NCBI GenBank assembly: GCA_000989515.1
Contig: LBOM01000004.1
Span: 56,149 to 120,148 of the forward strand
Length of the DNA: 64,000 nt
Reading direction: 5' to 3'
From: Candidatus Nomurabacteria bacterium GW2011_GWE1_32_28
GTDB lineage: Bacteria; Patescibacteriota; Minisyncoccia; Phycocordibacterales; UBA9973
Shown: positions 1 through 64,000 of the stretch, one piece after another
How positions within the stretch are numbered: the stretch's first letter is position 1
Layout of the letters: each line of letters starts with the position of its first letter
Notes under the pieces: generated by a model
Seen by the model: the letters and a program-made list of their open reading frames with translations, nothing else
Database searches by the model: none
What the model was told of the DNA's origin: nothing
Program-made: the position numbers and the translations under genes

Positions 1-3000
1 CATCATATGGATTAGTTCTCGTCTGATCATAATTACTGTCAGTTGCATAACTAAGAACTGGATAAGATTTAATATTTGTACGGAATGTCACTACGACACT
101 ACTCTCAGTAATATCAGATACAACGGGTTTATCAATAAATGGAGGAATAAGTGAAGGTAAAATTGATTCGATTGTTGCTTCTATCTCTTCCTGAAATTGT
201 TCAATATTTTCAATACTTTTTAAATCTGAAACATCTTCAGTAAAAAATTTAGTTTTAAAAATCTTGTCTTCCGCAAAAGTTGCATTACCTGACTTATCTA
301 CGACAGTAACTTTTATATGATAGTCTGTACCCAATCTTAATCCTCCTAACTTAATAGTATGTTTTTTACTCCAAACATTATTTGCCGAATTGTCACCATA
401 GCCAGTATCTTTTCCGTATTCAACAAAGGACAAGGTATCTTCATCTGTATCAAAACTAACAAGAGCTTGAAACGGTGTAATATCAGAAATTTCTATATTT
501 GATATCAAAGGAGCTGTCGTATCAGGGATAAACATTGAAACATTATCATTATCTGGATTATTTGTAGTATAGTCATTAACTATTACTCTTGTTCTTGTAA
601 CAGTAACTACAGGTATAGTAGAAAATGTCTCTTCTGAAGATTGAGCAAGATTGTTAGATGAATCTGAAGATTTTACAACAAAAAAATAAGGAATATTCTC
701 AACTAAAGTATTATCAAACCCTTGATCATCTAAAGTAGAAGAACTTAACGTAACTACATGATAGATAGACAAAGTTGAATCTAATACTGTTGTATGGTCC
801 AAAACACCTGCTTCAGTACCATATGAAATTTGAGAAGTTGCTGGTTCATCTGTTGTCCACACAATAGCCGCTGCATTTGTAGTTATTACTGGAACAGAAA
901 TTTCTGTAATAATTGGTGGAGAGCTATCAATAACATTAACTGTTCTTGTTTCTGTCGCAGTACTTCCATCTACATCAGTTGCTAGATATGTAATTGTATT
1001 ACCAGTAGAAGCTGAAGCAGTACTAATAGTACCTATTACGGTGACATCCAAGCTATCACCCGAAATAGATGATACTGCTGTAGCTCCAGGATCTACAAAA
1101 ACATCACCCTTATCAACAGTCATCGGATTGTCTCCTGATAAAGTAATAATAGGAGGATTTGATTCCAAAGAAGAAAATGCAACATTTATAGTATGAGCAT
1201 CTACAACATTTGTAAATGTATATGTTTCCGCTACGATTAAAGAAACATCATCAACAATTAAAGAAGAAATTTGATAACCCTCATCTGGAGTAATTGTATA
1301 AATTTGATTGGTTGTTGATGGAACGGCTGTAACTCCAAGTGGAGAAATAGTTCCATTTGCACCAGCTGAAGCAGTAACATTATAAGTATCAGCATAAACA
1401 ATATTAACAGTTCTAGTTGCAGTAGCGCTATTTTTTGCAACATCAACTACTCTATAAGTTATTGAATAAGAACTTATAGCAGAAGTATTAATCGATCCAG
1501 TTGTTGTAATTGAAGAAGTAATGTCTCCATCTATATTATCTGTTGCTGTTGCACCAGGATCTACATATGTTTCGCCTTTTACTACTGATATCGGATTATC
1601 ACCCAATATTGTTATAACTGGTACTGTTGTATCTGGATTATCTGTAAAAGTAACAGCAATAGAGTGTGTAGCGATAACATTACTAAAAGTATAACTTAAA
1701 GCAGAAGCTATCTGCACTCCATCTATAGTAAGAGTATCAACACCATAACCCTCATCTGGAGTAATTGTATAAATTTGATTGGTTGTTGATGGAACGGCTG
1801 TAATTCCAAGTGGAGAAATAGTTCCATTTGCACCGGCTGAAGCAGTAATATTATAAGTATCCGAAAGAACTACATTTACTGTTCTTGTTTCAATAGAAGT
1901 ATTACCTACTAAATCAGTTGAAGAGTATGTTACAACATAAGAATCAACAACAGAAGTAACAACTACTCCAGATGTTGTTACTTCTGTTGCTCCATCTACT
2001 TCGTCTAAAGCTGTTGCACCTAATTCAGAATATACATTATCTTTAATTACTGACATTGGATTATCACCCAAAATTGTTATGACTGGTGGAGTTGTATCAT
2101 TTTCATTATTAGTAATTGTATATGTATGGGTTATGTTTGTACCCAATGTTGAATTACTTGGATTTGATAAAGTAATTATAATTGTCTCATTAGACTCAAC
2201 CAAAGAATCATCTACAACAGTTACTGAAATATTTGCAGTTGTTTGACCTGCTGAAATTGTTACAGTACCACTGGTAGCTAGTGTATAGTCTGTGCCACCA
2301 CTTGTTGCTGTTCCTCCAGAAACTGTATAATCAACAGCAATATCTTGATATGATGCAATAGAAAGAGAAACTGGAATAGTTACTGAAGTCACACTCTCTA
2401 GCCCACTTGAAGTAGTCGTGTCAAATGCAATAGTTGAAGCAGTATCATCATCTGTAATTGTATATGTATGAATTGTGTTTGTCCCCAATATTGAGTTATT
2501 TGGATTTGATAATGTAATCTCTATTGTCTCGCTAGATTCAAAAACAAGATCATCTACAACAGTTACTGAAATATTTGCAGTTGTTTGACCTGTTGAAATT
2601 GTTACAGTACCACTGGTAGCTAGTGTATAGTCTGTGCCACCACTTGTTGCTGTTCCTCCAGAAACTGTATAATCAACAGTAGTATCAGAACCAGAAACTG
2701 CTGAAAGAGTGATTGGAATATCTATTGAAGTTACACTTTCTAAGCCACTTGATGTAGTTGTATCAAATGCAATAGTTGGAGCATCATCATCATCTGTAAT
2801 TGTATATGTATAAATCGTATTTGATCCTAATATTGAATTTATTGGATTAGATAAAGTAATTATAATGGTTTCATTATTTTCTTCTAAGGAATCATCAACG
2901 ATAGTGACTGAAACACTTGCAGTTGTTTGCCCTGCTGTAATAGTTGCAGTACCTGAGGCAAGAGTATAATCTGAACCACCACCTGTTGCTGTACCTGAGA

Positions 3001-6000
3001 TAGTATAATCTACAGTAGAATTAAACGGATATGCTCTAGCTAAAGTAATACCAAATGTAGCTGAAGCGACACTTTCAAGATCAGAAGAAGCTGTAGAATT
3101 AAACGCGATAGCAGGAACAGTCAAATCAAAAGTATTTAATATTCCATTTTCAGAATAATCATTTTGACTTGAAACAGGTCCTGATCCAGGATCTTGATTA
3201 TCATGAACCAAAACTCTTATTCCAACATTAGAGTATGAACTTCCGACAAGAGCAGATTCATCATAAATAGTCCATCCTATCGATCCATCTTGTCCAGAAG
3301 ATATTGTACTATTTGTAATAGTAGTAGGTGTCGTTGTATTTGCAATTACCCATACTGGAGTACCAGCAAAGAAAGTAAGATTCTGTCTTGTTGCACGAGG
3401 AGCTATTGGCCATGTACCACGAGTAAGACCAGTCAAAGTATTTCCAGTTTTTCCTGTGTAATATATTACTTCATTATTTACTTGAATATAACCAGATGAT
3501 TGTAATTTTGATGCATCTGATACTGTAAGATTTCCTCCAGAATAAGCATTGGATGGTAAGGTAATTCCAATGTTGTAAAATATACGAGCATCATAAGAAG
3601 GATTAATTTTCTGAGATAAAGAAGCATCTGTTAATCTATAAGTAACAGTAACATCTTTATTAGTTTCTTGAGTAGGAACAACATTTTCTACTTTTGATGC
3701 AGTAGCCACACTTCCACCTCCACCTTCACCATAGTTTTGAACTCCATCTGGTTTTGCTGTAGTATATGCTCCTGCACGAACAGAAGTATTCTCATCAGTT
3801 CCTACTACTCCTAATCTATATCTATAAAATTTTGTTGAATCTAAATTTCTATGAACATAATAATTTGTAACAGGGTTAGACATACCATCTCCAACTGAAG
3901 CATATGATCCATAAGTCACGTTGTCTGTTGAAGTTGCATATTCTAAATTATAAGAAGCAAAACCTGTTGTATCATCTAATGCCTTCCAACCTATATACAT
4001 ATCGTAAGATGGAATAGTAATATTAGATGTATCTTGTACTAGAAATGAAGTTGCGAGAATTGGAGATAATGTAGAAGTTGAAACTTCATCAGTTGTATTT
4101 CCATAAGCATCTCTAAATTGATATTTTAATGTTTTTATTTCTACATCAGAATCAAAAGTCCATGGTATTGTCGTACTACTCGTAATACTTGTCCATCCTG
4201 TTGTCGTAACATCCGCCTCTGAAGCACCATCAGTAATCAAATATTCTATAGCAGAAATATCTGTAGGTATCGGAATAGTGATAATCGCACTATCTACTAC
4301 ACCAGCACTTCCTGCATCAAATGTAATAATTGCAGTAGGTTTTTTTGCGTCAAAAATAAATGCAGAAGAAACGAGTGAACCTATCATAGATCCAGTAGAT
4401 CCATCATTGACTACAACTTTTATTGTTTCAGTTGCATTCTCGTATCCATCTGCGTCTGTTGCTGCTGTCCAAGATATTACTTTTCCTGTACCAATATTTG
4501 ATAATCCAATACCCGTACCTGTTGCGGAAGAAGCATATAAATAAATTGAAGCTCCTGTAGTATGTGCAAATGCTATAGTACTCAATGCTCCTCTTGTAAG
4601 AGTTTGTAGATCATTTTCTGATTTACTTGCATAAGAAATCATTTCATCATCTATCAGAATAGTTCCAGAAGATGGTAAATGTGTCGCATCAGAAACTGTG
4701 AGTGTTGTTGCTCCACTTGTGATAGTTTCATTCAAAGTAGCGTCAACTAAATAATATAAATAGTTTGTAGTTTGAGAAGATTCAACATCCGTGACATCAT
4801 AGCCGACAGTCACCACTCCACTTAATGCCATAGAAGCTGTGATGTTAGAAACTACTGGAGGAGAATTTACAAATTTAAATGAAAGAGCTTGAACAGGACT
4901 TTCTTCGTTAAGAGCGCTATCTATAGATTTAATATGAATTAAATAAATATGATTTATGACTAATGGTACTGTTGAAGAATCAAAACTCCAAGTGTTTGTG
5001 CCTGTAGTAGTGATATATGTTTCTGTAGCATCTGTAAAAGATGTCCCACTATACCATTTGTCTACAGAAACATCAGTATCTTTTATAGAAATTTGAACAG
5101 AATCAATTCCAGATCCACCTACATTGTCTGTTGCGGTTCCTAAAATCGATTGTACACTGTATGTTTCTTGGGGGCTTACAGATTGTCCAGGAGTTGTACA
5201 CCCATTTCCTGCAACACTACAAATTGCTGTGATTGTAGAAGATAAAGGGACAGTATTGTCATAAGTTCTATTTAGTTGTGTTGCTACAGAATTAACATTT
5301 CCTAAAGCATCTGTTGCTACACCTCCTGCTATGTCTACTGACACTGTTCCATCTGCTGTAGGAGTGACTACAAAAGTATATGTTGTACCACTTCCTGCAA
5401 AAGTTCCTGCTGTACCATTTGTAATAGTTATATCTCCTATTACAAAATCTGAAACTGATTCATTAAATGTAGCTGTGACATCTATGTTTCCATTTGTTGG
5501 GTCTGATGTTTCTGAAGTCATAACAACTGTAGGACCAGAAGTATCAATATTAAATGTCGCATTAGTCGGAGCACTAGATGCATTTCCTGCTGTATCTGTA
5601 GTAGCAGAAAGAGAAACTGTAGCTACACCATCTACATATGTACTTCCATCTGTACCACTTCCTGTCATAGCTACATTTGTAATATCTGTAGTTCCAGGTT
5701 GGTTAATAGAAATGTTTGGTGTTGTGGAAGGTGCTTCACTGTATGTAGCTGTGACTGTCATTGCTCCTGCTCCTGCTGGGTCAGAGCTATAGGTTAGAGC
5801 TACTGTTGGACCAACAGAGTCTATTGTAAATGTCGCATTAGTCGGAGCACTAGATGCATTTCCTGCTGTATCTGTAGTAGCAGAAAGAGAAACTGTAGCT
5901 ACACCATCTACATATGTACTTCCATCTGTACCACTTCCTGTCATAGCTACATTTGTAATATCTGTAGTTCCAGTTTGGTTAATAGAAATGTTTGGTGTTG

Positions 6001-7069
6001 TAGTTGGAGCTTCGTTGTATGTAGCTGTGATTGTCATTGGTGCTACACTAGTTGTAGAGTAATACGCTACACTATTTGGTGTAAAGTTAGATCCATCTGT
6101 TGGAAATGGATTATTTGTATTCCATCTTATTTCATCCATGCCTTGAGGATTTGCTGCATAACTATAATTCATCTTAACAGCACTTATTGTATTAGTATCT
6201 GTTCCAATTACATTAGTTGCAGTAGCTTTAAGTACACCCCCTACAAACAATCTCCATGTATCTCCACTACGTTGTATCGCTACATGTGTCCAGACTCCAT
6301 TTGTAAAAGCAAGTGGTACATTCCAAGAAATACCTGGTAAATTTACGTTTAAGTCACGACCTACAGAAGTCTCAGATACTACCAAACTACCTATAGATCC
6401 AACTACTTCAAACATATTAAAATTGGCCCCGCTAGTATTATGTAAATGCCAAAAATCTAAAGACCACTGAGAATTCGCTCTCCAGTCAAAATCCTGTAAA
6501 TTATTAGTTATATTTACATATCCGTAACTCCCATTAACAGCTTTACCTGAATATTTATATGAACCATATTTACCACCAGCTAATATCCCAGAATCATTAA
6601 TATATGTTAATGTATGCCTACTCATTCTATCACCACTATTGTCTGCCTCAGCATTTAACCAAAGTTTAGTTGAATCAGAAATACCATTTGAATCAATTGT
6701 TATTGCTCCTGCTGGTGCTGGATTAGAGCTATATGTTAGGGCTACTGTTGGACCAAAATCTGCGGTTATAGATAATGTTCCTGCAATTGAATCAAGTTTA
6801 CTAATAAATATGTCAGTACCACCTGCTGAAGTTAAATTATATACACCTGCTCCTGGATCAAAATCTACTGTGTCATTAAAATATCCTGTTGTATATATAT
6901 TACCACTAGAATCAATTACAATAGAATTACTATAATCATTAGAAATACCACCTATGCCTTTTGCCCAAACAAAATTACCAGATGAATCAAGTTTACTAAT
7001 AAATATGTCAGTACCACCTGCTGAAGTTAAATTATACACACTTGCCCCTGGGTCAAAATCTGCTGTGCC
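1..7069 (-). CDS. giant secreted multidomain surface/adhesin-like protein, main body (partial: continues beyond position 1; out of frame with its own signal-peptide ORF at 7071-7514)
   Basis: No complete minus ORF is listed across 1-7070, consistent with one frame running off the window edge; all plus-strand ORFs listed here are short, low-complexity antisense artefacts. My own reverse-complement translation gives a single open frame with SBBP-type beta-propeller repeats (GGISNDYSNSIVIDSSGNIYTTGYFNDTVDFDPGAGVYNLTSAGGTDIFISKLDSSGNFVWAKG), a LamG/concanavalin-like segment (~6100-6600), tandem 92-aa Ig-like units, three Calx-beta units (DYTLATSGTVTISTGQTTANISVTVVDD..ETIEITLSNP), DUF5011/HYR-like units (ITILGDNPMSV..) and FN3-like segments. 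Confidence 0.75.
2111..3140 (-). repeat. three tandem ~342-nt units each encoding a Calx-beta domain
   Basis: unit starts gtaattgtatatgta at 2111, 2454 and 2796; each translates to the DYT..G.V.IS.GQTTA.ISVT.VDD...E..E...ITLSNP Calx-beta signature. Confidence 0.65.
5553..6104 (-). repeat. two tandem ~276-nt (92-aa) near-identical Ig-like domain units
   Basis: aatgtcgcattagtcggagcactagatgcatttcctgctgtatctgtagtagcagaaagagaaactgtagc... occurs at 5553 and again at 5829 with ~90% identity. Confidence 0.7.
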
Positions 7070-7140
7070 ATTAAAAGATCCTGTTATATATATAACCACT
7101 AGAATCAACTACGATAGAATTACTAACATCATTAGAAATA
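6780..7140 (-). repeat. two tandem ~180-nt SBBP-type repeat units inside the giant gene
   Basis: near-identical nucleotide blocks 6780-6960 and 6960-7140; also visible as similar antisense peptides in ORFs 6639-6935 and 6954-7190. Confidence 0.7.
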
Positions 7141-7514
7141 CCACCCATCTTTTTTACAAACCCAAAAACAGTAATTTCATACGTTGTTGATAAATTTCCA
7201 TTTCCATCAATATCTGTAGCAACATCTGCTGGTACATCCACCACAACCACTCCATCCGTTGAAGGAGTAACTATAAAAGTATATGTAGTACCACTTCCTG
7301 AGAATGTACCTACTGTTCCATTTATTACTAAAATATCTCCTACTGCGAAATTTGACACTGATTCACTAAATGTAGCTGTAACATTTATGTTTTCATTCGT
7401 TGGATCTGAATTTGTCGAAGTTAATATCACGGTAGGATTATCAGTAGCATACACCTTATCAAAAGATACAGTAATAAAAGAAAAGATCAAAACAAAAACA
7501 ACAATTGGCATCAT
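7071..7514 (-). CDS. N-terminal fragment of the giant surface protein (signal peptide plus first repeat), cut off by a frameshift
   Basis: ORF 7071-7799(-). The signal peptide MMPIVVFVLIFSFITVSFDKVYA starts at the internal ATG at 7514; the 95 upstream K/R-rich codons cannot precede a signal peptide. The ORF stops after ..VVDSSGYIYNRIF where the paralogous downstream unit reads VIDSSGNIYTTGYFN. Confidence 0.6.
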   Translation of the reverse strand: MMPIVVFVLIFSFITVSFDKVYATDNPTVILTSTNSDPTNENINVTATFSESVSNFAVGDILVINGTVGTFSGSGTTYTFIVTPSTDGVVVVDVPADVATDIDGNGNLSTTYEITVFGFVKKMGGISNDVSNSIVVDSSGYIYNRIF

Positions 7515-8148
7515 TTTTATTTTTCTTATTTGTTTCAAAAAATAAATAGCATTTTGTATAACATAAAAACTTTTTTTTATTTTCTTATTCATTTTTTTTG
7601 TAATATTTTGCATTTTTGTATTCTCTTCTTTTCTATTTATTCGTAATCTATTTTTTAATTTTAATTTTATCCTACTAAAAAATCTTCTTCTGTTTAGAGA
7701 AATTTTATCTGGCAATTTTATTTGTTTAAAAAACAAGAGAGCTCGTAAGAGCACTTTTCTTCTAAATGAATTTATTAATTTATTTTTTATTTTTTTCAAA
7801 ATATTTTTAGCTCCTTAATTACTTAAATTATATCATAAAAAAACACTGAATTTAAAAACAAAAACTGTTAATAACCCTTATTTCATAAAAAGAAAATTTA
7901 AATTTAATTTTTGTTTAAAATTTATAAAAATTATTTTAAAAAGAAGAATTTATGTATTAGAAAGTTCAAAAAATTTATAATCATAATTATAGAATAAATT
8001 AGAGTAGAAAGAAGAAATAACATTAAAGGATTGATAAATTCTTACCTTATTTATTAAAAATTTATGAAAAATTAACAATCTTAAAATATATAGTTTTATA
8101 TGACTTTTATACGCTAGATATGATCAAACATTAATAAACGATAATAAT

Positions 8149-8177
8149 TTGCATAGTAATGTTTAGTAATGTATACT
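8149..8177 (+). promoter_or_regulatory. sigma70-like promoter (-35 TTGCAT, 17-nt spacer, -10 TATACT) ending 6 nt before ATG 8184
   Basis: ttgcat(8149-8154), agtaatgtttagtaatg, tatact(8172-8177), attgtt, ATG. Confidence 0.45.
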
Positions 8178-8183
8178 ATTGTT

Positions 8184-8468
8184 ATGGATAAACAATATAT
8201 AAATATAAAAGAAGCATCAGAGATACTCGGTGTATCAAAGCTCACTCTTCGCAACTGGGATAGAGATGGCAAACTATCTGCTCTGAGACACCCAATAAGT
8301 AACTATAGAGTCTACAAAGTTGAAGACTTGAAAGGGATACTCGATAAAATGGAATCAGGTGAAAAACCCACTATTTTGAGGAAAAGAGGATCTTCTTCCC
8401 CCTCTAGAAAGAAAGATATAGAAAAGACAAAAACTTATAATCTAAAAGATTTACTTTCTAGGGAATAA
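8184..8468 (+). CDS. MerR/excisionase-type HTH DNA-binding protein
   Basis: IKEASEILGVSKLTLRNWDRDGKL helix-turn-helix; the first ATG of the ORF (8169) sits inside the -10 box, so the second ATG at 8184 is the likelier start. Confidence 0.6.
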   Translation: MDKQYINIKEASEILGVSKLTLRNWDRDGKLSALRHPISNYRVYKVEDLKGILDKMESGEKPTILRKRGSSSPSRKKDIEKTKTYNLKDLLSRE

Positions 8469-8489
8469 AAAAACAATATACTTTTTTTA

Positions 8490-9284
8490 CTAATAATATT
8501 TCTCAATATTTTTCTTATGCTCTTCATAGGTTACAGAACAATGAATCTTTCTATTCTTATCATGAAGATAATACATACATTTTGTTTTCTGTGGATTGTA
8601 TGCAGCAGTGATAGCACTAAGACCAGGGTTTGCTATCGGAGCAGGAGGAAGTCCTTCGTGTAAATATGTATTGTAGGAAGATTCTATTTTTTTATCTTGA
8701 GAGTTAACTTTCCTCCACCAACCTTCTTCCTCGCTACCTTTAGCATACTGCAGGGTAGCATCTATCTGTAATCTCATTCCATCAAAAATACGATTCCAAA
8801 TAATTCCAGATATTAGATTCATATCACTTTTTCCTGCTGCTTCTCGTTGAATGATAGACGCTATCTTTAAAGCAGTATCCTCATTCATTATTTCTTTTGA
8901 TTTTGTTTTTTTAATTTGGTCTGTTTGTTTTGAAAATTCATCAAACATAGTAGCACCGACCTCTTGTGGATTTTCATTCCTATTAAATAAATAAGTTTTA
9001 GGAAAATATTGTCCTTCTAGATCTTTGGTATTTAAAGCGAGATGTATATTTATAAAATCATTTTTTTCTTTTTCATCCCAACCAAGTTTCTTCACCATTA
9101 TCTCTGCTATCTCTTCTTTACGCAAACCTTCTTGTACTCTGACTATACTTACATTTGGATTTGCTAAATCTAAATAAAAAGAAAGCTTCGCCAGAAGAGA
9201 AGGATCTAATTGATAGGAGTAAATTATCCCCGACAAAACACCAATTAATAAAACAAGTATCCCAATATAATATTTTAATTTCAT
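8490..9284 (-). CDS. mltG: endolytic murein transglycosylase MltG (YceG family)
   Basis: N-terminal TM helix MKLKYYIGILVLLIGVLSG; motifs IASIIQREA, ISGIIWNRI..GMRLQIDATLQY, YNTYLHEGLPPAPIANPG; start moved to the internal ATG at 9284. Confidence 0.8.
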   Translation of the reverse strand: MKLKYYIGILVLLIGVLSGIIYSYQLDPSLLAKLSFYLDLANPNVSIVRVQEGLRKEEIAEIMVKKLGWDEKEKNDFINIHLALNTKDLEGQYFPKTYLFNRNENPQEVGATMFDEFSKQTDQIKKTKSKEIMNEDTALKIASIIQREAAGKSDMNLISGIIWNRIFDGMRLQIDATLQYAKGSEEEGWWRKVNSQDKKIESSYNTYLHEGLPPAPIANPGLSAITAAYNPQKTKCMYYLHDKNRKIHCSVTYEEHKKNIEKYY

Positions 9285-9348
9285 ATATTTATTATAACAA
9301 TATAACAAAATTAAAAAAGCCTTTGGTATAAACCGCCGGCTTTTTAAC

Positions 9349-9525
9349 TTAAAGTTTTGTCCCACATTTTGGACAAAACTGCAATTTGGGATCAATATTA
9401 TTATTGCAATTTTTACAAACTAATTTTGTACCTGGAAAAATTTTTAATAAAAATTTTTCCAAATTAGTTAATTCTCTTCCTTCTATTACGGTAGAAGAAA
9501 GAACAAAATTCCTATTATTCTTCAT
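9349..9525 (-). CDS. small zinc-ribbon protein (58 aa), absent from the ORF track
   Basis: own translation: MKNNRNFVLSSTVIEGRELTNLEKFLLKIFPGTKLVCKNCNNNIDPKLQFCPKCGTKL*, with CxxC..CxxC. Confidence 0.4.
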   Translation of the reverse strand: MKNNRNFVLSSTVIEGRELTNLEKFLLKIFPGTKLVCKNCNNNIDPKLQFCPKCGTKL

Positions 9526-9602
9526 AAGAACCTCTTCTTTAATTTACCCTTAATAATACATATTTATAACAAAAAGTCAAGTTATAATAAATTATATAAA
9601 CC

Positions 9603-9628
9603 AAAAACCCACCTTACGGTGGGTTTTT
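9603..9628. terminator. hairpin plus U-tract (aaaaacccaccttacggtgggttttt)
   Basis: 6-bp GC stem cccacc/ggtggg flanked by A-run and T-run. Confidence 0.4.
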
Positions 9629-9734
9629 AGCGGCACTTATGTTATTTACGATAAATGTGAATTTGACCTCACACTCACAAAGTAAATATAGCATATATTA
9701 AACAAAAAAGCAAGTTTTTTAGGAGCATCTTGCA

Positions 9735-9763
9735 TTTACTTTTATATAAGTTTGTTTTATAAT
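9735..9763 (+). promoter_or_regulatory. candidate rnpB promoter (-35 TTTACT, 17 nt, -10 TATAAT)
   Basis: tataat at 9758-9763, 5 nt upstream of the RNase P RNA P1 start. Confidence 0.4.
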
Positions 9764-9767
9764 TAAA

Positions 9768-10126
9768 ATAGTCTTGCGTTAGATAGTTTAAGCTATAATT
9801 TTATTATAGTTAGGAAAGTCCGAACACAATGATCCCCTTTTGGGGTGGGAATAATAGTGGGTAACGCCCACATATAGCAATATATAGGTGCGAACAGAGA
9901 CGTTCTATAGCGAAAGCTCTAGAATGCCATACAGGCAACTGTGTGGTAAGCTCTACAGTGATGTAGAAGATGAAACGGCTAAATCCTTATTTTTGTGCAA
10001 GATCGTACTCTAGTTTCGGCTAGAGAGAATCGCTCGAGTCTATCAGTAATGATAGACCTAGATAAATAGCTATCACCCAAACTTTAGTTTGAGAACAGAA
10101 TTCGGCTTATAGACACAAGACTACAA
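9768..10126 (+). ncRNA. rnpB: RNase P RNA (bacterial type A)
   Basis: P4 GGAAAGTCCGAAC; GGGTAACGCCCAC; GATGAAACGGC; ACAGAATTCGGCTTATAG; P1 closure TAGTCTTG(9769) with CAAGACTA(10116). Confidence 0.8.
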
Positions 10127-10130
10127 TATG

Positions 10131-10160
10131 AAAAATCCTCTCTTACGAGAGGATTTTTCT
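10131..10160. terminator. bidirectional rho-independent terminator between rnpB(+) and nrdJ(-)
   Basis: aaaaatcctctcttacgagaggattttt: 8-bp stem, loop ttac, U-runs on both strands. Confidence 0.65.
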
Positions 10161-10172
10161 ATTTAATTATTT

Positions 10173-12542
10173 TTATTTATCTAAAGGATCCTCCATTTTT
10201 TCTTTTTGAGCCTCCTCAGCTAACACATCATCAACAGAACAAACACCAGAGACACAAGCAAATTCTTTTGCACCGACAGTATTGTCTTCCTGTTCGTAAT
10301 AAATAAGTTTAGAAAAATCAATATGTTTTATTTCTTTGATTCTTCTATTGTATTCTTCCTTTGAAATTTCTTCATAGGGTGCGAGTTGATATACGTGTTC
10401 TGAACGAGGCAAAAAAGAAAGTCCACCAACAATATCCCAATTTTCATACACAAAGTTTGCAACTTTTATCCATTCATCTTCTCCTACATATATAGTGACA
10501 GAAGGATTGTGTTCAATATAATTGACTTTTAATCTTTTCCATTCATTAAGCAAATCAATTGCAGAGACTTTGTCACGGGTTATTGCTCCCTCTGGTGCTT
10601 TTATCGGGAATTCAACTACAGCAACTGTAGAATTAGAAGTGGAATATCCAACTTCAGCTTTAAATGGAACTCCTTGATCTTTAATTAACTGGAAGAGTGG
10701 ATCATTTGTAGAAATACGAACACGTCTAATATAATATTCTGCATACCATGGATGCATACCTGAACCAACATAAAGAAGCTGTCCAGAATTGCCGTGAGGT
10801 TTAATAGTCGTTATACAAGTAGAATATTTAATACCAAACTTTTTAGCATATTCTCTGTTTGTTTTTATAGATTCTTCTCGAAGTTTTGACAAAACATCAT
10901 CTGATCTAATTATTTGATTGTCATAATATCCTGTAATAGAGACACCAAGCAATGCTTCATCATCACAGTTATTTTTCCATTCTTTTGATAAATATCCAAA
11001 ATGAGTTAACGTCGCCTGGTAAGTACCTAATATTGTAGAAAGTCTTACTTTTCTTTTTAAATCTTCAATACTATCTTTGGGGCGAACAACGATAGAAGTA
11101 AGATTACAAAATTGTTTAGAGCGAAGAGTTATCTCTCCACAAGGATTTGATCCTGGTAAACCTACAATTACATTTTGATCATCGATGATTCCAGCTTCTT
11201 TCCAATTTTCAATTCTACGTTTTGGAAGCTGTGTCATCAGACCTCCTCTATTAAATATACCTCTTTCCCCTGTTCCTGATTTTATCAATTCCAGCCATTC
11301 ATTTAAAAATTCTGAAGCTGATGGTTTTTGATTATAAACAGCTGAGTTGTTTGCCATTGAACGCTGTCCATTATCTATCCAAAATTGCCCCTGTTTTGAT
11401 TTACGCATTGATTCATCATCAATATCAGAAAGAGATATCAAAGCACTACGACGAACTCCACCAGCTACGACAATAAGACCAATCTGACAAATAATATCGT
11501 GAAGATCTAAATTAGTAAGACGTTTTGCTTGCCTTGCTAAAATCTTCTTTTTTGTAAAATTCATTAAATCAATCAAAGGCTGAGGACCAGAAGCACGCCC
11601 ACCAGCGATCTTCAAGCGCGCACCAGATGGACGAACCTTGCTATAATCAAAATCAATATCATATCCATCAGCCCAAGTTTTACAACCTAAGACATAAGCA
11701 TCTGCCCAGCCTTCTTTGCTATCTTCTACAAAATGAGTAGCAAGCTTTTTCCCTGTTTGTCTTCTAATCTGGGGAAATTTCTGTACAGTTTCTGATTCAA
11801 TAGAAAAACCTAAACCAGCACCACACATCAATATGTACATCGTCTCACCTAAATCTTGCCAAGCAGAAGGAGCAATATAAGAACAGTTGTAAGCCCATAC
11901 ATTTGTTTTTTTACATGCTTCTCCAGCAGACCAAAGCAATCTCATTGATGGACAAATCTCTTGGTTTAGAATCCCCTCTCTTACATCAGAATAATCTCTT
12001 GAGGATAATTTATTACCAAGATTTTCTTTCATATAAATCATAAAACGATCTATCGTTTCTACCCATGTTTCTCGTCTACCTAAACCATCTTGCCATTTTG
12101 AATAAGTTCTGTAAAAAATAAATTCTTCATAAGAACTGACAAAATAAGAACTTGATTCATCAAAAACTTTCTTATTTTCAGGAGGAACGGTACCTACTTC
12201 ACGTCTCAATTCTGCTCTTTTTGACCTATATAAAATATAGGATTTTGCAGTAGAATGATAGCCTAAATCCATAAGTTCAGCTTCTACAAGGTCCTGTATT
12301 ATCTCAACTGTTGGAATAAATTTCTTTTCTTTACTTTTTATTTTTAGATTAACTAATTTGTGGAAGACCTTGGTCGCTACATCTTTTGCTTCTTTTTTTT
12401 CTCCTTCATTGGTTATTAAAAATGCCTTATAGACTGCATCTGCAATTTTATTTATATTAAAAGGAATTATTTCTCCTTCACGATTTCTAATATTTTTAAT
12501 CTTAATTAATTCCTCTTTTCCTAAAATAAAATCTTTTTCCAT
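10173..12542 (-). CDS. nrdJ: adenosylcobalamin-dependent (class II) ribonucleotide reductase
   Basis: NPCGEI active-site motif; C-terminal CVSGVCSVD cysteine pair; 789 aa. Confidence 0.75.
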   Translation of the reverse strand: MEKDFILGKEELIKIKNIRNREGEIIPFNINKIADAVYKAFLITNEGEKKEAKDVATKVFHKLVNLKIKSKEKKFIPTVEIIQDLVEAELMDLGYHSTAKSYILYRSKRAELRREVGTVPPENKKVFDESSSYFVSSYEEFIFYRTYSKWQDGLGRRETWVETIDRFMIYMKENLGNKLSSRDYSDVREGILNQEICPSMRLLWSAGEACKKTNVWAYNCSYIAPSAWQDLGETMYILMCGAGLGFSIESETVQKFPQIRRQTGKKLATHFVEDSKEGWADAYVLGCKTWADGYDIDFDYSKVRPSGARLKIAGGRASGPQPLIDLMNFTKKKILARQAKRLTNLDLHDIICQIGLIVVAGGVRRSALISLSDIDDESMRKSKQGQFWIDNGQRSMANNSAVYNQKPSASEFLNEWLELIKSGTGERGIFNRGGLMTQLPKRRIENWKEAGIIDDQNVIVGLPGSNPCGEITLRSKQFCNLTSIVVRPKDSIEDLKRKVRLSTILGTYQATLTHFGYLSKEWKNNCDDEALLGVSITGYYDNQIIRSDDVLSKLREESIKTNREYAKKFGIKYSTCITTIKPHGNSGQLLYVGSGMHPWYAEYYIRRVRISTNDPLFQLIKDQGVPFKAEVGYSTSNSTVAVVEFPIKAPEGAITRDKVSAIDLLNEWKRLKVNYIEHNPSVTIYVGEDEWIKVANFVYENWDIVGGLSFLPRSEHVYQLAPYEEISKEEYNRRIKEIKHIDFSKLIYYEQEDNTVGAKEFACVSGVCSVDDVLAEEAQKEKMEDPLDK

Positions 12543-12671
12543 GGAGCAATTATACTTCCAAAAAATAATTTATGCTAGCAAAAATTGGCAAAAATTAGTA
12601 AAAAAACTACAAATAAAACAATTTAAAAAGGCTGTAAATAGCTGTTTTTTTAGAGGCTGAAATAGCAAGCC

Positions 12672-13142
12672 CTAAGAGGACAAAAATTCTACCATGTCTC
12701 CTTCTTTTAAATTATTTTTTTCAGAAAATGAAGAAAACACCTCTAAAACATACTTCGAGTCATTGCTTGGTGCAAAACTTTCTGGATATGACTCTGGCTT
12801 CGCGTCTTTTTTAATATAAACTACTTTAAAATCATCAGAAATCCATATAATATCTATAGGAAAATTCATATCTTTCATCCAAAAAGCATATTTATCTGCA
12901 TGATCAAAAACAAAAAGCATAGATTCATCCTCTTTTAATTCTTTCCTGCCCGAAAGACCTCTCTCTTGAGCTTCAGGAGTTAAAGCTAACTCAACTTTTA
13001 AAGTTTTCTCTGCTATCCTTATATAATTTAAATTTTTAATTTCAATTGTTTTTGTAAAATTGTTATTTTCTGTAACTAAAAAAAACCCTATTATAAAAAT
13101 AATAACAACTAAAAGAACAGAGAGATTATTTTTACTAAACAT
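12672..13142 (-). CDS. DUF192 (COG1430) family protein with N-terminal TM helix
   Basis: LKVELALTPEAQERGLSGR..MLFVF..FWMKDMNFPIDIIWI. Confidence 0.6.
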   Translation of the reverse strand: MFSKNNLSVLLVVIIFIIGFFLVTENNNFTKTIEIKNLNYIRIAEKTLKVELALTPEAQERGLSGRKELKEDESMLFVFDHADKYAFWMKDMNFPIDIIWISDDFKVVYIKKDAKPESYPESFAPSNDSKYVLEVFSSFSEKNNLKEGDMVEFLSS

Positions 13143-13199
13143 TTTTTATAAATTCGCCTACCTACTCATAAGCAGGTAATTGTTAATTCGTAATTGAAT

Positions 13200-14600
13200 C
13201 TACTTAGGATCTCCATTCCAGCCAAAAAGCTTACCAACACTTTCTGCTGTCTCATGTTTACGAACAATCTTCACTTCTCCATCCTTCGCAATTATTTTTG
13301 CAGGAAGAGAAAGTAGACAATGATGTGATGCAAGAGAATCTTGATAAGCACCCGTATCTAAAATAGCAATATATTGATCTTCTCCATTTATTTTTGGTAA
13401 AAGAATATAATCCCCACCAGCTGTATATTTATCATCAGAATCACAAGAACTTCCAGCGAGCCAAACACGCTTAAGTGGACTCGCCATATTATTTACAGGT
13501 ATTGTATGCCATTTTTGATGCACTGCCCAAGTATCTTTTAAATCATTCATAAAACTACCATCAATAACATACCAAGCTTTTGCATTAGCTTTATCAATAT
13601 ATTTTTTAGAGATTACTTTATAGATAGTTATTTGAGCTGGATCAACAATATACCAACCCCATTCTATTGCTAAATTTGGGTGTCTTATGCCAGCCTTGTC
13701 TGATAAATTTTTTAATAATTTTATTATTTTACTTGAAACAACTTTCGCAGTATAAAATTTCTTTTTTTCATGGGAAATACCAAATCCACCACCAATATCT
13801 AATGTATCAAGTGAGGGATATAATTTTTGTAATTGAGTATAAATACCAAAAGCATATTTTACTCCTTCTAAAATACTTTTTTGTGTTTTTATTTGTGAAC
13901 CTAAATGATAATGAAGGATTTTTAAATTCTTCATTTTAGGTAAACTCCAGATATCTTTTTCTGAAAGTCCAAAACGGTCAAATTTCTTATCCCAACGTGT
14001 GTCAGATTTTATAGATAAATCTACACGCACACCTATGTCACCCTTATATTTTGAAATTCTTTCAACCTCTTCTGGCCCTTCTATTATAGGTATGATGGTC
14101 ATACCTTTAGCACGTAATTCTTCAATCAAATCTAGATATTGATCAGTCTTTGGACCATTGCAAAGTACACGAATTTTAGGATTAAATTTCTCTCCTTCCC
14201 AAAGTTTTTTGACAAGCCAAAGTTCATTTGCTGATGTTACTTCTAAATTTGCACCTTCTGAAATTAAAGGTAATACAAATTCTTTATTCTGATTTACTTT
14301 CATTGGGTAATGATAAAAAAACTTACCTTTATATCCTAAAATCTTTATATATGCTTGAAAATAACCTATTAAATCTTTAAGTCTATCTTCTAGTACAGAA
14401 GGTAGAATTATTTGAAGAGGTGTTCCATACTTGCGAGCAAGATCATGTAAGTTGTATATGTGATGACCTTCGGTCGCAATAAGTTCATTGTCTTTACTCA
14501 CACCCAAAAATTGAGTATTAAATTCCTCTGCTCCTAGCTTCCAAAATTTCTTCCAATTTTTTCCTTTTTTTATTTGTTTTTTTATTTTTTTCTTGACCAT
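13200..14600 (-). CDS. PLP-dependent fold-III decarboxylase, arginine decarboxylase (SpeA)-like
   Basis: YPMKVNQ (SpeA YPIKVNQ), GSSCDSDD (SpeA CDSDG), GGGFGISH. Confidence 0.65.
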   Translation of the reverse strand: MVKKKIKKQIKKGKNWKKFWKLGAEEFNTQFLGVSKDNELIATEGHHIYNLHDLARKYGTPLQIILPSVLEDRLKDLIGYFQAYIKILGYKGKFFYHYPMKVNQNKEFVLPLISEGANLEVTSANELWLVKKLWEGEKFNPKIRVLCNGPKTDQYLDLIEELRAKGMTIIPIIEGPEEVERISKYKGDIGVRVDLSIKSDTRWDKKFDRFGLSEKDIWSLPKMKNLKILHYHLGSQIKTQKSILEGVKYAFGIYTQLQKLYPSLDTLDIGGGFGISHEKKKFYTAKVVSSKIIKLLKNLSDKAGIRHPNLAIEWGWYIVDPAQITIYKVISKKYIDKANAKAWYVIDGSFMNDLKDTWAVHQKWHTIPVNNMASPLKRVWLAGSSCDSDDKYTAGGDYILLPKINGEDQYIAILDTGAYQDSLASHHCLLSLPAKIIAKDGEVKIVRKHETAESVGKLFGWNGDPK

Positions 14601-14644
14601 TTAATTAAGCTATAGTATAACAATTTTTTAAAAAATGTAAATAG

Positions 14645-16000
<1,356 letters not shown>

Positions 16001-16026
16001 CTATCATATATGTTAGTCTAAGCTTT

Positions 16027-17709
16027 TTAATAAACTTCCCGCTGATAACATTTCTCGCAATATACAATCTCCAGTCTATCGGGAGCATAAGAAGTTTTGA
16101 ATTCATTCTGACAGCCTTCCTTCATACATTTTCGATGCCAAAGTTTATTTGGTCCACGATTCTCAAAACGTTTTACATGTCTGCACTCTGGACAAATTCT
16201 AGGAATTGGTATTTCTAACTTTTTATAAAAAGAAAGTTCGTCAATAATAATACGGTAATTTTTTCTACATTCTAAACAAATAAAAACTTCTTTAACAACA
16301 TCAAAATCTTTTGGTAAGTTATTTATTGAATCCGGAAAACTTTTCCAATCAATTGTTTCTTTGCCATAAGTTCCCCGTTCTGTATCTTCCCACTTAAAAC
16401 CTAGAGCAATTGCTTCTTCTTTTTTTAGGGGGAACTGTTCATAAGCTGCTGTCTCATTATAACCAAAAGAACTTATACTTGATGGGAAAAAATTTCCCCA
16501 CTCTTCTTTTTCTTTCATTTTAGAAATTATTTTAATTTTTAGTTTTTCATATTCTTCTTTTGTATATTGTTTATTTAAAATACAGTAATCTTTTTTGCGA
16601 AGACCAACACAACCTAAAATATTATTACAGTTGAAACAATAAGTTGAATAGTATGAAAAAGTAGATGACCAACAAAGATTCGAGGATATTTGGTGAGAAG
16701 TTTCTATACCAGAATTAATTGAATTATAAATAAGTTCTGCGTTTCTTCCAGCTGTATCAACATCAAAACATTCTTTAGCATCACGCCATGTATGTACCCC
16801 ATGTTTACAATCTTCAGAATCATAACAGTGAAAACAATTCTTACAATTTCTAGAACTTTTTATATAATTCCCTGTCGAATTAACACCTTGTATAATTTCA
16901 GCATATTTCCTTGGGTTTTTTGAGATAAATTCTTTAAACTCTTCTTGAGCTTTTTTTATACCACTCTCGGTATCAAGCTTCCGTTCTTTTATAAATTTTT
17001 TATATTCATCTTTTGTGTGTGAAACATTAAAAATATTATATTTTTGTCCTCGTAAATTTACACAACCAAAACAATTCGAGCAATTTCTACAATCTAGAAG
17101 AAAAACACTGTCTAAGCAGGAATGACACCCTTTGGAAAATTTCAAATTATTACAATCATAACAATCATCAACTTCATAAGAGAGCTCAACTTTATTTGTG
17201 AAAGAACAATCAACTAAATCTTTTGATACTTGGATCCAGTAACAATTTAAGCAATTTTCATTATTAGAAGATTCAACTAACATATAACAATTTTTGTTAT
17301 CAGCTGAAATATTTGTATATTGTGACCCAGGACTTCTTACATAAATAAGAGAAATTTTTGGGACAGTTTTTAATAAATTATTATATTGATCAAGAAATGG
17401 CTTACCCGAATCATATATCAGCCCATAATCCAGCGCATTCCAATCATCTGAAAACCAACAATCGTAACACCAAACAGTATAAGGTTTATTTGGACTATAC
17501 ATTGAAATTTTATCTTTTCTACACTTGTCACATGGACGTTTATAAAAACATCTTTCATTACGAAAAGAAAGTCTCAATTGAGCCCTGCATGTTGGACAAA
17601 TAGAAGGAACAAGCACATCAATTTTCTCATAAAATTTAAAATCTTCCGGCTCGACAGTAAATTTAAGCTTACAATTTTGACATATTACATTTTGTAGACC
17701 ATATTCCAT
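16027..17709 (-). CDS. cysteine-rich protein (560 aa) with N- and C-terminal zinc-ribbon motifs and internal CxxCxxCxGC repeats; function unknown
   Basis: more than 50 Cys; N-terminus CQNC..CPTC, C-terminus CLEC..CPEC..CEKC; repeats NCSNCFGCVNLRGQKYNIFN / CFNCNNILGCVGLRKKDYCILNKQYTKEEY. Confidence 0.6.
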   Translation of the reverse strand: MEYGLQNVICQNCKLKFTVEPEDFKFYEKIDVLVPSICPTCRAQLRLSFRNERCFYKRPCDKCRKDKISMYSPNKPYTVWCYDCWFSDDWNALDYGLIYDSGKPFLDQYNNLLKTVPKISLIYVRSPGSQYTNISADNKNCYMLVESSNNENCLNCYWIQVSKDLVDCSFTNKVELSYEVDDCYDCNNLKFSKGCHSCLDSVFLLDCRNCSNCFGCVNLRGQKYNIFNVSHTKDEYKKFIKERKLDTESGIKKAQEEFKEFISKNPRKYAEIIQGVNSTGNYIKSSRNCKNCFHCYDSEDCKHGVHTWRDAKECFDVDTAGRNAELIYNSINSGIETSHQISSNLCWSSTFSYYSTYCFNCNNILGCVGLRKKDYCILNKQYTKEEYEKLKIKIISKMKEKEEWGNFFPSSISSFGYNETAAYEQFPLKKEEAIALGFKWEDTERGTYGKETIDWKSFPDSINNLPKDFDVVKEVFICLECRKNYRIIIDELSFYKKLEIPIPRICPECRHVKRFENRGPNKLWHRKCMKEGCQNEFKTSYAPDRLEIVYCEKCYQREVY

Positions 17710-17881
17710 ATTCTTGATTAAACCTTATTTTATAAACTTTTTATACTTGTTAATAACTATTGACTTTTGTAATACATTTTGTAATACTATAAATAGGTGT
17801 TTGGAGGGTTCGCCCTCTCACGGCATTAAGCTGTAACCAAGCACCTAACAAAGAACCCGCCCTAAAAGCGGATTTTTTGTT

Positions 17882-18358
17882 TTAATCTTCTTCTGGTATA
17901 CCATCATGCAATATTCTTTCTTTCGTTTCTTCATTCATTCCCCAAAAAGGAATTATGCTCCAAAAGAACTTTTCTCCCTTATTAATTTGTTTTACAACAA
18001 TACGAATTCTATTTCTTTTTACAACAGCAATAAATTCATAATAATTCACGGGTTTTAAAATAGAATCCGTTCTATTATGAACACGAATCCTTTCAAATTT
18101 TTTTGTTTCAAATATTCCCTGTAAGGTATAAGACATTTTTAATATTTCTGGTATTAAATGCAATAATTTAAAACGCATATACTGATCTTGTTCTAATCTG
18201 GCTTTATTCCTAGATTTAAATTTTAGATGTTCAAAGCCCTGTGCTTCAAAAGAAATTTTTTCCTTAAAATAAGGACAATAAACTTTATCAAGTGACTTAT
18301 AAAACATTTCACCTTTTTCTTTTACATCTTTAAATTGTTTATCTGTAAATTGAATCAT
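17882..18358 (-). CDS. hypothetical protein
   Basis: 158-aa ORF, no recognisable motif. Confidence 0.5.
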   Translation of the reverse strand: MIQFTDKQFKDVKEKGEMFYKSLDKVYCPYFKEKISFEAQGFEHLKFKSRNKARLEQDQYMRFKLLHLIPEILKMSYTLQGIFETKKFERIRVHNRTDSILKPVNYYEFIAVVKRNRIRIVVKQINKGEKFFWSIIPFWGMNEETKERILHDGIPEED

Positions 18359-18364
18359 AAATAA

Positions 18365-19168
18365 TTATTTCTCAACTTGCACAAACTTCAATTCTTGAAT
18401 ATTTACTGGACTAACAAGTAAAACTTTCTGGAAAGAATCACGTGGATCTGAGACAATAGTCTGAACTATTCCAATAACATAGGAATCTATGCCAGGTAAA
18501 ACAACTTCTGTCCCTTTTTCTAAAACAAAATCTCTGGGTAATATCATTTCGAAATTTCCATTACCACGACCAATCAACTGCATGAGTACATCATTACCAA
18601 CAATAACAACTTCTACTTTTTCTCCAGGATTAGAAAATAAATTAATTTTCGAATAATTAGAATATACTTCTGCAACATGTCCTAATGGGATATTTCCAAA
18701 TGCAAAAACTCTTTGCCCAGAAACCACCCCATCTTTTGCGCCTATATCTATTATAATAGTACTATATATAGATTGATTTTGTTTTGATAAAATAGTGGCT
18801 AAAATCATATCACTATCTTTATGTTTGCGTCCTAGGATTTCTTTAATTTTATAATTTTCTTCTAGAATAGAATTATAATTAGAAATTCTTGCTTCTTGTT
18901 CATCTAATTTAAATTTTAAATTTTCATTTTCTAATAAAAGAGATTTTTTAAAATAAAAATAAGAACCAGTTCCAGATATTATCTGACCAATATTATTTCC
19001 TAAAACCAAAACAGGACGAAAAACAAAATAAGAAAAACTAGAAAGTCTATTAAAAACAGGACTTCTAAAATAAGCCAAAACACATAAAACTAAAAAAGAA
19101 ATTATATATTTGATTAACTTATTTCTTTTTGTTTTTTTATCTAGGAGGTAACTCATCTTGATTGCCAA
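18365..19168 (-). CDS. mreC: rod shape-determining protein MreC
   Basis: N-terminal TM helix, coiled coil ENENLKFKLDEQEARISNYNSILEEN, C-terminal beta domain; directly downstream of mreB. Confidence 0.8.
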   Translation of the reverse strand: MAIKMSYLLDKKTKRNKLIKYIISFLVLCVLAYFRSPVFNRLSSFSYFVFRPVLVLGNNIGQIISGTGSYFYFKKSLLLENENLKFKLDEQEARISNYNSILEENYKIKEILGRKHKDSDMILATILSKQNQSIYSTIIIDIGAKDGVVSGQRVFAFGNIPLGHVAEVYSNYSKINLFSNPGEKVEVVIVGNDVLMQLIGRGNGNFEMILPRDFVLEKGTEVVLPGIDSYVIGIVQTIVSDPRDSFQKVLLVSPVNIQELKFVQVEK

Positions 19169-20183
19169 TTAAAACTTCTTTAAAAAACTCTACGTCATCT
19201 AAAATGACACCAGTACCACGCGCAACAGCAGAAAGTGGATCATCTACAACATATACAGGTATTTTAAGAACATTTTGCAATAATTCTGCAAGACCTGGTA
19301 ATAGTGCACCACCACCAGAAAGAGTAATACCTTTGTGCATTACATCAGACAAAATTTCAGGAGGTGTCGTTTCAAGCACATCTTTTACACCTTCTATGAG
19401 TTCTTTAATGGATTGAGAAAATGCTTCACGAATATCAGAATCAGTAACAACCACTTCACGAGGTAATCCTGTTAATAAATCACGTCCACGTACTTCTGTC
19501 TCCATATATTCTCCTGGAAGCACAGAACCGACGACTATTTTAACCATTTCAGCAGTGGTCTCTCCTATTAAGATCTTAAACTCATCACGCATATACGTGA
19601 TAATATCATTATTAAATTTATCTCCTGCAATTTTTAAATTTTTTGATTTAACAATTCCACCCAAAGAAATAACAGCAATATCTGTCGTACCACCACCAAT
19701 ATCTATTATCATAGATCCAACAGGATCTTTTATTGGAAGTCTTATACCAATAGCAGCGGCCATTGGTTCTTCTACTAAAAATACTTCTCTTGCTCCAGCT
19801 GAACGAGCAGCATCATAAACAGCACGTGTCTCAACATTTGTTGTACCAGAAGGTACACCGACAATAACTCTTGGTTTAATAAATTTCTTAGAAATTTTAT
19901 CCGCCTTATTTATTAAATAAGAAAGCATTTCTTCTGTAACTTCAAAATCTGAGATAACACCATCCACAAGAGGGCGAACTGCTCTAATATGTCCAGGTGT
20001 ACGTCCTAACATATCTTTTGCTTTCTCTCCAACAGCAAGTATCTGGTTTGTTTTTACATTTACAGCAACCACAGAAGGTTCATTGATTACGATACCATGA
20101 CCTTTTAAATAAACTAAGGTATTTGATGTACCCAGATCTATTCCTATGTCATTCGATATTAATTTATAAATTTTATCAAACAT
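19137..20183 (-). CDS. mreB: rod shape-determining actin homologue MreB
   Basis: IGIDLGTSNTLVY, IDIGGGTTDIAVISLGG, GGGALLPGL. Confidence 0.9.
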   Translation of the reverse strand: MFDKIYKLISNDIGIDLGTSNTLVYLKGHGIVINEPSVVAVNVKTNQILAVGEKAKDMLGRTPGHIRAVRPLVDGVISDFEVTEEMLSYLINKADKISKKFIKPRVIVGVPSGTTNVETRAVYDAARSAGAREVFLVEEPMAAAIGIRLPIKDPVGSMIIDIGGGTTDIAVISLGGIVKSKNLKIAGDKFNNDIITYMRDEFKILIGETTAEMVKIVVGSVLPGEYMETEVRGRDLLTGLPREVVVTDSDIREAFSQSIKELIEGVKDVLETTPPEILSDVMHKGITLSGGGALLPGLAELLQNVLKIPVYVVDDPLSAVARGTGVILDDVEFFKEVLIGNQDELPPR

Positions 20184-20212
20184 AATATAAAACAGCTTAC
20201 AGATTTTAAATA

Positions 20213-21469
20213 TTAACTTACAGTTTTTAAAATATTAATCAATTCATCAAGAGAAACAATCTTACCTTTTTCTTCATTTCTTTTTTTTATTTCTATTCCT
20301 TTTTCTTTCATACTTCTAGAAGAAATAACTAGACGAAAAGGAATACCTAGTAAGTCTGCATCTGCAAATTTTTCACCAGGAGATAAATCATTCCTATCAT
20401 CAAAAAGTACTTCTATGTTTTCCTTTATTAAAGCATCATATACAAAATTCGCTTCTTTTTTAACATCTTCATTATCACTCAAAGAAAGAAGATGTACTTT
20501 AAATGGAGCGATAGATTCAGGCCAAATTATACCCTTGTCGTCAGAAAGAGCCTCAACAACAGTGCCCATAAGACGCCCAGGACCAATACCATAAGAACCC
20601 ATAAAGACAGGCCTAGATTCTCCTGTTTCTGTCTGATATTTTAAATCAAGAACATCTGAAAAACGAGTCCCTAAGGTAAATATATTACCCACTTCTACAG
20701 CTTTTGTTTCTTTAAAATTATCGCCAAGACCTAAATCTTTTTTAATTTCATCTGTAAAAACTTCTTTATTAATAGCAATATTATTTTCTTCATTAATATA
20801 AATAGTATCTTCCCCCGTAGAAGAAATCGTTTGAAATTCATGAGAGAATTTTGAGAAAGAACCACCTGAAGCAAAAGTCAAATAAGTCAAATGTCCTATA
20901 CCTACTCTTTTAAAAATATTCTTATACGCTATTTTTGCTTTTTCATAAAATTCATTATGTTCATGTTCGTCTCTAGAGAAAGAATAAAGATCTTTCATTA
21001 CAAATTCTCGAGTACGCATTATTCCACTTTTTGCACGAGTCTCATTACGAAATTTTGTTTGGAATTGATACACAAAACATGGCAAATCACGATATGAACT
21101 AATATAATTTTTCATAATGTTGGTTAGGGGTTCTTCATGTGTAAAACCCAAACCAAGCTCAGTATCATTTTTTAATTTTGTCTTAAACCATATATCTACT
21201 TTTTCATCATCAAAACGATCTGTTTTTTTCCAAAGTTCTGGATTCTGAAGTGCGGTCATTACAATTTCTTGTCCACCAATGGCATTCACCTCTTCACGAA
21301 TAATATTTTCTATGTTTTTTAGAACACGTAAACCAAGAGGTAAATATGAGTATACTCCTGCCATTTCTTTATTGATAAAACCACCTCGAATAAGAAGCTC
21401 TGCATTTTTTGACACTTCATCTGTTGGTGCCTCTTTTTTTGTTTTAGTAAAAAGCTTAGATTGTCTCAT
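20213..21469 (-). CDS. proS: prolyl-tRNA synthetase (bacterial type lacking the editing insertion)
   Basis: class II motif 2 FRNETRAKSGIMRTREFVMKDLYSF; C-terminal anticodon-binding domain. Confidence 0.85.
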   Translation of the reverse strand: MRQSKLFTKTKKEAPTDEVSKNAELLIRGGFINKEMAGVYSYLPLGLRVLKNIENIIREEVNAIGGQEIVMTALQNPELWKKTDRFDDEKVDIWFKTKLKNDTELGLGFTHEEPLTNIMKNYISSYRDLPCFVYQFQTKFRNETRAKSGIMRTREFVMKDLYSFSRDEHEHNEFYEKAKIAYKNIFKRVGIGHLTYLTFASGGSFSKFSHEFQTISSTGEDTIYINEENNIAINKEVFTDEIKKDLGLGDNFKETKAVEVGNIFTLGTRFSDVLDLKYQTETGESRPVFMGSYGIGPGRLMGTVVEALSDDKGIIWPESIAPFKVHLLSLSDNEDVKKEANFVYDALIKENIEVLFDDRNDLSPGEKFADADLLGIPFRLVISSRSMKEKGIEIKKRNEEKGKIVSLDELINILKTVS

Positions 21470-21574
21470 TCATTCATATTACCTTAAAACTTCTTGCTTT
21501 GCAAAAAGTTTAGACGATTTAATTTCTATTAAATTTAGCCTAAAAAGAGTCTTTTTTACAAAATTCTATATCAT

Positions 21575-21603
21575 TTGCAAAATTGTCTTTCTTCTGCTAG
21601 AAT
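21575..21603 (+). promoter_or_regulatory. sigma70-like promoter (-35 TTGCAA, 17 nt, -10 TAGAAT) ending 7 nt before the rpsB ATG
   Basis: ttgcaa(21575-80), aattgtctttcttctgc, tagaat(21598-603), agctctt, ATG(21611); position 21575 is TTG, not a likely start. Confidence 0.5.
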
Positions 21604-21610
21604 AGCTCTT

Positions 21611-22360
21611 ATGCAAACTACGAATTTGAAGTCACAAGAAAAAGAAAATAATATTAAAGATACTTCTGTAAATATTGAAAAAATGTTTGAAGTAGGTGCC
21701 CATTATGGATACGGAAAGTCAAGAAGACATCCTTCTGTCTCTTCATATATATATGCCACCAAAAACAGCAGTGATATTATAGACCTTGAAAAAACAAGCA
21801 CAATGCTTAAAGATGCTTTAGAATTTGTTAAGAATTTAGGTGCTCAGGGCAAAACTATTCTTTTTGTTGGTTCAAAGCCTGAAGCTAGAGATATAATCAA
21901 AAATTCAGCATTAAGTTTAGATATGCCTTATGTTGATATACGTTGGATCGGGGGAACGTTAAGTAATTTTACAGAAATCAAAAAAAGAATTGCTGAACTT
22001 GAAAAATATAATAAAGAAAATACAGAAGGTGGACTTGAAAAATATACTAAAAAAGAAAGAGTAGTCATGGCAAAAAAAATGGAAAAACTTACAAAATTTT
22101 ATGGAGGGTTAATTGGTCTTAAAAAAACACCAGATGCTTTATTTATTATTGATTCAAAAGCAGAACATATAGCTGCAACAGAAGCAAGAAAATCAAACGT
22201 CCCTGTTGTTGCATTAGCAAATTCTGATTCAAATATAAAAGGTATAGACTACCCTATCGTTGCCAATGATTCTGGAATACCATCAATAAAACTTTTTACC
22301 ACTTATATCATTAATGCTTACAATGAAGGTTCAAAATCTTTAGCTGTAAAAGAAAAATAA
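21611..22360 (+). CDS. rpsB: 30S ribosomal protein S2
   Basis: MFEVGAHYGYGKSRRHPS.., ..IDSKAEHIAATEARKSNVPVVALANSD; start at ATG 21611 rather than TTG 21575. Confidence 0.85.
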   Translation: MQTTNLKSQEKENNIKDTSVNIEKMFEVGAHYGYGKSRRHPSVSSYIYATKNSSDIIDLEKTSTMLKDALEFVKNLGAQGKTILFVGSKPEARDIIKNSALSLDMPYVDIRWIGGTLSNFTEIKKRIAELEKYNKENTEGGLEKYTKKERVVMAKKMEKLTKFYGGLIGLKKTPDALFIIDSKAEHIAATEARKSNVPVVALANSDSNIKGIDYPIVANDSGIPSIKLFTTYIINAYNEGSKSLAVKEK

Positions 22361-22365
22361 ATAAT

Positions 22366-23145
22366 ATGTCTATAGATGTAACACTCTCTTTAATAAAAGA
22401 ACTTAGAGATACGACAGGTATCTCTGTTATGCAATGTAAAAATGCACTAGAAGAAGCCGAAGGAGACATGGAAAAAGCTCTCGCAATCTTAAAAAAAACA
22501 AGTTCTGATATTGCTTTAAAAAAAGCAGGAAGAGATGCAAAAGACGGAAGAGTTTATATTAAATCAGAAAATAAAAAATCTATATTAATTGCTCTTCATT
22601 GTGAAACTGATTTTGTATCTAAAAATGAAGATTTTATAAATCTACTTTCAAACTTAGCAAATAAAGTGTCCAATGAAGGTATTGAAAAAACAAAAGAAGA
22701 AGCCACAGAGATGATTAATCCTGTAATACAAAAAACAGGAGAAAAGATAGAGCTTGGTGATATATATGAGATAAAAGGAGAAATACTAGGAAATTATGTA
22801 CACAATCATAAGGTTGCTGTTGTGGTATCATTAGAAAATGGAAATGAAGAATTAGCTCGTGATATTGCTATGCACATAACAGCAATGAAACCAGAATATA
22901 TATCAAAAGATGAAATAACGGAAGATGTCAAAAAAACAATTACAGAAATTTTTGAAAAAGAAGTTTCTGAAATAAACAAACCAGAAGACATCAAAAAGAA
23001 AATGTTAGAAGGGAAAATAAATACTTACTTTAAAGAAAAAACATTACTCAGCCAGACATTTATAAAGAATGGAGATGAGACAATAGAACAACTTTTAGAT
23101 AAAAACAAGGCAAAAATAATAGAAGTCAAACGTTATTCAATTTAA
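22366..23145 (+). CDS. tsf: elongation factor Ts
   Basis: LIKELRDTTGISVMQCKNALEEAEGDMEKA (UBA-like N-terminus), directly downstream of rpsB. Confidence 0.85.
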   Translation: MSIDVTLSLIKELRDTTGISVMQCKNALEEAEGDMEKALAILKKTSSDIALKKAGRDAKDGRVYIKSENKKSILIALHCETDFVSKNEDFINLLSNLANKVSNEGIEKTKEEATEMINPVIQKTGEKIELGDIYEIKGEILGNYVHNHKVAVVVSLENGNEELARDIAMHITAMKPEYISKDEITEDVKKTITEIFEKEVSEINKPEDIKKKMLEGKINTYFKEKTLLSQTFIKNGDETIEQLLDKNKAKIIEVKRYSI

Positions 23146-23154
23146 GTATATATT

Positions 23155-23568
23155 ATGTATTTACCTTTTACTTTTTTATTTCTTTCACTTATTGGTATTA
23201 TCTTAATGATAGCGCGTGAATTGGTATTAGTTAGAAATGGTCAAGTAAGTGCGGTAGAACATTCTCACCCTTTTGTTCCAGACCTGCAAAGAATAAAAAA
23301 CTTAACATTTAAAAAAAGTAAGGAAATTGGCTATATTATTCTTTTTATAACACTTAGATTTTTCATCAAATCTTCAAATTTTATAAAAACAAAAAGTATA
23401 ATATATATAAAAAAAATAAAAGATAAAATTAGTAAAAAAAATAGTATATCCAACAATGAAACAATACAAAAAAAAGAAGTAGCAAAATATCTAGAGATAA
23501 TTTCAGAATACAGACAAAAGATAAAAAAAATTAAACATATAATAAAAGAAGAAGAAGGAATAGAATAA
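23155..23568 (+). CDS. hypothetical small membrane/K-rich protein
   Basis: 137-aa ORF with N-terminal TM helix, low complexity. Confidence 0.35.
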   Translation: MYLPFTFLFLSLIGIILMIARELVLVRNGQVSAVEHSHPFVPDLQRIKNLTFKKSKEIGYIILFITLRFFIKSSNFIKTKSIIYIKKIKDKISKKNSISNNETIQKKEVAKYLEIISEYRQKIKKIKHIIKEEEGIE

Positions 23569-23588
23569 TATATCAAAATAGAAAATAA

Positions 23589-23661
23589 GCCGCTTTAGCT
23601 CAGTTGGTAGAGCAACACTTTTGTAAAGTGAAGGTCCTCAGTTCGAATCTGAGAAGCGGCT
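23589..23661 (+). tRNA. tRNA-Thr (anticodon UGU)
   Basis: acceptor gccgctt/aagcggc, D arm gctc-agttggta-gagc, anticodon loop tttgtaa, T arm ctcag-ttcgaat-ctgag, discriminator U; CCA not encoded. Confidence 0.85.
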
Positions 23662-23704
23662 CAAGTAAAACTCTTAAAAACTAAAAGCAGCTAGTTTATA
23701 TTTT

Positions 23705-24400
23705 CTAGTTTTTTATAGGAATTGTTTCTTCTAGTTTTATGTCTTGAAGCTTAAAAGATTCTTTCACACGAGATTCTAGCTCTTCTATGCTATGAAAACC
23801 AGTTAATACGTCTCCATCAATAACAAGAGCAGGTAGTTTTGTATCTTCTATTTTATAAATTTGAAGCATAGATTTTACAGCCGAAAGATCAATACTATAA
23901 TCAAAAGAATAAACACGAAGTTCTGGATATTTATCTCTTAGGTTGGAAAGTACCACACCCTCTCTTTCACACTCACTACAGTTTTCTGCTGTTGTGTAAA
24001 AATAGAGAATAAAAGCAGCTTTTGTTTTACATCTCTCGGAAATCTTTTTTGTTAAAAGATAATCTTTGATTTGTAAAAGTGAGTAATATTTTTTTAGATA
24101 TGAAACTGTATCAGTCGTACCTAAATTATCTTGCCCCCATTCTAATTTGCGACCTAGCTCGCCAAGTTCACCTGAAATAATAGAATCAGAAATATTTTTG
24201 CAAGAAAGTTCTGAAAGTAATGAAAATTGAGTCTCAGAAGAAAGAATATCAATAGATATTTTATCTTGAATTAATTTCAATTGATCAATCTTTTTATTTC
24301 CGAAATAATTACTAATATAACTAGCACTTAAAAAAATACCCAAAGTAAATAAAAAGACTATTAAATATTTTTTCCAATCTATGTGATGATTTTGTTCCAT
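23705..24400 (-). CDS. membrane-anchored thioredoxin-fold protein (CxxC)
   Basis: N-terminal TM helix; FYTTAENCSECEREGVVL. Confidence 0.5.
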   Translation of the reverse strand: MEQNHHIDWKKYLIVFLFTLGIFLSASYISNYFGNKKIDQLKLIQDKISIDILSSETQFSLLSELSCKNISDSIISGELGELGRKLEWGQDNLGTTDTVSYLKKYYSLLQIKDYLLTKKISERCKTKAAFILYFYTTAENCSECEREGVVLSNLRDKYPELRVYSFDYSIDLSAVKSMLQIYKIEDTKLPALVIDGDVLTGFHSIEELESRVKESFKLQDIKLEETIPIKN

Positions 24401-24428
24401 ATTTTTTAATTCATAATTTATAATTAAA

Positions 24429-25673
24429 CTACCTCCAGGCTGGTTTTCTGGATAGAATCGTATTAAAAATTGCCTTTAAAAGCCAAAATGGGCCAACTAT
24501 ACTGAAAATTAAAATATAAAGAATCATATTAAAAGAAAGATTCCATTTTCCTTCGGACATTTTTTTACCTATCATTATAGAGAAAATAATTAATAAAAAT
24601 AATAGAATACCAATAAAAGATAAAGATTGAGTGTTTATAAAAAATGGATCAAAATGACTTATATTGTAATTAAAATTAAAACCAACATCTTTAAATTCTA
24701 AAACTTTCAAAAATAAAAATTTACCAAAACTATAGACTGTTTTTCCAAAAATAAAAGTAACTGCAACTACAGACATAATATTAAAAGGCAATGAAAAAAG
24801 TGAAAAATTGCCATATTTTTTTTTAAAAATCATACTACGATAATCGATCGTATTATTTATAAATCCATAAATCCAACGTAATCTTTGTTTATAAAGTTTT
24901 TTTATGGTTCCCGGAGTATTGGTATAAACATAAGCATCATTACATTGTTTTATTTTATAGTTATTCTTTTGCATACGATATGCAATTTCCATGTCTTCTG
25001 TATTATGTGCATGACGATATGGTCCTAAATCATCAAACACCTTCCTATTAAAAATAGTAAGAGGTCCTGGAGTAACATGAATAGCCCCTAAAAAACTAAG
25101 CATTTTTTTAACATAAATAGACATATCATATTCAGCTTTTTGTGCATGTTGAATAATGTTTTTAGAATTAATTACTAAAATAGATGGAGAAACAGCCATG
25201 ACGCTAGAATCTTTTTCAAAATAACTCATTATACGCACGAGAGATTCAGGATCAGCAATAGAATCAGCATCTAAACAACCCACATAATCAGTCTCTAGGT
25301 TCTCAAGGCCTACATTAAGTGCAGTATGTTTACCACCATTATCTTTATGAAAAATTTTTATATTTGAAAATTTAGAAAATTTTTGCATAAAATCCCAAGT
25401 TTTATCAGTAGAACCATCATCTATTAGAAATATCTGAATTTTGTTTTTAGGATAATTTAAATTTAACAATGACCGTACTGTCTTATAAATTGTATTCTCT
25501 TCATTCCATGCAGGAACCATAATAGTTACCTTAGGATATTTATAAAGTTTAGTGGAACCATTTCTGTTGGTTATTTCTTTTTTATTGTCTAAGAAGGTTA
25601 TTAAAAAAAATACCTGCACATAAACAGACAAAAAGGAAAAAATATAAAAAATTGAACTTAAAAATAAAGCCAT
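24429..25673 (-). CDS. family 2 glycosyltransferase (membrane, processive-type)
   Basis: VTIMVPAWNEE, IDDGSTD, CLDADS, QRLRWIYG (QxxRW); start placed at ATG 25673 because the longer ORF begins with TTG and runs through a terminator hairpin. Confidence 0.75.
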   Translation of the reverse strand: MALFLSSIFYIFSFLSVYVQVFFLITFLDNKKEITNRNGSTKLYKYPKVTIMVPAWNEENTIYKTVRSLLNLNYPKNKIQIFLIDDGSTDKTWDFMQKFSKFSNIKIFHKDNGGKHTALNVGLENLETDYVGCLDADSIADPESLVRIMSYFEKDSSVMAVSPSILVINSKNIIQHAQKAEYDMSIYVKKMLSFLGAIHVTPGPLTIFNRKVFDDLGPYRHAHNTEDMEIAYRMQKNNYKIKQCNDAYVYTNTPGTIKKLYKQRLRWIYGFINNTIDYRSMIFKKKYGNFSLFSLPFNIMSVVAVTFIFGKTVYSFGKFLFLKVLEFKDVGFNFNYNISHFDPFFINTQSLSFIGILLFLLIIFSIMIGKKMSEGKWNLSFNMILYILIFSIVGPFWLLKAIFNTILSRKPAWR

Positions 25674-25712
25674 ATTATATTGATATAATATAACATTTTG
25701 ACAAAAAACACA

Positions 25713-25750
25713 AACCCCACCTAGATTTAAATCGAGGTGGGGTTTTATCA
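25713..25750. terminator. rho-independent terminator downstream of the DUF378 gene
   Basis: ccccacct-agatttaaatcg-aggtgggg followed by a T-run. Confidence 0.6.
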
Positions 25751-25768
25751 AAAAAATAGCCCTTAAAT

Positions 25769-26050
25769 TTAGACATTCCCATCAATTTTTGAAACTTCTA
25801 CTGTTTCTGTAGTAGTTGTTGAACAAGGAGTACAAACTCCATTTACACACTTTTCACATTTACAATCAAAAATAATCATTATAGATGCTACACCAACAAT
25901 CGTATATATAATTGCCTCAAGAATAGGCATAGAACCAAGAGCTATATTAACAACATTCCATCCACCCGTAGCTCCTAAAAGCATTCCCAACCCAACCAAA
26001 CCCCAATTTATTCCTCCTATAAGAACCAATACTTTAACTATGGCAGACAT
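25769..26050 (-). CDS. DUF378 family small membrane protein with Cys-rich C-terminal tail
   Basis: VLVLIGGINWGLVGLGMLLG; start at ATG 26050 is preceded by aaaaaaGGTG. Confidence 0.6.
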   Translation of the reverse strand: MSAIVKVLVLIGGINWGLVGLGMLLGATGGWNVVNIALGSMPILEAIIYTIVGVASIMIIFDCKCEKCVNGVCTPCSTTTTETVEVSKIDGNV

Positions 26051-26187
26051 AGTACAAACACCTTTTTTACAACAATCTTTATACATAATATTAATCAAAT
26101 TATTTTATAATGTTTTTTCACTAAAACGACAATTTAAGTGATTTTTAATAACACTAAATAATTATACCATATTCTAATTTAGAATAA

Positions 26188-27429
26188 TTAATCAAAATAA
26201 TTTTTAAGTCTAACTATTTTTTCATTTTGTCGAAGCTTCTCATGAACCTTAGCTTCAATTTGACGAATACGTTCACGAGTTACTCCAAACTCTTCTCCTA
26301 CTCTCTCTAGAGTATGCTGAATACCATCAACCAGACCATAACGCATCTCAAGTATCTTACACTCCTTTGGATTAAGTTCATTTAAAACTTCGCGAATTTG
26401 ATCAGATAAAATACGCCTAGAAGATTCTTGGTCTGGTCGCAAAATCTTATCATCTGGAATAAAGTTTTCTAGTGTTGATTTATCATCATCATCCCCTACT
26501 GGTTGTTCAAGAGAAATAGTTTCTTGACTAATATTTTCAATCACATGAATTTTCTCAACAGGAATACCCATTTCTGTTGCAATTTCTTCGGCCAATGGTT
26601 CACGCCCTAGATCCTGACTAAGTCTTCTATATGTTTGTTTATATTTTGAAATAGTTTCTACCATATGTACTGGTATACGAATAGTTCTACTCTGATCAGC
26701 GAGTGCTCGAGTTATAGATTGACGAATCCACCATGTTGCATAAGTTGAAAATTTATATCCCTTTGTCCAATCAAATTTTTCAACTGCTTTAAATAATCCT
26801 AAATTACCTTCTTGAATCAAATCAAGCAGACTCAAATTTGCACTTCTTCCTACATATTTTTTTGCTATTGAAACAACCAAACGTAGATTAGCACGTGCTA
26901 GCAAATTTTTTGCTTCTTCATCTCCTCCTTCTATTCGCTTAGCAAGATCTTTTTCATCAATTGCACGTATAAGAGAATATTGCCCTATCTCCTTTAAATA
27001 CATTTGAATAGAATCATGAATCGTAGATTTATTTAAATCTTTATCAGAAAGATCGTTATCAAGGTTGAGTAAATTTCCACCTTCTAATACATCAATACCA
27101 GCAACTGAAAATTTCTCATAAAGTTCATCTAAAAAGAAAATATTATTTTCAATATCAGGAAAAGTTTTTAATATCTCATCATAAGTAATAAAACCCCTCT
27201 TTCTTCCCTTTTCTATAAGCTCATTAGAAATACGAACAAAAGCGTCTGCCTTTTTTTCTTTGGCTGTTGTTTTTTTTACAATCTTTACTGGTTTTATTAT
27301 CTTTTTAGAAACTTTATTTATTATTTTATTTTTTTTAACTATTTTTTTTGTAATCTTTTTTATTATCTTTTTAGAAACTTTCTTTACCTTAGACTTTAAA
27401 ACTTTTTTATTTTTCATTTTTTTCTTCAT
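26188..27429 (-). CDS. rpoD: RNA polymerase sigma factor RpoD (sigma70) with K-rich N-terminal extension
   Basis: region 2 [36 protein letters not shown], region 4 [20 protein letters not shown]. Confidence 0.9.
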
Positions 27430-27445
27430 ATAATTTTATGCAATT

Positions 27446-29170
27446 TTAAACTTGTGGTTTATTTTTAAGACGACCATTTTTAATACCTTGTATTTTTTTA
27501 TTAATTTCATCTACTTTTTTTAAAATTTCTATTTCTCCCTCTTTTCCTTTTATATTATATAAATCAACCATATTTTTTGACAACTCTTCTTTTAAATATT
27601 CCTCTTCTATATTTAACAACATCTCGTCTACATCTTTTTGTAAATTTTCATTATTTGAATAAAACTCTTCTGCTTCAGAGACCAAGTCTTCTTTTATATT
27701 TTGATATTTTTCATATACTTTTACTAATTTTTTAAAAATTAATTCTGGATCTATTTTTCTATTTTTTACACTTTCTTGCCAAAAAGCTATCCCAAAAAGT
27801 TTACGTTCAATTGGATCTTTTCTTAATTTTTTTTCTACATTTTCTTTTGCAATTTTTATCTCTTCCTTTTCGTATTTTAATGCAAGCTCAACCTTCTTTA
27901 AATCTTCTATCAAATCACTAGTAGCAATAGAAGATTTACTACTAATTAATTGAATAAATCGTGATTTCTCAATAGAACTTTCTATGTCATTTATAAAAGG
28001 AAGCAATCTTTCTCTAATTTCCTTATCTGTTTTTCTATTGTCAGATATATTGCTCAAGATCCTATCAAGCATAAATTCAATAAAATGTTTAGAATTCTTT
28101 ATAGCTAAACGCCAGGAATCTACACCAACTTTTGAAATTAAATCTGCTGGATCCATACCTTCTGGCATACTAGCAACTTTGACATCCATTCCTAAATACA
28201 AAGCGATTTTAGCAAAACGATTTGAAGCACTTATCCCTGCTTTATCTGCGTCATAAGCTAGAACAATATTTTTTGATAATCTAGTAATTAATCCTAAATT
28301 ATTTATAATATTTTCTTTTGACACAAGTGAGTCAGTCATAGCTGTACCAGAAGATGCTACTGTATTTTTAAATCCCGCCTGATGAGATAAAATCAAATCC
28401 ATTTGACCCTCAACAAGAATAGAAAAATTATTTTTTCTAATTGAATCTTTTGCTTTGTCTATACCAAAAAGCACAGAAGATTTATTAAATATCGGAGTTT
28501 CTGGACTATTTAAATATTTTGCAGATTTTCCATCATCCACAAAAATTCTACCAGAAAAAGCAATAATGCGACCACTTGAATCAGCAATTGGAAAAATAAT
28601 TCTAGCACGAAATCTATCATAAAATCCTTTATCAGTTTTTTTTACTAATCCAGCTTTTTCCATTTCTATATTAGAAAAACCAAGATTACTAAGATAAGAA
28701 TGCAATAAATGCCAGTCATTTTTTATAAAACCAATTCTAAAATCTTTTATCGTTTTTTCATGCAATCCACGAGATTTTAGATACTCTAATACATCACTTT
28801 CTACTATTAAATTTTTTTCAAAAAATCTGGTAGCTTCTTCAATAATTCTATAAAGTTTATCCTTCTCTCCTTCTTTTTCTTTATTAAATTCTGATAAAAC
28901 AACACCAGCTTTTTCAGCTAAAATTTTCAAAGTACTTTTAAAATCAAGCCCTTCGAATTCTTGAACAAAAGTAAATATATCTCCCTTTGCACCACAACCA
29001 AAACAATAATAATTATTACGTTCTGTTGATATAAAAAAAGACGGCGTTTTTTCATTATGAAATGGACATCTGGCTTTAAAATTTACACCAGATCGCTCTA
29101 ATTTTATATAGGAAGAGACTACTTCTTCAATTGAAAGCCTCTCCTTGATTTGTTGAACGGGAGAGTTCAT
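27446..29170 (-). CDS. dnaG: DNA primase
   Basis: zinc finger CPFHNEKTPSFFISTERNNYYCFGCG; TOPRIM EGQMDLIL..DADKAG. Confidence 0.85.
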   Translation of the reverse strand: MNSPVQQIKERLSIEEVVSSYIKLERSGVNFKARCPFHNEKTPSFFISTERNNYYCFGCGAKGDIFTFVQEFEGLDFKSTLKILAEKAGVVLSEFNKEKEGEKDKLYRIIEEATRFFEKNLIVESDVLEYLKSRGLHEKTIKDFRIGFIKNDWHLLHSYLSNLGFSNIEMEKAGLVKKTDKGFYDRFRARIIFPIADSSGRIIAFSGRIFVDDGKSAKYLNSPETPIFNKSSVLFGIDKAKDSIRKNNFSILVEGQMDLILSHQAGFKNTVASSGTAMTDSLVSKENIINNLGLITRLSKNIVLAYDADKAGISASNRFAKIALYLGMDVKVASMPEGMDPADLISKVGVDSWRLAIKNSKHFIEFMLDRILSNISDNRKTDKEIRERLLPFINDIESSIEKSRFIQLISSKSSIATSDLIEDLKKVELALKYEKEEIKIAKENVEKKLRKDPIERKLFGIAFWQESVKNRKIDPELIFKKLVKVYEKYQNIKEDLVSEAEEFYSNNENLQKDVDEMLLNIEEEYLKEELSKNMVDLYNIKGKEGEIEILKKVDEINKKIQGIKNGRLKNKPQV

Positions 29171-29176
29171 ATTTTT

Positions 29177-32100
29177 TTATTCCTCTTCCTTAGAAGAAGA
29201 TTTTTTACTATTAAATCCAGTTCCTGCTGGAATTAATCGTCCAATAATAACATTTTCTTTTAGTCCTCTAAGTGAATCAATTCCCCCCTTGATAGCATTC
29301 TCAATTAGAACACGATTAGTATTTTGGAAAGAAGCAGCTGAAAGCCAACTCTTAGTACGTAAAGATACTTCAGTAATACCAAGAACAATTATTTCTGCTT
29401 TTGCTTCTTGTTGGTTTATTTTAGCAACTCTTTCATTCTCTTCTATAAATGCAGTATTCTCAACAATATCACCAGAAGAGAAATTAGTCTCACCTGAATC
29501 TTTTATTTTTCTTCGTGAAAACATTTGACGAATGATTATTTCAGTATGTTTTCTAGAAATTGAAGCACTTTGAAGTTCATAGACTTTATTAATTTCTCTA
29601 ATTATGTACTCTTCAACTAATTCCTTGCCTCCAAATTTAAATATTTCTCCTATATCTGCTGATCCATCAGTAAGAAGTTCTCCCTTTTTAATTTGTTGTC
29701 CAACTTTTACTATTGGCATCCTACGGAATGGTATCAAATATTCTATTTCCTTTACTTTACTATCTTTATCGTCAGAAAGTACTTTGATTATTTTCTCACC
29801 ATTTCGGCTTGGTAAACCATCTTCTCCTTCTTTATTCTTTATTTCAAAAACTTCTCCATCTGTTTGAGATATTATTGCTGGATTTTTAGGAATCCTTCTC
29901 TCAAAAATCTCTTCAATACGAGGCAAACCTGTAGTTATATCTGTACCTGCAACACCTCCAGCGTGGAATGTACGAAGTGTAAGCTGGGTACCTGGTTCTC
30001 CGATTGCTTGAGCTGCGATAATACCAACTGCTTCTCCTAAATCAACAAGATGATTTCGTCCCAAATCCAAACCATAACACATCTGACAAAGACCATGGGT
30101 TGTACGACATGTAAGTGGTGAACGAACGAATACTTCTTTAAAACCAGCACCCTCTATGTTGTATGCTTCTTCTTTTGTAACCAAAAATCCTTTCTTGTAT
30201 AAAACTTTTCCATCTTTATCTTTCAAGTCACCTGCTAATATGCGTCCACGAATATTTTTTGAAAGAGGAATTTCAATTCCAGATATATTTTCTTTTGTCA
30301 CCATCTTTCCTTCCTTTGTTCCACAATCTTCCTCAGTAATAACAACATCTTGTGCAACATCAACCAAACGACGTGTAAGATAACCAGCCTTAGCAGTATT
30401 AAGAGCAGTATCAGATGCACCCTTACGAGCACCGTGTGTGGTAACGAAATATTCTATTGGAGAAAGCCCCTCAAAATAACTAGGAATAATAGGAAATTCT
30501 AATGTATTACCTTGGTTATTTTGAATAAGTCCTTTCATTCCAGCCATCTGTATCAAAGAAGTCATCGTACCTCTAGCTCCTGAAGTAAATAAATCAAAAG
30601 TAGAACCATTTTTGTCCAGCGTATTAGGAAGAACTTTTTCTAATTCTTTTTTAGCATATGTCCAAATTTCAATAATTTTTTGATATCTTTCTTCTTCTGA
30701 AAGAAGACCGTCATTCCATTCTGAAATTATTTTTTCTTCTGCTTTTCTTCCTTCTTCTATAATTTTTCCTTTCTCTGGTGGAACCTTAACATTGTCTAAA
30801 CCCCATGTTGTACCAGAAAAAGTTGAATATTTAAAACCAAAACTTTTTATTTTATCAAGTATAGGAGGAGTTTTATCTACTCCATAATACATAATAAGCT
30901 CATCAACAAGTGAAGATAATCTTTTTTGATTCATTTCATCACTAACATAGAAAAAATCATTTGGTAAAACACTATTAAAAAGAAGCTTACCAACAGTGGT
31001 ATCAAAAAATTCTCCACCATATTTTTTATATTTATGACTATCTGTTGCTAAAACTTTTATTTTAGCTCTAAGAGACACAACCCCGTATTCATAAGCAGTT
31101 ATAGCAGTATTAGGACTTGAAAAATATTTACCTTCTCCATGCTCTCCATCAACAGATTTTGTCATCCAATAAGAACCGAGCACGATATCTTTACTAGGAT
31201 GAACAATAGGGTCACCATTTTGTGGTTTAAGTAAGTTTTTGTTTGCAGCCATTAATTCCCTAGCTTCTGATTGAGCTTCTTCTAAAAGAGGAACATATAC
31301 AGCCATCTGGTCTCCATCAAAGTCAGCATTAAAAGCCTGACAAACAAGCGGATGTACTTGAATAGCATTCCCTTCAATAAGAATAGGATTAAAAGCTTGA
31401 ATACCCAAACGATGAAGTGTCGGTGCACGGTTTAAGAGAACATATTTTCCCTGGATTACTTCTTCTAGCATTGCCCAAACTTCTGGAGTTCTTTCTTCTA
31501 TGAGTTTGTTTGCACCACGAATATTAAATGCTAGTTCGGCTTGTAAAATTTTAGAAATGACAAATGGTCTAAAGAGTTCAAGTGCCATGTGTTTTGGTAA
31601 TCCACATTGATTTAATTTAAGCTCCGGACCAACAACGATAACAGAACGACCAGAATAATCTACGCGTTTACCAAGTAAGTTTTGCCTAAACAAACCTTGC
31701 TTGGACTTCAAATTATCAGACAGAGATTTTAGTGGGCGTTTTTGAGATTGACTCATTGCAACACTATCATTTTGTTTTGCAATCGAGTTATCAATAAGAG
31801 CATCCACAGCTTCTTGTATAATTCTCTTTTCGTTTCTTAAAATTACATCTGGAGCATTTATTTCCTTTAGTTTCTTTAAACGATTATTTCTGTTTATTAC
31901 TCTACGATAAAGATCATTCAAGTCTGATGTAGCATGACGTCCACCATCGAGTGCCACCATTGGGCGTAATACTGGAGGAATAACTGGAATTATAGTCAAA
32001 AACATCCATTCTGGTCTAATCTCCGCATATGTCATAGCACGAATAAGTGAAAGTCTTTTTTGTAATTTTTCTTTCTCAATAATACTTGCTTTTTCAAGCA

Positions 32101-32809
32101 TTTTTTCTGTATGAGTTTTTAATTTATTTAAATCAAGATTCTTAAAAATAGAATAAATAGCTTCAGCGCCTATATTTGCTTCAAAACAAGTACCGTATTT
32201 TAAAGAATAATGATGAAAAGAAATTTCATTTAAAACTTTTCCTTCATAAATTTCTAAAATTTCTTTTTTAGTAGTAGTAAATAAACCCTTTAATTTTTCA
32301 CGAGTCTCGTCATCAGCAGAATTTTTTAATTTAGCTTTATATTCTTTTTCTAAGCCTTCAAGGATTATTTCTTTTTCATTTTCATGAACTTTGGTAATTA
32401 TATATCCAGCAAAATATATAACCTTCTCAAGGTCAGATACAGATATATTAAGAAGAATACTCATTCTAGAAGGTACTCCTCTTAAAAACCAAATGTGTGC
32501 TACTGGTGTCGCAAGTTCTATATGCCCCATTCTTTCTCGTCTTACAATAGAACGAGTCACTTCAACTCCACACTTCTCACAAATTATATCTTTATAACGG
32601 ATACGACGATATTTTCCACAGTAACATTCATAATCTTTTTCTGGTCCAAATATTTTCTCGTCAAAAAGACCTCCTCGCTCAGATCTGCCAGTACGATAAT
32701 TTATCGTCTCGGGTTTGGTAACCTCTCCATAAGACCAGTCTTTTATTTGCTCAGGTGATGCAAGCTTGAGCGAAATATAATCAAAATCAGTTTTATTTAG
32801 TGTTTTCAT
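29177..32809 (-). CDS. rpoC: DNA-directed RNA polymerase subunit beta'
   Basis: NADFDGDQMAV catalytic motif, Zn-binding CGVEVT, 1210 aa. Confidence 0.95.
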   Translation of the reverse strand: MKTLNKTDFDYISLKLASPEQIKDWSYGEVTKPETINYRTGRSERGGLFDEKIFGPEKDYECYCGKYRRIRYKDIICEKCGVEVTRSIVRRERMGHIELATPVAHIWFLRGVPSRMSILLNISVSDLEKVIYFAGYIITKVHENEKEIILEGLEKEYKAKLKNSADDETREKLKGLFTTTKKEILEIYEGKVLNEISFHHYSLKYGTCFEANIGAEAIYSIFKNLDLNKLKTHTEKMLEKASIIEKEKLQKRLSLIRAMTYAEIRPEWMFLTIIPVIPPVLRPMVALDGGRHATSDLNDLYRRVINRNNRLKKLKEINAPDVILRNEKRIIQEAVDALIDNSIAKQNDSVAMSQSQKRPLKSLSDNLKSKQGLFRQNLLGKRVDYSGRSVIVVGPELKLNQCGLPKHMALELFRPFVISKILQAELAFNIRGANKLIEERTPEVWAMLEEVIQGKYVLLNRAPTLHRLGIQAFNPILIEGNAIQVHPLVCQAFNADFDGDQMAVYVPLLEEAQSEARELMAANKNLLKPQNGDPIVHPSKDIVLGSYWMTKSVDGEHGEGKYFSSPNTAITAYEYGVVSLRAKIKVLATDSHKYKKYGGEFFDTTVGKLLFNSVLPNDFFYVSDEMNQKRLSSLVDELIMYYGVDKTPPILDKIKSFGFKYSTFSGTTWGLDNVKVPPEKGKIIEEGRKAEEKIISEWNDGLLSEEERYQKIIEIWTYAKKELEKVLPNTLDKNGSTFDLFTSGARGTMTSLIQMAGMKGLIQNNQGNTLEFPIIPSYFEGLSPIEYFVTTHGARKGASDTALNTAKAGYLTRRLVDVAQDVVITEEDCGTKEGKMVTKENISGIEIPLSKNIRGRILAGDLKDKDGKVLYKKGFLVTKEEAYNIEGAGFKEVFVRSPLTCRTTHGLCQMCYGLDLGRNHLVDLGEAVGIIAAQAIGEPGTQLTLRTFHAGGVAGTDITTGLPRIEEIFERRIPKNPAIISQTDGEVFEIKNKEGEDGLPSRNGEKIIKVLSDDKDSKVKEIEYLIPFRRMPIVKVGQQIKKGELLTDGSADIGEIFKFGGKELVEEYIIREINKVYELQSASISRKHTEIIIRQMFSRRKIKDSGETNFSSGDIVENTAFIEENERVAKINQQEAKAEIIVLGITEVSLRTKSWLSAASFQNTNRVLIENAIKGGIDSLRGLKENVIIGRLIPAGTGFNSKKSSSKEEE

Positions 32810-35800
32810 ATTTTTTCAAGTTAACATCGAGAGCTAATCCTCGTAAATAATTAAGCAAAACATTAAACGAAGCAGGAGAATTTGGTGGTTTAATAGTCTC
32901 ATTTTTAATAATAGAATCAAATGTAGCAGATCGACCTAATATATCATCAGACTTGATAGTAAGCATTTCTCTTAAAGTATAAGCTGCACCATATCCTTCT
33001 AGTGCCCAGACTTCCATTTCTCCAAATCTTTGTCCTCCACCTTGGGCTTTTCCTCCTAGAGGTTGTTGAGTAATAAGTGAATAAGGCCCAATAGAACGCA
33101 TATGAATCTTGTCTTCTACCATATGGTGAAGCTTTAACATATACATATAACCAACAGCAATATCCTGATCAAATGCTTCTCCAGTACGTCCATCAAAAAG
33201 TTTTAATTTACCATTCTCGGGAAGTCCAGCTTTCTTTAATTCTTCACCTATTTCTTTATGACGTGCCCCTAAAAATGGTGGAACTATCGCTTGATAACCT
33301 AGAGTATTAGCAGCCATTCCAAGATGCATCTCTAAAATCTGTCCCAAATTCATACGAGAAGGAACACCAAGTGGAGAAAGTATTATATCTATAGGTGTAC
33401 CATCTTTGGTATATGGCATATCTTCTTCTGGAAGAATTTTAGAAATAACTCCCTTGTTTCCATGACGTCCAGAAAGTTTATCTCCAACTGATATATTTCT
33501 AACTTGAGCAACTTCAATTATTATTTTTTTAATAATCCCTGCTTCAAGTGTATGTCCTAATTCACGAGAGAATATTTTAATACCAATGATGCGTCCTCTT
33601 TTGCCATGCTCCATTCTAAGAGAAGTATCTTTAACATCACGAGCTTTTTCAGCAAAGATTGAACGCAAAAGTCTTTCTTCTGGAGTAAGTTCTGTCTCAC
33701 CTTTTGGTGTAATTTTACCAATCAAAATATCATTTTCTCTAACTTCAGCTCCAATTCGGACTATACCATCTTCATCCAAATCTTTAAGTTTTAGTTCTCC
33801 AACATTTGGTATATCACGAGTAGTAATTTCAGGTCCAAGTTTTGTATCACGAACGACACAAACAAATTCTTCTACATAAATACTTGTAAATTTACTTTTC
33901 TTTACGAGGCGCTCAGATATTATAATAGCATCTTCATAGTTTGAACCAGACCAAGATAAAAATGCTACAAAAATATTTTGTCCAATTGAAATTTGTCCAT
34001 CTACTGTACTTGTTGTATCTGCTAAGACATCTCCTTTATTGATTTTTTGACCAACATCAACTGCAGGACGCTGATGAAATGAAGAAAAGTTATTATTTCT
34101 TAAAAAGTTAACAAGAGGATAGATTTTTTCTGTTTTACCTTTTACTACTATTTTTCTTGCATCAAGATAAGATACGATACCATCTTCTAATGCAATTATT
34201 ATCCTACCAGAATCACGAGAAGCCAACGCCTCAACACCAGTAGCTACTAACGGTGCTTCAGGAAGTACGCAAGGTACTGCCTGTTTCTGCATGTTAGATC
34301 CCATGAGAGAACGATTTGCATCATTATGTTCCAAGAAAGGAATCATAGAAGTAGCAATAGAAAAAGCTTGGTTTGCAGCAACATCAATAAAATCAACTTC
34401 ATCACGGTTTATCATACCAGGATTAGTTTTTACTCTAGCAGCAACTCTCTCGTCTGTGATATTTCCATTTTCATCATAATCAATAGCTGCATGAGCAATG
34501 TTATATCTTTCTTCTTCAAGCGCATTTAAATATTGTATTTCATCAGTAATTTTTCCATTTTTTACTTTTATATAAGGTGTCTCTATTATTCCAAAATCAT
34601 TTATTTTGGCATAGGTTGAAAGATGTAAAATAAGTCCAATGTTGGGACCTTCTGGTGTATGTATGGGACAAACTCTTCCATAATGAGAAGGATGCACGTC
34701 TCGAACTTCTAATCCTGCACGTTCACGTGTAAGCCCACCTGGTCCAAGCGCTGACAATAAACGAATATGCTCCATTTCTGCTAGAATATTTTCTTGACTC
34801 ATAAACTGTGAAAGTTGGTTTGTGGTGAAAAATTCTTTTATACGAGCTTGAAGTGGACGTTGATTTATAATATGAATTGGTAATGCAGTTTCAACATCTA
34901 TGATAGACATTCTATCTTGAATATTTCTCTTAATCTGCATCATACCTGTTCGTACTTTTTGTTGAAGCATTTCTCCAACGAAACGAACACGTCTCTGTCC
35001 CAGGTGGTCTATGTCGTCAGATTTAGCACCTGCAGTATTATTTAAAACAATAATATTTGTAATTACTGTTATCAAATCTTCTTTAGAAATAGTACGACGA
35101 GCAAGTTCTTCTTTATCTAATCCTTTTTCAAAACGTTGATTAAATCTATATCGCCCAACAGGAGAAAGATCATATCTTTCAGAAGTAAACAAAGAGTTAA
35201 TAAATTCCTTAGCATTATCTGGTGTAGCCATATCTCCGTCTCTTAATCGTTTATATATTTCAATATATGAATCATTCAATGTCTTTGCTACATCTTTTGC
35301 CAAACAAGCTTCAATTACATCCTTACAAACAGGAGTCTTTTTAAATGCTTCTAGCATCATCTCATCTGTGTTATATCCCATAACACGCAAAAGAGCAGTA
35401 GCTGGAAACTTTCTTTTTTTATCTATTCTTATATAAATTGCTCCATCAGATTCTGATTCTAGCTCAATCCAAACTCCACGAGCTGGGATAATTTTTGCAC
35501 CAAAATATCTTTTTCCTTTATTCTCAGATTCTGTAAAAAAAACTCCAAAAGATCGTGCAAGTTGTGGCACAATGATACGTTCTACTCCATTTATTATAAA
35601 AGTTCCATGAGAGGTCATCAAAGGAAATTCCGACAAGAAAATCTCCTGCTCTTTAACAGTACCTAAAATTTTATTTGTTAATTTTACACGAGTTTTAAGA
35701 AGTCCTTGGTAAGAAAGTTTATTTATTTTAGCTTCATTTTCTCCAGAGTTAGCTTCTCCAAGAGAAAAAGAGGTAAATTCAAGTTCAAACTTTTTTCCAG

Positions 35801-35960
35801 AATAATCTATTATTGGAGAAAATTCTTTAAAAACTTCTTTTATACCTTCTTCAATAAGCCATTTATAAGACTTAGTTTGAGCTTCTATCAAATTTGGAAA
35901 TACTATTAATGGATTCTTGTATCTTGAAAAATACTTCTTTGGACGTTTTTCTCTTTGCAT
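32793..35960 (-). CDS. rpoB: DNA-directed RNA polymerase subunit beta
   Basis: GEMEVWALEGYGAAY, FGEMLQQKVR.., 1055 aa; stop overlaps the rpoC start. Confidence 0.95.
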   Translation of the reverse strand: MQREKRPKKYFSRYKNPLIVFPNLIEAQTKSYKWLIEEGIKEVFKEFSPIIDYSGKKFELEFTSFSLGEANSGENEAKINKLSYQGLLKTRVKLTNKILGTVKEQEIFLSEFPLMTSHGTFIINGVERIIVPQLARSFGVFFTESENKGKRYFGAKIIPARGVWIELESESDGAIYIRIDKKRKFPATALLRVMGYNTDEMMLEAFKKTPVCKDVIEACLAKDVAKTLNDSYIEIYKRLRDGDMATPDNAKEFINSLFTSERYDLSPVGRYRFNQRFEKGLDKEELARRTISKEDLITVITNIIVLNNTAGAKSDDIDHLGQRRVRFVGEMLQQKVRTGMMQIKRNIQDRMSIIDVETALPIHIINQRPLQARIKEFFTTNQLSQFMSQENILAEMEHIRLLSALGPGGLTRERAGLEVRDVHPSHYGRVCPIHTPEGPNIGLILHLSTYAKINDFGIIETPYIKVKNGKITDEIQYLNALEEERYNIAHAAIDYDENGNITDERVAARVKTNPGMINRDEVDFIDVAANQAFSIATSMIPFLEHNDANRSLMGSNMQKQAVPCVLPEAPLVATGVEALASRDSGRIIIALEDGIVSYLDARKIVVKGKTEKIYPLVNFLRNNNFSSFHQRPAVDVGQKINKGDVLADTTSTVDGQISIGQNIFVAFLSWSGSNYEDAIIISERLVKKSKFTSIYVEEFVCVVRDTKLGPEITTRDIPNVGELKLKDLDEDGIVRIGAEVRENDILIGKITPKGETELTPEERLLRSIFAEKARDVKDTSLRMEHGKRGRIIGIKIFSRELGHTLEAGIIKKIIIEVAQVRNISVGDKLSGRHGNKGVISKILPEEDMPYTKDGTPIDIILSPLGVPSRMNLGQILEMHLGMAANTLGYQAIVPPFLGARHKEIGEELKKAGLPENGKLKLFDGRTGEAFDQDIAVGYMYMLKLHHMVEDKIHMRSIGPYSLITQQPLGGKAQGGGQRFGEMEVWALEGYGAAYTLREMLTIKSDDILGRSATFDSIIKNETIKPPNSPASFNVLLNYLRGLALDVNLKKYENTK

Positions 35961-36151
35961 GGGTTTATAAAATCCCCAAAATAAACATAAAATAGATTAA
36001 AAACAAAAAGAAAAGTAAGAGCAAAAAACGCTTCTTTTTATTTTTAAAACAAAATTATTTATTTCGGATAGTGATTAACTTAATGCCTAATAATAAGCCT
36101 ATTAATATAAACTGAGATACATCCGAAACTCAATCAAATCTCTTGTTTACT

Positions 36152-36179
36152 AGTATACTTATTTTCACTTTTTTGTCAA
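36152..36179 (-). promoter_or_regulatory. sigma70-like promoter for rpoBC (-35 TTGACA, 16 nt, -10 TATACT)
   Basis: minus strand reads tttgacaaaaaagtgaaaataagtatact; ~185-nt leader to the rpoB ATG. Confidence 0.5.
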
Positions 36180-36190
36180 ATTGACTTTTA

Positions 36191-36904
36191 TTATTTATCT
36201 CTTTTTCTCCACTCTTCTATATCCTTATGGTTCCCTGACAAAAGAACTTTGGGAACTTTATAATTTTTACTTTTTTTACCCTGAACAGAATTGAAGGGAT
36301 ATTTTAAAACTTCTGGCCTTGTATAAACTTCACTTGAAGATACTCTTTCTTCTTCTCGTGAATCATAATTACCAAGAACACCTTCTATCTGACGAGAAAC
36401 ACAATCAACAAGTATCATCGCTGGAATTTCTCCGCCTGTCAGTACATAATCCCCTATTGAAAGCTTTTTAGTTTTTAAAATTTTATCTACTCTCGCATCT
36501 ATCCCTTCATATCTTCCACAAATCAAAACAACATCTGTATATTTTTTAGAAATTGTTTTAGCATAAGTAGTAGTAAATTTTTCTGCATTTGGTATAAAAT
36601 TTATAATCAAAATTTTACTTTTTCTGTTTTTCTTATTTGTAATTCGTAATTCGTAATTCGTAATTTTCTTAAAAACTGCTTCGACAGCTTTTAAAATAGG
36701 CTCTGCTCTCATCACCATTCCAGGGCCTCCTCCATAAGGTTTATGATCTACGGGTTTATAATTATTCTTTGGCGCCTTAATAAAATCTCTTGGATTATAA
36801 AATCCAACAGAAATAAGCTTATTTTTTATAGCTCGTCCAATAATAGATTCATTTAAATATGAATCAAAGATGTCTGGGAAAATTGTAATTATATGAAAAC
36901 GCAT
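36191..36904 (-). CDS. trmD: tRNA (guanine37-N1)-methyltransferase
   Basis: MRFHIITIFPDIF, LICGRYEGID, GDYVLTGGEIPAMILVD; contains an in-frame (TAATTCG)3 repeat. Confidence 0.85.
   Translation of the reverse strand: MRFHIITIFPDIFDSYLNESIIGRAIKNKLISVGFYNPRDFIKAPKNNYKPVDHKPYGGGPGMVMRAEPILKAVEAVFKKITNYELRITNKKNRKSKILIINFIPNAEKFTTTYAKTISKKYTDVVLICGRYEGIDARVDKILKTKKLSIGDYVLTGGEIPAMILVDCVSRQIEGVLGNYDSREEERVSSSEVYTRPEVLKYPFNSVQGKKSKNYKVPKVLLSGNHKDIEEWRKRDK
36639..36666. repeat. (TAATTCG)3 heptamer tandem repeat inside trmD
   Basis: gtaattcgtaattcgtaattcgtaatttt encodes ITNYELRITN in-frame. Confidence 0.5.
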
Positions 36905-36963
36905 AAAATAAAAACCGTAGTATTACTATACCACGGTTTTTATTTTGTTTCATATCGAAAAGT

Positions 36964-37314
36964 TTAGATTCCTTTCAAATCTTCCATAGCCTGATCGATA
37001 GTCTTTGTTGGACTTGGAACATTCTGACGTACTGTTTCAGTAGATCTTGGTTCTGGTCTTACGCTTCCTTCTGGTTCGTTAATTTTCAAATTAACACGAG
37101 CATTATTTTTCATTCCTATTATTCGTAACAATGTACGAATAGCTTTTGCTGTATTACCCATTCTTCCAATAATCTTACCCATATCGGCAGGATTTACTGT
37201 TAGACTAATAAGTACACCCATTTCATCAACAGTACGATCAAGCTTTACATCGTTTGGATTGTCCACTAAAGCCTTTACTACGTATTCTAGAAATATTTTA
37301 TCTGCTTCTTCCAT
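36964..37314 (-). CDS. KH-domain RNA-binding protein (YlqC/UPF0109-like)
   Basis: GKIIGRMGNTAKAIRTLL GxxG KH motif; sits between rpsP and trmD. Confidence 0.7.
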   Translation of the reverse strand: MEEADKIFLEYVVKALVDNPNDVKLDRTVDEMGVLISLTVNPADMGKIIGRMGNTAKAIRTLLRIIGMKNNARVNLKINEPEGSVRPEPRSTETVRQNVPSPTKTIDQAMEDLKGI

Positions 37315-37409
37315 AATGTTTTTAATATTTTACTTTTTAATCTTTTGTCATTCTGCAGCGTTACGACCTTAAGAAATTACTATCACTGCTTGTCTACAAT
37401 TATACACAA

Positions 37410-37718
37410 CTATTTTTTAGCTTTCAACTCTTTTTTCTTTAGTGTTGGTTTCTTTTTAGGTAATACATTTTTTTTCTTTCCTTCTACGACTTTTTGATGC
37501 ACCATAAAATTATGCATTGTGTCAGAAAGTTGTGCACCTTTTGAAACCCAATATTTTATCCTATCAGTTTTGAAATTTGTCTCTCCTGCTTTTGGATTGT
37601 AAGTACCAACTATTTCTAAAAATCTTCCACTCTTAGTGCTGTTTTTAGAATCAGTTAAAACTGCCCGAAATGCTGGATCATTTTTTCTGCCCACTCTTTG
37701 TAATCTAATTTTTAACAT
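37410..37718 (-). CDS. rpsP: 30S ribosomal protein S16
   Basis: MLKIRLQRVGRKNDPAFRAV.. Confidence 0.85.
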   Translation of the reverse strand: MLKIRLQRVGRKNDPAFRAVLTDSKNSTKSGRFLEIVGTYNPKAGETNFKTDRIKYWVSKGAQLSDTMHNFMVHQKVVEGKKKNVLPKKKPTLKKKELKAKK

Positions 37719-37769
37719 AAAGACAGTCTACCATAACTTATAAAAAAGGCAAATCAATTAAACCTACTT

Positions 37770-38285
37770 CTATGGCAAACATTGTTGATACATGGCTGTA
37801 ATATTTTCTCCATCAATATCAAAATATACTGTCTTATAAGTAGCCTTCTGTAAATTAGATATAAATATTAATGTATCCATTAAAAAATTTGCTTCTACCT
37901 CTTGATTGCAATCATAGGTTTTTGTATTTTCTGTAACATAAAGATCTCTAATCTTTAGATTTTGATTAATAAAAAATTCTCCAGTACTATCAATACCTGG
38001 AAGCCAATTTAAATTTCTGGTTAGTAAATCAACTTCTAAAATCCACTTATTGTTATCTTTTGTGATTGATTTTATATCACCCGGCTGATTATGAAAAAAT
38101 TCAATAAGTGATTCTTCTGTGTCCACCTTATCACTATTTTCCACTAATTTAGAATTTTTTATTTCTAAATTCTGAGAAATCAAGCTATTTTTCATCCACC
38201 AATAATATATACCACTACCAACCGCTAACACTGCAATCATAGATAATATCAAACTTACCCCCACAAAACCTTTATTATTTTTCAT
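37770..38285 (-). CDS. hypothetical membrane-anchored protein
   Basis: N-terminal TM helix VGVSLILSMIAVLAVGSGIYYWW. Confidence 0.5.
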   Translation of the reverse strand: MKNNKGFVGVSLILSMIAVLAVGSGIYYWWMKNSLISQNLEIKNSKLVENSDKVDTEESLIEFFHNQPGDIKSITKDNNKWILEVDLLTRNLNWLPGIDSTGEFFINQNLKIRDLYVTENTKTYDCNQEVEANFLMDTLIFISNLQKATYKTVYFDIDGENITAMYQQCLP

Positions 38286-38340
38286 AACTTAATTATGGAC
38301 TCTTTATATAAAAGAGCAAATAATATGCTATATTAAAAGA

Positions 38341-40281
38341 GTGAAAAAAGAATACAAAAAGGAAGAAAAAAGAGTAAGTAAAGTAATACAAGGAATCATA
38401 TCTGTTTCTGCAAAAGGCACAGGATACCTAAGAGTCCCTGATTATAAAGAAGATCCTGAGATTAACTTCAAAGATTTAAACACAGCACTTCATGGTGATG
38501 TAGTTGAAATTATACTAAACCCAAAAGGACATGGACGTATTACTGCAAAAGTATCCAAAATAATCTCACGTGCAAAGATTGGTTTTTCTGGAGTTTTAGA
38601 AAAAAAAGATAATAAATATTTACTAAAACCAGATGATACAAAAATGTACACTTATATTTTAATATCAGAAAAAATGTTAAATGGTGCGAAGATCGGACAA
38701 AAAGTTTATGTAGAAATAACCCTTTGGAAAGATTCAACAAAAATGCCAGAAGGAAAAATAGTAAAAGTTTTAGGACAACCAGGAGAAAATAATGCAGAGA
38801 TGTATGCCATTGCGATAGAAAAAGGTTTCAACAGTGATTTCCCTCAAAAAGTAGAAGAAGAAGCGAGAAAAATAAAAAATCTTGGTATCAGTAATGAAGA
38901 TTATAAAGATAGACGTGATTTTAGAAAAACTCTCACATTCACGATTGATCCAGAAGATGCAAAAGATTTTGATGATGCTATTTCTTTTAAAGAAATTGGA
39001 AACAATGAATACGAAATAGGGATACATATAGCAGACGTCTCTCATTATGTAAAAATAGAAAGTGAGCTCGACCGTGAAGCAAGAAAAAGAGGAACCTCTG
39101 TATATTTAGTAGATAGAACGATACCAATGCTGCCAGAGATTCTCTCAAATGACTTATGCTCTCTTATGCCAAATAAGGATAGACTAACCATGAGCGCTGT
39201 TTTTGTTTTAAATAAAAATGCAGATGTTTTAAAAGAATGGTATGGACACACAATAATACATTCTCAAAAAAGATTTTCTTATGAAGATGCAGAGAAATCT
39301 ATAAAAAAAACAGAATTACCATTTCATAAAGAACTTTCTATTTTAAATAATCTAGCAAAAAAATTAACAAAAGAAAGATTTACAAATGGTGCTATATCGC
39401 TAGAACAAGAAGAAGTAAAATTTATCTTAGATAAAAATGGAACACCTATAAAAGTAATCAAAAAAGAACGAGGTGATTCTAATAAATTAATAGAAGAATT
39501 TATGCTTTTAGCAAATAAAAAAATAGCTGAAACTATTTCAAAAGGCACAAAAAAAGAAGGTGGAGTGTTTGTATATCGTATACACGATAACCCAAACAAA
39601 GAAAAGATGACAGACCTAGCATTCTTCTTGCGAAGCTTAGGACATAAAATATCTTTAGTAGATGGAATCATTCCAACAAAAGAAATAAATAATCTTTTAA
39701 AAAAACTAGAGGGTAAAAGTGAAGAAAGTACAGTTAATCGTGCAGTAATACGCTCTATGGCAAAAGCAATTTATTCTACAAAAAATGTGGGACATTATGG
39801 TTTAGCATTTGAGTATTACGCTCACTTTACTTCACCCATTAGACGATATCCTGATATAGTAGTACACAGACTTTTAACAGATTATCTAAATAAATTAAAA
39901 GTTGGTAAAGAAAAATTAAATATATATGAAGAGATATCAAGACATGCATCAGAACGAGAAAAATATGCCTCTGATGCTGAGAGAGCTTCAATAAAATATA
40001 AACAAGTTGAATATATGTCTTCTCGTATTTCAGAGACATTCAAAGGAATAGTGAGTGGATTAACAGAATGGGGTATCTATGTAGAAGAAAAAGAAACAAA
40101 ATGTGAAGGACTTGTGCGAGTAAGAGACATGGGAGATGATTTTTATGTTTTTAATGAAAAGAAATTAGAACTAGTTGGTCAAAAAAAGAAAAAAAGGTAC
40201 CGCCTTGGTGATAGTGTCACAATAAAAGTAAAAAGTGTTGATTTAGAAAAAAAGACAATAGACTATATATTGATAATATAA
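38341..40281 (+). CDS. rnr: ribonuclease R (RNase II family)
   Basis: RNB-domain motifs TIDPEDAKDFDDA, HIADVSHYV; C-terminal S1-like region; GTG start. Confidence 0.8.
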   Translation: MKKEYKKEEKRVSKVIQGIISVSAKGTGYLRVPDYKEDPEINFKDLNTALHGDVVEIILNPKGHGRITAKVSKIISRAKIGFSGVLEKKDNKYLLKPDDTKMYTYILISEKMLNGAKIGQKVYVEITLWKDSTKMPEGKIVKVLGQPGENNAEMYAIAIEKGFNSDFPQKVEEEARKIKNLGISNEDYKDRRDFRKTLTFTIDPEDAKDFDDAISFKEIGNNEYEIGIHIADVSHYVKIESELDREARKRGTSVYLVDRTIPMLPEILSNDLCSLMPNKDRLTMSAVFVLNKNADVLKEWYGHTIIHSQKRFSYEDAEKSIKKTELPFHKELSILNNLAKKLTKERFTNGAISLEQEEVKFILDKNGTPIKVIKKERGDSNKLIEEFMLLANKKIAETISKGTKKEGGVFVYRIHDNPNKEKMTDLAFFLRSLGHKISLVDGIIPTKEINNLLKKLEGKSEESTVNRAVIRSMAKAIYSTKNVGHYGLAFEYYAHFTSPIRRYPDIVVHRLLTDYLNKLKVGKEKLNIYEEISRHASEREKYASDAERASIKYKQVEYMSSRISETFKGIVSGLTEWGIYVEEKETKCEGLVRVRDMGDDFYVFNEKKLELVGQKKKKRYRLGDSVTIKVKSVDLEKKTIDYILII

Positions 40282-42221
40282 TGAGTATAAAACATAGCTC
40301 CAGTCAGAAAATTAAACTATGGTTTTGGTCAATATCTATAATTATTATAGGTGTATTCTTTTCATCTTTTATTTTTAATAATGTTAATTATCAAAAAATA
40401 ACAAAACTAATAAATTCAAAAGAAAAAACAGCAATAGCAATAGAATCTTTCTCATCAGCTGATATTGTCCCTCAGTATTTCTACTTTACCAAAGATGTAA
40501 ATCAACAACCAAAAGTTTCAGCTGGTGCATACTTAATTGGTGATTTAGATACAGGAGAAATAATTCTCTCAAAAAACAAAGAAAAACAATTTCCAATAGC
40601 TTCAGTATCAAAATTGATGACTGCGACAGTCGCTATAGAATTAGCAAAGGAAGATGATATAGCCAAGGTTTCCAAAAAAGCGTTAGCTACTTATGGACAA
40701 AATGGTGGATTAAAATTAGCAGAAAAAATAAAAGTTACAGATCTCATTTATCCACTACTACTAGAATCAAGTAATGATGCTGCCGAAATAATAGCTGAAT
40801 ATTTTGATAGAAATATTTTTCTTAAAAAAATGAACCAAGAAGCTCTAAAACTGGATCTATCTCAAACAACATTCGAAGATCCGAGCGGACTTTCTTCAAA
40901 AAACCAATCAACTGTTTTTGATATGTTTAAACTAGCTGGATATATAAATAAAAAAAAACCAGATTTATTAGAAATAACAATGAAAAAAAGTTATACTAAT
41001 AAAAATCATAGCTGGTTTAGCACTAACCAATTCCTATCAGAAGAAGGATATTTAGGAGGAAAAAGTGGATACACAGATCCCGCAATGCAAACAGTCATCT
41101 CTCTCTTTTCACTCCCCTTGGGAGAAGTTGGAAAACGTAATATTGCTATTACATTACTACAAAGCAAAGATCGTTTTAAGGATGTAGAAAATATTTTAAA
41201 TTATTTAAATAAAAATATATATTATGGTGGAGAAGCAGATGCAAATACATCTTGGGTAAAAGAAAGAACAGATTTACCACCGATATTTGATCAAGATTTT
41301 GTGACTCTTCTATTTGGTGGAGATGCTATGCTCGACCGTGGAGTAAAAAACTCTGTAAACAAAAATTTTAAAGGAGATTATTCAGCACTTTTTGATAAAT
41401 TATCAATATTAAAAAAATCTAACATTACTTTTATAAACTTGGAAGGTCCAATATCTGATACTGGAAAAGACATAAAAAATCTATACTCATTTAGGATGAA
41501 CCCTTCTGTCGCACCAGCACTAAAAGGAGCAGGTATATCTATAGTCTCGGTTGCAAACAATCACGCTGGAGACTGGGGACGTGATGCATATATTGATTCA
41601 TTAGGACGTTTAAAAGAAAATGAAATTTTATATACAGGAGGAGGACTAACAGAACAAGAAGCAGAACAACCAACTATCATTGAAAAATATGGAATGAAAA
41701 TAGGATACCTAGGATTCTCAGATGTAGGACCAGATTCTATGAAAGCAACGACAAATAAAGCCGGTTTACTACTTGCTAATAACCCAAATTTTACTGAAAT
41801 AATACAAAATGCTTCAAAAAAAGTTGATTATTTAGTTGTAACATTTCATTTTGGAGATGAATATAAAACCAAACATAATGCAAGACAAGAATACTTAGCA
41901 CATAAAGCAATAGATGCTGGTGCTAAAATTGTAATAGGAACTCATCCTCATGTAATAGAAGATACAGAAGTTTATAGTCCAAAATCTTGCACTCAAATTT
42001 CATGTATGGGATTTATAGCATATTCATTAGGTAATTTTATTTTTGATCAAGGTTTTTCTGTAAATACAATGGAGGGTATGCTTCTTGAAATTAAATTAAA
42101 CAGAGATGGTAGTATGTCCACAAAGAAAAACGTAGTTCAATTAAACAGACTTTTTCAACCAAACAATATAATTATAGGAAAAGAAGAAAAAATAAAATTT
42201 AAAGAAAAATCTGACTACTGA
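40281..42221 (+). CDS. fusion of D-Ala-D-Ala carboxypeptidase (peptidase S11) with a CapA/PGA_cap metallophosphoesterase domain; N-terminal membrane anchor
   Basis: S11 motifs ASVSKLMT (SxxK), ESSND (SxN), KSGYT (KTG); CapA motifs LLFGGDAMLDRG, NLEGPIS, SVANNHAGDWG, GTHPHVIED. Confidence 0.75.
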   Translation: MSIKHSSSQKIKLWFWSISIIIIGVFFSSFIFNNVNYQKITKLINSKEKTAIAIESFSSADIVPQYFYFTKDVNQQPKVSAGAYLIGDLDTGEIILSKNKEKQFPIASVSKLMTATVAIELAKEDDIAKVSKKALATYGQNGGLKLAEKIKVTDLIYPLLLESSNDAAEIIAEYFDRNIFLKKMNQEALKLDLSQTTFEDPSGLSSKNQSTVFDMFKLAGYINKKKPDLLEITMKKSYTNKNHSWFSTNQFLSEEGYLGGKSGYTDPAMQTVISLFSLPLGEVGKRNIAITLLQSKDRFKDVENILNYLNKNIYYGGEADANTSWVKERTDLPPIFDQDFVTLLFGGDAMLDRGVKNSVNKNFKGDYSALFDKLSILKKSNITFINLEGPISDTGKDIKNLYSFRMNPSVAPALKGAGISIVSVANNHAGDWGRDAYIDSLGRLKENEILYTGGGLTEQEAEQPTIIEKYGMKIGYLGFSDVGPDSMKATTNKAGLLLANNPNFTEIIQNASKKVDYLVVTFHFGDEYKTKHNARQEYLAHKAIDAGAKIVIGTHPHVIEDTEVYSPKSCTQISCMGFIAYSLGNFIFDQGFSVNTMEGMLLEIKLNRDGSMSTKKNVVQLNRLFQPNNIIIGKEEKIKFKEKSDY

Positions 42222-42238
42222 AACTTATTCGAACCTTA

Positions 42239-42559
42239 TTAGTCAGGATTATTCACCGAAAGAAAATAATCATTCTTTAGTACCTCTCCAAACCTATAAG
42301 CATTAGCGTGAGAAAGAACTCCAAGGTATGAATATAAAGTAGCTTCAAGTTTCTCCTTTGAAAGAGACCTTGCTTTATATAAAACAATTTTCTTACTAAT
42401 TCTTCTTGTTGCTCTTTCTAAGGTTCTTTTTCTTATCAATACATGATATGGAAAAGAAATATGTCTGATGTAAAGAAATACACTATCATCCAAAATATTA
42501 CCGATGAAATCGGTAGAATGCTTGGTGGATGGATTCGTTCTATTGAAAGATAAAAGCAA
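42239..42559 (-). CDS. DGR-type reverse transcriptase, C-terminal ~100-aa fragment only (remnant)
   Basis: IRKRTLERATRRISKKI..SLSKEKLEATLYSYLGVLSHANAYRF aligns to the Bordetella bRT tail LRKSSVKRAKRKVANFI..SLQRFLASWSGHAQWADTHNL; fingers/palm domains with the catalytic YxDD are absent. Confidence 0.55.
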   Translation of the reverse strand: MLLSFNRTNPSTKHSTDFIGNILDDSVFLYIRHISFPYHVLIRKRTLERATRRISKKIVLYKARSLSKEKLEATLYSYLGVLSHANAYRFGEVLKNDYFLSVNNPD

Positions 42560-42599
42560 AAGGTATCCTTAACAGGATACCTTTTGTATATATGAGATA

Positions 42600-42735
42600 C
42601 TTCGGAGCAAACGCCGAAGCCGAACCATAGAGATCGCCGGCACGGGACACATCGCTCGTGCCGAACTTAAGCCTGTCAACGCTGAAGTAGAAGAGCGGAA
42701 CCAGCGAGAACACGCCATCAGCATCAGGAGTTTTA
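42600..42735 (-). repeat. TR-like GC-rich repeat, cognate of the VR-like segment at 43102-43240
   Basis: 124-nt gapless alignment of 42607-42730 with 43112-43235 at ~70% identity; translates in the same frame to a similar peptide (ORF 42540-42764). Confidence 0.5.
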
Positions 42736-42995
42736 CTACTTTCCATCCAAGTCACAAACCACAAAACATGATATTACACATGAATCACAATTCTCTATTT
42801 TATCTGGCAACACAATTACTTACTTGCCTTAAAAAGTAATAAGCAGTATCCCTTGTTACAGCGACACTCTTATAGTAACCATAATCACTATAATTCTGGT
42901 CGGAGATTTTTCATAAGAGAAAGAGTTCGGTAATAGTCATCCTTAAACGACTATACACTAACCTAGACTCACAATTACTATATCAATTTTTAAAT

Positions 42996-43034
42996 TAAAC
43001 GCAAAAATAGGGTCATCCATGTGGATAACCCTAT
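42996..43034 (-). terminator. 12-13-bp stem-loop plus U-tract immediately 3' of the VR-containing gene
   Basis: atagggt(c)atcca-tg-tggata(a)ccctat; one G.U pair on the minus-strand transcript, then tttttgcg. Confidence 0.55.
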
Positions 43035-43098
43035 TCAAAAAAATTTTTGAAATCAAGAATCAAAGAAACAAAAGATTCAAGAATTCAAATTACAAGGA

Positions 43099-43926
43099 TC
43101 AATTCTGTGGAACAAACCCCGACACCGAGCCATAGCGACCGCCGGCACCGGACACACCGCTGGTGCCGAACTCCAACTCGCCGCCAAAGAAGCGGAAGAA
43201 AGGAGCCCTCGAGAAGACACCATCACCACCAGGAGCAGGAGCAAATTCGTCACCTGCACAATCGGTATCAAGTTCTTTGGAGCAGACGTGACGGTCAGGG
43301 TGAACCAATGCCATACAGCCAAGAGCAAAGGATGTTAAACCAAATTCGTTGTCTAAGAAAGTTTCTCTTGCACGGCGAACTGATTTGCCACGATGTCTCA
43401 TTCCGTATTGAACGGCGAGAATCAGAATATCACCCTGTTGTTCAGATTCCAATTGTTCTAGGAAACTGAGGGTACGGGGATGTTCGCGAATCTGTGCAGT
43501 GGTAATCTGACCTTTAAGGTAATTGTAGAAGCTACGGCTTTCAGCAAGTTTGCTGTGAACCAATTTTGTAGCTTCACAATACTGTTCGGCAGAATCGGTA
43601 ATCGCAGAAAAATGTTTTTTTGCAACTGATGATACTTTTGGAATGGCGAACCATCCTTCGGCACCTTCAGGTAATGCGGGTAACATTTTAATAAATTCCA
43701 ATGCTTCTTTTGAATCAACTCCAAAAATAGTTGCAATGGTTTTTACCTGCTCATCAATTGGCTTCAGTTTGTACTTATTTGGATAAGTATAGCTTGAGCT
43801 AACTACCTCATCGGCGTACTTGTTTGGTGGTGTTGTCATATCCAGAATGATAGCTTTTACAGCTTCTCTGCCAAGATATGCGACTTTGTCTGTTTGAGCA
43901 AACGTGATCAACTTTTCTGTTGTCAT
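43099..43926 (-). CDS. DGR target (variable) protein candidate, about 45% GC and thus atypical for this genome
   Basis: ORF 43099-43971 begins with TTG; ATG at 43926 is preceded by aaaaAGGAtaagaca; the C-terminal 45 aa are shared with the TR-like copy. Confidence 0.55.
   Translation of the reverse strand: MTTEKLITFAQTDKVAYLGREAVKAIILDMTTPPNKYADEVVSSSYTYPNKYKLKPIDEQVKTIATIFGVDSKEALEFIKMLPALPEGAEGWFAIPKVSSVAKKHFSAITDSAEQYCEATKLVHSKLAESRSFYNYLKGQITTAQIREHPRTLSFLEQLESEQQGDILILAVQYGMRHRGKSVRRARETFLDNEFGLTSFALGCMALVHPDRHVCSKELDTDCAGDEFAPAPGGDGVFSRAPFFRFFGGELEFGTSGVSGAGGRYGSVSGFVPQN
43102..43240 (-). repeat. VR-like GC-rich 3' segment of the DGR target gene
   Basis: see the TR-like repeat; encodes the C-terminal ..GDGVFSRAPFFRFFGGELEFGTSGVSGAGGRYGSVSGFVPQN. 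Confidence 0.5.
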
Positions 43927-44280
43927 TGTCTTATCCTTTTTAGATTTAAAGAACTGGGTCCCGACACCCAAGTTCCATGTGTTAAATAGAGGTCGGGTAT
44001 CGTTTACTAGATATTAGTATATCATATTCAATCTTTTTGTCAACTCATAGATTTACATGAATTAAAAAATTAAATTATAATTCACATATTGAAAAATTTA
44101 ATCAAACCTTGCAAGAAAAATGTCTAAAAAAATATCAGCAGATGCTTTTTAAATTAATTACAAACTTAAAAAATGTTTGAGATACTATAATTATCAAAGA
44201 CTAAACGTGGAAATTAATTTAAAAACATCAAGTCAATTATTAACAAAGTGATTCCAAACTATTAATTATTTCAATAATTT

Positions 44281-46527
44281 TTATTTAGCAATAGCTGCGG
44301 CTTCGTCAAGTTTTACTGAAAGAAGTTTTGAGGCACCATCAGAACCCACTGTGACACCATAAAGAATACCAGCACGAGACATAGTCTCTCTGTTGTGTGT
44401 AACAACAATAAGCTGAGAATGATGAGAAAGCTTTTCCAACATATCTCCGTATTTACGAGAATTTGCCTCATCGAGTGCTGCATCTGTCTCATCTAAAACT
44501 AAAAATGGTGGTGGATTTACTTGCGACATAGCAAAAAGAAGAGCAATAGAAGTAAGTGATCTCTCACCACCTGAAAGTGCATTAAGTTCTTTTACTTTTT
44601 TATGAGGAAGCGAAACATTTATCTCAATACCCTGTTCAAAAACAATATTTTCTCCTTCTTCTGTATTTGATTCATCATCATTCTTCTTCCTTTTATTTTC
44701 AGTTACTATGGAAAGATAACCCTCTCCACCACCAAACATTAATGAGAAAAAATTACTAAATTCTATATTTATTTTTTTAATACCTTCTTTAAACTCTATA
44801 TCAATTTTTTCTTTTAAATCTGCCATTAATACACGAAGTGCTTCTATGCTTTTGGATAAGTCTTCCATTTCTTTAGCTAAAAAGTTATCTCTTTCTGAAA
44901 CTTCTTGAAACTCTTTAATAACTTCAGCCCCACCACCTAGGCCAACATCTTCTAATTTTATTTTAATACGTTCAATTTTACGTTTTAATTCTTCTTGTAT
45001 ACTTCTATCTATATTTTCCTCTATAACAAAATCTTTATAAGACAATATTTCAATACCAATAAGCACTGAGCCTTCTTTTATCTCATTTTCAAAAGATTCC
45101 ATTTCTTTTAATAAATTCCTTTCTTTTATTAAAATAAGCTCTAATGCAGAAGTTAATTCTTGATACTTGACCCTAAGATTAAATCTTTCTTTTTCTTTTA
45201 AATATATGTCTTCATTGTCTTGATTAATCTCTCTTTTTAATATATCTATATTTTCAATAATCTTATTTTCCTCTTCTTTGATGTTCTGCATTTCTGTTAA
45301 AATCTCCTGCTGATTTTTCTTTAATAATTCTAACTCAGGATTTAAAATTGAATTTAAATTTTGTGAAGAATCTTCTATGGAAACTTTTGGCAAAAGTTCT
45401 TTTAAAATATCTTTTATATGTAAAAGAATATTTTTAATATCTGACAAATCTTCCTTATTTATAGCTTCATTTATAAAATCATTTATTTCATTAAATATTG
45501 TTTTTACTTTCTCTTCTGAAATTAGTACAACAGATTCTGGTATTTTTGTTTCTTTTCTCTTTTCTTCCACTTCCATCATTCCCTCTATTCTTCCCAACTT
45601 ACGTTCTATCTCACTCTTAATTCCTCTAATTTCGTATACCTTCTTTTCAAGTATTTTTAATTCTTTTTCTTTTTCACTTTCTTCTCTTGTACTAACTTCT
45701 TCAACAGAAGAAATTTTTTCTTTTATATTTTCTAATTCTGAAGAAATTTTTTCTTTTTCCTTTAAAAGAAAAAACTGTTCTTTTTCTAAATAGACACTCT
45801 CTTTTTTAAGATATTCTTGATAAAAAGACAACAATGTAATTTGCATCTCTTTTGCCTTTTCAAATTTATCTACCTGTTTTTTGAGAAAATTTAAATGAGG
45901 TGCATTTTCTCTACGTAAAAGTGATACCTCTTTCATATTGTCTGTAGTTCTTTCCAATTTACGCTGTGCTTCTTTTATTTTATATTGAAAAATTTTAAGC
46001 CCAAGTGCATCTTCTACCATTTCTCTTCTATCTTTTGATGATGCATTAAGGATTCTATCTGCTTCTCCTTGTGAAATAATATGATGGTGAGATGAACCTA
46101 TGTTTACAGAAGATAAAAGATTATTAATATCTCTCAGCCTAACTTCTGAACCATTTAAAATATATTTATTTAATCCATCAGAATAAACTTCACGAGAAAT
46201 TGAAATAGTCTCATAATTTAAATTAATATTTTCACCTGCCCCATTTATAAGTTTAAAAACCTTATCAGAGTTATTAAAATAAATTGTTACACTTGCGCGT
46301 GAACTTTTAGGTAAATTTTTAGATCCTTTAAAAATCAAGTCAGAACCAGATGATCCACGCATGGATTTGATTGACTGTTCTCCTAAAACAAAACGTAATG
46401 CTTCTACTACGTTTGATTTACCAGATCCATTAGGGCCAACAATAGAAACAATGGAATTTTGAAACTCTAAAACTGTTTTTTTAGAAAAAGATTTAAAACC
46501 ATTTAATTCAAGATTCTTTAGTCGCAT
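44281..46527 (-). CDS. smc: SMC-family chromosome-segregation ATPase (short, 748 aa, no recognisable hinge)
   Basis: Walker A GPNGSGKSN, signature LSGGERSLTSIALLFA, Walker B LVLDETDAALD, long coiled coils; conserved rnc-smc arrangement. Confidence 0.7.
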   Translation of the reverse strand: MRLKNLELNGFKSFSKKTVLEFQNSIVSIVGPNGSGKSNVVEALRFVLGEQSIKSMRGSSGSDLIFKGSKNLPKSSRASVTIYFNNSDKVFKLINGAGENINLNYETISISREVYSDGLNKYILNGSEVRLRDINNLLSSVNIGSSHHHIISQGEADRILNASSKDRREMVEDALGLKIFQYKIKEAQRKLERTTDNMKEVSLLRRENAPHLNFLKKQVDKFEKAKEMQITLLSFYQEYLKKESVYLEKEQFFLLKEKEKISSELENIKEKISSVEEVSTREESEKEKELKILEKKVYEIRGIKSEIERKLGRIEGMMEVEEKRKETKIPESVVLISEEKVKTIFNEINDFINEAINKEDLSDIKNILLHIKDILKELLPKVSIEDSSQNLNSILNPELELLKKNQQEILTEMQNIKEEENKIIENIDILKREINQDNEDIYLKEKERFNLRVKYQELTSALELILIKERNLLKEMESFENEIKEGSVLIGIEILSYKDFVIEENIDRSIQEELKRKIERIKIKLEDVGLGGGAEVIKEFQEVSERDNFLAKEMEDLSKSIEALRVLMADLKEKIDIEFKEGIKKINIEFSNFFSLMFGGGEGYLSIVTENKRKKNDDESNTEEGENIVFEQGIEINVSLPHKKVKELNALSGGERSLTSIALLFAMSQVNPPPFLVLDETDAALDEANSRKYGDMLEKLSHHSQLIVVTHNRETMSRAGILYGVTVGSDGASKLLSVKLDEAAAIAK

Positions 46528-46528
46528 A

Positions 46529-47224
46529 TTATTCCATCCAGTCTCTTATTTTTAATGCTGATTCAGCCGCTTTCTGTTCTGCCTCTTGTTTTGATTTACC
46601 TTTGCCTTCAGCAATCAAGTCAAGACCAAACAAAATACCAACAGTAAAATGTTTATCATGGTCAGGTCCTGACTCATGTAAAACTTTATAAAAAGGAGTA
46701 ACACCAACAAATTCTTGAGCTTTTTCTTGTACTAAACTTTTTGCATCACGCCAAAGTTTTTTAGAGACAATTTCTTCTGTATGAGGTAAAAGAGAAGTTT
46801 CAATAAATTTATTAACAACTTCATAGCCTTGATCTAAATAAACAGCACCGATGTATGCTTCGTACGTATTAGCTAAAATATATTGCCTAGCCCTCCCGTT
46901 ATCTTTAGCTTCACCTTTAGATAAAAGCAAAAAATCATTCATCCCAACCTTTAATGCAATTTCAGAAATTATAATAGCGTTAACAAGAGCAGAACGAACT
47001 GCAGTCAATTCACCTTCTGTATAATTTGGGTATTTTTTATAAAGAAAATCAGTAACAATGAGTTCTAATACTGCATCACCTAAAAATTCTAAACGTTCAT
47101 TATGCGAAATATTAGATCCTGGATTTTCATTGATATATGAACGATGAATAAAAGCCTGTTTAAGCAAGTTTTTATCTTTAAAAAATATTCCTGTATTTTT
47201 TTCAAAATCTGAAAATTTAATCAT
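46529..47224 (-). CDS. rnc: ribonuclease III
   Basis: ERLEFLGDAVLELIV signature; C-terminal dsRBD. Confidence 0.9.
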   Translation of the reverse strand: MIKFSDFEKNTGIFFKDKNLLKQAFIHRSYINENPGSNISHNERLEFLGDAVLELIVTDFLYKKYPNYTEGELTAVRSALVNAIIISEIALKVGMNDFLLLSKGEAKDNGRARQYILANTYEAYIGAVYLDQGYEVVNKFIETSLLPHTEEIVSKKLWRDAKSLVQEKAQEFVGVTPFYKVLHESGPDHDKHFTVGILFGLDLIAEGKGKSKQEAEQKAAESALKIRDWME

Positions 47225-47225
47225 T

Positions 47226-48146
47226 TTATTTTTTAGTTAATATTTCAATCGCACGAGTTATAAGTGGAATAATGTCATTATAAACACGAAGTTCTGGTAA
47301 TTCTTTAAGTTGAAACCAACGAGCATTATCTAACCCACCAGAATCTCCTAATTTAAGTTCAGTATATTCACTTTCTGCCAAGAAATACACAACTTTTTTT
47401 AAAATCTTACCTTTTTCTGGATGTGAGGCTACATATTCATTTTCACCAATTTTTTCTTTTATTGTGATATCAAGACCAACTTCTTCTTTTATTTCCCTTA
47501 TTGTTCCATCTTCTGTCTCTTCATTTTCTTCTATTCTACCCTTAGACAAAGTCCAGTAACCAAAAACATCATGTACTAATGCAAAAAAGAAAGCACCATC
47601 TTTTTTAGCATATATCAATGCCCCACCAAGTTTTTCAACTGGTAATTTTGAAACATCTAGAGGTTCTTCATTTTCTTTCTTTTTACTTATTTGCTCTTTT
47701 CCTGGTTCTCCTATTTCTTTATAAACTGCACCAAGTACACCATTTACAAATTTACTAGAATTTTCTCCACCAAAAGTTTTTGCTAATTCAATTGCTTCAT
47801 TTATAGCAACCTTTGGAGGTACTTGATTTCTATCACCAAAAAGAAGCTCTGTTAAACCAATCCTTAAAATATTTCTATCAACAATAGAAATTTTATCTAA
47901 TGGCCAATCTGGTGCTGCTTTTTCTATTATTTCATCAATTACTTTACAATTTTTAAAAACTTCTTTTATTAATGTAGACACAAAAAAATCATCCTCGAGG
48001 CCAGGAGCAAATTCTTTAAGATTTCTATTTAAAGCTTCTTTTTTTTTATCATCAGTCCAAGCATTATCTTGTTCTGACGTAGTAATAAAATCCCACTCAA
48101 AAAGTGTCTGTAATACTATTGATCTTGAAAGGTGCCTATTTGCCAT
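47226..48146 (-). CDS. nusB: NusB-like antitermination domain fused to a C-terminal NUDIX hydrolase domain
   Basis: NusB fold in residues 1-140; NUDIX box [23 protein letters not shown]. Confidence 0.65.
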
Positions 48147-48225
48147 AATTTTGGACTTTAGGCTTCAAATTTTAGGCCTTAATTAACTTAAATATTGCCT
48201 AGGATTTATAGCCTAAGTATTCTAT

Positions 48226-48453
48226 TTATTTTGCTTCCGCTTTTTTTGCTTTTTCTTTCTTTTGTTTTCTCTCTATCTTTTTAATCAAATCTAGGACTTT
48301 TTTCCCACGATAAAAACCGCAAGATGCACAAACTGTGTGACGTTTCTTAAAACTTTGACAATTGGCACATTTAGTAAGACCCGTACTCACCAATGCATGA
48401 TGTGAACGTCTATTTGCTGTATGTGATTTTGTATGTCTCATTCGTACTACCAT
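48226..48453 (-). CDS. rpmF: 50S ribosomal protein L32
   Basis: RRSHHAL..CANC..RHTVCASCGFYRGKKV. Confidence 0.8.
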   Translation of the reverse strand: MVVRMRHTKSHTANRRSHHALVSTGLTKCANCQSFKKRHTVCASCGFYRGKKVLDLIKKIERKQKKEKAKKAEAK

Positions 48454-48489
48454 AATATATATTATACTAGCATATTAAAGACAGATTGC

Positions 48490-48692
48490 AAACTACCTTG
48501 TTTTTTAAAAAATATAGTATATTATTAAACCAATAGAGATTGTTATGGCTACCAACCATAATCTTGTTATAAACAAGACCAACCGGCTAATCTATAAAAT
48601 ATAAAAAGAACAAAGTTGGGTGGAACCGCGAAATAGACTCGCCCCGACAAAAATGAGAATTTTTTCATTTTTGTCGGGGTGATTTTAATTTT
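48490..48692 (+). promoter_or_regulatory. T-box riboswitch leader of thrS (probably Thr-specific), ending in a terminator
   Basis: T-box consensus aaagttGGGTGGAACCGCGaaa at 48612-48633; stem I AGAGA motif at ~48528; terminator ccccgacaaaaatga...tcatttttgtcgggg at 48642-48679 plus U-tract; candidate specifier ACC in ggctACCAacc. Confidence 0.65.
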
Positions 48693-48712
48693 AATTAAAA
48701 ATAAAAAAATAT

Positions 48713-50458
48713 ATGGAAAATAATAAATTACATAATTTAAGACATTCTCTAGCTCATCTTTTATCAGCGGCAGTACTAGAAATGTACCCAGATACAAAAA
48801 ATACAATAGGACCTTCAATAGAAGATGGTTTTTATTACGACTTTGAGTTCTCGTCCCCTGTTTCTGAAAAAGATTTACCCAAAATAGAAAAGAAAATGAG
48901 AGATATTTTAAAGTCTTGGAAAGAATTCAAGGGTGAAGAAAAAAACCTAGAACAGGCAAAAGAATATTTTTCTGAGAATCAATATAAAATAGAACTCATC
49001 GAAGAAATTGACGAAAAAGGAGAAAAAATAACTTTTTATACTTGTGGTAATTTTACAGATCTTTGTAGAGGTGGACATTTAGAAAATCCATCAAAAGAAA
49101 TAAGCCCAGATTCTTTTAAGCTTGATCGTGTAGCTGGAGCATACTGGAGAGGAGATGAAAAAAATAAAATGCTTACTCGTATCTATGGTCTAGCATTTGA
49201 AACAAAAGAAGAGCTTGAAACTTACATAAACCAAAGAGAAGAAGCAAAAAAAAGAGATCATAAAAAACTAGGTAAAGAATTAAAATTATTTACAATTTCA
49301 GAATTAGTCGGTAAAGGATTACCAATGCTTCTACCAAAAGGTAATATAATCAAAACAGAACTTGAGAAATTTATTCGTGCAAAAAAAGAAAATCTAGAAT
49401 ATTCTTTTGTAACAATTCCACATATTGCAAAAAAGGAACTCTATATAAAAAGTGGTCATATGGGGAAATATGACGCTATGATGCCAACAATGACAGACGA
49501 AAATGGTGATGAATTCGTAATGAAAGCAATGAATTGTCCTCATCATTTTGAAATATACAATTCAGAACCACATACTTATAAAGATCTTCCTCTAAGGATT
49601 GCAGAAAATACAACAGTATATAGAAATGAAAAAAGTGGTGAACTTGCTGGACTTTTAAGAGTAAAAAACATAACTCAAGACGATACTCATCATTTTGTTA
49701 CCCAAAACCAAATAAGAACAGAGATAGAAATGATTTTTAATCTAATGCGTGAAATTTATGAGGTTTTTAATTTTAATGATTACAAAGTTGAAATATCTGT
49801 TAGAGATTATTCAAATAAAGAAAAATATTTTGGTAGTGATGAAATATGGGAAAAAGCTGAAAATATTTTAATAGAATCTGCAAAAAAATTAAATCTTAAA
49901 TATACAATCGAGGAAGGAGAAGCAGCTTTTTACGGACCTAAAATTGATATAAAAGTAAAAGATTCTATAGGTAGAGAATGGCAACTCACAACAATACAAC
50001 TTGACTTTAATCAACCAGAAAATTTTGAAATGGATTATATAGGAGATGATGGCAAAAAACACAGAGTAGTCGTATTACATGTTGCTATCCTTGGTTCATT
50101 TGAAAGATTTATGGGTGTATTAATTGAACATTATGCTGGAAGTTTCCCATTGTGGCTTTCCCCTGTTCAAGTATCTATCATACCCGTAAAAGAAAATCAT
50201 GAAGAAGAAGCAAAAAAACTTTCAAAAATTTTAAAAGAATTCTCTATTCGTACTGAAATCTTTCCAGCTGATAATAGTTTAGGAAAAAGAATTCACCTAG
50301 CAAAAGACATGAAAACTCCTTATGTAATAATATTAGGAGACAAAGAAGCCTCATCTAGTACACTAACAATAGAAAATAGAGATGGTACAAAAACTGAAGG
50401 AATTTCTACTAAAGATTTTTTAGAAAAACTTACACAAGAGATAAAAGACAAAAAATAA
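48713..50458 (+). CDS. thrS: threonyl-tRNA synthetase
   Basis: class II aaRS motifs; DHKKLGKELKLF; C-terminal anticodon-binding domain. Confidence 0.9.
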   Translation: MENNKLHNLRHSLAHLLSAAVLEMYPDTKNTIGPSIEDGFYYDFEFSSPVSEKDLPKIEKKMRDILKSWKEFKGEEKNLEQAKEYFSENQYKIELIEEIDEKGEKITFYTCGNFTDLCRGGHLENPSKEISPDSFKLDRVAGAYWRGDEKNKMLTRIYGLAFETKEELETYINQREEAKKRDHKKLGKELKLFTISELVGKGLPMLLPKGNIIKTELEKFIRAKKENLEYSFVTIPHIAKKELYIKSGHMGKYDAMMPTMTDENGDEFVMKAMNCPHHFEIYNSEPHTYKDLPLRIAENTTVYRNEKSGELAGLLRVKNITQDDTHHFVTQNQIRTEIEMIFNLMREIYEVFNFNDYKVEISVRDYSNKEKYFGSDEIWEKAENILIESAKKLNLKYTIEEGEAAFYGPKIDIKVKDSIGREWQLTTIQLDFNQPENFEMDYIGDDGKKHRVVVLHVAILGSFERFMGVLIEHYAGSFPLWLSPVQVSIIPVKENHEEEAKKLSKILKEFSIRTEIFPADNSLGKRIHLAKDMKTPYVIILGDKEASSSTLTIENRDGTKTEGISTKDFLEKLTQEIKDKK

Positions 50459-50462
50459 AATA

Positions 50463-50493
50463 AAAAAACTTCCTTATTTAAGGAAGTTTTTTT
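50463..50493. terminator. bidirectional terminator between thrS(+) and gyrB(-)
   Basis: aaaaaacttcctta-ttt-aaggaagttttttt. Confidence 0.7.
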
Positions 50494-50503
50494 ATTTTAT
50501 TTT

Positions 50504-52567
50504 TTAAATATCAATCTCAGCGAGTTTTGCATTTGATTGAATAAATGATTTTCGTGGAGGAACTTCAGAGCCCATTAAAATTTCAAATACTTTATTGGCT
50601 TCTTCCGCATCATCTATATTTACCTTCTTTAACACCCTATGACTAGGATCCATTGTAGTCTCCCAAAGTTCTTCAGGGTTCATTTCTCCGAGACCTTTAT
50701 AACGTTGAATGTGAATTTTTTTAGTCTTTGTTTCTTTTTCTTCTTCTTCTTTTTCTTCTTCATTCTCAACATCTGTTTCAACAGTCTGTATTTCATTTAT
50801 ATCTATATCTTTACCAATTAATTTATCTTTCTCTTCGTCAGTATAAGCATAACTAACTTCTTTACCTTTTTTTATTTTATAAAGTGGTGGTTGAGCAATA
50901 TAAACATATCCAGCATCAATAACTTGTCTAAAATATCGATAAAAAAGAGTAAGCAAAAGTGTACGAATATGTGCTCCATCAACATCAGCATCTGTAGCAA
51001 TAATTATTTTATGATAACGCATTTTTGAAAGATCAAAAGTGTCTCCAATAGAAGTACCTAATGCAATGACTAAAGATCTTATCTCTTTTGAAGCAAGCAT
51101 TTTATCAATTCTTGCTCTTTCAACATTTAAAATTTTTCCTTTTAATGGAAGAATAGCTTGTGTACGTCTATCTCTACCTTGTTTTGCTGAACCACCAGCA
51201 GAATCTCCCTCAACTAAAAATAATTCAGATTCTTCTGCACTTTTACTTTGACAATCTGCCAACTTACCAGGAAGTGTCATACCCTCAAGAGCACCTTTTC
51301 GAAGTACAGAATCTTTTGCTGCTTTAGCCGCCTTACGGGCCTTAAGCGCAAGAATAGATTTATTGATTATAGCTTTTGCCTCATCTGGATTCTCTTCTAA
51401 GAAAGCCGCAAAAGCTTCTGCAAATACAGAACTAACAGCACTTTGTGCTTCGACAGAACCTAATTTTGCTTTTGTTTGACCTTCAAATTGAATTTCTTGA
51501 AGTTTTACAGATATTACGCAAGTTAAACCTTCTAATACATCGTCTCCTGTAAAACCCCCCTCAGACTCTTTCATTAATTCATTCTTTTTACAATAAGTAT
51601 TAAGAGTTCTTGTAAGTGCAGTTTTAAAACCAGTGACATGTGTGCCACCTTCTCCTGTGTAAATATTGTTTGCAAAAGGAACAATATGATCAACCATATC
51701 ATCTATATATTGAAGAGCTATCTCTACTCCAACATTATCTAACTCTTTTTCAACATAAAAAATATGACTATGAATTGGTTTTTGAAATCTATTATAATAT
51801 TTTACCAAAGAAGTAAGTCCGCCTTCAAAATAAAAAGAAGTAGATGGCAATTCAAGCTCTAACTCTCTAAAATAAAAAATATCAGAATCATCTATTTTAT
51901 CTTCATATTTACGTGCATCAATAATTAAAATTTTAAGTCCTTTGACTAAATACGCTTGCTGACGAATATGATTCACAACTGTAGTCCAATCAAACTTGAT
52001 ATCTTTAAAGATTTCTATATCTGGTTCAAAAGTAATTATTGTTCCGTTTAATTTAGAAGAGCCATTTTTTTTGACAGCAGTTTTTTTCTTACCTTGAGAA
52101 TATTCCTGAGAATATTTACCGCCATCTTTATGAACTTCCGCTTTACAAAAAACAGAAAGTGCATTAACAACAGAAGCACCGACACCATGCAACCCTCCAG
52201 AAACTTTATAACCTTCACCTCCAAACTTTCCTCCAGCATGAAGTGTCGTCATTACAGTTTCCAATGCTGATACTTTTGTTTTTTTGTGTATATCTACAGG
52301 TATACCTCGCCCGTTGTCTGCAACACGTATGCGATTATTGGGTAATAATACAATTTCAATATCATTACAAAACCCCCCCATGGCTTCATCACGTGAATTA
52401 TCAAAAATCTCCCAAATCAGATGATGGAGACCTTCAGGTCCTGTAGTACCAATATACATACCAGGACGACGTCTTACTGGTTCTAGACCCTCCAAAACCG
52501 AGATATCAGAAGCATCATAATGATGCGCAGCTACTTGTGCTTTTTTTATGTCCTTTTCTTTAGCCAT
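50504..52567 (-). CDS. gyrB: DNA gyrase subunit B
   Basis: GHKL ATPase HAGGKFGGEGYKVSGGLHGVGASVVNALS; TOPRIM EGDSAGGSAKQGRDR; C-terminal acidic insertion. Confidence 0.9.
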   Translation of the reverse strand: MAKEKDIKKAQVAAHHYDASDISVLEGLEPVRRRPGMYIGTTGPEGLHHLIWEIFDNSRDEAMGGFCNDIEIVLLPNNRIRVADNGRGIPVDIHKKTKVSALETVMTTLHAGGKFGGEGYKVSGGLHGVGASVVNALSVFCKAEVHKDGGKYSQEYSQGKKKTAVKKNGSSKLNGTIITFEPDIEIFKDIKFDWTTVVNHIRQQAYLVKGLKILIIDARKYEDKIDDSDIFYFRELELELPSTSFYFEGGLTSLVKYYNRFQKPIHSHIFYVEKELDNVGVEIALQYIDDMVDHIVPFANNIYTGEGGTHVTGFKTALTRTLNTYCKKNELMKESEGGFTGDDVLEGLTCVISVKLQEIQFEGQTKAKLGSVEAQSAVSSVFAEAFAAFLEENPDEAKAIINKSILALKARKAAKAAKDSVLRKGALEGMTLPGKLADCQSKSAEESELFLVEGDSAGGSAKQGRDRRTQAILPLKGKILNVERARIDKMLASKEIRSLVIALGTSIGDTFDLSKMRYHKIIIATDADVDGAHIRTLLLTLFYRYFRQVIDAGYVYIAQPPLYKIKKGKEVSYAYTDEEKDKLIGKDIDINEIQTVETDVENEEEKEEEEKETKTKKIHIQRYKGLGEMNPEELWETTMDPSHRVLKKVNIDDAEEANKVFEILMGSEVPPRKSFIQSNAKLAEIDI

Positions 52568-52697
52568 TTGATATTTAATTTAACTTAAAAAATAAAAGCA
52601 AAAAACAAATTTTGCTTGATATATTATAGCAAAAAGTAACATAAAAAACTAGTTAATTATCGTATCTGCCAACTTGAATTTTTGCTTATATTGTTGC

Positions 52698-53375
52698 TTA
52701 TTTTACCTTTTTCATTATAAAAAGATATTTAAATCCTCTTAGATAGAAATTATATTGTCTTGCTCTTTCGTGCCAAATTCCTGTGTTTGATGTTTGATTA
52801 TGCCGAGTTAAACAAATCATATCAATAGTTTCAAAATATTTTTCTAACCTTTGCCACATTAAAAAACCAACAGGTGTAAATTTCTTTTTAACCCACTGAT
52901 CAGCAATAACCCAACCTACTACTTTACCTTGTTTTAAAACTCTTGCAATTTCACTAGCTGTTTTTTCTAACTCATCATAAAATTCAGTTTTTTCGCAAGA
53001 AATTTTACCAATACATTCTTTATTATCAGAATAATTTATATTATCAGAATAAGGTGAATCAATAAAAACAAAATCAACAGAATTATCTTCAAGTGGAATT
53101 TTACGAGAATCATTTTTTATTATTTCTGGTCTTGTGACATTTATATCATAACCAACAACTCTTCTCTTTAATTCATTTGCAACATCAATAGTCGTTCCAC
53201 TTCCACACATTGGATCAACAACTAAATCCCCTTCTTTTGTATATCGTTGAAGTAAATTCCAAATTACTAATGCTGGAGTAACTCCATTGTATTTGTTATT
53301 TCCATGAGACTTATTGCCATAATTTTGTGTAGGAAAATCCCAAAGCGTTGTTGATTCAATTTTTAAATCATTCAT
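52698..53375 (-). CDS. DNA methyltransferase (N4-cytosine or N6-adenine, gamma-like motif order)
   Basis: motif I VVDPMCGSGTT; motif IV FIDSPY. Confidence 0.75.
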   Translation of the reverse strand: MNDLKIESTTLWDFPTQNYGNKSHGNNKYNGVTPALVIWNLLQRYTKEGDLVVDPMCGSGTTIDVANELKRRVVGYDINVTRPEIIKNDSRKIPLEDNSVDFVFIDSPYSDNINYSDNKECIGKISCEKTEFYDELEKTASEIARVLKQGKVVGWVIADQWVKKKFTPVGFLMWQRLEKYFETIDMICLTRHNQTSNTGIWHERARQYNFYLRGFKYLFIMKKVK

Positions 53376-53378
53376 AGA

Positions 53379-54047
53379 TTACTTTAAAAGTTTTTTTAAA
53401 TCAACAATAAATTTATCAAACATTTTTACTTTATTACTTTCTTCTATATTAGTTTCACTTAAAACATAACTTCCATCAGTATCTGTCTCAACAATCGCTC
53501 TACCTTTCTTTGTTGGTTTTTTAATAGTCAATGTTCCATCTTCGTCAGGGGTTACAAAATAAACTTTTATATGTTTAGTCGCCTCATCAGAAGCAAGTTT
53601 CATTTTCCAATAACCAGTTTGAGCAATTCTCTCTCTTAATGTAACCTTACTCGACAAAACTGCAACAACCTTACTTGTTTTTGGATTATAAATAATCAAA
53701 TCAACATCAGGTAAATGAGAACCAAATTCTCCATAATCAACGATTAAATTTCTTTTTACTAAACTTAATTCTTTTGACAAATTAACACTATTCGTCCGTT
53801 CTAAACTATTACCATTTATAACAATAAGTCCAAGTGCTTGAACTTCATCATTTATAATATGTTCAATTAACTTTTCTAAATTTTTACCCTTAAAAGCACG
53901 CCAAGATTGTTCATGGTCATTACCAACAAAATCTTTACCATGTTGTTCTTTTGCTTCTTTTAATAAATTAGAAATATGCCTATATGTTTCTATTCCATAC
54001 TTTTTCTTTTTTATTTCATAAATTTTTATAAGATCATTTATTGTCAT
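53379..54047 (-). CDS. putative type II restriction endonuclease
   Basis: 222-aa ORF nested between two MTases; possible PD-(D/E)xK elements PDVDLIIY..LSSKVTLRER; no recognisable family. Confidence 0.4.
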   Translation of the reverse strand: MTINDLIKIYEIKKKKYGIETYRHISNLLKEAKEQHGKDFVGNDHEQSWRAFKGKNLEKLIEHIINDEVQALGLIVINGNSLERTNSVNLSKELSLVKRNLIVDYGEFGSHLPDVDLIIYNPKTSKVVAVLSSKVTLRERIAQTGYWKMKLASDEATKHIKVYFVTPDEDGTLTIKKPTKKGRAIVETDTDGSYVLSETNIEESNKVKMFDKFIVDLKKLLK

Positions 54048-54051
54048 AATT

Positions 54052-55323
54052 TTATTTTTCCATTACTAAAATATATTCTGTAGGATAAGCAAAAACCTTA
54101 TTTTTATCGGTTATCCGAGCAAATTTTCCTGTTTTCTCATCTCGAACAGAAGGTAAATTTTTTGATGGTATTTCTCTTTTAATAATATCAACCACTTTTA
54201 ATCCTAAATTTTGTAATTGTTCAACAAAAACTTCTGCATTAAGAATATCAACACCGATTAAACTTGTATTTCCCACAACAATACAAGTTTTACCACCCTT
54301 TTTTAATACTCTTTTCATTTCAACAAAAACTTGATTCATTTCGCTAAAATAAGTTGAAACTTCTTCAGCAGTTTTTTTATGTTTTATTAAAAGATCACTT
54401 CTTATTTTTTCAGCAAGCTTACTATTTAAAACTAAATCTTTTTTACTATGATATGAAGTCCCAATAAATCTTTTACGAAAATCACTTAAATCCTTTGTGT
54501 GTTCCAGCCATAATGCTGTTAATTGATGCAAGTCTGCATATTCATAAGAAGTAACATATGGTGGAGATGTAACAATTAAATCTACACTTCCATTTTTTAC
54601 TGGAATAGTTCTTGCATCTGTACAAACCACCTTACTAGAAATTTTTAAATAACCTTTTTTTGATAATAATTCAAACAGTTCAGCGTTACCACGTAACATC
54701 ATTTTTGTTTGTCTCAAAAATGTTTTAATTGGTTCTGATGGTTCTTTCCCAAAATCTCTTGTTGGTTTATTACTCTTTTGTAGCCAGATTGAACAATTTT
54801 TAAGAATATTTGAAAATCCACAAAAGAAAAAATCTTGAACATCCTGATCTTTAACTTTTATTATTTTAGAAAAAATAAACGCTAACCTCCTTTTTTCTTC
54901 TGCTTTAAACCAATAATCAATTCTTTCATGAGTGGGAACTTTTACTTTTATGTCTTTGTTATATTTTTCTAATTTCTTTTTTAATATTTCAAATTCTTTT
55001 TCAATTTTAATTGGATTTATTGGGGTAATTTTAGCTTTTGTTATCAAGACAGCTACAGGATTAATATCAACCGCTATTGAATATCTTCCCATAATTTTAG
55101 ATTCAATAATAGTTGTGCCACAACCACCAAATGGATCAACTATAAAATCACCCTTCTTTGTATATTTTTCTGCCAAACGAGAAACTATTTGTGGAATAAA
55201 TTTTGCAGGATAACGATGATACCCATGTGTAATGTAAGAAGTTTCTTTTCTTGTTTTATCAGAAAATGACCAAGATTTATCAATTTTTATTTTATTTAAT
55301 ATAGAAATTACAGATTGACTCAT
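54052..55323 (-). CDS. DNA methyltransferase (SPPY motif, alpha-like motif order; possibly N4-cytosine)
   Basis: HGYHRYPAKFIPQ..IVDPFGGCGTT (motifs X-I); IVTSPPY (motif IV). Confidence 0.75.
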   Translation of the reverse strand: MSQSVISILNKIKIDKSWSFSDKTRKETSYITHGYHRYPAKFIPQIVSRLAEKYTKKGDFIVDPFGGCGTTIIESKIMGRYSIAVDINPVAVLITKAKITPINPIKIEKEFEILKKKLEKYNKDIKVKVPTHERIDYWFKAEEKRRLAFIFSKIIKVKDQDVQDFFFCGFSNILKNCSIWLQKSNKPTRDFGKEPSEPIKTFLRQTKMMLRGNAELFELLSKKGYLKISSKVVCTDARTIPVKNGSVDLIVTSPPYVTSYEYADLHQLTALWLEHTKDLSDFRKRFIGTSYHSKKDLVLNSKLAEKIRSDLLIKHKKTAEEVSTYFSEMNQVFVEMKRVLKKGGKTCIVVGNTSLIGVDILNAEVFVEQLQNLGLKVVDIIKREIPSKNLPSVRDEKTGKFARITDKNKVFAYPTEYILVMEK

Positions 55324-55366
55324 TTAGTTATTCTAGCATTTTTTAGTCTTAAAAAGAAACACAAAT

Positions 55367-57145
55367 TTAACGTATCTGCCAACTTGAATTTTTGCTTATA
55401 TTGTTGCTTATTTTAACCATAATTTCTTCTACTTCTTCGGCTTTTAGTGTTCTTTCAAAAGATTGAAAAACAAGCCTAAAAGCATATGATGTTTTCCTAT
55501 CTTTTGTGAAAGAATCAAATAAATAAGGTTCTTTTATTAACAAATCTGTGCCATTTTCTATAAGTATTTGTTTCAACTTATCTCCATTCTCTCCTTCTGG
55601 CATCCATACAGCAACATCACGAGAGATAAATGGATAAACTGACCATGGTTTAAAAGCAGATTTAGACTCATAATTTTTAGTTTCTAATTTAAAATCAGAA
55701 TTAATATCTTTACAAAATTCTTCCAAACTTATTTCTTTTATTTCCTTCTTTTCATTATAAGCAACATGTATTTCCTCTCCATTTTTGTTAAAAATAGTTC
55801 CAATTTCAAAAATCTTTATTTCCTTCATCTCAAGCAATGGTGCATTCAATTGATTTAATTTTAAACTTTCTTTTAATCCATCAGATAAATTTGTTCTTAA
55901 AAAATTCTTATCTGAAGCTGAGGCAAGTACTTCTACTTTTCCTTCATTTCTAAATGAATATGTCATAACTTCACTATATCCATCATTTAAAAGTTTATTT
56001 CTTGCTACAGAAATATTATAAAATTTTTCATTTATCTTAGGGACCCATTCTATTTTAGGCAATTTACCTTCTATTCTTTCATATCCCAAAATTTTAATTA
56101 CATCCTCAACTAAATCATGTTGACCAATTATGTCCATACGCAATAATGGAACTAAAATTTTAAATTCACCATTCTCTTCTTCGTATTCAAAACCAAGTTT
56201 TTCCCAAACACTTTCAATCTCCTCTTTTAAGAAATAAGTGCCTAGTCTTTTATTTATATATTCTACTGATACAAAAACAATATTTTGTTTTAATTTTTTA
56301 GGATAAATATCAACAATCTCCTCCGCATTACCACCAGCTATATCAAGAATCAAATTTGTTATCTTGTCCATGGTCTGAGTGCAAAGCTCTGGAGATATTT
56401 CATTTTCATATCTTTTAACAGCATCAGTCAAAATTCCAATCTTCTTTGAAGCTTTTCTAGTAGAAATAGCATCAAAATTAGCAACTTCTATTATTATATT
56501 CTTTGTATTATTATCTACCTCAGCCTTCATTCCACCTTTTATACCAGCTATAGCTAATATATCTCTCTTGTCTGCGATTACTAAAATAGATTCATCTAAA
56601 TTAATTTCTTTTTTGTCTAAAGTGGTGATTCTCTCCTCAGATTTTCCATTCCGAATAATTATTTCTTCACTCTCTAATTTATCTAGATCAAAACAATGAA
56701 TAGGTTGACCTATATCAAACATCACAAAATTAGCAGCGTCTACAATATTATTTATTGATTTTTGACCTATCGTTTCTAGTCTATTTTTTAACCAAACAGG
56801 ACTTTTATCTATCTTTACATCTTTAACAACTCTACCCATATAACGAAGGCATTTTTCTGACTCAATTTTAATATTTAAATTAGTTGAAGCTGTTTTAAAA
56901 TCCTTGTATTTTTTTTCTTTTAATTTCAAATTAAAAATAGCACTTATTTCTTTTGCTATTCCCCAATGTGAAAGACAATCATGTGCTCTATCTGGTAAAA
57001 CTTTTACATCAAAGACAATATCGTCGCCTATTTTACCTAAACTTTCTACTTCAAAAGAATGAAAAATAATACCCTCAGATAATTTTTCTGGATCTGGTAA
57101 TTTTTCTTCAAAATAATTTTGTAACCAATTATAACTAATTTTCAT
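55367..57145 (-). CDS. pheT: phenylalanyl-tRNA synthetase beta subunit (short form)
   Basis: B3/4 and B5 domains, FDAISTRKASKKIGILTDAVKRYEN, C-terminal catalytic-like domain. Confidence 0.85.
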   Translation of the reverse strand: MKISYNWLQNYFEEKLPDPEKLSEGIIFHSFEVESLGKIGDDIVFDVKVLPDRAHDCLSHWGIAKEISAIFNLKLKEKKYKDFKTASTNLNIKIESEKCLRYMGRVVKDVKIDKSPVWLKNRLETIGQKSINNIVDAANFVMFDIGQPIHCFDLDKLESEEIIIRNGKSEERITTLDKKEINLDESILVIADKRDILAIAGIKGGMKAEVDNNTKNIIIEVANFDAISTRKASKKIGILTDAVKRYENEISPELCTQTMDKITNLILDIAGGNAEEIVDIYPKKLKQNIVFVSVEYINKRLGTYFLKEEIESVWEKLGFEYEEENGEFKILVPLLRMDIIGQHDLVEDVIKILGYERIEGKLPKIEWVPKINEKFYNISVARNKLLNDGYSEVMTYSFRNEGKVEVLASASDKNFLRTNLSDGLKESLKLNQLNAPLLEMKEIKIFEIGTIFNKNGEEIHVAYNEKKEIKEISLEEFCKDINSDFKLETKNYESKSAFKPWSVYPFISRDVAVWMPEGENGDKLKQILIENGTDLLIKEPYLFDSFTKDRKTSYAFRLVFQSFERTLKAEEVEEIMVKISNNISKNSSWQIR

Positions 57146-57147
57146 AT

Positions 57148-57858
57148 CTAAAATTGATTAAACCTTAAATCTCCTTGATAAGCTGGACGAATATCTGGCA
57201 TCCCATATTTAATTACCATAAGTCTCTCAAGACCTGGACCAAATGCAAAACCTTGATATTTTAGAGAATCGATCCCACAATTTTTCAATACATTTGGATG
57301 TACCATACCAGCACCACCCATCTCAAGCCATTTACCATTAAACTTTAAATCAAATTCAATTGAAGGTTCAGTAAAAGGAAAAAAACTGGGACGAAATCGT
57401 AATTCAATCTCTTCACCTAACATTTTTTTATAAAAATAAGAAAGAACTCCCTTTAAATGAGCCATATCTATGTCTTCCCCTATCATAAGTCCTTCGATTT
57501 GATAAAATTGCATTTCATGTGTCGCGTCAGTAGCTTCATTTCTAAAACATTTTCCAGGAGCTATGATTGCAAAAGGTGGATTACCACCAGATTTGACTAA
57601 ATCTTCCATGTATCTAATTTGAACATTTGAAGTATGAGTTCTTAAAACTTTCCCTTTCTCTCCTTTAATATAAAAAGTGTCTTGCATTTCACGAGCTGGA
57701 TGATCTTTAGGAATATTCAATGCATCAAAATTATGCCATATATCTTCTAACTCTGGACCAGTGGCAATTTCAAAACCGAGTTCAGTAAAAATCTTTACTG
57801 CTTCATTTATGATTATTGAAAGTGGATGTTCCCTGCCTTTTTTCTCTTCGTTTTCCAT
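57148..57858 (-). CDS. pheS: phenylalanyl-tRNA synthetase alpha subunit (short form)
   Basis: HPAREMQDTFYI, class II motifs 2 and 3 (FRPSFFPFTEPS, GAGMVHPNVL). Confidence 0.85.
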   Translation of the reverse strand: MENEEKKGREHPLSIIINEAVKIFTELGFEIATGPELEDIWHNFDALNIPKDHPAREMQDTFYIKGEKGKVLRTHTSNVQIRYMEDLVKSGGNPPFAIIAPGKCFRNEATDATHEMQFYQIEGLMIGEDIDMAHLKGVLSYFYKKMLGEEIELRFRPSFFPFTEPSIEFDLKFNGKWLEMGGAGMVHPNVLKNCGIDSLKYQGFAFGPGLERLMVIKYGMPDIRPAYQGDLRFNQF

Positions 57859-58005
57859 TTAGAAAATATATCACAAAAAATAGCTTTTTCCCAATATTTG
57901 CTATAATAAATATATGAAAAAAACTGAGTGGATTTTAATCATCTTAATAATTTTATTTGCCTTAATAGGTCTTTATTTTGGTTGGTTAGATAATGGCAAT
58001 AGTTT

Positions 58006-59499
58006 TTAATCTAATTCATTTAAGTGCTTCCAGATAGCATACATAGCATATGTATCAAGCTTACAATAAGTCTTTAAATGTTGAATCTTTTCCAGCTTCT
58101 CTTCTTTTGAATATACATCACTAACGATTTTATTCCATGTATCTGAAGCAGAAGCACCTTCTTGTATATCAAGAACCTTGTAAGACAACTCTGGAGCAAG
58201 TATAGGCAATATATATTTAATTGATGTTTTGCCTTTAAATTTAGGATGAACAAAATATTGATTAGAAAAAATATCCATAAGATCAATCATCCGAGAATTT
58301 ATATCTTCTAATGCTATTTTATATTCAGGATTTCTTTTGGCTAAATCTTTATTTCTTCCCATCTCAAAACTTTTATTCCAAACAATAATAGACCCACTCT
58401 TAGGTAATTTCTCTATAAGAGCTGAAATAAATTCTTCATCTCCATTTTCGTTTTTAGTAAAAATAAATTCAGAATGTTCTGGCTCTTTATTTTTATCCGA
58501 AAGTACATGTAAAGAAAACTGAAATGTTATTTGATTAAAAGGACTAAAGCCAACAAACCTTGGGACGCCAGCTGCAAAAGTTTCATAATCTAAAAAAGAT
58601 AGTGGCATAACCATAGTATTGAGAAAACTTTTAATCTCTTCTTTTTTTATAAAAATTTTATCCAATTGTGTAGCTAATACCTGATTCCTCTGTTTTTCAC
58701 TTAAAGGAAAATCTTCCGGTACGTCTTCAATAAGAAGAATATTGCTATCAATTAATTCTGTAAGTTTACTTTTTGACATTCCAATACGAGAAATATCATG
58801 GACACTATAATCAGGAACTTGCGGGTTTGAATAAGAAAAAGTCGTACAATGAGAGCTTCTACCTCTCGTAATACATTTACAAGAACCAAATGGTTCTTTA
58901 TTGGAAGATAGAAGATCATAAGCAGTTTTCATTTCTAAAGATACACCATCAACTACATTCATAACTTTTTCTGTAAAATCTTCTTTTAAAAAAAGTTGGT
59001 CTATATCAAGCTCAGCTCCTCTCACATATTGATTATTAAATCTTATAACAAATAATTTACCTAATGGAATATTTAATTCTTTTAAAACTAAATATTGGAA
59101 AGCTATGTCATAACTATAAAGTTTATCTTTAGCACTTTTATCTTCTCCACTATTAGAAGCCTTAACTTCATATAGGTCGTAGACATTAAAGTCTTTATTC
59201 CAAACTAAAATATCACAGATTGTTTTATATAAATCTGTTTCAAATACAGGTTGATATATTACAGGAGTTTTGGATTTTAAAAGCTTTATTGTTTCTTCTG
59301 TCTCATTTCTATCAGAAACCAAAACACCATTTGGAAATAATTCCCTAGCTAACGTATCAACTTCATTACCAGTTTCTATTATACTTTGATCAAATGCAGA
59401 TAAAGGTTTATCAAAATATATGTCTGGTTTATGTACTTTCAACCAAGCATTCTTTTCACAATCTCTATATATAAGATAATCAGTTTTGGTTAATTTCAT
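58006..59499 (-). CDS. DUF2779 family protein (predicted PD-(D/E)xK/Cas4-like nuclease N-terminus)
   Basis: MKLTKTDYLIYRDCEKNAWLKVHKPDIY..GNEVDTLARELFPNGVLV matches the DUF2779 N-terminal signature. Confidence 0.65.
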   Translation of the reverse strand: MKLTKTDYLIYRDCEKNAWLKVHKPDIYFDKPLSAFDQSIIETGNEVDTLARELFPNGVLVSDRNETEETIKLLKSKTPVIYQPVFETDLYKTICDILVWNKDFNVYDLYEVKASNSGEDKSAKDKLYSYDIAFQYLVLKELNIPLGKLFVIRFNNQYVRGAELDIDQLFLKEDFTEKVMNVVDGVSLEMKTAYDLLSSNKEPFGSCKCITRGRSSHCTTFSYSNPQVPDYSVHDISRIGMSKSKLTELIDSNILLIEDVPEDFPLSEKQRNQVLATQLDKIFIKKEEIKSFLNTMVMPLSFLDYETFAAGVPRFVGFSPFNQITFQFSLHVLSDKNKEPEHSEFIFTKNENGDEEFISALIEKLPKSGSIIVWNKSFEMGRNKDLAKRNPEYKIALEDINSRMIDLMDIFSNQYFVHPKFKGKTSIKYILPILAPELSYKVLDIQEGASASDTWNKIVSDVYSKEEKLEKIQHLKTYCKLDTYAMYAIWKHLNELD

Positions 59500-59515
59500 A
59501 CTGATTAATTAAATA

Positions 59516-59914
59516 TTATTCTGTAGTTATCCCATCAAATTCTTCTTCACTAGCTATCGCTTCTTCTTTTGTAGCTCTGACAATAGCATCTTTATGATGA
59601 GCAGGAGAATAAATGGTGTAAAGTTTTAAATCTTCGGTATTAGATGTATTAATAATATTATGCTCTGCGCCAGCAGGAACAACAATAGCTGAACCATCTA
59701 CAACAATATATTCATTACCATTTATGAGACATTTCCCTTCTCCTTTTTCGAAACGGAAAAATTGATCATTATCAGCATGAATTTCCATTCCTATGTCTTC
59801 GTTTGGTTTCAAACTCATTAAAACTAATTGACTATGTTTGCCTGTGTATAAAACTTTACGAAAATTTGCATTTTCTAATGTCTCTTTTTCTATGTTTGTA
59901 TTAAATCCTTTCAT
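59516..59914 (-). CDS. cupin-domain protein
   Basis: GMEIHADNDQFFRFEKGEG..IVVPAGAEHNIIN two-His cupin motifs. Confidence 0.6.
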   Translation of the reverse strand: MKGFNTNIEKETLENANFRKVLYTGKHSQLVLMSLKPNEDIGMEIHADNDQFFRFEKGEGKCLINGNEYIVVDGSAIVVPAGAEHNIINTSNTEDLKLYTIYSPAHHKDAIVRATKEEAIASEEEFDGITTE

Positions 59915-59962
59915 AACATTTATTATATAATTTATTGGTAATATTTATGACCTATCTTAATT

Positions 59963-60700
59963 TTAACATATTTTTGTTCTTTTTATTGAAAAAGCTAAAG
60001 CTGGAATTTTAAGCTTGTTTCCAAGACTATTTGCAATAGTTCTGACATAAGTTCCACTACTACATTTTATTTTAAAACTAGCTACTAAATAGACGTTCTT
60101 TTCTGAAACTACTAATTTTTCTTTCCATATTTTTAAAATTTTATCTTGTCTAAAATCCCCCTTAACTTTTTTTACTCTTTTTTCTATATTCTTAAATAAT
60201 TTTTGATTATTTATTTTTCTAATTTTTTCTAATTTTAATTTTTTTATAAAAATCTTTCTTTCTGGTACTTCAACATCTTCTCCTTTTCTTGCATAAACAA
60301 ACAATGGCTTACCTTTTACTGTCTTCGAAGAATACATAGGATACAGTTGTACACTTTCACCAATAAAACTTTTTAAATTTTTCTTTATTTCTCTTTCTAA
60401 TTCATAATTCGTAATTGTTAATTCGTAATTGTTAATTACTTTTCCTAAAATATCATATGTATCTGTATTAAAACCAAACAAAACTTCAAAATCATATTCC
60501 TTCTCTAGTGCTAAATATTTTTCTTTATTTTTTGTTTCATCTCCCGTAAGTACTAATAAAATACCACTAGCCATTGGGTCAAGTCTTCCAGCATAAGTCA
60601 TTTTTATATCTTTATACTCTTTATTTTTTATACGAAAATTCTCCAAAGCTTCTAAGGGAGTTTCTCCTTCTTTTTTATTTAATCTAATTACTTTTTTCAT
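59963..60700 (-). CDS. truB: tRNA pseudouridine55 synthase
   Basis: AGRLDPMASGILLVL catalytic Asp motif; contains a tandem 14-nt repeat. Confidence 0.8.
   Translation of the reverse strand: MKKVIRLNKKEGETPLEALENFRIKNKEYKDIKMTYAGRLDPMASGILLVLTGDETKNKEKYLALEKEYDFEVLFGFNTDTYDILGKVINNYELTITNYELEREIKKNLKSFIGESVQLYPMYSSKTVKGKPLFVYARKGEDVEVPERKIFIKKLKLEKIRKINNQKLFKNIEKRVKKVKGDFRQDKILKIWKEKLVVSEKNVYLVASFKIKCSSGTYVRTIANSLGNKLKIPALAFSIKRTKIC
60399..60439. repeat. tandem 14-nt repeat (attcgtaattgtta)2 inside truB; its 21-mer core is identical to 13177-13197
   Basis: gtaattgttaattcgtaattg occurs at 60411-60431 and at 13177-13197 (intergenic). Confidence 0.5.
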
Positions 60701-61509
60701 TAAAGCACTGCTTTTAACTCTTTAATTATTTTTTCTGTTTCAATTTCTCCATTCTTGACTAAGTCTGTAGCGATGTTGCTTCTAAAGTAATCTCTAAAAC
60801 TTTTTATACCAATATTGGGTGTGTAGGGTTCAATCACAAAATCAGAAGATGAAGTAGAATATCGTGATAAATGATAACGTAATATATTAATACTCCTTAT
60901 TGCAGTATTACTTAAACTTTTGTTTTTATCTGTCAAGAATTCCTCGTTTTTTACATAGTTATCTAAATTAACAGATATTACTATATCTGCTCCCATTTTT
61001 CTTACAACATCATCTGGAACTGGGTTACTCAAACCTCCATCTACTAAAATTTTATTATCTATTCTTACTGGAGTAAACAATGTTGGAACAGAAATACTAG
61101 CACGCACTGCAGTAGCTAATTTTCCTTTTTTAAAAACAACAGCCTCACCCGTAACTAGATCTGTAGCAACTATAGCTAAAGGAATTTTGAGATCTTTAAA
61201 ATCAGCATCATTTAACCATCCATTCAATAATTTTTCTAATTTATCACCTTTTATTAAGCCACCACTAAAAGTTGGTTCTAAAAAAGACATAAATTTTTCC
61301 CTTTTCTTTTCTAGGGTATACTCTTCTAAATTTTTTACATCTTTAAAAAGAGAATAATAAGCACCAACCCAAGCACCGATACTAGACCCTGCAATATAAT
61401 CAATAGGTATGTTGTGTTCTAGTAATTTCTTAATCACACCAATATGTGCAAAACCACGTACACCTCCACTACCCAAAACTAATCCTACTTTTTTTCTTTG
61501 TTTTTCCAT
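60700..61509 (-). CDS. patatin-like phospholipase
   Basis: GLVLGSGGVRG (oxyanion), GSSIG (GxSxG), DGG. Confidence 0.8.
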   Translation of the reverse strand: MEKQRKKVGLVLGSGGVRGFAHIGVIKKLLEHNIPIDYIAGSSIGAWVGAYYSLFKDVKNLEEYTLEKKREKFMSFLEPTFSGGLIKGDKLEKLLNGWLNDADFKDLKIPLAIVATDLVTGEAVVFKKGKLATAVRASISVPTLFTPVRIDNKILVDGGLSNPVPDDVVRKMGADIVISVNLDNYVKNEEFLTDKNKSLSNTAIRSINILRYHLSRYSTSSSDFVIEPYTPNIGIKSFRDYFRSNIATDLVKNGEIETEKIIKELKAVL

Positions 61510-61574
61510 ATAGATTTACTTCTTTACCTCTTTATTCACAAAAAGAGTATAACATAAATGTATACTTTTTTGTG

Positions 61575-61750
61575 TTTTGGCGGTGTTTGCTGGACAAAGT
61601 TCGAAACTATTTCGAGCAGAATCCAGAAGAACAAATCTAATAAATGGGCTCGGCAGGGCGAAACAATATTCTCTGGGTTTCGGATTCGCGGGGTCTGGGG
61701 AGGAATCCGCACGGGTCTGAATTCATTTGGCGGGATTGGGGCGGAACATT
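61575..61750. other. GC-rich, stem-loop-rich ~175-nt element of unknown class (candidate structured ncRNA or degenerate mobile element)
   Basis: ~55% GC island in a ~25% GC intergenic region; hairpins cgaaa-cta-tttcg and cggattc-15 nt-gaatccg; duplicated ggtctgg and ttggcgg motifs. Confidence 0.3.
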
Positions 61751-62360
61751 AATAAAAAATATCTCTATCTTTTGTTAAATTAAAATTTATAGAACTTTGT
61801 TCGTTGAAATTTTCTGCTGGATATATTTCAAAAAATGTCCATTGTTGTATGTTTTCTGTATAAACAGAAAACCATATTCTTTCAAAATACCAACTAAACT
61901 TTTTTATCTCTCTATATAATTCTGATATATTAAAATTTTTTTCAACAATTCTTGAAGCTATCAATAAATGACATTGAGGAAAATTTATAAGTCCTTTTTT
62001 ATCAAAAATATGTTGTGCTAGTTTTTTATAATCAATTTTAGAAGAATTATTTTCATGAAAATATAACTCCATTATCTCAACAGGAAAAGCCTCATTGTTT
62101 TTATTATCTAGAAAATAAACATCTGGAGAATCATCAGGATATAAAGTATATTCTTTACCCAACCATTTTTTAATAGATAATGCTAAAAAACTTGCATGAT
62201 ATAACTCTATTAAATTTTTGTTTTTATGCTTATTTTTAAATACTGCTTCAATATTTCCGTTTTCACTATCAACCGCATTTTGAAATAAATTTCTTACCCC
62301 GATAGGGGTATATGCTTTTGATTTTTCTTTATCAAAATTTGGTAAGTAATGATTATCCAT
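61749..62360 (-). CDS. hypothetical protein
   Basis: 203-aa ORF. Confidence 0.5.
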   Translation of the reverse strand: MDNHYLPNFDKEKSKAYTPIGVRNLFQNAVDSENGNIEAVFKNKHKNKNLIELYHASFLALSIKKWLGKEYTLYPDDSPDVYFLDNKNNEAFPVEIMELYFHENNSSKIDYKKLAQHIFDKKGLINFPQCHLLIASRIVEKNFNISELYREIKKFSWYFERIWFSVYTENIQQWTFFEIYPAENFNEQSSINFNLTKDRDIFY

Positions 62361-62563
62361 TATTTATCTATTGATGATATTAATTCTGATAACTTTACTT
62401 TGATTATTTTACCAAAGTGTTCACATCGCCTATTTGTACAATCAAAACTAACTAGATTACCTTTAGACACAGAATCTCCCTCTTTTTTTAAAAACCCATA
62501 AAATCCTATCTGATGTGTTAGATTATTACACTTTTTACAATAAAATTTATATTCTGTATTCAT
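62360..62563 (-). CDS. small zinc-ribbon protein
   Basis: CKKCNN...CTNRRCEHFG. Confidence 0.45.
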   Translation of the reverse strand: MNTEYKFYCKKCNNLTHQIGFYGFLKKEGDSVSKGNLVSFDCTNRRCEHFGKIIKVKLSELISSIDK

Positions 62564-62578
62564 TATAAAGATAAAAAA

Positions 62579-63739
62579 TTAATTTACTTCCAAAACAAAA
62601 GTGGATACCGATTGATTAAAGATTGGTTTGATTTCAGAATATTTACTTGTTTCTGTCCCAGAAGATATAGAATACATGATATCATCTTTAGCAAGAAAAT
62701 AAGTTATATTTGTCATTTCTAAATCGTAATCTAAAACTTTATAAGTTGCTGAATACTCAACCCAATAAGCAGGTTCATTATCAATTTTTGTCTCACCATA
62801 ATCTATCATTTTTGCATCAGAAAATTTTAATTTTATTTCCTCCATTCCACTATCAATAAATTCTTTTGCAGAACCAGCATCTCTTATAGAAGAAAAGCCT
62901 TCATTCTTACCTAAATCAAATTGTTGAATAATTACACTAATAGTCCCATCTTCTGAACTAGCCTTCTGGACAATATGGATACCATCTCCAGTTTCAATAT
63001 TCCAACCTTCTGGAAATTTAATACGAAAACCATATTTTGTATTTCTATACATATTTTCTGTAATTTCTGAATATTGGGAACTCTTATCTACAGATAAAAG
63101 GCTAGGAGAATCATTAATCGTCTTTTTGCTATCTAAAAATAATCCTAATGTAATAAAAATTATCGAAAATACTATAAATAATAAAATATATTGTTTTTTT
63201 AACTTAGTAGCTAATTGTAGTTTCTCCATTTTCTTTATCTTTTTCAAAGAATTATGAACCATTCCAATTAAAGATAAGATTATAAAGAAAGAAATACCTG
63301 GATAATAATGAGAATTTTCAATAGCACCAATTATTACACCTGATATAAAATTGAAAATTAAAACAAAAATTAAATAAAAATATATTATTTTTAAATAAGT
63401 CTTTGCTCTTGTATCAACTTTGTTTTTAATATAAAAACCAAAAAGTATAAATAATATACTAATAATCAAAGCTAAAATAGTAACCAAATATCCAATTTGA
63501 TTAAAATAACTAAACTTAAAAATTAATATAAAAACTAAAACTAAAATAGGTAAAAATCCACATATTAATAAAATAAGTCCTGTATTTTTAATATCATTAA
63601 TTATTTTAATTTGATCAGAATCATTTATTTCTTCTTTTGCTATCTCTGTTGCTAAATTTTCTTCTTCAATTTTATTTCCACATTTTCCACAAAACTTTGA
63701 ATCCTTGTTTATTATATTATTACATTTTGAGCAGTTCAT
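62579..63739 (-). CDS. membrane protein with N-terminal zinc ribbon, 4-5 TM helices and a C-terminal extracytoplasmic domain
   Basis: MNCSKCNNIINKDSKFCGKCGNKI; hydrophobic segments; C-terminal ~170-aa beta-rich domain. Confidence 0.6.
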   Translation of the reverse strand: MNCSKCNNIINKDSKFCGKCGNKIEEENLATEIAKEEINDSDQIKIINDIKNTGLILLICGFLPILVLVFILIFKFSYFNQIGYLVTILALIISILFILFGFYIKNKVDTRAKTYLKIIYFYLIFVLIFNFISGVIIGAIENSHYYPGISFFIILSLIGMVHNSLKKIKKMEKLQLATKLKKQYILLFIVFSIIFITLGLFLDSKKTINDSPSLLSVDKSSQYSEITENMYRNTKYGFRIKFPEGWNIETGDGIHIVQKASSEDGTISVIIQQFDLGKNEGFSSIRDAGSAKEFIDSGMEEIKLKFSDAKMIDYGETKIDNEPAYWVEYSATYKVLDYDLEMTNITYFLAKDDIMYSISSGTETSKYSEIKPIFNQSVSTFVLEVN

Positions 63740-63762
63740 ATTGTTTTAAATTTTAAAAATAA

Positions 63763-64000
63763 TTATTTTTCATTAAAATAAAAATCTATTTCTTCGTAAA
63801 AATCTTTATCTACCTTATCAGAATTTTTAGCTGTAGACACTCTTCCTGGATTTTTGAATAGTTCTTCATTAGTAAAGGCATCTTCTATAACATAAGATGT
63901 TCCCAAGTTTGTATCGAAAAAAATATTAGTTATTTGATAACCCAGAATACATCTTTGTGTTGTTTTATTATATCTATAGTCCCAGAAAAGTATATAATCA
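63763..64000 (-). CDS. hypothetical protein, C-terminal part (gene continues past the window end)
   Basis: open minus-strand frame ending ..KDFYEEIDFYFNEK, stop at 63763-63765. Confidence 0.35.
   Translation of the reverse strand, partial: DYILFWDYRYNKTTQRCILGYQITNIFFDTNLGTSYVIEDAFTNEELFKNPGRVSTAKNSDKVDKDFYEEIDFYFNEK

Follow-up and report, generated by a model that had tools for sequence, protein, structure and literature searches.

Why does the gene for a giant surface protein in a groundwater bacterium of Candidatus Nomurabacteria change reading frame after the part that encodes its export signal, and is the protein still made? Giant surface proteins are the main candidates for the attachment of CPR/Patescibacteria to their hosts. 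The window studied here (the whole stretch of DNA that was analysed, 64,000 nucleotides long) carries such a gene on its minus strand, and a short run of TA dinucleotides separates a small N-terminal reading frame from a very long second one. The preliminary description of the locus placed three readings side by side: an assembly or sequencing slip at a dinucleotide repeat, a pseudogenising mutation, or a slipped-strand phase-variation switch for a surface adhesin. The evidence set out below makes it likely that a recent slippage deletion, fixed in the population, cut the giant surface protein off from its sole export signal, leaving a gene that is off or a young pseudogene.

Layout of the split gene

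The features on which the argument depends are as follows.

7071..7514, minus strand: ORF1, the N-terminal fragment, 147 aa from ATG 7514
7446..7514, minus strand: signal peptide or N-terminal anchor, MMPIVVFVLIFSFITVSFDKVYA, from a Kyte-Doolittle scan
7179..7445, minus strand: Big_12 bacterial Ig-like domain (Pfam PF19078, E = 8.9e-14, residues 24-112)
6983..7154, minus strand: SBBP repeat unit 1, which holds the frameshift; first half in the ORF1 frame, second half in the long frame
7071..7108, minus strand: 38-nt overlap of both frames, including AGG AUC UUU UAA U at the end of ORF1
7085..7094, no strand assigned: (TA)5 tract, the frame-change site, TATATATATA, from reading of the sequence
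7071..7073, minus strand: TAA stop codon of ORF1, from reading of the sequence
6788..6962, minus strand: SBBP repeat unit 2, the intact reference paralogue, with its own TA run, (TA)4 at 6892-6899
2..7108, minus strand: ORF2, encoding the body of the giant protein; 2369 of its codons lie in the window, and it runs past the window start

ORF1 runs from ATG 7514 to the TAA at 7073-7071; its product starts with MMPIVVFVLIFSFITVSFDKVYA followed by TDNP, ends in DSSGYIYNRIF and contains, in order, the signal segment, the Big_12 domain and the first half of an SBBP repeat. A TAG at 7111-7109 closes the ORF2 frame, which from TTG 7108 onwards has no stop for 2369 codons, up to base 2 of the window; public contigs from this organism extend it to 2660 codons before its stop. 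The preliminary description was thus right about both pieces, an N-terminal ORF with its signal peptide at 7514 that stops at 7071, and a body of more than 2300 aa that stays open for more than 7 kb in the other frame.

Gene callers treat the two pieces as separate genes. They start ORF1 at TTG 7799, which gives a 242-aa product that is on record as KKP23725.1, HAS80849.1, HBP27728.1 and HBR66014.1 and is listed in GenBank as a separate hypothetical protein; the body is likewise called as a separate product of 2657-2660 aa. Exact look-up returned no record of the 147-aa ORF1 from ATG 7514, because gene callers begin at TTG 7799. ORF1 has further in-frame ATGs at 7613, 7592 and 7511. A promoter scan of the upstream region found fewer sites than in shuffled sequence and says nothing about the true start. 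Upstream of the 33 window genes that start with ATG there are almost no Shine-Dalgarno-like motifs (5/33, all weak), and these upstream regions are A/T-rich. Recognition of the two pieces as one split gene avoids two misannotations, one of ORF1 as a small secreted protein with an Ig domain and one of the body as a cytoplasmic protein of 2660 aa.

The domain content of ORF2 comprises SBBP, laminin-G-like, Big_12, three Calx-beta, three Bact_surface_Ig-like and FN3-like domains, with Big_12, SBBP, the three Calx-beta and the three Bact_surface_Ig-like domains scoring above the Pfam cut-offs. A Sec signal together with arrays of extracellular domains places the fused product among the SBBP / Ig-like giant extracellular proteins. 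In the conceptual 2891-aa fused protein the segment at 7446..7514 is the sole hydrophobic one (Kyte-Doolittle, 19-aa window, the only one >1.5). This single segment sits in ORF1, and the body is therefore without an export or anchoring signal of its own.

The gene is rich in internal repeats. A 342-nt tandem repeat (2.6 copies, 82% matches) occupies 2112-2996 of the window, in the Calx-beta part of the gene, and several public contigs end within the internal repeats.

A frame change inside one SBBP repeat unit

The (TA)5 tract lies 140 codons past ATG 7514, between the signal peptide and Ig domain on one side and the body on the other, and any frame change that rescues the protein is possible only inside the 38-nt overlap of the two frames. 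An internal standard for this region is provided by the second SBBP unit, which starts 193 nt downstream of the first and reads DSSGNIYTTGYFN with AATATATATACAACA. Aligned as DNA, the two units show 93% mean column identity and a single internal gap of 2 nt, at or beside the tract; the 2-nt tract difference noted in the preliminary description is confirmed, and the distance between the units is corrected from 180 to 193 nt. At the protein level, identity to the paralogue is 17/20 before the tract in the ORF1 frame and 30/34 after it in the long frame. Since homology to the paralogue switches frame at the tract, a frame switch within one repeat unit is certain, and the frameshift inside SBBP unit 1 can, from the letters of the sequence themselves, be taken with certainty as real.

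The tract on its own would attract little attention. A (TA)5 run is expected by chance 0.34 times per window, and at least one was found in 23/100 shuffles. What goes beyond chance is the 7-kb open frame together with the frame-switching homology, not the (TA)5 repeat.

Changes in the number of TA units have sharply different outcomes. With (TA)3, (TA)6 or (TA)9 the gene becomes one uninterrupted ORF, while 2, 4, 5, 7 or 8 units give 207-292 stops; one extra TA is enough for a single stop-free ORF of 2796 aa from ATG 7514. The junction sequence of the body joined to ORF1 would read ...YIYITGSFNGTADFDPGASVYNLTSAGGTDIFISK. With the Pfam SBBP profile (cut-off 20.5 bits), the versions of the junction unit obtained the scores listed here.

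(TA)6 junction unit, ...DSSGYIYITGSFNGTADFDP...: 26.0 bits, with a match that spans the junction
ORF1 tail as truncated: 17.6 bits
1-nt deletion repair: 18.1 bits
Product of a +1 ribosomal shift: 16.2 bits
(TA)3 junction unit: no match to the SBBP profile
Unit 2, the intact paralogue: 29.5 bits

(TA)6 is the version that best restores the SBBP repeat. Three hypothetical in-frame products (two with (TA)6, one with (TA)3), each ended at an observed contig end, were looked up, and none is on record.

Is the break real?

An error at the tract would be the simplest way to explain a broken frame: the true sequence would be in frame, and the call of (TA)5 at a dinucleotide repeat would be wrong. Indel errors are classic at repeats, and the assembly of this window does deviate from all others elsewhere in the giant gene, where two 33-nt gaps are found. 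Public contigs of the same organism, from Candidatus Nomurabacteria MAGs of the GW2011 and UBA series, were found by exact look-up of neighbouring proteins. Sixteen own-species loci were fetched from two NCBI MAGs, four JGI metagenomes, three ENA assemblies and Logan per-run assemblies. All 16 have (TA)5, and the sequence around the tract is 100% identical to that of the window. The truncated 242-aa product was found on 26 contigs (21 with an M start and five from JGI with an L start), and this total equals the number of records with the neighbouring YceG gene, so that no public contig remains for another allele. Both counts, 26/26 and 16/16, are at consensus level, where a minority of (TA)6 cells is invisible, and they represent independent assemblies and samples rather than lineages, as all contigs are identical over >20 kb and come from one population, apparently from one aquifer. 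Logan contigs from seven runs pass the tract unbroken and end only ~80 nt further on, at the repeat, presumably because the SBBP units are identical beyond the k-mer length.

The same tract was therefore recovered by different assemblers from different data sets (NCBI UBA and GW2011 MAGs, JGI, ENA and Logan). The remainder of the window speaks against an error as well. No other frameshifted gene was found among those examined in the 64 kb, which include the intact genes for sigma-70, DnaG, GyrB, SMC, RNase III, ThrRS, PheRS, RNR, MreB/C and rpsB. The last of these, encoding ribosomal protein S2, contains an (AT)5 at 21745-21754. Apart from (TA)5, this is the window's sole dinucleotide tract of five units; it is comparable to (TA)5, was assembled in frame and offers an internal control for slippage or stutter. 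The other examined genes being intact, including rpsB with its (AT)5, there is no general problem of assembly quality. An assembly or sequencing artefact, one of the explanations first put forward for this locus, is consequently extremely improbable; the giant surface protein is truly split in a natural population, not mis-assembled.

The two gaps mentioned above concern a 33-nt in-frame segment, TCTATACTTATGATTATTCAGTAATAGCAGCCA, that is missing from the window at 5925/5926 and at 5649/5650 of this minus-strand gene. Read in frame, it gives VYTYDYSVIAA and the opening base of the codon that follows, and it is present in every public contig that reaches the 5925/5649 region. The gaps sit in two copies of a 309-nt tandem Ig-like repeat, where the missing piece aligns with the beta-strand region of a Big_12-like domain. 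They are probably a local assembly collapse in the source of the window, or else a real deletion variant.

Search for orthologues

A relative with an intact gene would reveal the ancestral state of the tract. Searches with a word-indexed protein database, with HMMER, in metagenomes and by synteny did not find an orthologue of the giant gene, and the ancestral tract can therefore not be read from a relative; the comparison with orthologous genes in related bins that had been proposed for this locus yielded nothing to compare. With a fused 400-aa protein as query, the matches were swamped by unrelated SBBP proteins, and the N-terminal 125 aa retrieved seven distant Big_12 fragments only, in a search from which own-species proteins appeared to be hidden. 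The laminin-G-like region had no match as a protein query. A full HMMER search with body residues 100-700 returned only generic Ig-repeat giants and one fragment of the gene itself (P0247). Among metagenome contigs, a DNA pattern that allowed a gap of variable length at the tract had 0 matches, and a protein-based scan gave generic SBBP genes only.

Synteny was followed through the RNR neighbour in 80 related species, and in none did tblastn place the giant gene nearby. The contig of the closest species, PFOY01000053.1 (RNR 93%, YceG 90% and MerR 87% identical), ends 320 nt upstream of the expected gene start, and this end (locus position 7069) falls in an intergenic region, which suggests that the same hard-to-assemble giant gene is located past it. 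Literature searches for these accessions and for mismatch repair in Patescibacteria gave nothing usable.

A fixed slippage deletion as the likely cause

Because (TA)6 best restores the repeat, the simplest history is that a (TA)6 run became shorter by one unit. The ancestor would have been a single gene of ~2800 aa, encoding a Sec-exported giant surface protein of this Candidatus Nomurabacteria (CPR/Patescibacteria) population. Replication slippage then probably removed one TA unit (2 bp) from what was most likely a (TA)6 run in the first SBBP repeat, and the deletion would bring a TAA stop into frame 12-14 nt past the tract. From the real start, the predicted product would then be limited to the signal peptide, one Ig-like domain and half an SBBP unit, and the remaining 2660 codons would be stranded in the +1 frame, with neither signal peptide nor anchor. 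In the dominant genotype the giant protein would not be made in exportable form. As the body is out of frame and has no export signal, the gene is expected to be off in that genotype.

The direction of the change, from (TA)6 to (TA)5, is thus the one that we infer from the restored repeat, and the giant gene has presumably lost its function. The event also appears to be recent: no second disabling lesion occurs in the 2660 downstream codons, which argues for a young event. Further disabling mutations downstream had been named beforehand as the sign of a plain pseudogene, and this sign is missing. An intact body is also to be expected of a gene that is still used through switching or recoding, and the intact 8 kb do not discriminate between a dead gene and a used one, because the sampled genomes show no divergence (>20 kb identical), which has left too little time for decay in either case. 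Judged as a frameshift pseudogene, the locus has a frame broken relative to its paralogue and a break fixed at consensus level, with further decay absent.

A pseudogenising mutation is nevertheless the plainest of the readings first proposed, as the break is the consensus everywhere and the body is without an export signal, even though no further lesions have followed. The locus resembles other giant, repeat-rich surface-protein genes split by a frameshift, in which one indel leaves the signal peptide with the N-terminal piece and the large piece loses it. It differs from them in that secondary lesions have not yet appeared and in that the indel lies in a short repeat, so that a single-step reversion is mechanistically possible. 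Regain of a TA unit is thus possible in principle, and a useful rate of reversion is without support. As it stands, the event is an ordinary young gene inactivation, a fresh instance of a well-known kind, in which a chance TA run within a structural repeat becomes a slippage hot spot.

Possible phase variation

The same geometry could also describe a reversible switch of a surface protein, with (TA)5 as the OFF state that was mostly sampled and (TA)6 as the ON state. Frameshifts near the N terminus have been described as a simple mechanism of phase variation (PMC3315296), and the tract lies where a switch would classically be placed, towards the 5' end of the gene, with the export signal on one side and the body on the other. 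Only (TA)3, (TA)6 and (TA)9 read through, with 2, 4, 5, 7 and 8 units failing to do so; the gain of a single unit rebuilds a well-formed repeat, and the 8 kb downstream are still intact. A well-studied parallel is oipA of H. pylori, whose expression is switched through frameshifts at CT repeats in its 5' region (PMC10564699). Both genes encode a surface protein whose reading frame depends on a dinucleotide tract in the 5' part of the coding sequence, with ON or OFF determined by the number of units. The tract described here differs in having five units, in consisting of TA rather than CT, and in lying within a structural repeat rather than in a dedicated leader. It differs further in showing no length polymorphism in 26 contigs, and similar loci were found neither in the window nor in 1.25 Mb of relatives.

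Several findings weigh against a switch. One tract length was seen in 26/26 contigs and 16/16 fetched loci. The PhasomeIt cut-off for phase variation at dinucleotide repeats is at least six units, and tracts at the cut-off may switch at rates <1e-5 (PMC6321876); the observed tract of five units falls under this cut-off, and the inferred ON state has exactly six. (TA)5 is not over-represented in the window, and the only other dinucleotide tract of five units there is in frame in the essential rpsB. In 1.25 Mb from 80 related genomes, TA/AT tracts numbered 73 of four units, nine of five units and 0 of at least six units, and thus the lineage gives no sign of repeat-based contingency loci.

Of the phase switch as first proposed, the geometry fits, and the rest finds little to stand on: the tract is short, no length variant was seen, and repeat-switch loci are absent from the window and from the 1.25 Mb of relatives. 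We regard reversible switching as unlikely; it is unproven, and it is less likely than a pseudogenising mutation. If reads showed switching at the tract, they would open a first way to study how the surface varies in these uncultured bacteria.

Possible recoding of the (TA)5 template

A further possibility is that cells with (TA)5 go on producing the full-length protein, and this could happen by any of three routes: a +1 shift at UUU_UAA_U, a tandem -2 slip of the ribosome on (UA)5, or a 2-nt slip of RNA polymerase. The ribosomal -2 slip and the polymerase slip would both yield exactly the (TA)6 protein, and the junction peptide predicted for them is the same as that for ON cells, MGGISNDVSNSIVVDSSGYIYITGSFNGTADFDPGASVYNLTSAGGTDIFISK. 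After a +1 shift at UUU_UAA the predicted junction peptide is instead ...YIYNRIFNGTADFDPGASVYNLTSAGGTDIFISK. In favour of the slips, a dinucleotide repeat should let the P- and A-site tRNAs re-pair perfectly after a shift of 2 nt, and the body is intact. Polymerase slippage, for its part, is established for homopolymer runs and not for (TA)5. In endosymbionts, slippage of the polymerase at poly(A) tracts is known to rescue genes with a frameshift. The present case is similar in that a small-genome, host-dependent bacterium carries a gene that is intact apart from a frameshift at a simple repeat, and it is different in that the repeat is a dinucleotide rather than a homopolymer of at least nine.

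The +1 route merits closer attention, as the end of ORF1 has the look of a programmed site. The message reads AUC UUU UAA U at 7082-7070, the +1 frame leads on into ORF2 with AAU GGC..., and AGG(A) stands 3 nt upstream of UUU in a window where only 5/33 genes have a Shine-Dalgarno-like match, even a weak one. At AGG AUC UUU UAA U, tRNA-Phe can re-pair in the +1 frame on UUU_U with the stop codon in the A site. The best-known bacterial site of this kind is in prfB, for release factor 2, with a programmed +1 frameshift at CUU_UGA_C and an upstream Shine-Dalgarno-like element. ORF1 shares with prfB an end in a slippery XXU_U codon followed by a stop, an AGG 3 nt upstream and a next frame that is +1. 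It departs from prfB in that the codons of the repeat by themselves generate the motif, the product is a poorer match to its domain profile, and autoregulatory logic is absent.

Several observations argue against a dedicated signal. UUU UAA is an out-of-frame reading of conserved TG(S/Y)FN codons, and ACAGGATATTTTAAT recurs in the intact paralogue. In this organism Shine-Dalgarno sites are hardly used, given that matches occur in so few genes and are weak. The +1 product has the lowest SBBP score among the versions that match the profile (16.2 bits). The 90 nt past the tract fold worse than shuffled sequence (-11.2 vs -16.5 kcal/mol, z = +1.9), and being less structured than the shuffles they offer no stimulatory RNA structure. 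A prfB-like reading of AGG AUC UUU UAA U was set aside on account of the scarcity of Shine-Dalgarno sites, the poor SBBP score and the lack of RNA structure. Low-level leakiness is possible, and nothing suggests programming; production of the full-length protein from the (TA)5 template is, overall, highly unlikely.

Switching and recoding would share one biological consequence. A working switch of low rate, or recoding on (UA)5, could let a minority of episymbiotic CPR cells display a 2800-aa adhesin, an outcome that we consider quite improbable. If either is true, Patescibacteria would gain their first described case of repeat-based ON/OFF control over a giant surface protein. The fixed slippage deletion remains the reading that we prefer for the dominant genotype.

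Other genes in and beside the window

Several neighbouring loci deserve a brief mention. Downstream of the giant gene, just past the window start (18743-20729 of the public contig locus), lie a response-regulator-like gene and a MacB-type ABC transporter pair, in the order ABC_tran, then MacB_PCD/FtsX. A restriction-modification cluster at 52698-55323 of the window includes a BsaWI-like type II endonuclease at 53379-54047, flanked by ORFs of 225 and 423 aa, both of which match the N6_N4 DNA methylase profile in its C-terminal part only. Unusual fusions were seen at 40281-42221, where Peptidase_S11 (D-Ala-D-Ala carboxypeptidase) is joined with PGA_cap, and at 47226-48146, where NusB is joined with NUDIX.

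Follow-up and report, generated by a model that had tools for sequence, protein, structure and literature searches.

The 64-kb window, which is the whole stretch of DNA that was analysed, carries on its minus strand a target gene of the diversity-generating retroelement (DGR) type that ends in a variable region (VR). Downstream of it lie a copy of the template repeat (TR) and remnants of the accessory gene avd and of the reverse transcriptase (RT) gene. From the promoter side onwards, the features are as follows.

44016–44043, minus strand: promoter-like site ahead of the target gene, TTGACA-16-TG-TATACT (11/12)
43099–43926, minus strand: DGR target gene, 275 aa (ATG at 43926, stop at 43099–43101)
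43856–43866, minus strand: single remaining copy of the 11-nt direct repeat GAAGCTGTAAA
43231–43242, minus strand: GCTCCT repeated in tandem (6-nt duplication), exactly where the TR/VR homology begins on its 5' side
43102–43235, minus strand: VR, formed by the final 44 codons of the target gene
43046–43089, minus strand: conserved TTGA-rich segment directly downstream of the VR, found in every relative
43005–43036, minus strand: terminator-like hairpin (14-bp stem, 4-nt loop, T-run), starting about 63 nt past the stop codon
42597–42730, minus strand: TR copy at the orthologous TR site, with TR-type flanks and the AAGTAT 3' end kept
42557–42586, no strand assigned: 13-bp hairpin separating the TR from the convergent avd, kept in relatives
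42467–42550, plus strand: what is left of avd, the final 28 codons of a bAvd-type accessory gene
42465–42466, no strand assigned: deletion junction with about 1.09 kb lost, a blunt join within T-rich partial similarity
42239–42463, minus strand: RT remnant, the last 74 codons plus stop (residues ~278–351 of a 351-aa DGR RT)

The segments at 42597–42730 and 43102–43235 form an ungapped 134-nt repeat with 74% identity (99/134 matches; blastn E about 1e-19 within the window); no other position in the 64-kb window, on either strand, exceeds 53/134. The two copies have G+C contents of 0.57 and 0.61, compared with 0.31 for the window. The original prediction, made from the sequence alone, had recognised this gap-free, G+C-rich pair, which proved real, and had rightly stated that its mismatches involve all four bases; its count of 37 was too high, the copies differing at 32 sites over 124 nt and at 35 over 134 nt. 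Nine mismatches fall at adenines of the TR copy and 26 elsewhere, a distribution that departs from the almost exclusive restriction to TR adenines expected of a functional DGR. Rfam and tRNA scans of the region returned no matches; the G+C-rich segments are accordingly not RNA genes. Pfam and NCBIfam searches with three ORFs of the window gave no useful match. No second RT, avd, TR or VR was found in the 64-kb window.

In all loci compared, the VR ends in CCG/CCA-CAGAAT and the TR in CCG-AAGTAT. The hairpin beyond the VR, previously assigned to a homing module, is present, and it looks like the intrinsic terminator of the target gene, which is the simplest account of it. The 13-bp hairpin at 42557–42586 could act as a terminator and/or as a structural element of the TR RNA. 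The TTGA-rich segment may form a hairpin: a hand-drawn stem can pair in it (82% of cells), though no better than in shuffled controls. Its covariation did not exceed controls, and RNAalifold gave no consensus structure.

Intact cassettes of the same family occur in other Parcubacteria (L001, L003, L004, L005, L009, L011, L012, L017, L018, L029, L031, L038, L040 and L041), in the order promoter, target gene with C-terminal VR inside a C-type-lectin-like domain, terminator, spacer of about 370 nt, TR, hairpin, antisense avd and a 351-aa RT. The RTs of these loci give an RVT_1 match at 7e-25, and the Avd proteins a bAvd match at 3.8e-16. Twelve intact loci are near enough for clean alignment, and in these TR and VR differ at 15–27 adenines and at 0–7 other positions; the TRs contain 23–26% A, and 31/31 adenine sites of the family lie at codon positions 1 or 2. 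Bona fide TRs keep 25–31 of about 31 consensus adenine sites (28 or more except in the distant L029), while VRs keep 4–17. Homology between the window and these cassettes starts at 44044, at the promoter-like site, and is collinear over the target, VR flank, spacer, TR flanks, avd end and RT end, as expected of a remnant, with segments 82–97% identical at the nucleotide level to L001, L003, L004, L005 and L037. The locus had been proposed to be a decayed DGR in which a VR-bearing target, a TR-like copy and the RT tail remain, and this is upheld, since orthologous loci (84–97% identity) carry the full cassette. None of the relatives' cassettes is placed between an SMC gene and a Peptidase_S11/PGA_cap gene. 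Independent decay was seen in L032, which has lost the RT and the 5' end of avd, and in L037, whose RT is cut after residue 114. L039 (on a 558-kb contig) and L015/L016 have orphan targets, with neither TR nor avd nor RT less than 5 kb away. The other decay stages represented by L032 and L037, together with the orphan target L039, offer a comparison set for the order in which DGRs die and for cross-talk between co-resident DGRs.

Alignment with L001 locates the loss of the enzyme genes: window positions 43867–42472 correspond to L001 1365–2756 (84%) and 42463–42241 to L001 3854–4076 (82.5%), L001 2757–3853 being absent. On this alignment, one deletion of about 1.09 kb at 42466/42465 took avd codons 1–87 and RT codons 1 to ~277. 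As a result of this deletion, the 106-aa ORF at 42239–42559 is a fusion of 31 antisense-avd codons with 74 RT codons. Its earlier assignment to the C-terminal ~100 aa of an RT was therefore correct as to the RT tail and too generous as to its length, and the 'DFIG' taken for an RT motif lies in the antisense-avd part. The RT remnant (coding at 42463–42242, blastn 82.5% to L001 3854–4076; tblastn E 5e-34 to RT residues 271–351) has no Pfam match and begins wholly beyond RVT_1 (residues 71–278 in L003), in agreement with the noted absence of finger and palm domains; its dN/dS of 0.15–0.22 is close to that of intact relatives. The avd remnant is 82% identical to Avd residues 88–115 (bAvd E 2.7e-4). 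Hence the statement that no Avd-size ORF is present holds for an intact Avd but overlooks this remnant on the other strand. A functional DGR would possess an RT with intact finger/palm domains (RVT_1) and a bAvd-type accessory gene; the window has no such RT, and of avd only the remnant. Because the RT finger/palm region and most of avd are deleted, cDNA production in cis is now impossible. The two 'hypothetical proteins' (66 and 84 aa) annotated publicly at 42239–42559 represent RT debris.

The 275-aa target protein belongs to a large Parcubacteria family without a Pfam match. AlphaFold2 modelled it with a mean pLDDT of 94.5 from an alignment of 101 diverse sequences, and of only 47 with 24 close homologues as input. 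Its C-terminal ~100–130 residues are predicted to adopt a C-type-lectin/FGE-like fold, which would house the C-terminal VR as in other DGR variable proteins; a test for such a fold had been suggested as a check, and the model bears the fold out. A Foldseek search with the model against PDB and BFVD gave no significant match. Among 24 homologues, the body of the protein is 66–82% identical to that of the window, whereas the last ~45 residues vary at adenine-encoded positions, and the 24 distinct VRs differ at 9–20 of 24 per site, i.e. the family presents a hypervariable VR on a conserved scaffold. The gene is intact and under purifying selection (dN/dS 0.17–0.28, close to intact relatives). Pseudogenisation of the target was considered and rejected on the conserved-column substitutions (6 at the 90% level) and on a dN/dS inside the family range. 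Two small rearrangements were noted. Compared with every close homologue, the N-terminal part of the protein is 30 aa shorter, an in-frame deletion of 90 nt marked by the repeat GAAGCTGTAAA, and the GCTCCT duplication, a 2-aa insertion seen only in the window among 24 aligned homologues, is possibly a scar of imprecise cDNA integration. The protein could be annotated as a former DGR target with a predicted C-type-lectin-like tip.

The exact target protein occurs on at least 24 contigs, and 5.7 kb around the target are 100% identical in three loci from different assemblers and sources (ENA contig k141_288093, NCBI GCA_003542535.1 and JGI 3300025009), although some of these supposedly independent assemblies could stem from shared samples. 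Current activity would be marked by a VR that varies inside one strain's populations or from one to another; such heterogeneity was not seen at the level of assemblies, which are consensus sequences in which low-level read heterogeneity of the VR is invisible. The description of this region as a hypervariable-protein locus thus did not survive, its sequence being identical in every public assembly read. The locus is probably a recently inactivated, now frozen cassette of a known and widespread Parcubacteria DGR family, the dN/dS of RT tail and target, near that of intact relatives, speaking for a recent loss.

The TR copy departs from the template that a functional DGR maintains, which is invariant, rich in adenine and has its adenines in the first two codon positions. 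It retains 16/31 ancestral adenine sites, a value in the VR range, and contains 12% A compared with 23–26% in the TRs of relatives. Relative to the closest intact TR, that of L037, 16/32 adenines are changed (G8, C4, T4) and 1/102 other bases (Fisher 4.4e-11), while the non-coding flanks differ by only 3–8%; relative to the L003 TR, the changes affect 15/31 adenines and 5/103 other bases (8.6e-8). The changed sites are those most variable among 24 VRs (Mann-Whitney p 0.0095). These comparisons indicate that the TR copy itself has been adenine-mutagenised. It is not a copy of the present VR, since the two agree at only 6/13 adenine sites mutated in both, and it shows no sign of having acquired a VR-type homing signal, since the TR-type AAGTAT end is kept. 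Small losses of TR adenines also occur in intact relatives (29/31 kept in L041, 30/31 in L020), so the anomaly of the window's copy is one of degree.

The VR, in which 22/31 ancestral adenine sites are changed, points to a different template. Compared with the L018 TR, it is altered at 22/31 adenines versus 5/103 other bases. Its non-adenine identity is 98/103 to that TR and 98/101 to the L039 VR, versus 86/103 to its own TR copy. Within 43196–43112, 11/11 lineage-informative sites are of the L012/L017/L018 type, whereas the flanks are of the L003/L004/L005 type. On these markers, the VR appears to have been written from a TR lineage other than the cis copy, of the L018/L039 type, although the markers could also have arrived when a different target gene recombined homologously with this one, instead of by retrohoming. 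No donor TR closer than L018/L039 was found among the RTs nearest L018 (L041–L045). The mismatch spectrum involving all four bases follows from the mutagenised TR copy together with a VR from another TR lineage; it stems from these two specific causes and not from slow random decay.

The foreign markers also bear on whether the target might still be at work, diversified in trans by an intact L018/L039-type DGR elsewhere in the genome, with the cis debris irrelevant. Fit of the non-adenine VR markers to a TR type other than the cis copy is what this would leave behind, orphan targets are known in relatives (L039, L015/L016), and remote targets have been documented for other DGRs (PMC5758913). 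The identity of the protein on at least 24 contigs, and of the three separately assembled 5.7-kb loci, is difficult to reconcile with such activity; the remainder of the 64-kb window supplied no RT, avd or TR, and among the best 120 of 7496 relatives of the L018 RT, a weak test, none was attributable to the window's genome. Current diversification in trans is accordingly judged unlikely, and the suggestion that the locus is served by an RT elsewhere receives partial historical support from the VR markers and none for present activity. As for the template, its adenines might have been lost by ordinary point mutation, through drift after loss of the RT or selection for a less mutable template. 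A gradual loss of TR adenines in stable environments is predicted by theory (10.64898/2026.02.18.706561), and L041 and L020 show one or two such losses. This account is nonetheless improbable: 16/32 adenines against 1/102 other bases changed between neutral flanks only 3–8% different, half of the changes are transversions, both positions are struck in four AA dinucleotides, and drift in a genome of 31% G+C would be expected to make A/T rather than remove adenines. Selection, for its part, should have left TR equal to VR at fixed sites, where agreement is only 6/13.

The remaining explanations are weaker still. DGR loci are hard to assemble, and with exact TR/VR shared stretches of up to ~26 nt, reads from VR variants in a heterogeneous population might have been threaded between the TR flanks, or the avd-RT deletion might be a mis-join. 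The same 5.7-kb sequence was nevertheless recovered by different assemblers from different sources, the exact protein recurs on at least 24 contigs, and VR reads of the kind needed should not exist, the TR copy being of the L037 type and the population VR of the L018 type; the chance of an artefact is very slim. Paralogous domain ends of two genes, the second target being pseudogenised, would explain why both copies translate in frame into related peptides. The second copy, however, sits at the exact TR position, with a 5' flank 93–100% identical to the TR flanks of L001, L003 and L037 and a 3' flank 85–92% identical; it has the TR-specific AAGTAT end and the downstream hairpin and avd, and no target-gene body precedes it. 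With its flanks so clearly orthologous, paralogy is refuted to the point of being scarcely conceivable.

For the frozen cassette preferred here, a history can be proposed. By analogy with known elements, the intact RT and Avd would have made cDNA from TR RNA, misincorporating bases at random wherever the template has an adenine, and the product would have overwritten the VR. At least three events seem to have left scars in the window, and listing them implies no order. The TR would have been overwritten by an adenine-mutagenised sequence made from the TR, half of its adenines becoming G, C or T, either by homing of cDNA into the template or by gene conversion from an earlier state of the VR; by whichever route, most of the diversifying power would have gone with the eroded TR. 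The VR would last have been rewritten from an L018/L039-type TR, which suggests that a second DGR or a second target gene was once present in the cell. A single deletion of about 1.09 kb took out the 5' three-quarters of avd and the entire RT finger/palm region. The target seems to persist as an ordinary gene under purifying selection, its binding surface frozen. It is tentatively proposed, as a possible rather than an established sequence, that the DGR ruined its own template when cDNA or a VR product was written into the TR, that a second, heterologous DGR took over the VR, and that the enzyme genes were then deleted. What defines a DGR is that information passes in one direction only, out of an invariant template and into a variable gene; how this asymmetry is enforced, and how DGRs come to be lost, is poorly documented in nature. 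If the proposal were true, TR invariance would not be absolute in nature, template self-mutagenesis would be one route of DGR death, and related DGRs sharing a cell could cross-template each other's targets.

The reference DGR, that of Bordetella phage BPP-1 (mtd VR, TR, avd, brt), shares a nearby TR copy with the window. Relatives of the window resemble it further in their bAvd-type accessory gene, RVT_1 RT, TR-to-VR differences confined to adenines in the first two codon positions, and TR and VR 3' ends that differ (AAGTAT vs CAGAAT), as expected of IMH* and IMH. Unlike BPP-1, the window lacks a functional RT or Avd, belongs to a family in which an antisense avd abuts the RT start, has its main hairpin ~63 nt beyond the VR and terminator-like, resides in the chromosome of a CPR bacterium rather than in a phage, and carries a TR copy that appears mutagenised. 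In BPP-1, Doulatov and colleagues reportedly saw TR mutagenesis (2004) only after an experimental IMH*-to-IMH swap.

CPR/Parcubacteria DGRs are said to feature in the 2017 genomic survey of Paul and colleagues. The surveyed elements of this host group share with the window a single adjacent target, a chromosomal location and a small RT (Paul et al., 2017; Wu et al., 2018, PMC5758913), and the window cassette has 84–97% nucleotide identity to intact CPR/Parcubacteria members. Such surveys would not call it, because they require an RT and an A-biased TR/VR pair; the maximum of non-A-to-N differences for one target was 11 (PMC5758913), compared with 26 non-adenine differences in the window. In remote-target DGRs such as those of Treponema denticola and Legionella, the TR that writes a VR does not lie next to it (PMC5758913), and the VR of the window likewise has non-cis markers; there, one DGR serves several targets, whereas here the target adjoins a dead cassette of its own whose TR belongs to a different lineage. 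A donor DGR for this VR was not located in the 64-kb window and relatives searched.

Template self-mutagenesis or template-adenine loss in a natural element was not described in the literature searched. DGR death through loss of TR adenines has been treated in theory (10.64898/2026.02.18.706561). In engineered Escherichia coli systems (DGRec and related), cDNA recombines with any homologous sequence including the TR, whose adenines are progressively lost, which lowers mutagenesis (10.64898/2026.07.21.739853; 10.64898/2026.06.12.731847). Those systems use an added recombineering protein and operate without natural homing control, whereas the window represents a natural element; the end state of their TR is that of the window's TR copy. 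What is a practical problem in engineered DGR mutagenesis, in the case of template self-mutagenesis, and a theoretical prediction, in the case of TR adenine loss, may have a natural counterpart at this locus.

The reading of this locus as a decayed diversity-generating retroelement (DGR) proved essentially right: the locus is collinear with intact cassettes found among related loci in other assemblies (L001-L045) and keeps remnants of the avd and reverse transcriptase (RT) genes left by a deletion. Judged from comparative sequence, it appears to be a DGR, now dead, of a CPR family already known, with the following parts:

43099-43926, minus strand: target gene, 275 aa
43102-43235, minus strand: VR, C-terminal end of the target gene
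42597-42730, minus strand: TR copy
42467-42550, plus strand: avd remnant, final 28 codons, 82% to Avd residues 88-115
42463-42242, minus strand: RT remnant, final 74 RT codons

The target protein (ATG 43926) has a 100% identical counterpart, annotated as hypothetical, in Candidatus Nomurabacteria GW2011_GWE1_32_28 and in related assemblies. Its homologues number 619 in a 90%-clustered collection and 1776 cluster representatives in a 50% library (E ≤ 1e-3), the named ones coming nearly all from Parcubacteria. On L001, which encodes the homologue P0008, the target gene is followed by a 137-nt repeat pair (VR 1988-2124, TR 2496-2632), a bAvd gene (115 aa) running antisense to the others and, directly adjoining it, a 351-aa RVT_1 gene; this layout recurs in 13 other loci from metagenomes and MAGs. 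Among the 12 intact loci close enough for clean alignment, 15-27 TR/VR mismatches fall on TR adenines and 0-7 on other bases, adenines make up 23-26% of the TR, and all 31 consensus adenine sites occupy codon position 1 or 2. In L003, the RT matches RVT_1 (7e-25, residues 71-278) and Avd matches bAvd (3.8e-16). By these features, the intact relatives are a textbook DGR family. Relative to target, TR and RT their avd is antisense, and its start codon adjoins that of the RT without a spacer (L001 2675-4078; L003 5407-6810; L038 6479-7879; L040 6488-7882); an antisense gene therefore separates TR from RT, which is an unusual DGR gene order.

On the minus strand, positions 43867-42472 are collinear with L001 1365-2756 (84%) and positions 42463-42241 with L001 3854-4076 (82.5%), L001 2757-3853 having no counterpart in the window. 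Relative to L003, about 1.09 kb is absent between 42466 and 42465, the junction being a blunt join within T-rich partial similarity. The avd remnant matches positions 84-106 of the 107 in the bAvd profile (E 2.7e-4). The RT remnant begins exactly where the RVT_1 domain ends, so that none of the finger and palm motifs survives, the catalytic YxDD included, as the original prediction had it. The ORF at 42239-42559, taken there for the C-terminal ~100 aa of an RT, does contain an RT tail, limited to the last 74 codons. This 106-aa ORF is an accidental fusion of the antisense avd remnant with the RT tail: codons 1-31 are the avd remnant read backwards, and the supposed RT motif 'DFIG' belongs to this portion. 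The antisense avd frame is also open in L032. The C-terminal 66 residues match a 145-aa RVT_1 fragment (70% identity), the ORF has no match in Pfam or NCBIfam, and no further RT, avd, TR or VR was found in the 64-kb window. The dN/dS of the RT tail (0.15-0.22) is not elevated; compared with the split from L003-L005, the deletion is therefore a recent one.

The GC-rich segments form a genuine TR/VR-type repeat, ungapped over 134 nt with 74% identity (99/134) and a spacing of 505 nt in the repeat search, against 53/134 for the next-best match to the VR on both strands of the window. The G+C of the two copies is 0.57 and 0.61, compared with 0.31 for the window. Mismatches number 35 over 134 nt and 32, rather than the 37 claimed, over the 124 nt originally delimited; they do involve all four bases: on the coding (minus) strand, nine fall where the downstream copy has an adenine and 26 where it has another base. 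Eighteen of the 35 lie at ancestral adenine sites and reflect independent mutagenesis of both copies, which, together with the 17 lineage differences, explains the all-four-base spectrum. Rfam and tRNA scans returned no family and no tRNA in the repeat/ORF region; the only Rfam matches in the window, RNase P RNA class A (9771-10125, 111 bits) and tRNA-Thr(TGT) (23589-23662), belong to the usual set of housekeeping RNA genes.

The TR copy is neither a second VR nor a pseudogene, because it occupies the orthologous site, its flanks being 93-100% (5') and 85-92% (3') identical to those around the TRs of L001, L003 and L037, and retains the TR-specific 3' end AAGTAT (VR: CAGAAT) and the downstream hairpin. 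Its adenines, however, behave VR-like: 16 of ~31 consensus adenine sites are kept, compared with 25-31 in bona fide TRs (at least 28 except in the distant L029) and 4-17 in distinct VRs.

Changes at adenines and at other bases, relative to the TRs of L037 (the closest TR) and L003
Pair compared; adenine changes; changes at other bases; Fisher p
Window TR copy vs L037 TR; 16/32; 1/102; 4.4e-11
L037 VR vs L037 TR (real pair); 25/32; 1/102; 9.2e-20
Window TR copy vs L003 TR; 15/31; 5/103; 8.6e-8

Relative to the L037 TR, adenines were replaced by G (8), C (4) and T (4). Four AA dinucleotides in the copy were changed at both positions. Random decay cannot explain such adenine-specific changes and double hits, since divergence from L037 in the neutral flanks is only 3-8% and an A+T-rich genome would favour adenine gain, not loss; the pattern is the one that DGR reverse transcription leaves. 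Changes fall on the sites most variable among VRs (mean 0.66 vs 0.50, Mann-Whitney p 0.0095). Derivation from the present VR is ruled out because the two copies agree at only 6/13 adenine sites mutated in both. The conclusion is that adenine-mutagenised sequence templated by the same TR lineage came to occupy the TR site, whether cDNA was written there outright or a former VR state was copied in through gene conversion. Adenine-specific template overwriting is well supported by the comparisons, from which we infer its mechanism and order.

The VR has a different affinity from its surroundings. The target body, VR-downstream region, spacer, TR flanks, avd end and RT end are closest to L003, L004, L005 and L037 (82-97%, vs 72-84% for L012, L017 and L018); the VR alone is exceptional, being closest to L012, L017, L018, L013 and L039. 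Inside 43196-43112, lineage-separating sites are 11/11 of the L012/17/18 type, and those flanking it on both sides are of the L003/4/5 type. Non-adenine identity of the VR is 98/103 to the L018 TR, 98/101 to the L039 VR and 86/103 to its own TR copy. The foreign tract coincides with the TR/VR homology, the extent expected had the VR been written by retrohoming from a heterologous TR; an alternative is that another target gene supplied it by recombination. Exactly on the 5' edge of this homology lies a tandem duplication of 6 nt (GCTCCT GCTCCT, 43231-43242), unique to the window among 24 homologues, which may be a scar of retrohoming. Action at a distance is plausible in this DGR family, since L039, an orphan target on a 558-kb contig, has a VR of the same subtype and lacks a TR, an avd and an RT within 5 kb. 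A heterologous VR origin is likewise well supported by these alignments; again, we infer mechanism and order.

The predicted hairpin and U-tract 3' of the VR are present as a 14-bp stem with a T-run (43036-43005). Immediately 3' of the VR, a conserved TTGA-rich segment (43046-43089), common to all relatives, can be drawn as a hairpin with covariation no better than in shuffled controls, and could be a protein-binding or homing signal. The target N-terminal region carries a window-specific 90-nt in-frame deletion (30 aa) between 11-nt direct repeats (site 43856-43866) and still models with high confidence (AlphaFold2 mean pLDDT 94.5, diverse 101-sequence alignment). Given this model, a target-body dN/dS of 0.17-0.28 against relatives (0.11-0.25 among intact relatives), substitutions at conserved columns inside the family range and a strong promoter-like site upstream, the target appears to be a working gene whose binding tip is fixed. 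At least 24 contigs (ENA, NCBI, JGI, Logan) encode this exact protein, and at three loci the identity to the window is 100% across 5.7 kb; no variation is visible in these sequences, which come from consensus assemblies, possibly of related samples.

Decay is common in this Parcubacteria DGR family, and a truncated RT beside a diverged TR/VR pair is ordinary decay, shown by several relatives. L032 (1-1200) has lost avd codons 1-29 and the entire RT, with a pristine TR and 19 A-only mismatches, and L037 (6229-7240) keeps avd and TR intact with the RT cut after residue 114; in both, a cassette of this type has decayed independently. Orphan targets (L039 5001-6038; L015/L016 4884-5729) bear adenine-mutagenised VRs without TR, avd or RT within 5 kb. 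Homology to related cassettes ends at 44044 (promoter) and 42241 (RT stop codon), and the flanking SMC and Peptidase_S11 + PGA_cap fusion proteins (40281-42221, 44281-46527) are seen beside the cassette in no relative. Relatives' cassettes often adjoin N6_N4 methyltransferase and DEAD/ResIII helicase genes (L001, L037, L041-L045), and the cassette seems to move between genomic contexts.

For specialists, the two features of note are the adenine-specific template overwriting and the heterologous VR origin. An eroded TR is seen in the window alone; intact relatives have lost one or two adenines at most (L041, L020). In the intact L041 (3478-3611), two 5' adenines of the TR are gone (GAT to GGT in both cases) and the VR has the same G, a small-scale natural TR adenine loss in a working cassette. 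No description of natural TR erosion was found in the open-access literature searched; a large survey of natural DGRs counts no more than 11 non-A-to-N differences for any target and makes no mention of eroded TRs (PMC5758913). TR adenine loss has been predicted in theory as a route to DGR inactivation (10.64898/2026.02.18.706561), and in engineered DGR systems in E. coli the TR itself is mutated, with adenines preferentially lost (10.64898/2026.07.21.739853; 10.64898/2026.06.12.731847).

Follow-up and report, generated by a model that had tools for sequence, protein, structure and literature searches.

A compact Type II restriction-modification cassette inserted at the pheT-gyrB junction of a Nomurabacteria genome with duplication of the pheT 3' end

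Organization of the pheT-gyrB junction

The DNA analyzed here, referred to as the window, is a 64,000-nt stretch from the uncultivated Candidatus Nomurabacteria bacterium GW2011_GWE1_32_28 (Patescibacteriota; Minisyncoccia; Phycocordibacterales; UBA9973), comprising forward-strand positions 56,149-120,148 of contig LBOM01000004.1 (GCA_000989515.1). All coordinates are window positions, with 1 as the first letter of the stretch. Three minus-strand genes, M2, R, and M1, lie between pheT (55367-57145) and gyrB (50504-52567), both also on the minus strand; pheT is the target gene and is still intact, and gyrB is the gene that followed it at the ancestral junction. M2 (54052-55323) encodes a 423-residue and M1 (52698-53375) a 225-residue predicted N4/N6 DNA methyltransferase, based on matches to PF01555 (E = 2e-21 and 6e-24, respectively) and on motif order. 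R (53379-54047) encodes a 222-residue protein that its Pfam match (PF18643), profile, and structure model assign to the BsaWI (CCGG) family of PD-(D/E)xK Type II restriction endonucleases. A 43-nt leader (55324-55366, minus strand) separates the pheT stop codon from the start of M2, and the native pheT-gyrB spacer occupies 52568-52656 on the same strand.

The insert is bounded by a direct repeat. As the first-pass annotation had reported, a 45-mer occurs exactly twice in the window, on the same strand, at 52661-52705 (copy A) and 55371-55415 (copy B), and in a shuffle control none of 100 shuffles contained a match. The repeat can be extended to 49 nt with one mismatch (52657-52705 and 55367-55415, minus strand), the extension consisting of the last base of an Arg codon (CGA vs CGT, synonymous) and a TAA stop codon. 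The repeat spacing is 2,710 bp and the payload between the copies is 2,665 bp. Copy B is the genuine 3' end of functional pheT, as had been proposed, and covers approximately its last 15 codons plus TAA instead of the 12 codons originally assigned to it. Copy A duplicates the pheT end as non-coding sequence and does, as claimed, carry the M1 stop codon (52698-52700); it contributes the final 8 nt of M1, stop codon included. Downstream of the copy A 45-mer come A and TAA, and then the native upstream spacer of gyrB, within which a predicted extended -10 element of gyrB, TGCTATAAT, is found at 52623-52631. An extended -10-like sequence, TGCTAGAAT, lies in the M2 leader at 55330-55338; because it is only ∼7 nt ahead of the ATG, the M2 mRNA is possibly leaderless. 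This leader is not common to other copies of the cassette.

Family assignment of the endonuclease

The first-pass annotation placed R in no recognizable family and guessed a PD-(D/E)xK core around PDVD and SSK..RER. The core was guessed correctly, and a family can now be named: R scores 114.8 bits with Pfam RE_BsaWI (PF18643; cut-off 26.2, E = 2.3e-33), and a family profile matches BsaWI (4zsf, E = 4e-7); a single-sequence search from R did not find BsaWI. The structure model of R (pLDDT 96.7), which had been suggested as a check, adopts a PD-(D/E)xK fold, and its top Foldseek matches are PfoI, PspGI, AgeI, and Kpn2I, which together with BsaWI, NgoMIV, and SgrAI belong to the CCGG family of Type IIP/IIF restriction endonucleases (PMC4652773, PMC6344858). 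In a set of 42 homologues, residues E58, D114, K134, and R138-E139-R140 show conservation of 90% or more; E58, D114, and K134 align with E92, D145, and K165 of BsaWI, and R138-E139-R140 aligns with R169-D170-R171 (BsaWI residue assignments from PMC4652773). By profile and predicted fold, R is a BsaWI/CCGG-family Type IIP restriction endonuclease, sharing with that family the RE_BsaWI profile, the modeled PD-(D/E)xK fold, an E...PD...(S)xK active site, and a continuous R-E-R corresponding to the R-(D/E)-R motif with which the family reads CCGG.

R differs from BsaWI in length (222 vs 272 residues) and at two functional positions. The lysine with which BsaWI reads the outer base pair, K85 (PMC4652773), corresponds to A51 in R, and BsaWI D175, its second acidic residue, lacks an aligned acidic counterpart, with T144 at this position. 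R may therefore depart from BsaWI in flanking-base specificity and in its fourth catalytic acid. Judging from its family, R probably cuts a palindromic site with a CCGG or CCNGG core. The 64-kb window contains 14 CCGG sites, with 18-24 expected, and 4 WCCGGW sites, with 3.5-10.7 expected, numbers that are too small for judging site avoidance.

An arrangement typical of Type IIS-like systems had also been proposed for the three genes. Type IIS was taken to require separate recognition and cleavage domains, an asymmetric site, and one methyltransferase per strand; this assignment was rejected, as R is a single catalytic-domain protein of 222 residues from a family with palindromic sites. The presence of two methyltransferases is not by itself diagnostic of Type IIS.

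The two methyltransferases

The motif orders proposed for the methyltransferases are correct. M2 is alpha-like, with motifs X-I (DPFGGCGTT, residues 63-71), a long insert, and motif IV (SPPY, residues 253-256), and M1 is gamma-like, with X-I (DPMCGSGTT, residues 54-62) and IV (DSPY, residues 106-109). Matches of M2 in PDB, NCBIfam, and Pfam are confined to the AdoMet-binding region, and m6A as well as m4C enzymes are among them; the SPPY motif hints at N4-cytosine methylation. Both amino-methyltransferases probably serve to protect the host. The C-terminal VK* of M1 is made by the junction with copy A, and M1 tails past FIM(K/R)K vary between cassette copies.

DpnII (dpnM-dpnA-dpnB) is a Type II system with two methyltransferases. 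The present cassette resembles it in combining one small nuclease with two amino-methyltransferases of different architecture, and differs from it in the M-R-M gene order. By analogy, the second methyltransferase could, speculatively, act on single-stranded DNA that enters a naturally transformable host.

Empty sites and native flanking sequence in relatives

In nine relatives with PheT 39-80% identical to that encoded in the window, gyrB comes immediately after pheT and no cassette gene intervenes (L005, L006/L037, L007, L010-L012, L014, and L038-L040, where L037 is the same contig as L006). The junction sequence was read in the six closest of these (L005-L007 and L038-L040), in all of which the homologue of the 45-mer is present in single copy, with 28-39 of 45 positions matching, and the pheT-gyrB spacer measures 22-115 nt. 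The uninterrupted junction with one copy of the repeat, which the first-pass annotation had named as a check, is thus found in other species. Neither a conspecific nor a near-conspecific empty site was present in the collections searched, the nearest PheT being 80% identical, and for this reason the pre-insertion sequence is deduced from relatives of other species. In the window, sequence past copy A is orthologous to the native spacers of these relatives (TTAACTAG..TGCTATAAT), and copy B is continuous with pheT. Native sequence therefore abuts the outer side of both repeat copies, which identifies an insertion with target duplication that disrupted neither pheT nor the promoter region of gyrB. 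The proposal that the insertion duplicated its target and rebuilt the end of the gene is supported by both the single-copy relatives and the native flanks.

Related cassettes at other loci

Homologues of the endonuclease number 3,967, and the best 120 of these are 85-91% identical to R and come from Nomurabacteria, other Patescibacteria, Gracilibacteria, and Acididesulfobacter. Related cassettes with ∼80% nucleotide identity occupy several unrelated loci in other genomes, and identical endonuclease proteins are found in different gene contexts. Sequence comparison thereby shows the M2-R-M1 cassette to be a horizontally spreading unit. The homology between copies, at 77-82% nucleotide identity, extends only from the M2 ATG (55323) to the region of the M1 stop (52698-52707), and the other cassette loci contain no sequence resembling the 45-mer, none exceeding a background level of 27 matching positions out of 45. 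Since other copies lack the 45-mer and are homologous no further than the M2 ATG on one side and the M1 stop on the other, the repeat is host sequence and not an attP carried by the element. Among the cassette contexts examined, a repeat longer than 30 bp is present only at this locus, and long duplication is consequently not a regular property of the cassette; the variant at L030 (Gracilibacteria), directly after a tRNA-Ser gene, has a repeat of 14 bp. These comparisons depict a single BsaWI-type cassette circulating at ∼80% nucleotide identity among candidate-phyla-radiation lineages and beyond. A stronger reading would make the M2-R-M1 triad a self-contained mobile unit of candidate-phyla-radiation bacteria that is promiscuous to an unusual degree; we regard this as rather doubtful.

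Modules that have been cited beside that reading have conserved 200-420-bp inverted repeats at their boundaries, in some cases adjacent to large serine recombinases. One arm of such a module lies in the window at ∼61577-61775.

Insertion with long target duplication

Insertion of restriction-modification units with long target duplication has been described previously (Nobusato et al., 2000, Gene 259:99; Furuta, Abe & Kobayashi, 2010, NAR 38:2428, PMC2853133). The class is defined by an insert of less than 20 kb containing R and M, a duplication of more than 30 bp for which another genome has one aligned copy at its empty site, and the absence of any other mobile element; the repeats frequently include a stop codon, with preservation of the target gene (PMC2853133). 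The locus described here has every one of these defining features: one PF18643 endonuclease and two PF01555 methyltransferases in 2,665 bp, a duplication of 45/49 nt with single-copy empty sites in other species (L005-L007, L038-L040), and neither a linked mobility gene nor a high-copy repeat, the 45-mer occurring only twice in the window. It also shares with the class a short insert (2.67 kb), a stop-spanning repeat, an intact target, and a methyltransferase gene whose end is remodeled by the junction. It differs from the published examples, as far as the available text describes them, in that their hosts are Proteobacteria, Cyanobacteria, Actinobacteria, and Thermus whereas the present host belongs to the candidate phyla radiation (Patescibacteria), in that the empty sites are from other species (39-80% PheT identity) and not from the same species, and in its M-R-M order with a BsaWI-family enzyme.

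The locus is accordingly a fresh and clean case of a known route of restriction-modification gene movement and not a new kind of element, and it leaves the existing picture of how these systems move unchanged. It is of interest as very clean, minimal, apparently recombinase-free mobility, in which 2.67 kb were inserted with base-resolved junctions, preservation of the target, and remaking of the methyltransferase end, and as an example from Patescibacteria, where the mobility of defense genes is little documented.

The reading that we favor, with good though not full confidence, is that the compact three-gene Type II cassette was inserted at the ancestral pheT-gyrB junction, apparently without a recombinase, duplicating 45-49 bp. 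The insertion duplicated ∼15 terminal pheT codons and the stop codon, leaving pheT with its full frame, gyrB with its own spacer and promoter, and M1 with a frame ending in the second repeat copy. The likeliest sources of the duplication are repair synthesis spanning staggered breaks and illegitimate end-joining of DNA that had entered the cell, in the latter case perhaps by natural transformation. The repeats could later permit RecA-mediated excision or amplification. As a point against this reading, the perfect identity of the 45 nt could also result from recent gene conversion.

Alternative explanations

An identical final structure would result from a Campbell-type event, in which a circular form of the cassette carrying one repeat, excised in a conspecific or close relative by recombination between the repeats, was taken up and entered by single crossover in the pheT 3' end, so that the repeats seen here were inherited from an earlier event elsewhere. 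Such a route fits the life cycle of excision, transfer, and reinsertion that is hypothesized for repeat-flanked units (PMC2853133), and the lone mismatch just past the 45-mer, together with the differing sequences downstream, would fit a crossover boundary. However, this explanation merely shifts the origin of the duplication to another genome, and a donor lineage, a circular form, and a second pheT-linked cassette were looked for and none was found. A 2,725-bp Logan contig resembling a free cassette carries 30 nt of the repeat at either end and results from the k=31 graph breaking there, and the likeness of the M2 leader to native spacers is not significant. We consider a Campbell-type origin unlikely.

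The first-pass annotation interpreted the repeats as the footprint of site-specific, att-like insertion, in which an attP identical to the pheT 3' end recombined with attB through an integrase since lost or acting in trans, the two 45-mers representing attL and attR. The resemblance is real in that integrase-borne islands at the 3' ends of tRNA and protein genes likewise have direct repeats that regenerate the target 3' end; this genome also has a large serine recombinase at a distance of ∼9-10 kb (L001 1-140), and the variant after tRNA-Ser has its 14-bp repeat. Unlike such islands, the 2.67-kb insert has three genes only, no integrase, no conserved attP, and unrelated insertion sites elsewhere. 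As the annotation itself recorded, no integrase is present: Pfam identified no mobility gene in the insert, and the five genes to either side of it likewise include none, the nearest recombinase gene being ∼12 genes away. Moreover, serine recombinases are not known to generate 45-bp duplications. With cassettes at unrelated loci having no 45-mer-like sequence and homology that stops at the ORF ends, the att-like reading is largely refuted, and we regard it as quite improbable. Insertion with target duplication remains our preferred reading.

Chance insertion of the cassette between pre-existing tandem copies of the 49-bp pheT end would correspond to one of the three classes published for repeat-flanked restriction-modification genes, as listed in PMC2853133, but the sequence is single-copy in 6/6 relatives in which the junction was read, and a duplication and an insertion would have had to strike the same few bases independently, making this explanation very improbable.

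Finally, genomes assembled from metagenomes may be chimeric, and this repeat interrupts de Bruijn graphs, but mis-joining of the cassette into the pheT-gyrB junction through a short common sequence is almost certainly not the explanation, since ∼24 conspecific contigs of up to 410 kb have no altered gene neighborhood, an assembly at k=141, a k-mer longer than the repeat, includes the locus, and the 7,355-bp pheS-gyrB stretch is 100% identical between contigs of independent records (GCA_003484005.1 and the ENA k141 assembly ERZ27254731).

Direct repeats bracket the cassette at the pheT-gyrB junction

On the minus strand, pheS (57148-57858) and pheT (55367-57145) are followed by the cassette genes M2 (54052-55323, 423 aa), R (53379-54047, 222 aa), and M1 (52698-53375, 225 aa), and then by gyrB (50504-52567). 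As reported in the first-pass annotation, the window contains two identical copies of the 45-mer CGTATCTGCCAACTTGAATTTTTGCTTATATTGTTGCTTATTTTA (52661-52705 and 55371-55415); they share a strand, there is no third copy, and none of 100 dinucleotide-preserving shuffles contained a match. As delimited by a repeat finder, the repeat is 49 nt long (copy A, 52657-52705; copy B, 55367-55415) with one mismatch, the four extra bases giving CGA-TAA in copy A and CGT-TAA in copy B, which is a synonymous difference. In gene orientation, copy B comprises the final ∼15 codons of pheT (..VKISNNISKNSSWQIR) and then TAA. The M1 coding sequence runs into copy A, from which it takes its stop codon (52698-52700); after copy A come A+TAA and then the spacer upstream of gyrB. 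The GC content of the insert is indistinguishable from that of its flanks, and no differing gene neighbourhood was found in ∼24 contigs with identical PheT, REase, or GyrB. A 2,725-bp Logan contig (L004) considered as a free or circular cassette was rejected as such, since each end consists of exactly 30 nt of repeat sequence, which is what a graph broken at k=31 would leave. Adjoining pheS is a gene for a 497-aa DUF2779 protein (58006-59499) that resembles RNase H-like and HSDR_N domains weakly and is kept in relatives (82% identity in L006).

Between copy B and M2 lies a 43-nt leader (55324-55366) found only in the window's copy of the cassette, with a candidate extended -10-like element, TGCTAGAAT, read directly from the sequence at 55330-55338 and ending ∼7 nt before the M2 ATG. 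Because this leader slightly resembles native spacers, a duplication of ∼92 nt taking in the spacer and the gyrB -10 was considered; it was rejected, its alignment scores being those of shuffles and of other upstream regions in the window (p ∼0.07-0.25). Consensus scans found one strong sigma-70-like site in the 3' end of M1 (52776-52749, 11 of 12 matches), no overall enrichment of promoter-like sites, and no terminator on the minus strand from pheT to gyrB.

Relatives with an uninterrupted junction

The pheT relatives compared came from a scan of one genome per species (17) and from a metagenome scan (four loci). In L005, L006 (the L037 contig), L007, L010-L012, L014, L038, L039, and L040, gyrB comes immediately after pheT and no cassette gene intervenes; the PheT proteins of these empty-site relatives are 39-80% identical to that of the window. 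In the six closest, the junctions of which were read, the spacer measures 22-115 nt and a single homologue of the 45-mer is present (28-39 of 45 matches). The window spacer after copy A (TTAACTAGTTTTTTATGTTACTTTTTGCTATAATATATCAAGCAAAATTTG...) is orthologous to the native spacers of L040, L039, and L006, the orthology taking in the gyrB extended -10, TGCTATAAT, and copy B runs on continuously into pheT. Native DNA thus lies on the outer side of both repeat copies, and the 2,665 bp between them are therefore foreign. The insertion proposed in the first-pass annotation, with the intact junction expected of relatives, is accordingly borne out by their uninterrupted pheT-gyrB junctions and by the occurrence of the homologue only once in the six that were read. 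A closer empty site was not found: exact PheT and GyrB look-ups, a conserved 22-mer used to scan metagenomes, and a search for PheT homologues returned nothing between 100% and 80% identity, the next-best PheT among 5.8 billion proteins being 80% identical.

The pheT-gyrB junction is variable in this clade, with 0.75-5.3 kb of other DNA in L008 (9896-12414), L017, L018, and L021; in L008, the only one of these whose ORFs were read, this DNA consists of ordinary genes encoding a secreted repeat protein, a membrane protein, and a thioredoxin-like protein. The idea that the junction is a general insertion hotspot was rejected; flanking repeats are absent from all four. Within the gyrB 5' leader (52585-52620, minus strand), 3' of the -10, a stem-loop with a T-run (AAGCAAAA-TTTGTT-TTTTGCTT-TTATTTTTT) is conserved in L006 and L039; placed after the promoter and ahead of the gyrB start, it resembles an intrinsic terminator or attenuator.

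The cassette at other loci

Among 3,967 homologues of the REase, the best 120 are 85-91% identical to it and are hosted by Nomurabacteria, other Patescibacteria, Gracilibacteria, Candidatus Acididesulfobacter, and unnamed bacteria. Ten homologues that were looked up belong to the same M2-R-M1 triad at unrelated loci, and the triad is kept at every place where the cassette was seen. It stands between EamA and ABC transporter genes in L023, between AhpC and pyrophosphatase in L026, between MurJ and LepA in L048, and after tRNA-Ser in L030; in L032-L036, L044-L046, L051-L052, L054-L055, and L057 a small HTH gene precedes it, and the triad is followed by variable cargo where the contig reaches that far. 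The window cassette and the other copies are 77-82% identical in nucleotide sequence from the M2 ATG (55323) to the M1 stop region (52698-52707), and their flanks are unrelated. The M1 proteins agree as far as FIM(K/R)K and then end in short differing tails, that of the window, VK*, being encoded by one G and the first 8 nt of copy A. Direct repeats of at least 30 bp were not found round the other copies, the only short ones being a 14-bp repeat at the tRNA-Ser of L030 and a weak, AT-only 11-nt repeat in L048, and searches of plasmid, phage, and viral collections for the cassette returned no matches.

The 14-bp repeat of L030, a Gracilibacteria locus (4482-4577, 9746-9759), is CCGCCAAAATATAT; it includes the final 6 nt of tRNA-Ser(TGA) and lies on both sides of a variant cassette of ∼5.2 kb, M2-R-Z1/ResIII-152aa-M1, directly after the tRNA gene. 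A terminator-like hairpin follows each copy, and there is no integrase between them. A Z1/ResIII-domain gene (570-621 aa) and a small ORF (147-164 aa) are present between R and M1 in L022-L025, L030-L031, and L050-L053, which suggests that a second defence function has been acquired by modular accretion. Sequence-identical REases (P0017, P0020, P0023) occur in different gene neighbourhoods, an indication that the cassette has moved very recently. The gene for P0020, for instance, follows NUDIX genes in L055 and L057 and two unannotated minus-strand ORFs in L054; in L056 a gene for an IS200-type Y1 transposase is located ∼0.4 kb past the downstream end of M1.

Origin of the duplication

The insert lacks a recombinase, and 45-49 bp of host DNA are present in duplicate, once at each of its junctions. 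Furuta, Abe, and Kobayashi (PMC2853133) characterise insertion with long target duplication by four defining features: R and M genes in the insert, an insert of <20 kb, a duplication of >30 bp, and no other mobile element. All four are found here, and the window locus is a textbook-quality long-target-duplication insertion of a Type IIP restriction-modification unit, in which only the host (Patescibacteria) and the enzyme family (BsaWI-type, M-R-M) are new. According to the same authors, such repeats often cover a start or stop codon, so that the target gene survives, the junction may give an M gene a new end or form, the phenomenon is ascribed to a common property of restriction systems, such as double-strand breakage, and the flanking repeats are hypothesised to permit later amplification and release. 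The duplication may have arisen through repair synthesis across staggered breaks or through illegitimate joining of incoming DNA, and selection would then have kept the one outcome in which pheT and the gyrB promoter are both intact.

Campbell-type re-integration of a circle excised from a conspecific would yield an identical structure; it is less favoured than long target duplication, and shifts the origin of the duplication elsewhere. Site-specific integration at an att-like sequence, as first proposed, also ranks lower and is contradicted by the comparison of loci: the other cassette loci are unrelated and have no 45-mer-like sequence (the best match, 27 of 45, is at background level), and no integrase or transposase domain was found in the insert, which together indicate that the repeat is a duplicated target and not an att site borne by the element. 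Insertion between pre-existing repeats is contradicted by the single 45-mer homologue in the six relatives' junctions. Nor is the structure a product of misassembly: the 7,355 bp from pheS to gyrB are 100% identical between contigs of two independent records (GCA_003484005.1 and an ENA k141 assembly).

The endonuclease and the methyltransferases

The 222-aa R protein, initially taken to have no recognisable family, matches Pfam RE_BsaWI (PF18643) with E=2.3e-33. A single-sequence phmmer search of the PDB with R gave only noise, and a profile of 42 diverse R homologues was needed to reach BsaWI (4zsf, E=4e-7). The AlphaFold model from this 42-homologue alignment has a pLDDT of 96.7, and its best Foldseek matches in the PDB, namely PfoI (E=3e-6), PspGI, AgeI, and Kpn2I, with SgrAI lower down, are all CCGG-family Type IIP enzymes, so that the earlier description of the system as type IIS-like does not hold. 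The active site of BsaWI consists of E92, D145, K165, and D175, and its CCGG-reading motif is R169-D170-R171 (PMC4652773). The R residues aligned to E92, D145, K165, and R169-D170-R171 are E58, D114, K134, and R138-E139-R140, each at least 90% conserved in the R family. In contrast, K85 of BsaWI, which reads the outer base pair, is replaced by A51, and D175 has no acidic counterpart, its position being occupied by T144. From these correspondences the core specificity of R is probably CCGG or CCNGG, and the flanking bases that it reads may differ from W/CCGGW. Counts of CCGG-family sites in the 64-kb window are too small to reveal avoidance.

Both M2 and M1 are PF01555 N4/N6 amino-methyltransferases, M2 having an alpha-like order (motif I at residues 63-71, SPPY at 253-256) and M1 a gamma-like order (motif I at residues 54-62, DSPY at 106-109). 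Their PDB and NCBIfam matches cover the AdoMet-binding region only, with m6A as well as m4C enzymes among them.

Modules bounded by long inverted repeats

Long inverted repeats that are almost perfect enclose the HTH-led cassettes (HTH-M2-R-M1 with variable cargo, for example a SEFIR/TIR protein of 482 aa), as in L044 (95-518 and 4896-5319; 424 nt, 99%) and L035 (184-417 and 4043-4276; 234 nt, 100%), and further in L032, L033, L034, L036, L043, L045, and L046. Arms from different contigs are homologous to one another (85-94%) and include a CGAAGTTTTGGCAAA hairpin; they match no Rfam family. An arm adjoins a large serine recombinase gene in L034; in L050 such a gene lies beside the cassette, and an inverted repeat of at least 30 nt was not found there. 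One possibility, as yet only glimpsed, is that the triad, which is highly promiscuous, moves together with modules of an undescribed class bounded by long inverted repeats.

The window's own genome contains a related module, with one arm at ∼61577-61775 and its partner past the window end, at 275-473 of L001, a contig of the same genome. The arms in L001 have a 25-nt core in common with arms round restriction-modification modules elsewhere; the exact 25-mer is absent from the window, whose arm copy differs from L001 by indels. The L001 arms are 199 nt long and 97% identical, enclose an HTH gene and four ORFs, including one for a PsbP-like protein of 386 aa, and the module adjoins a gene for a 516-aa large serine recombinase.
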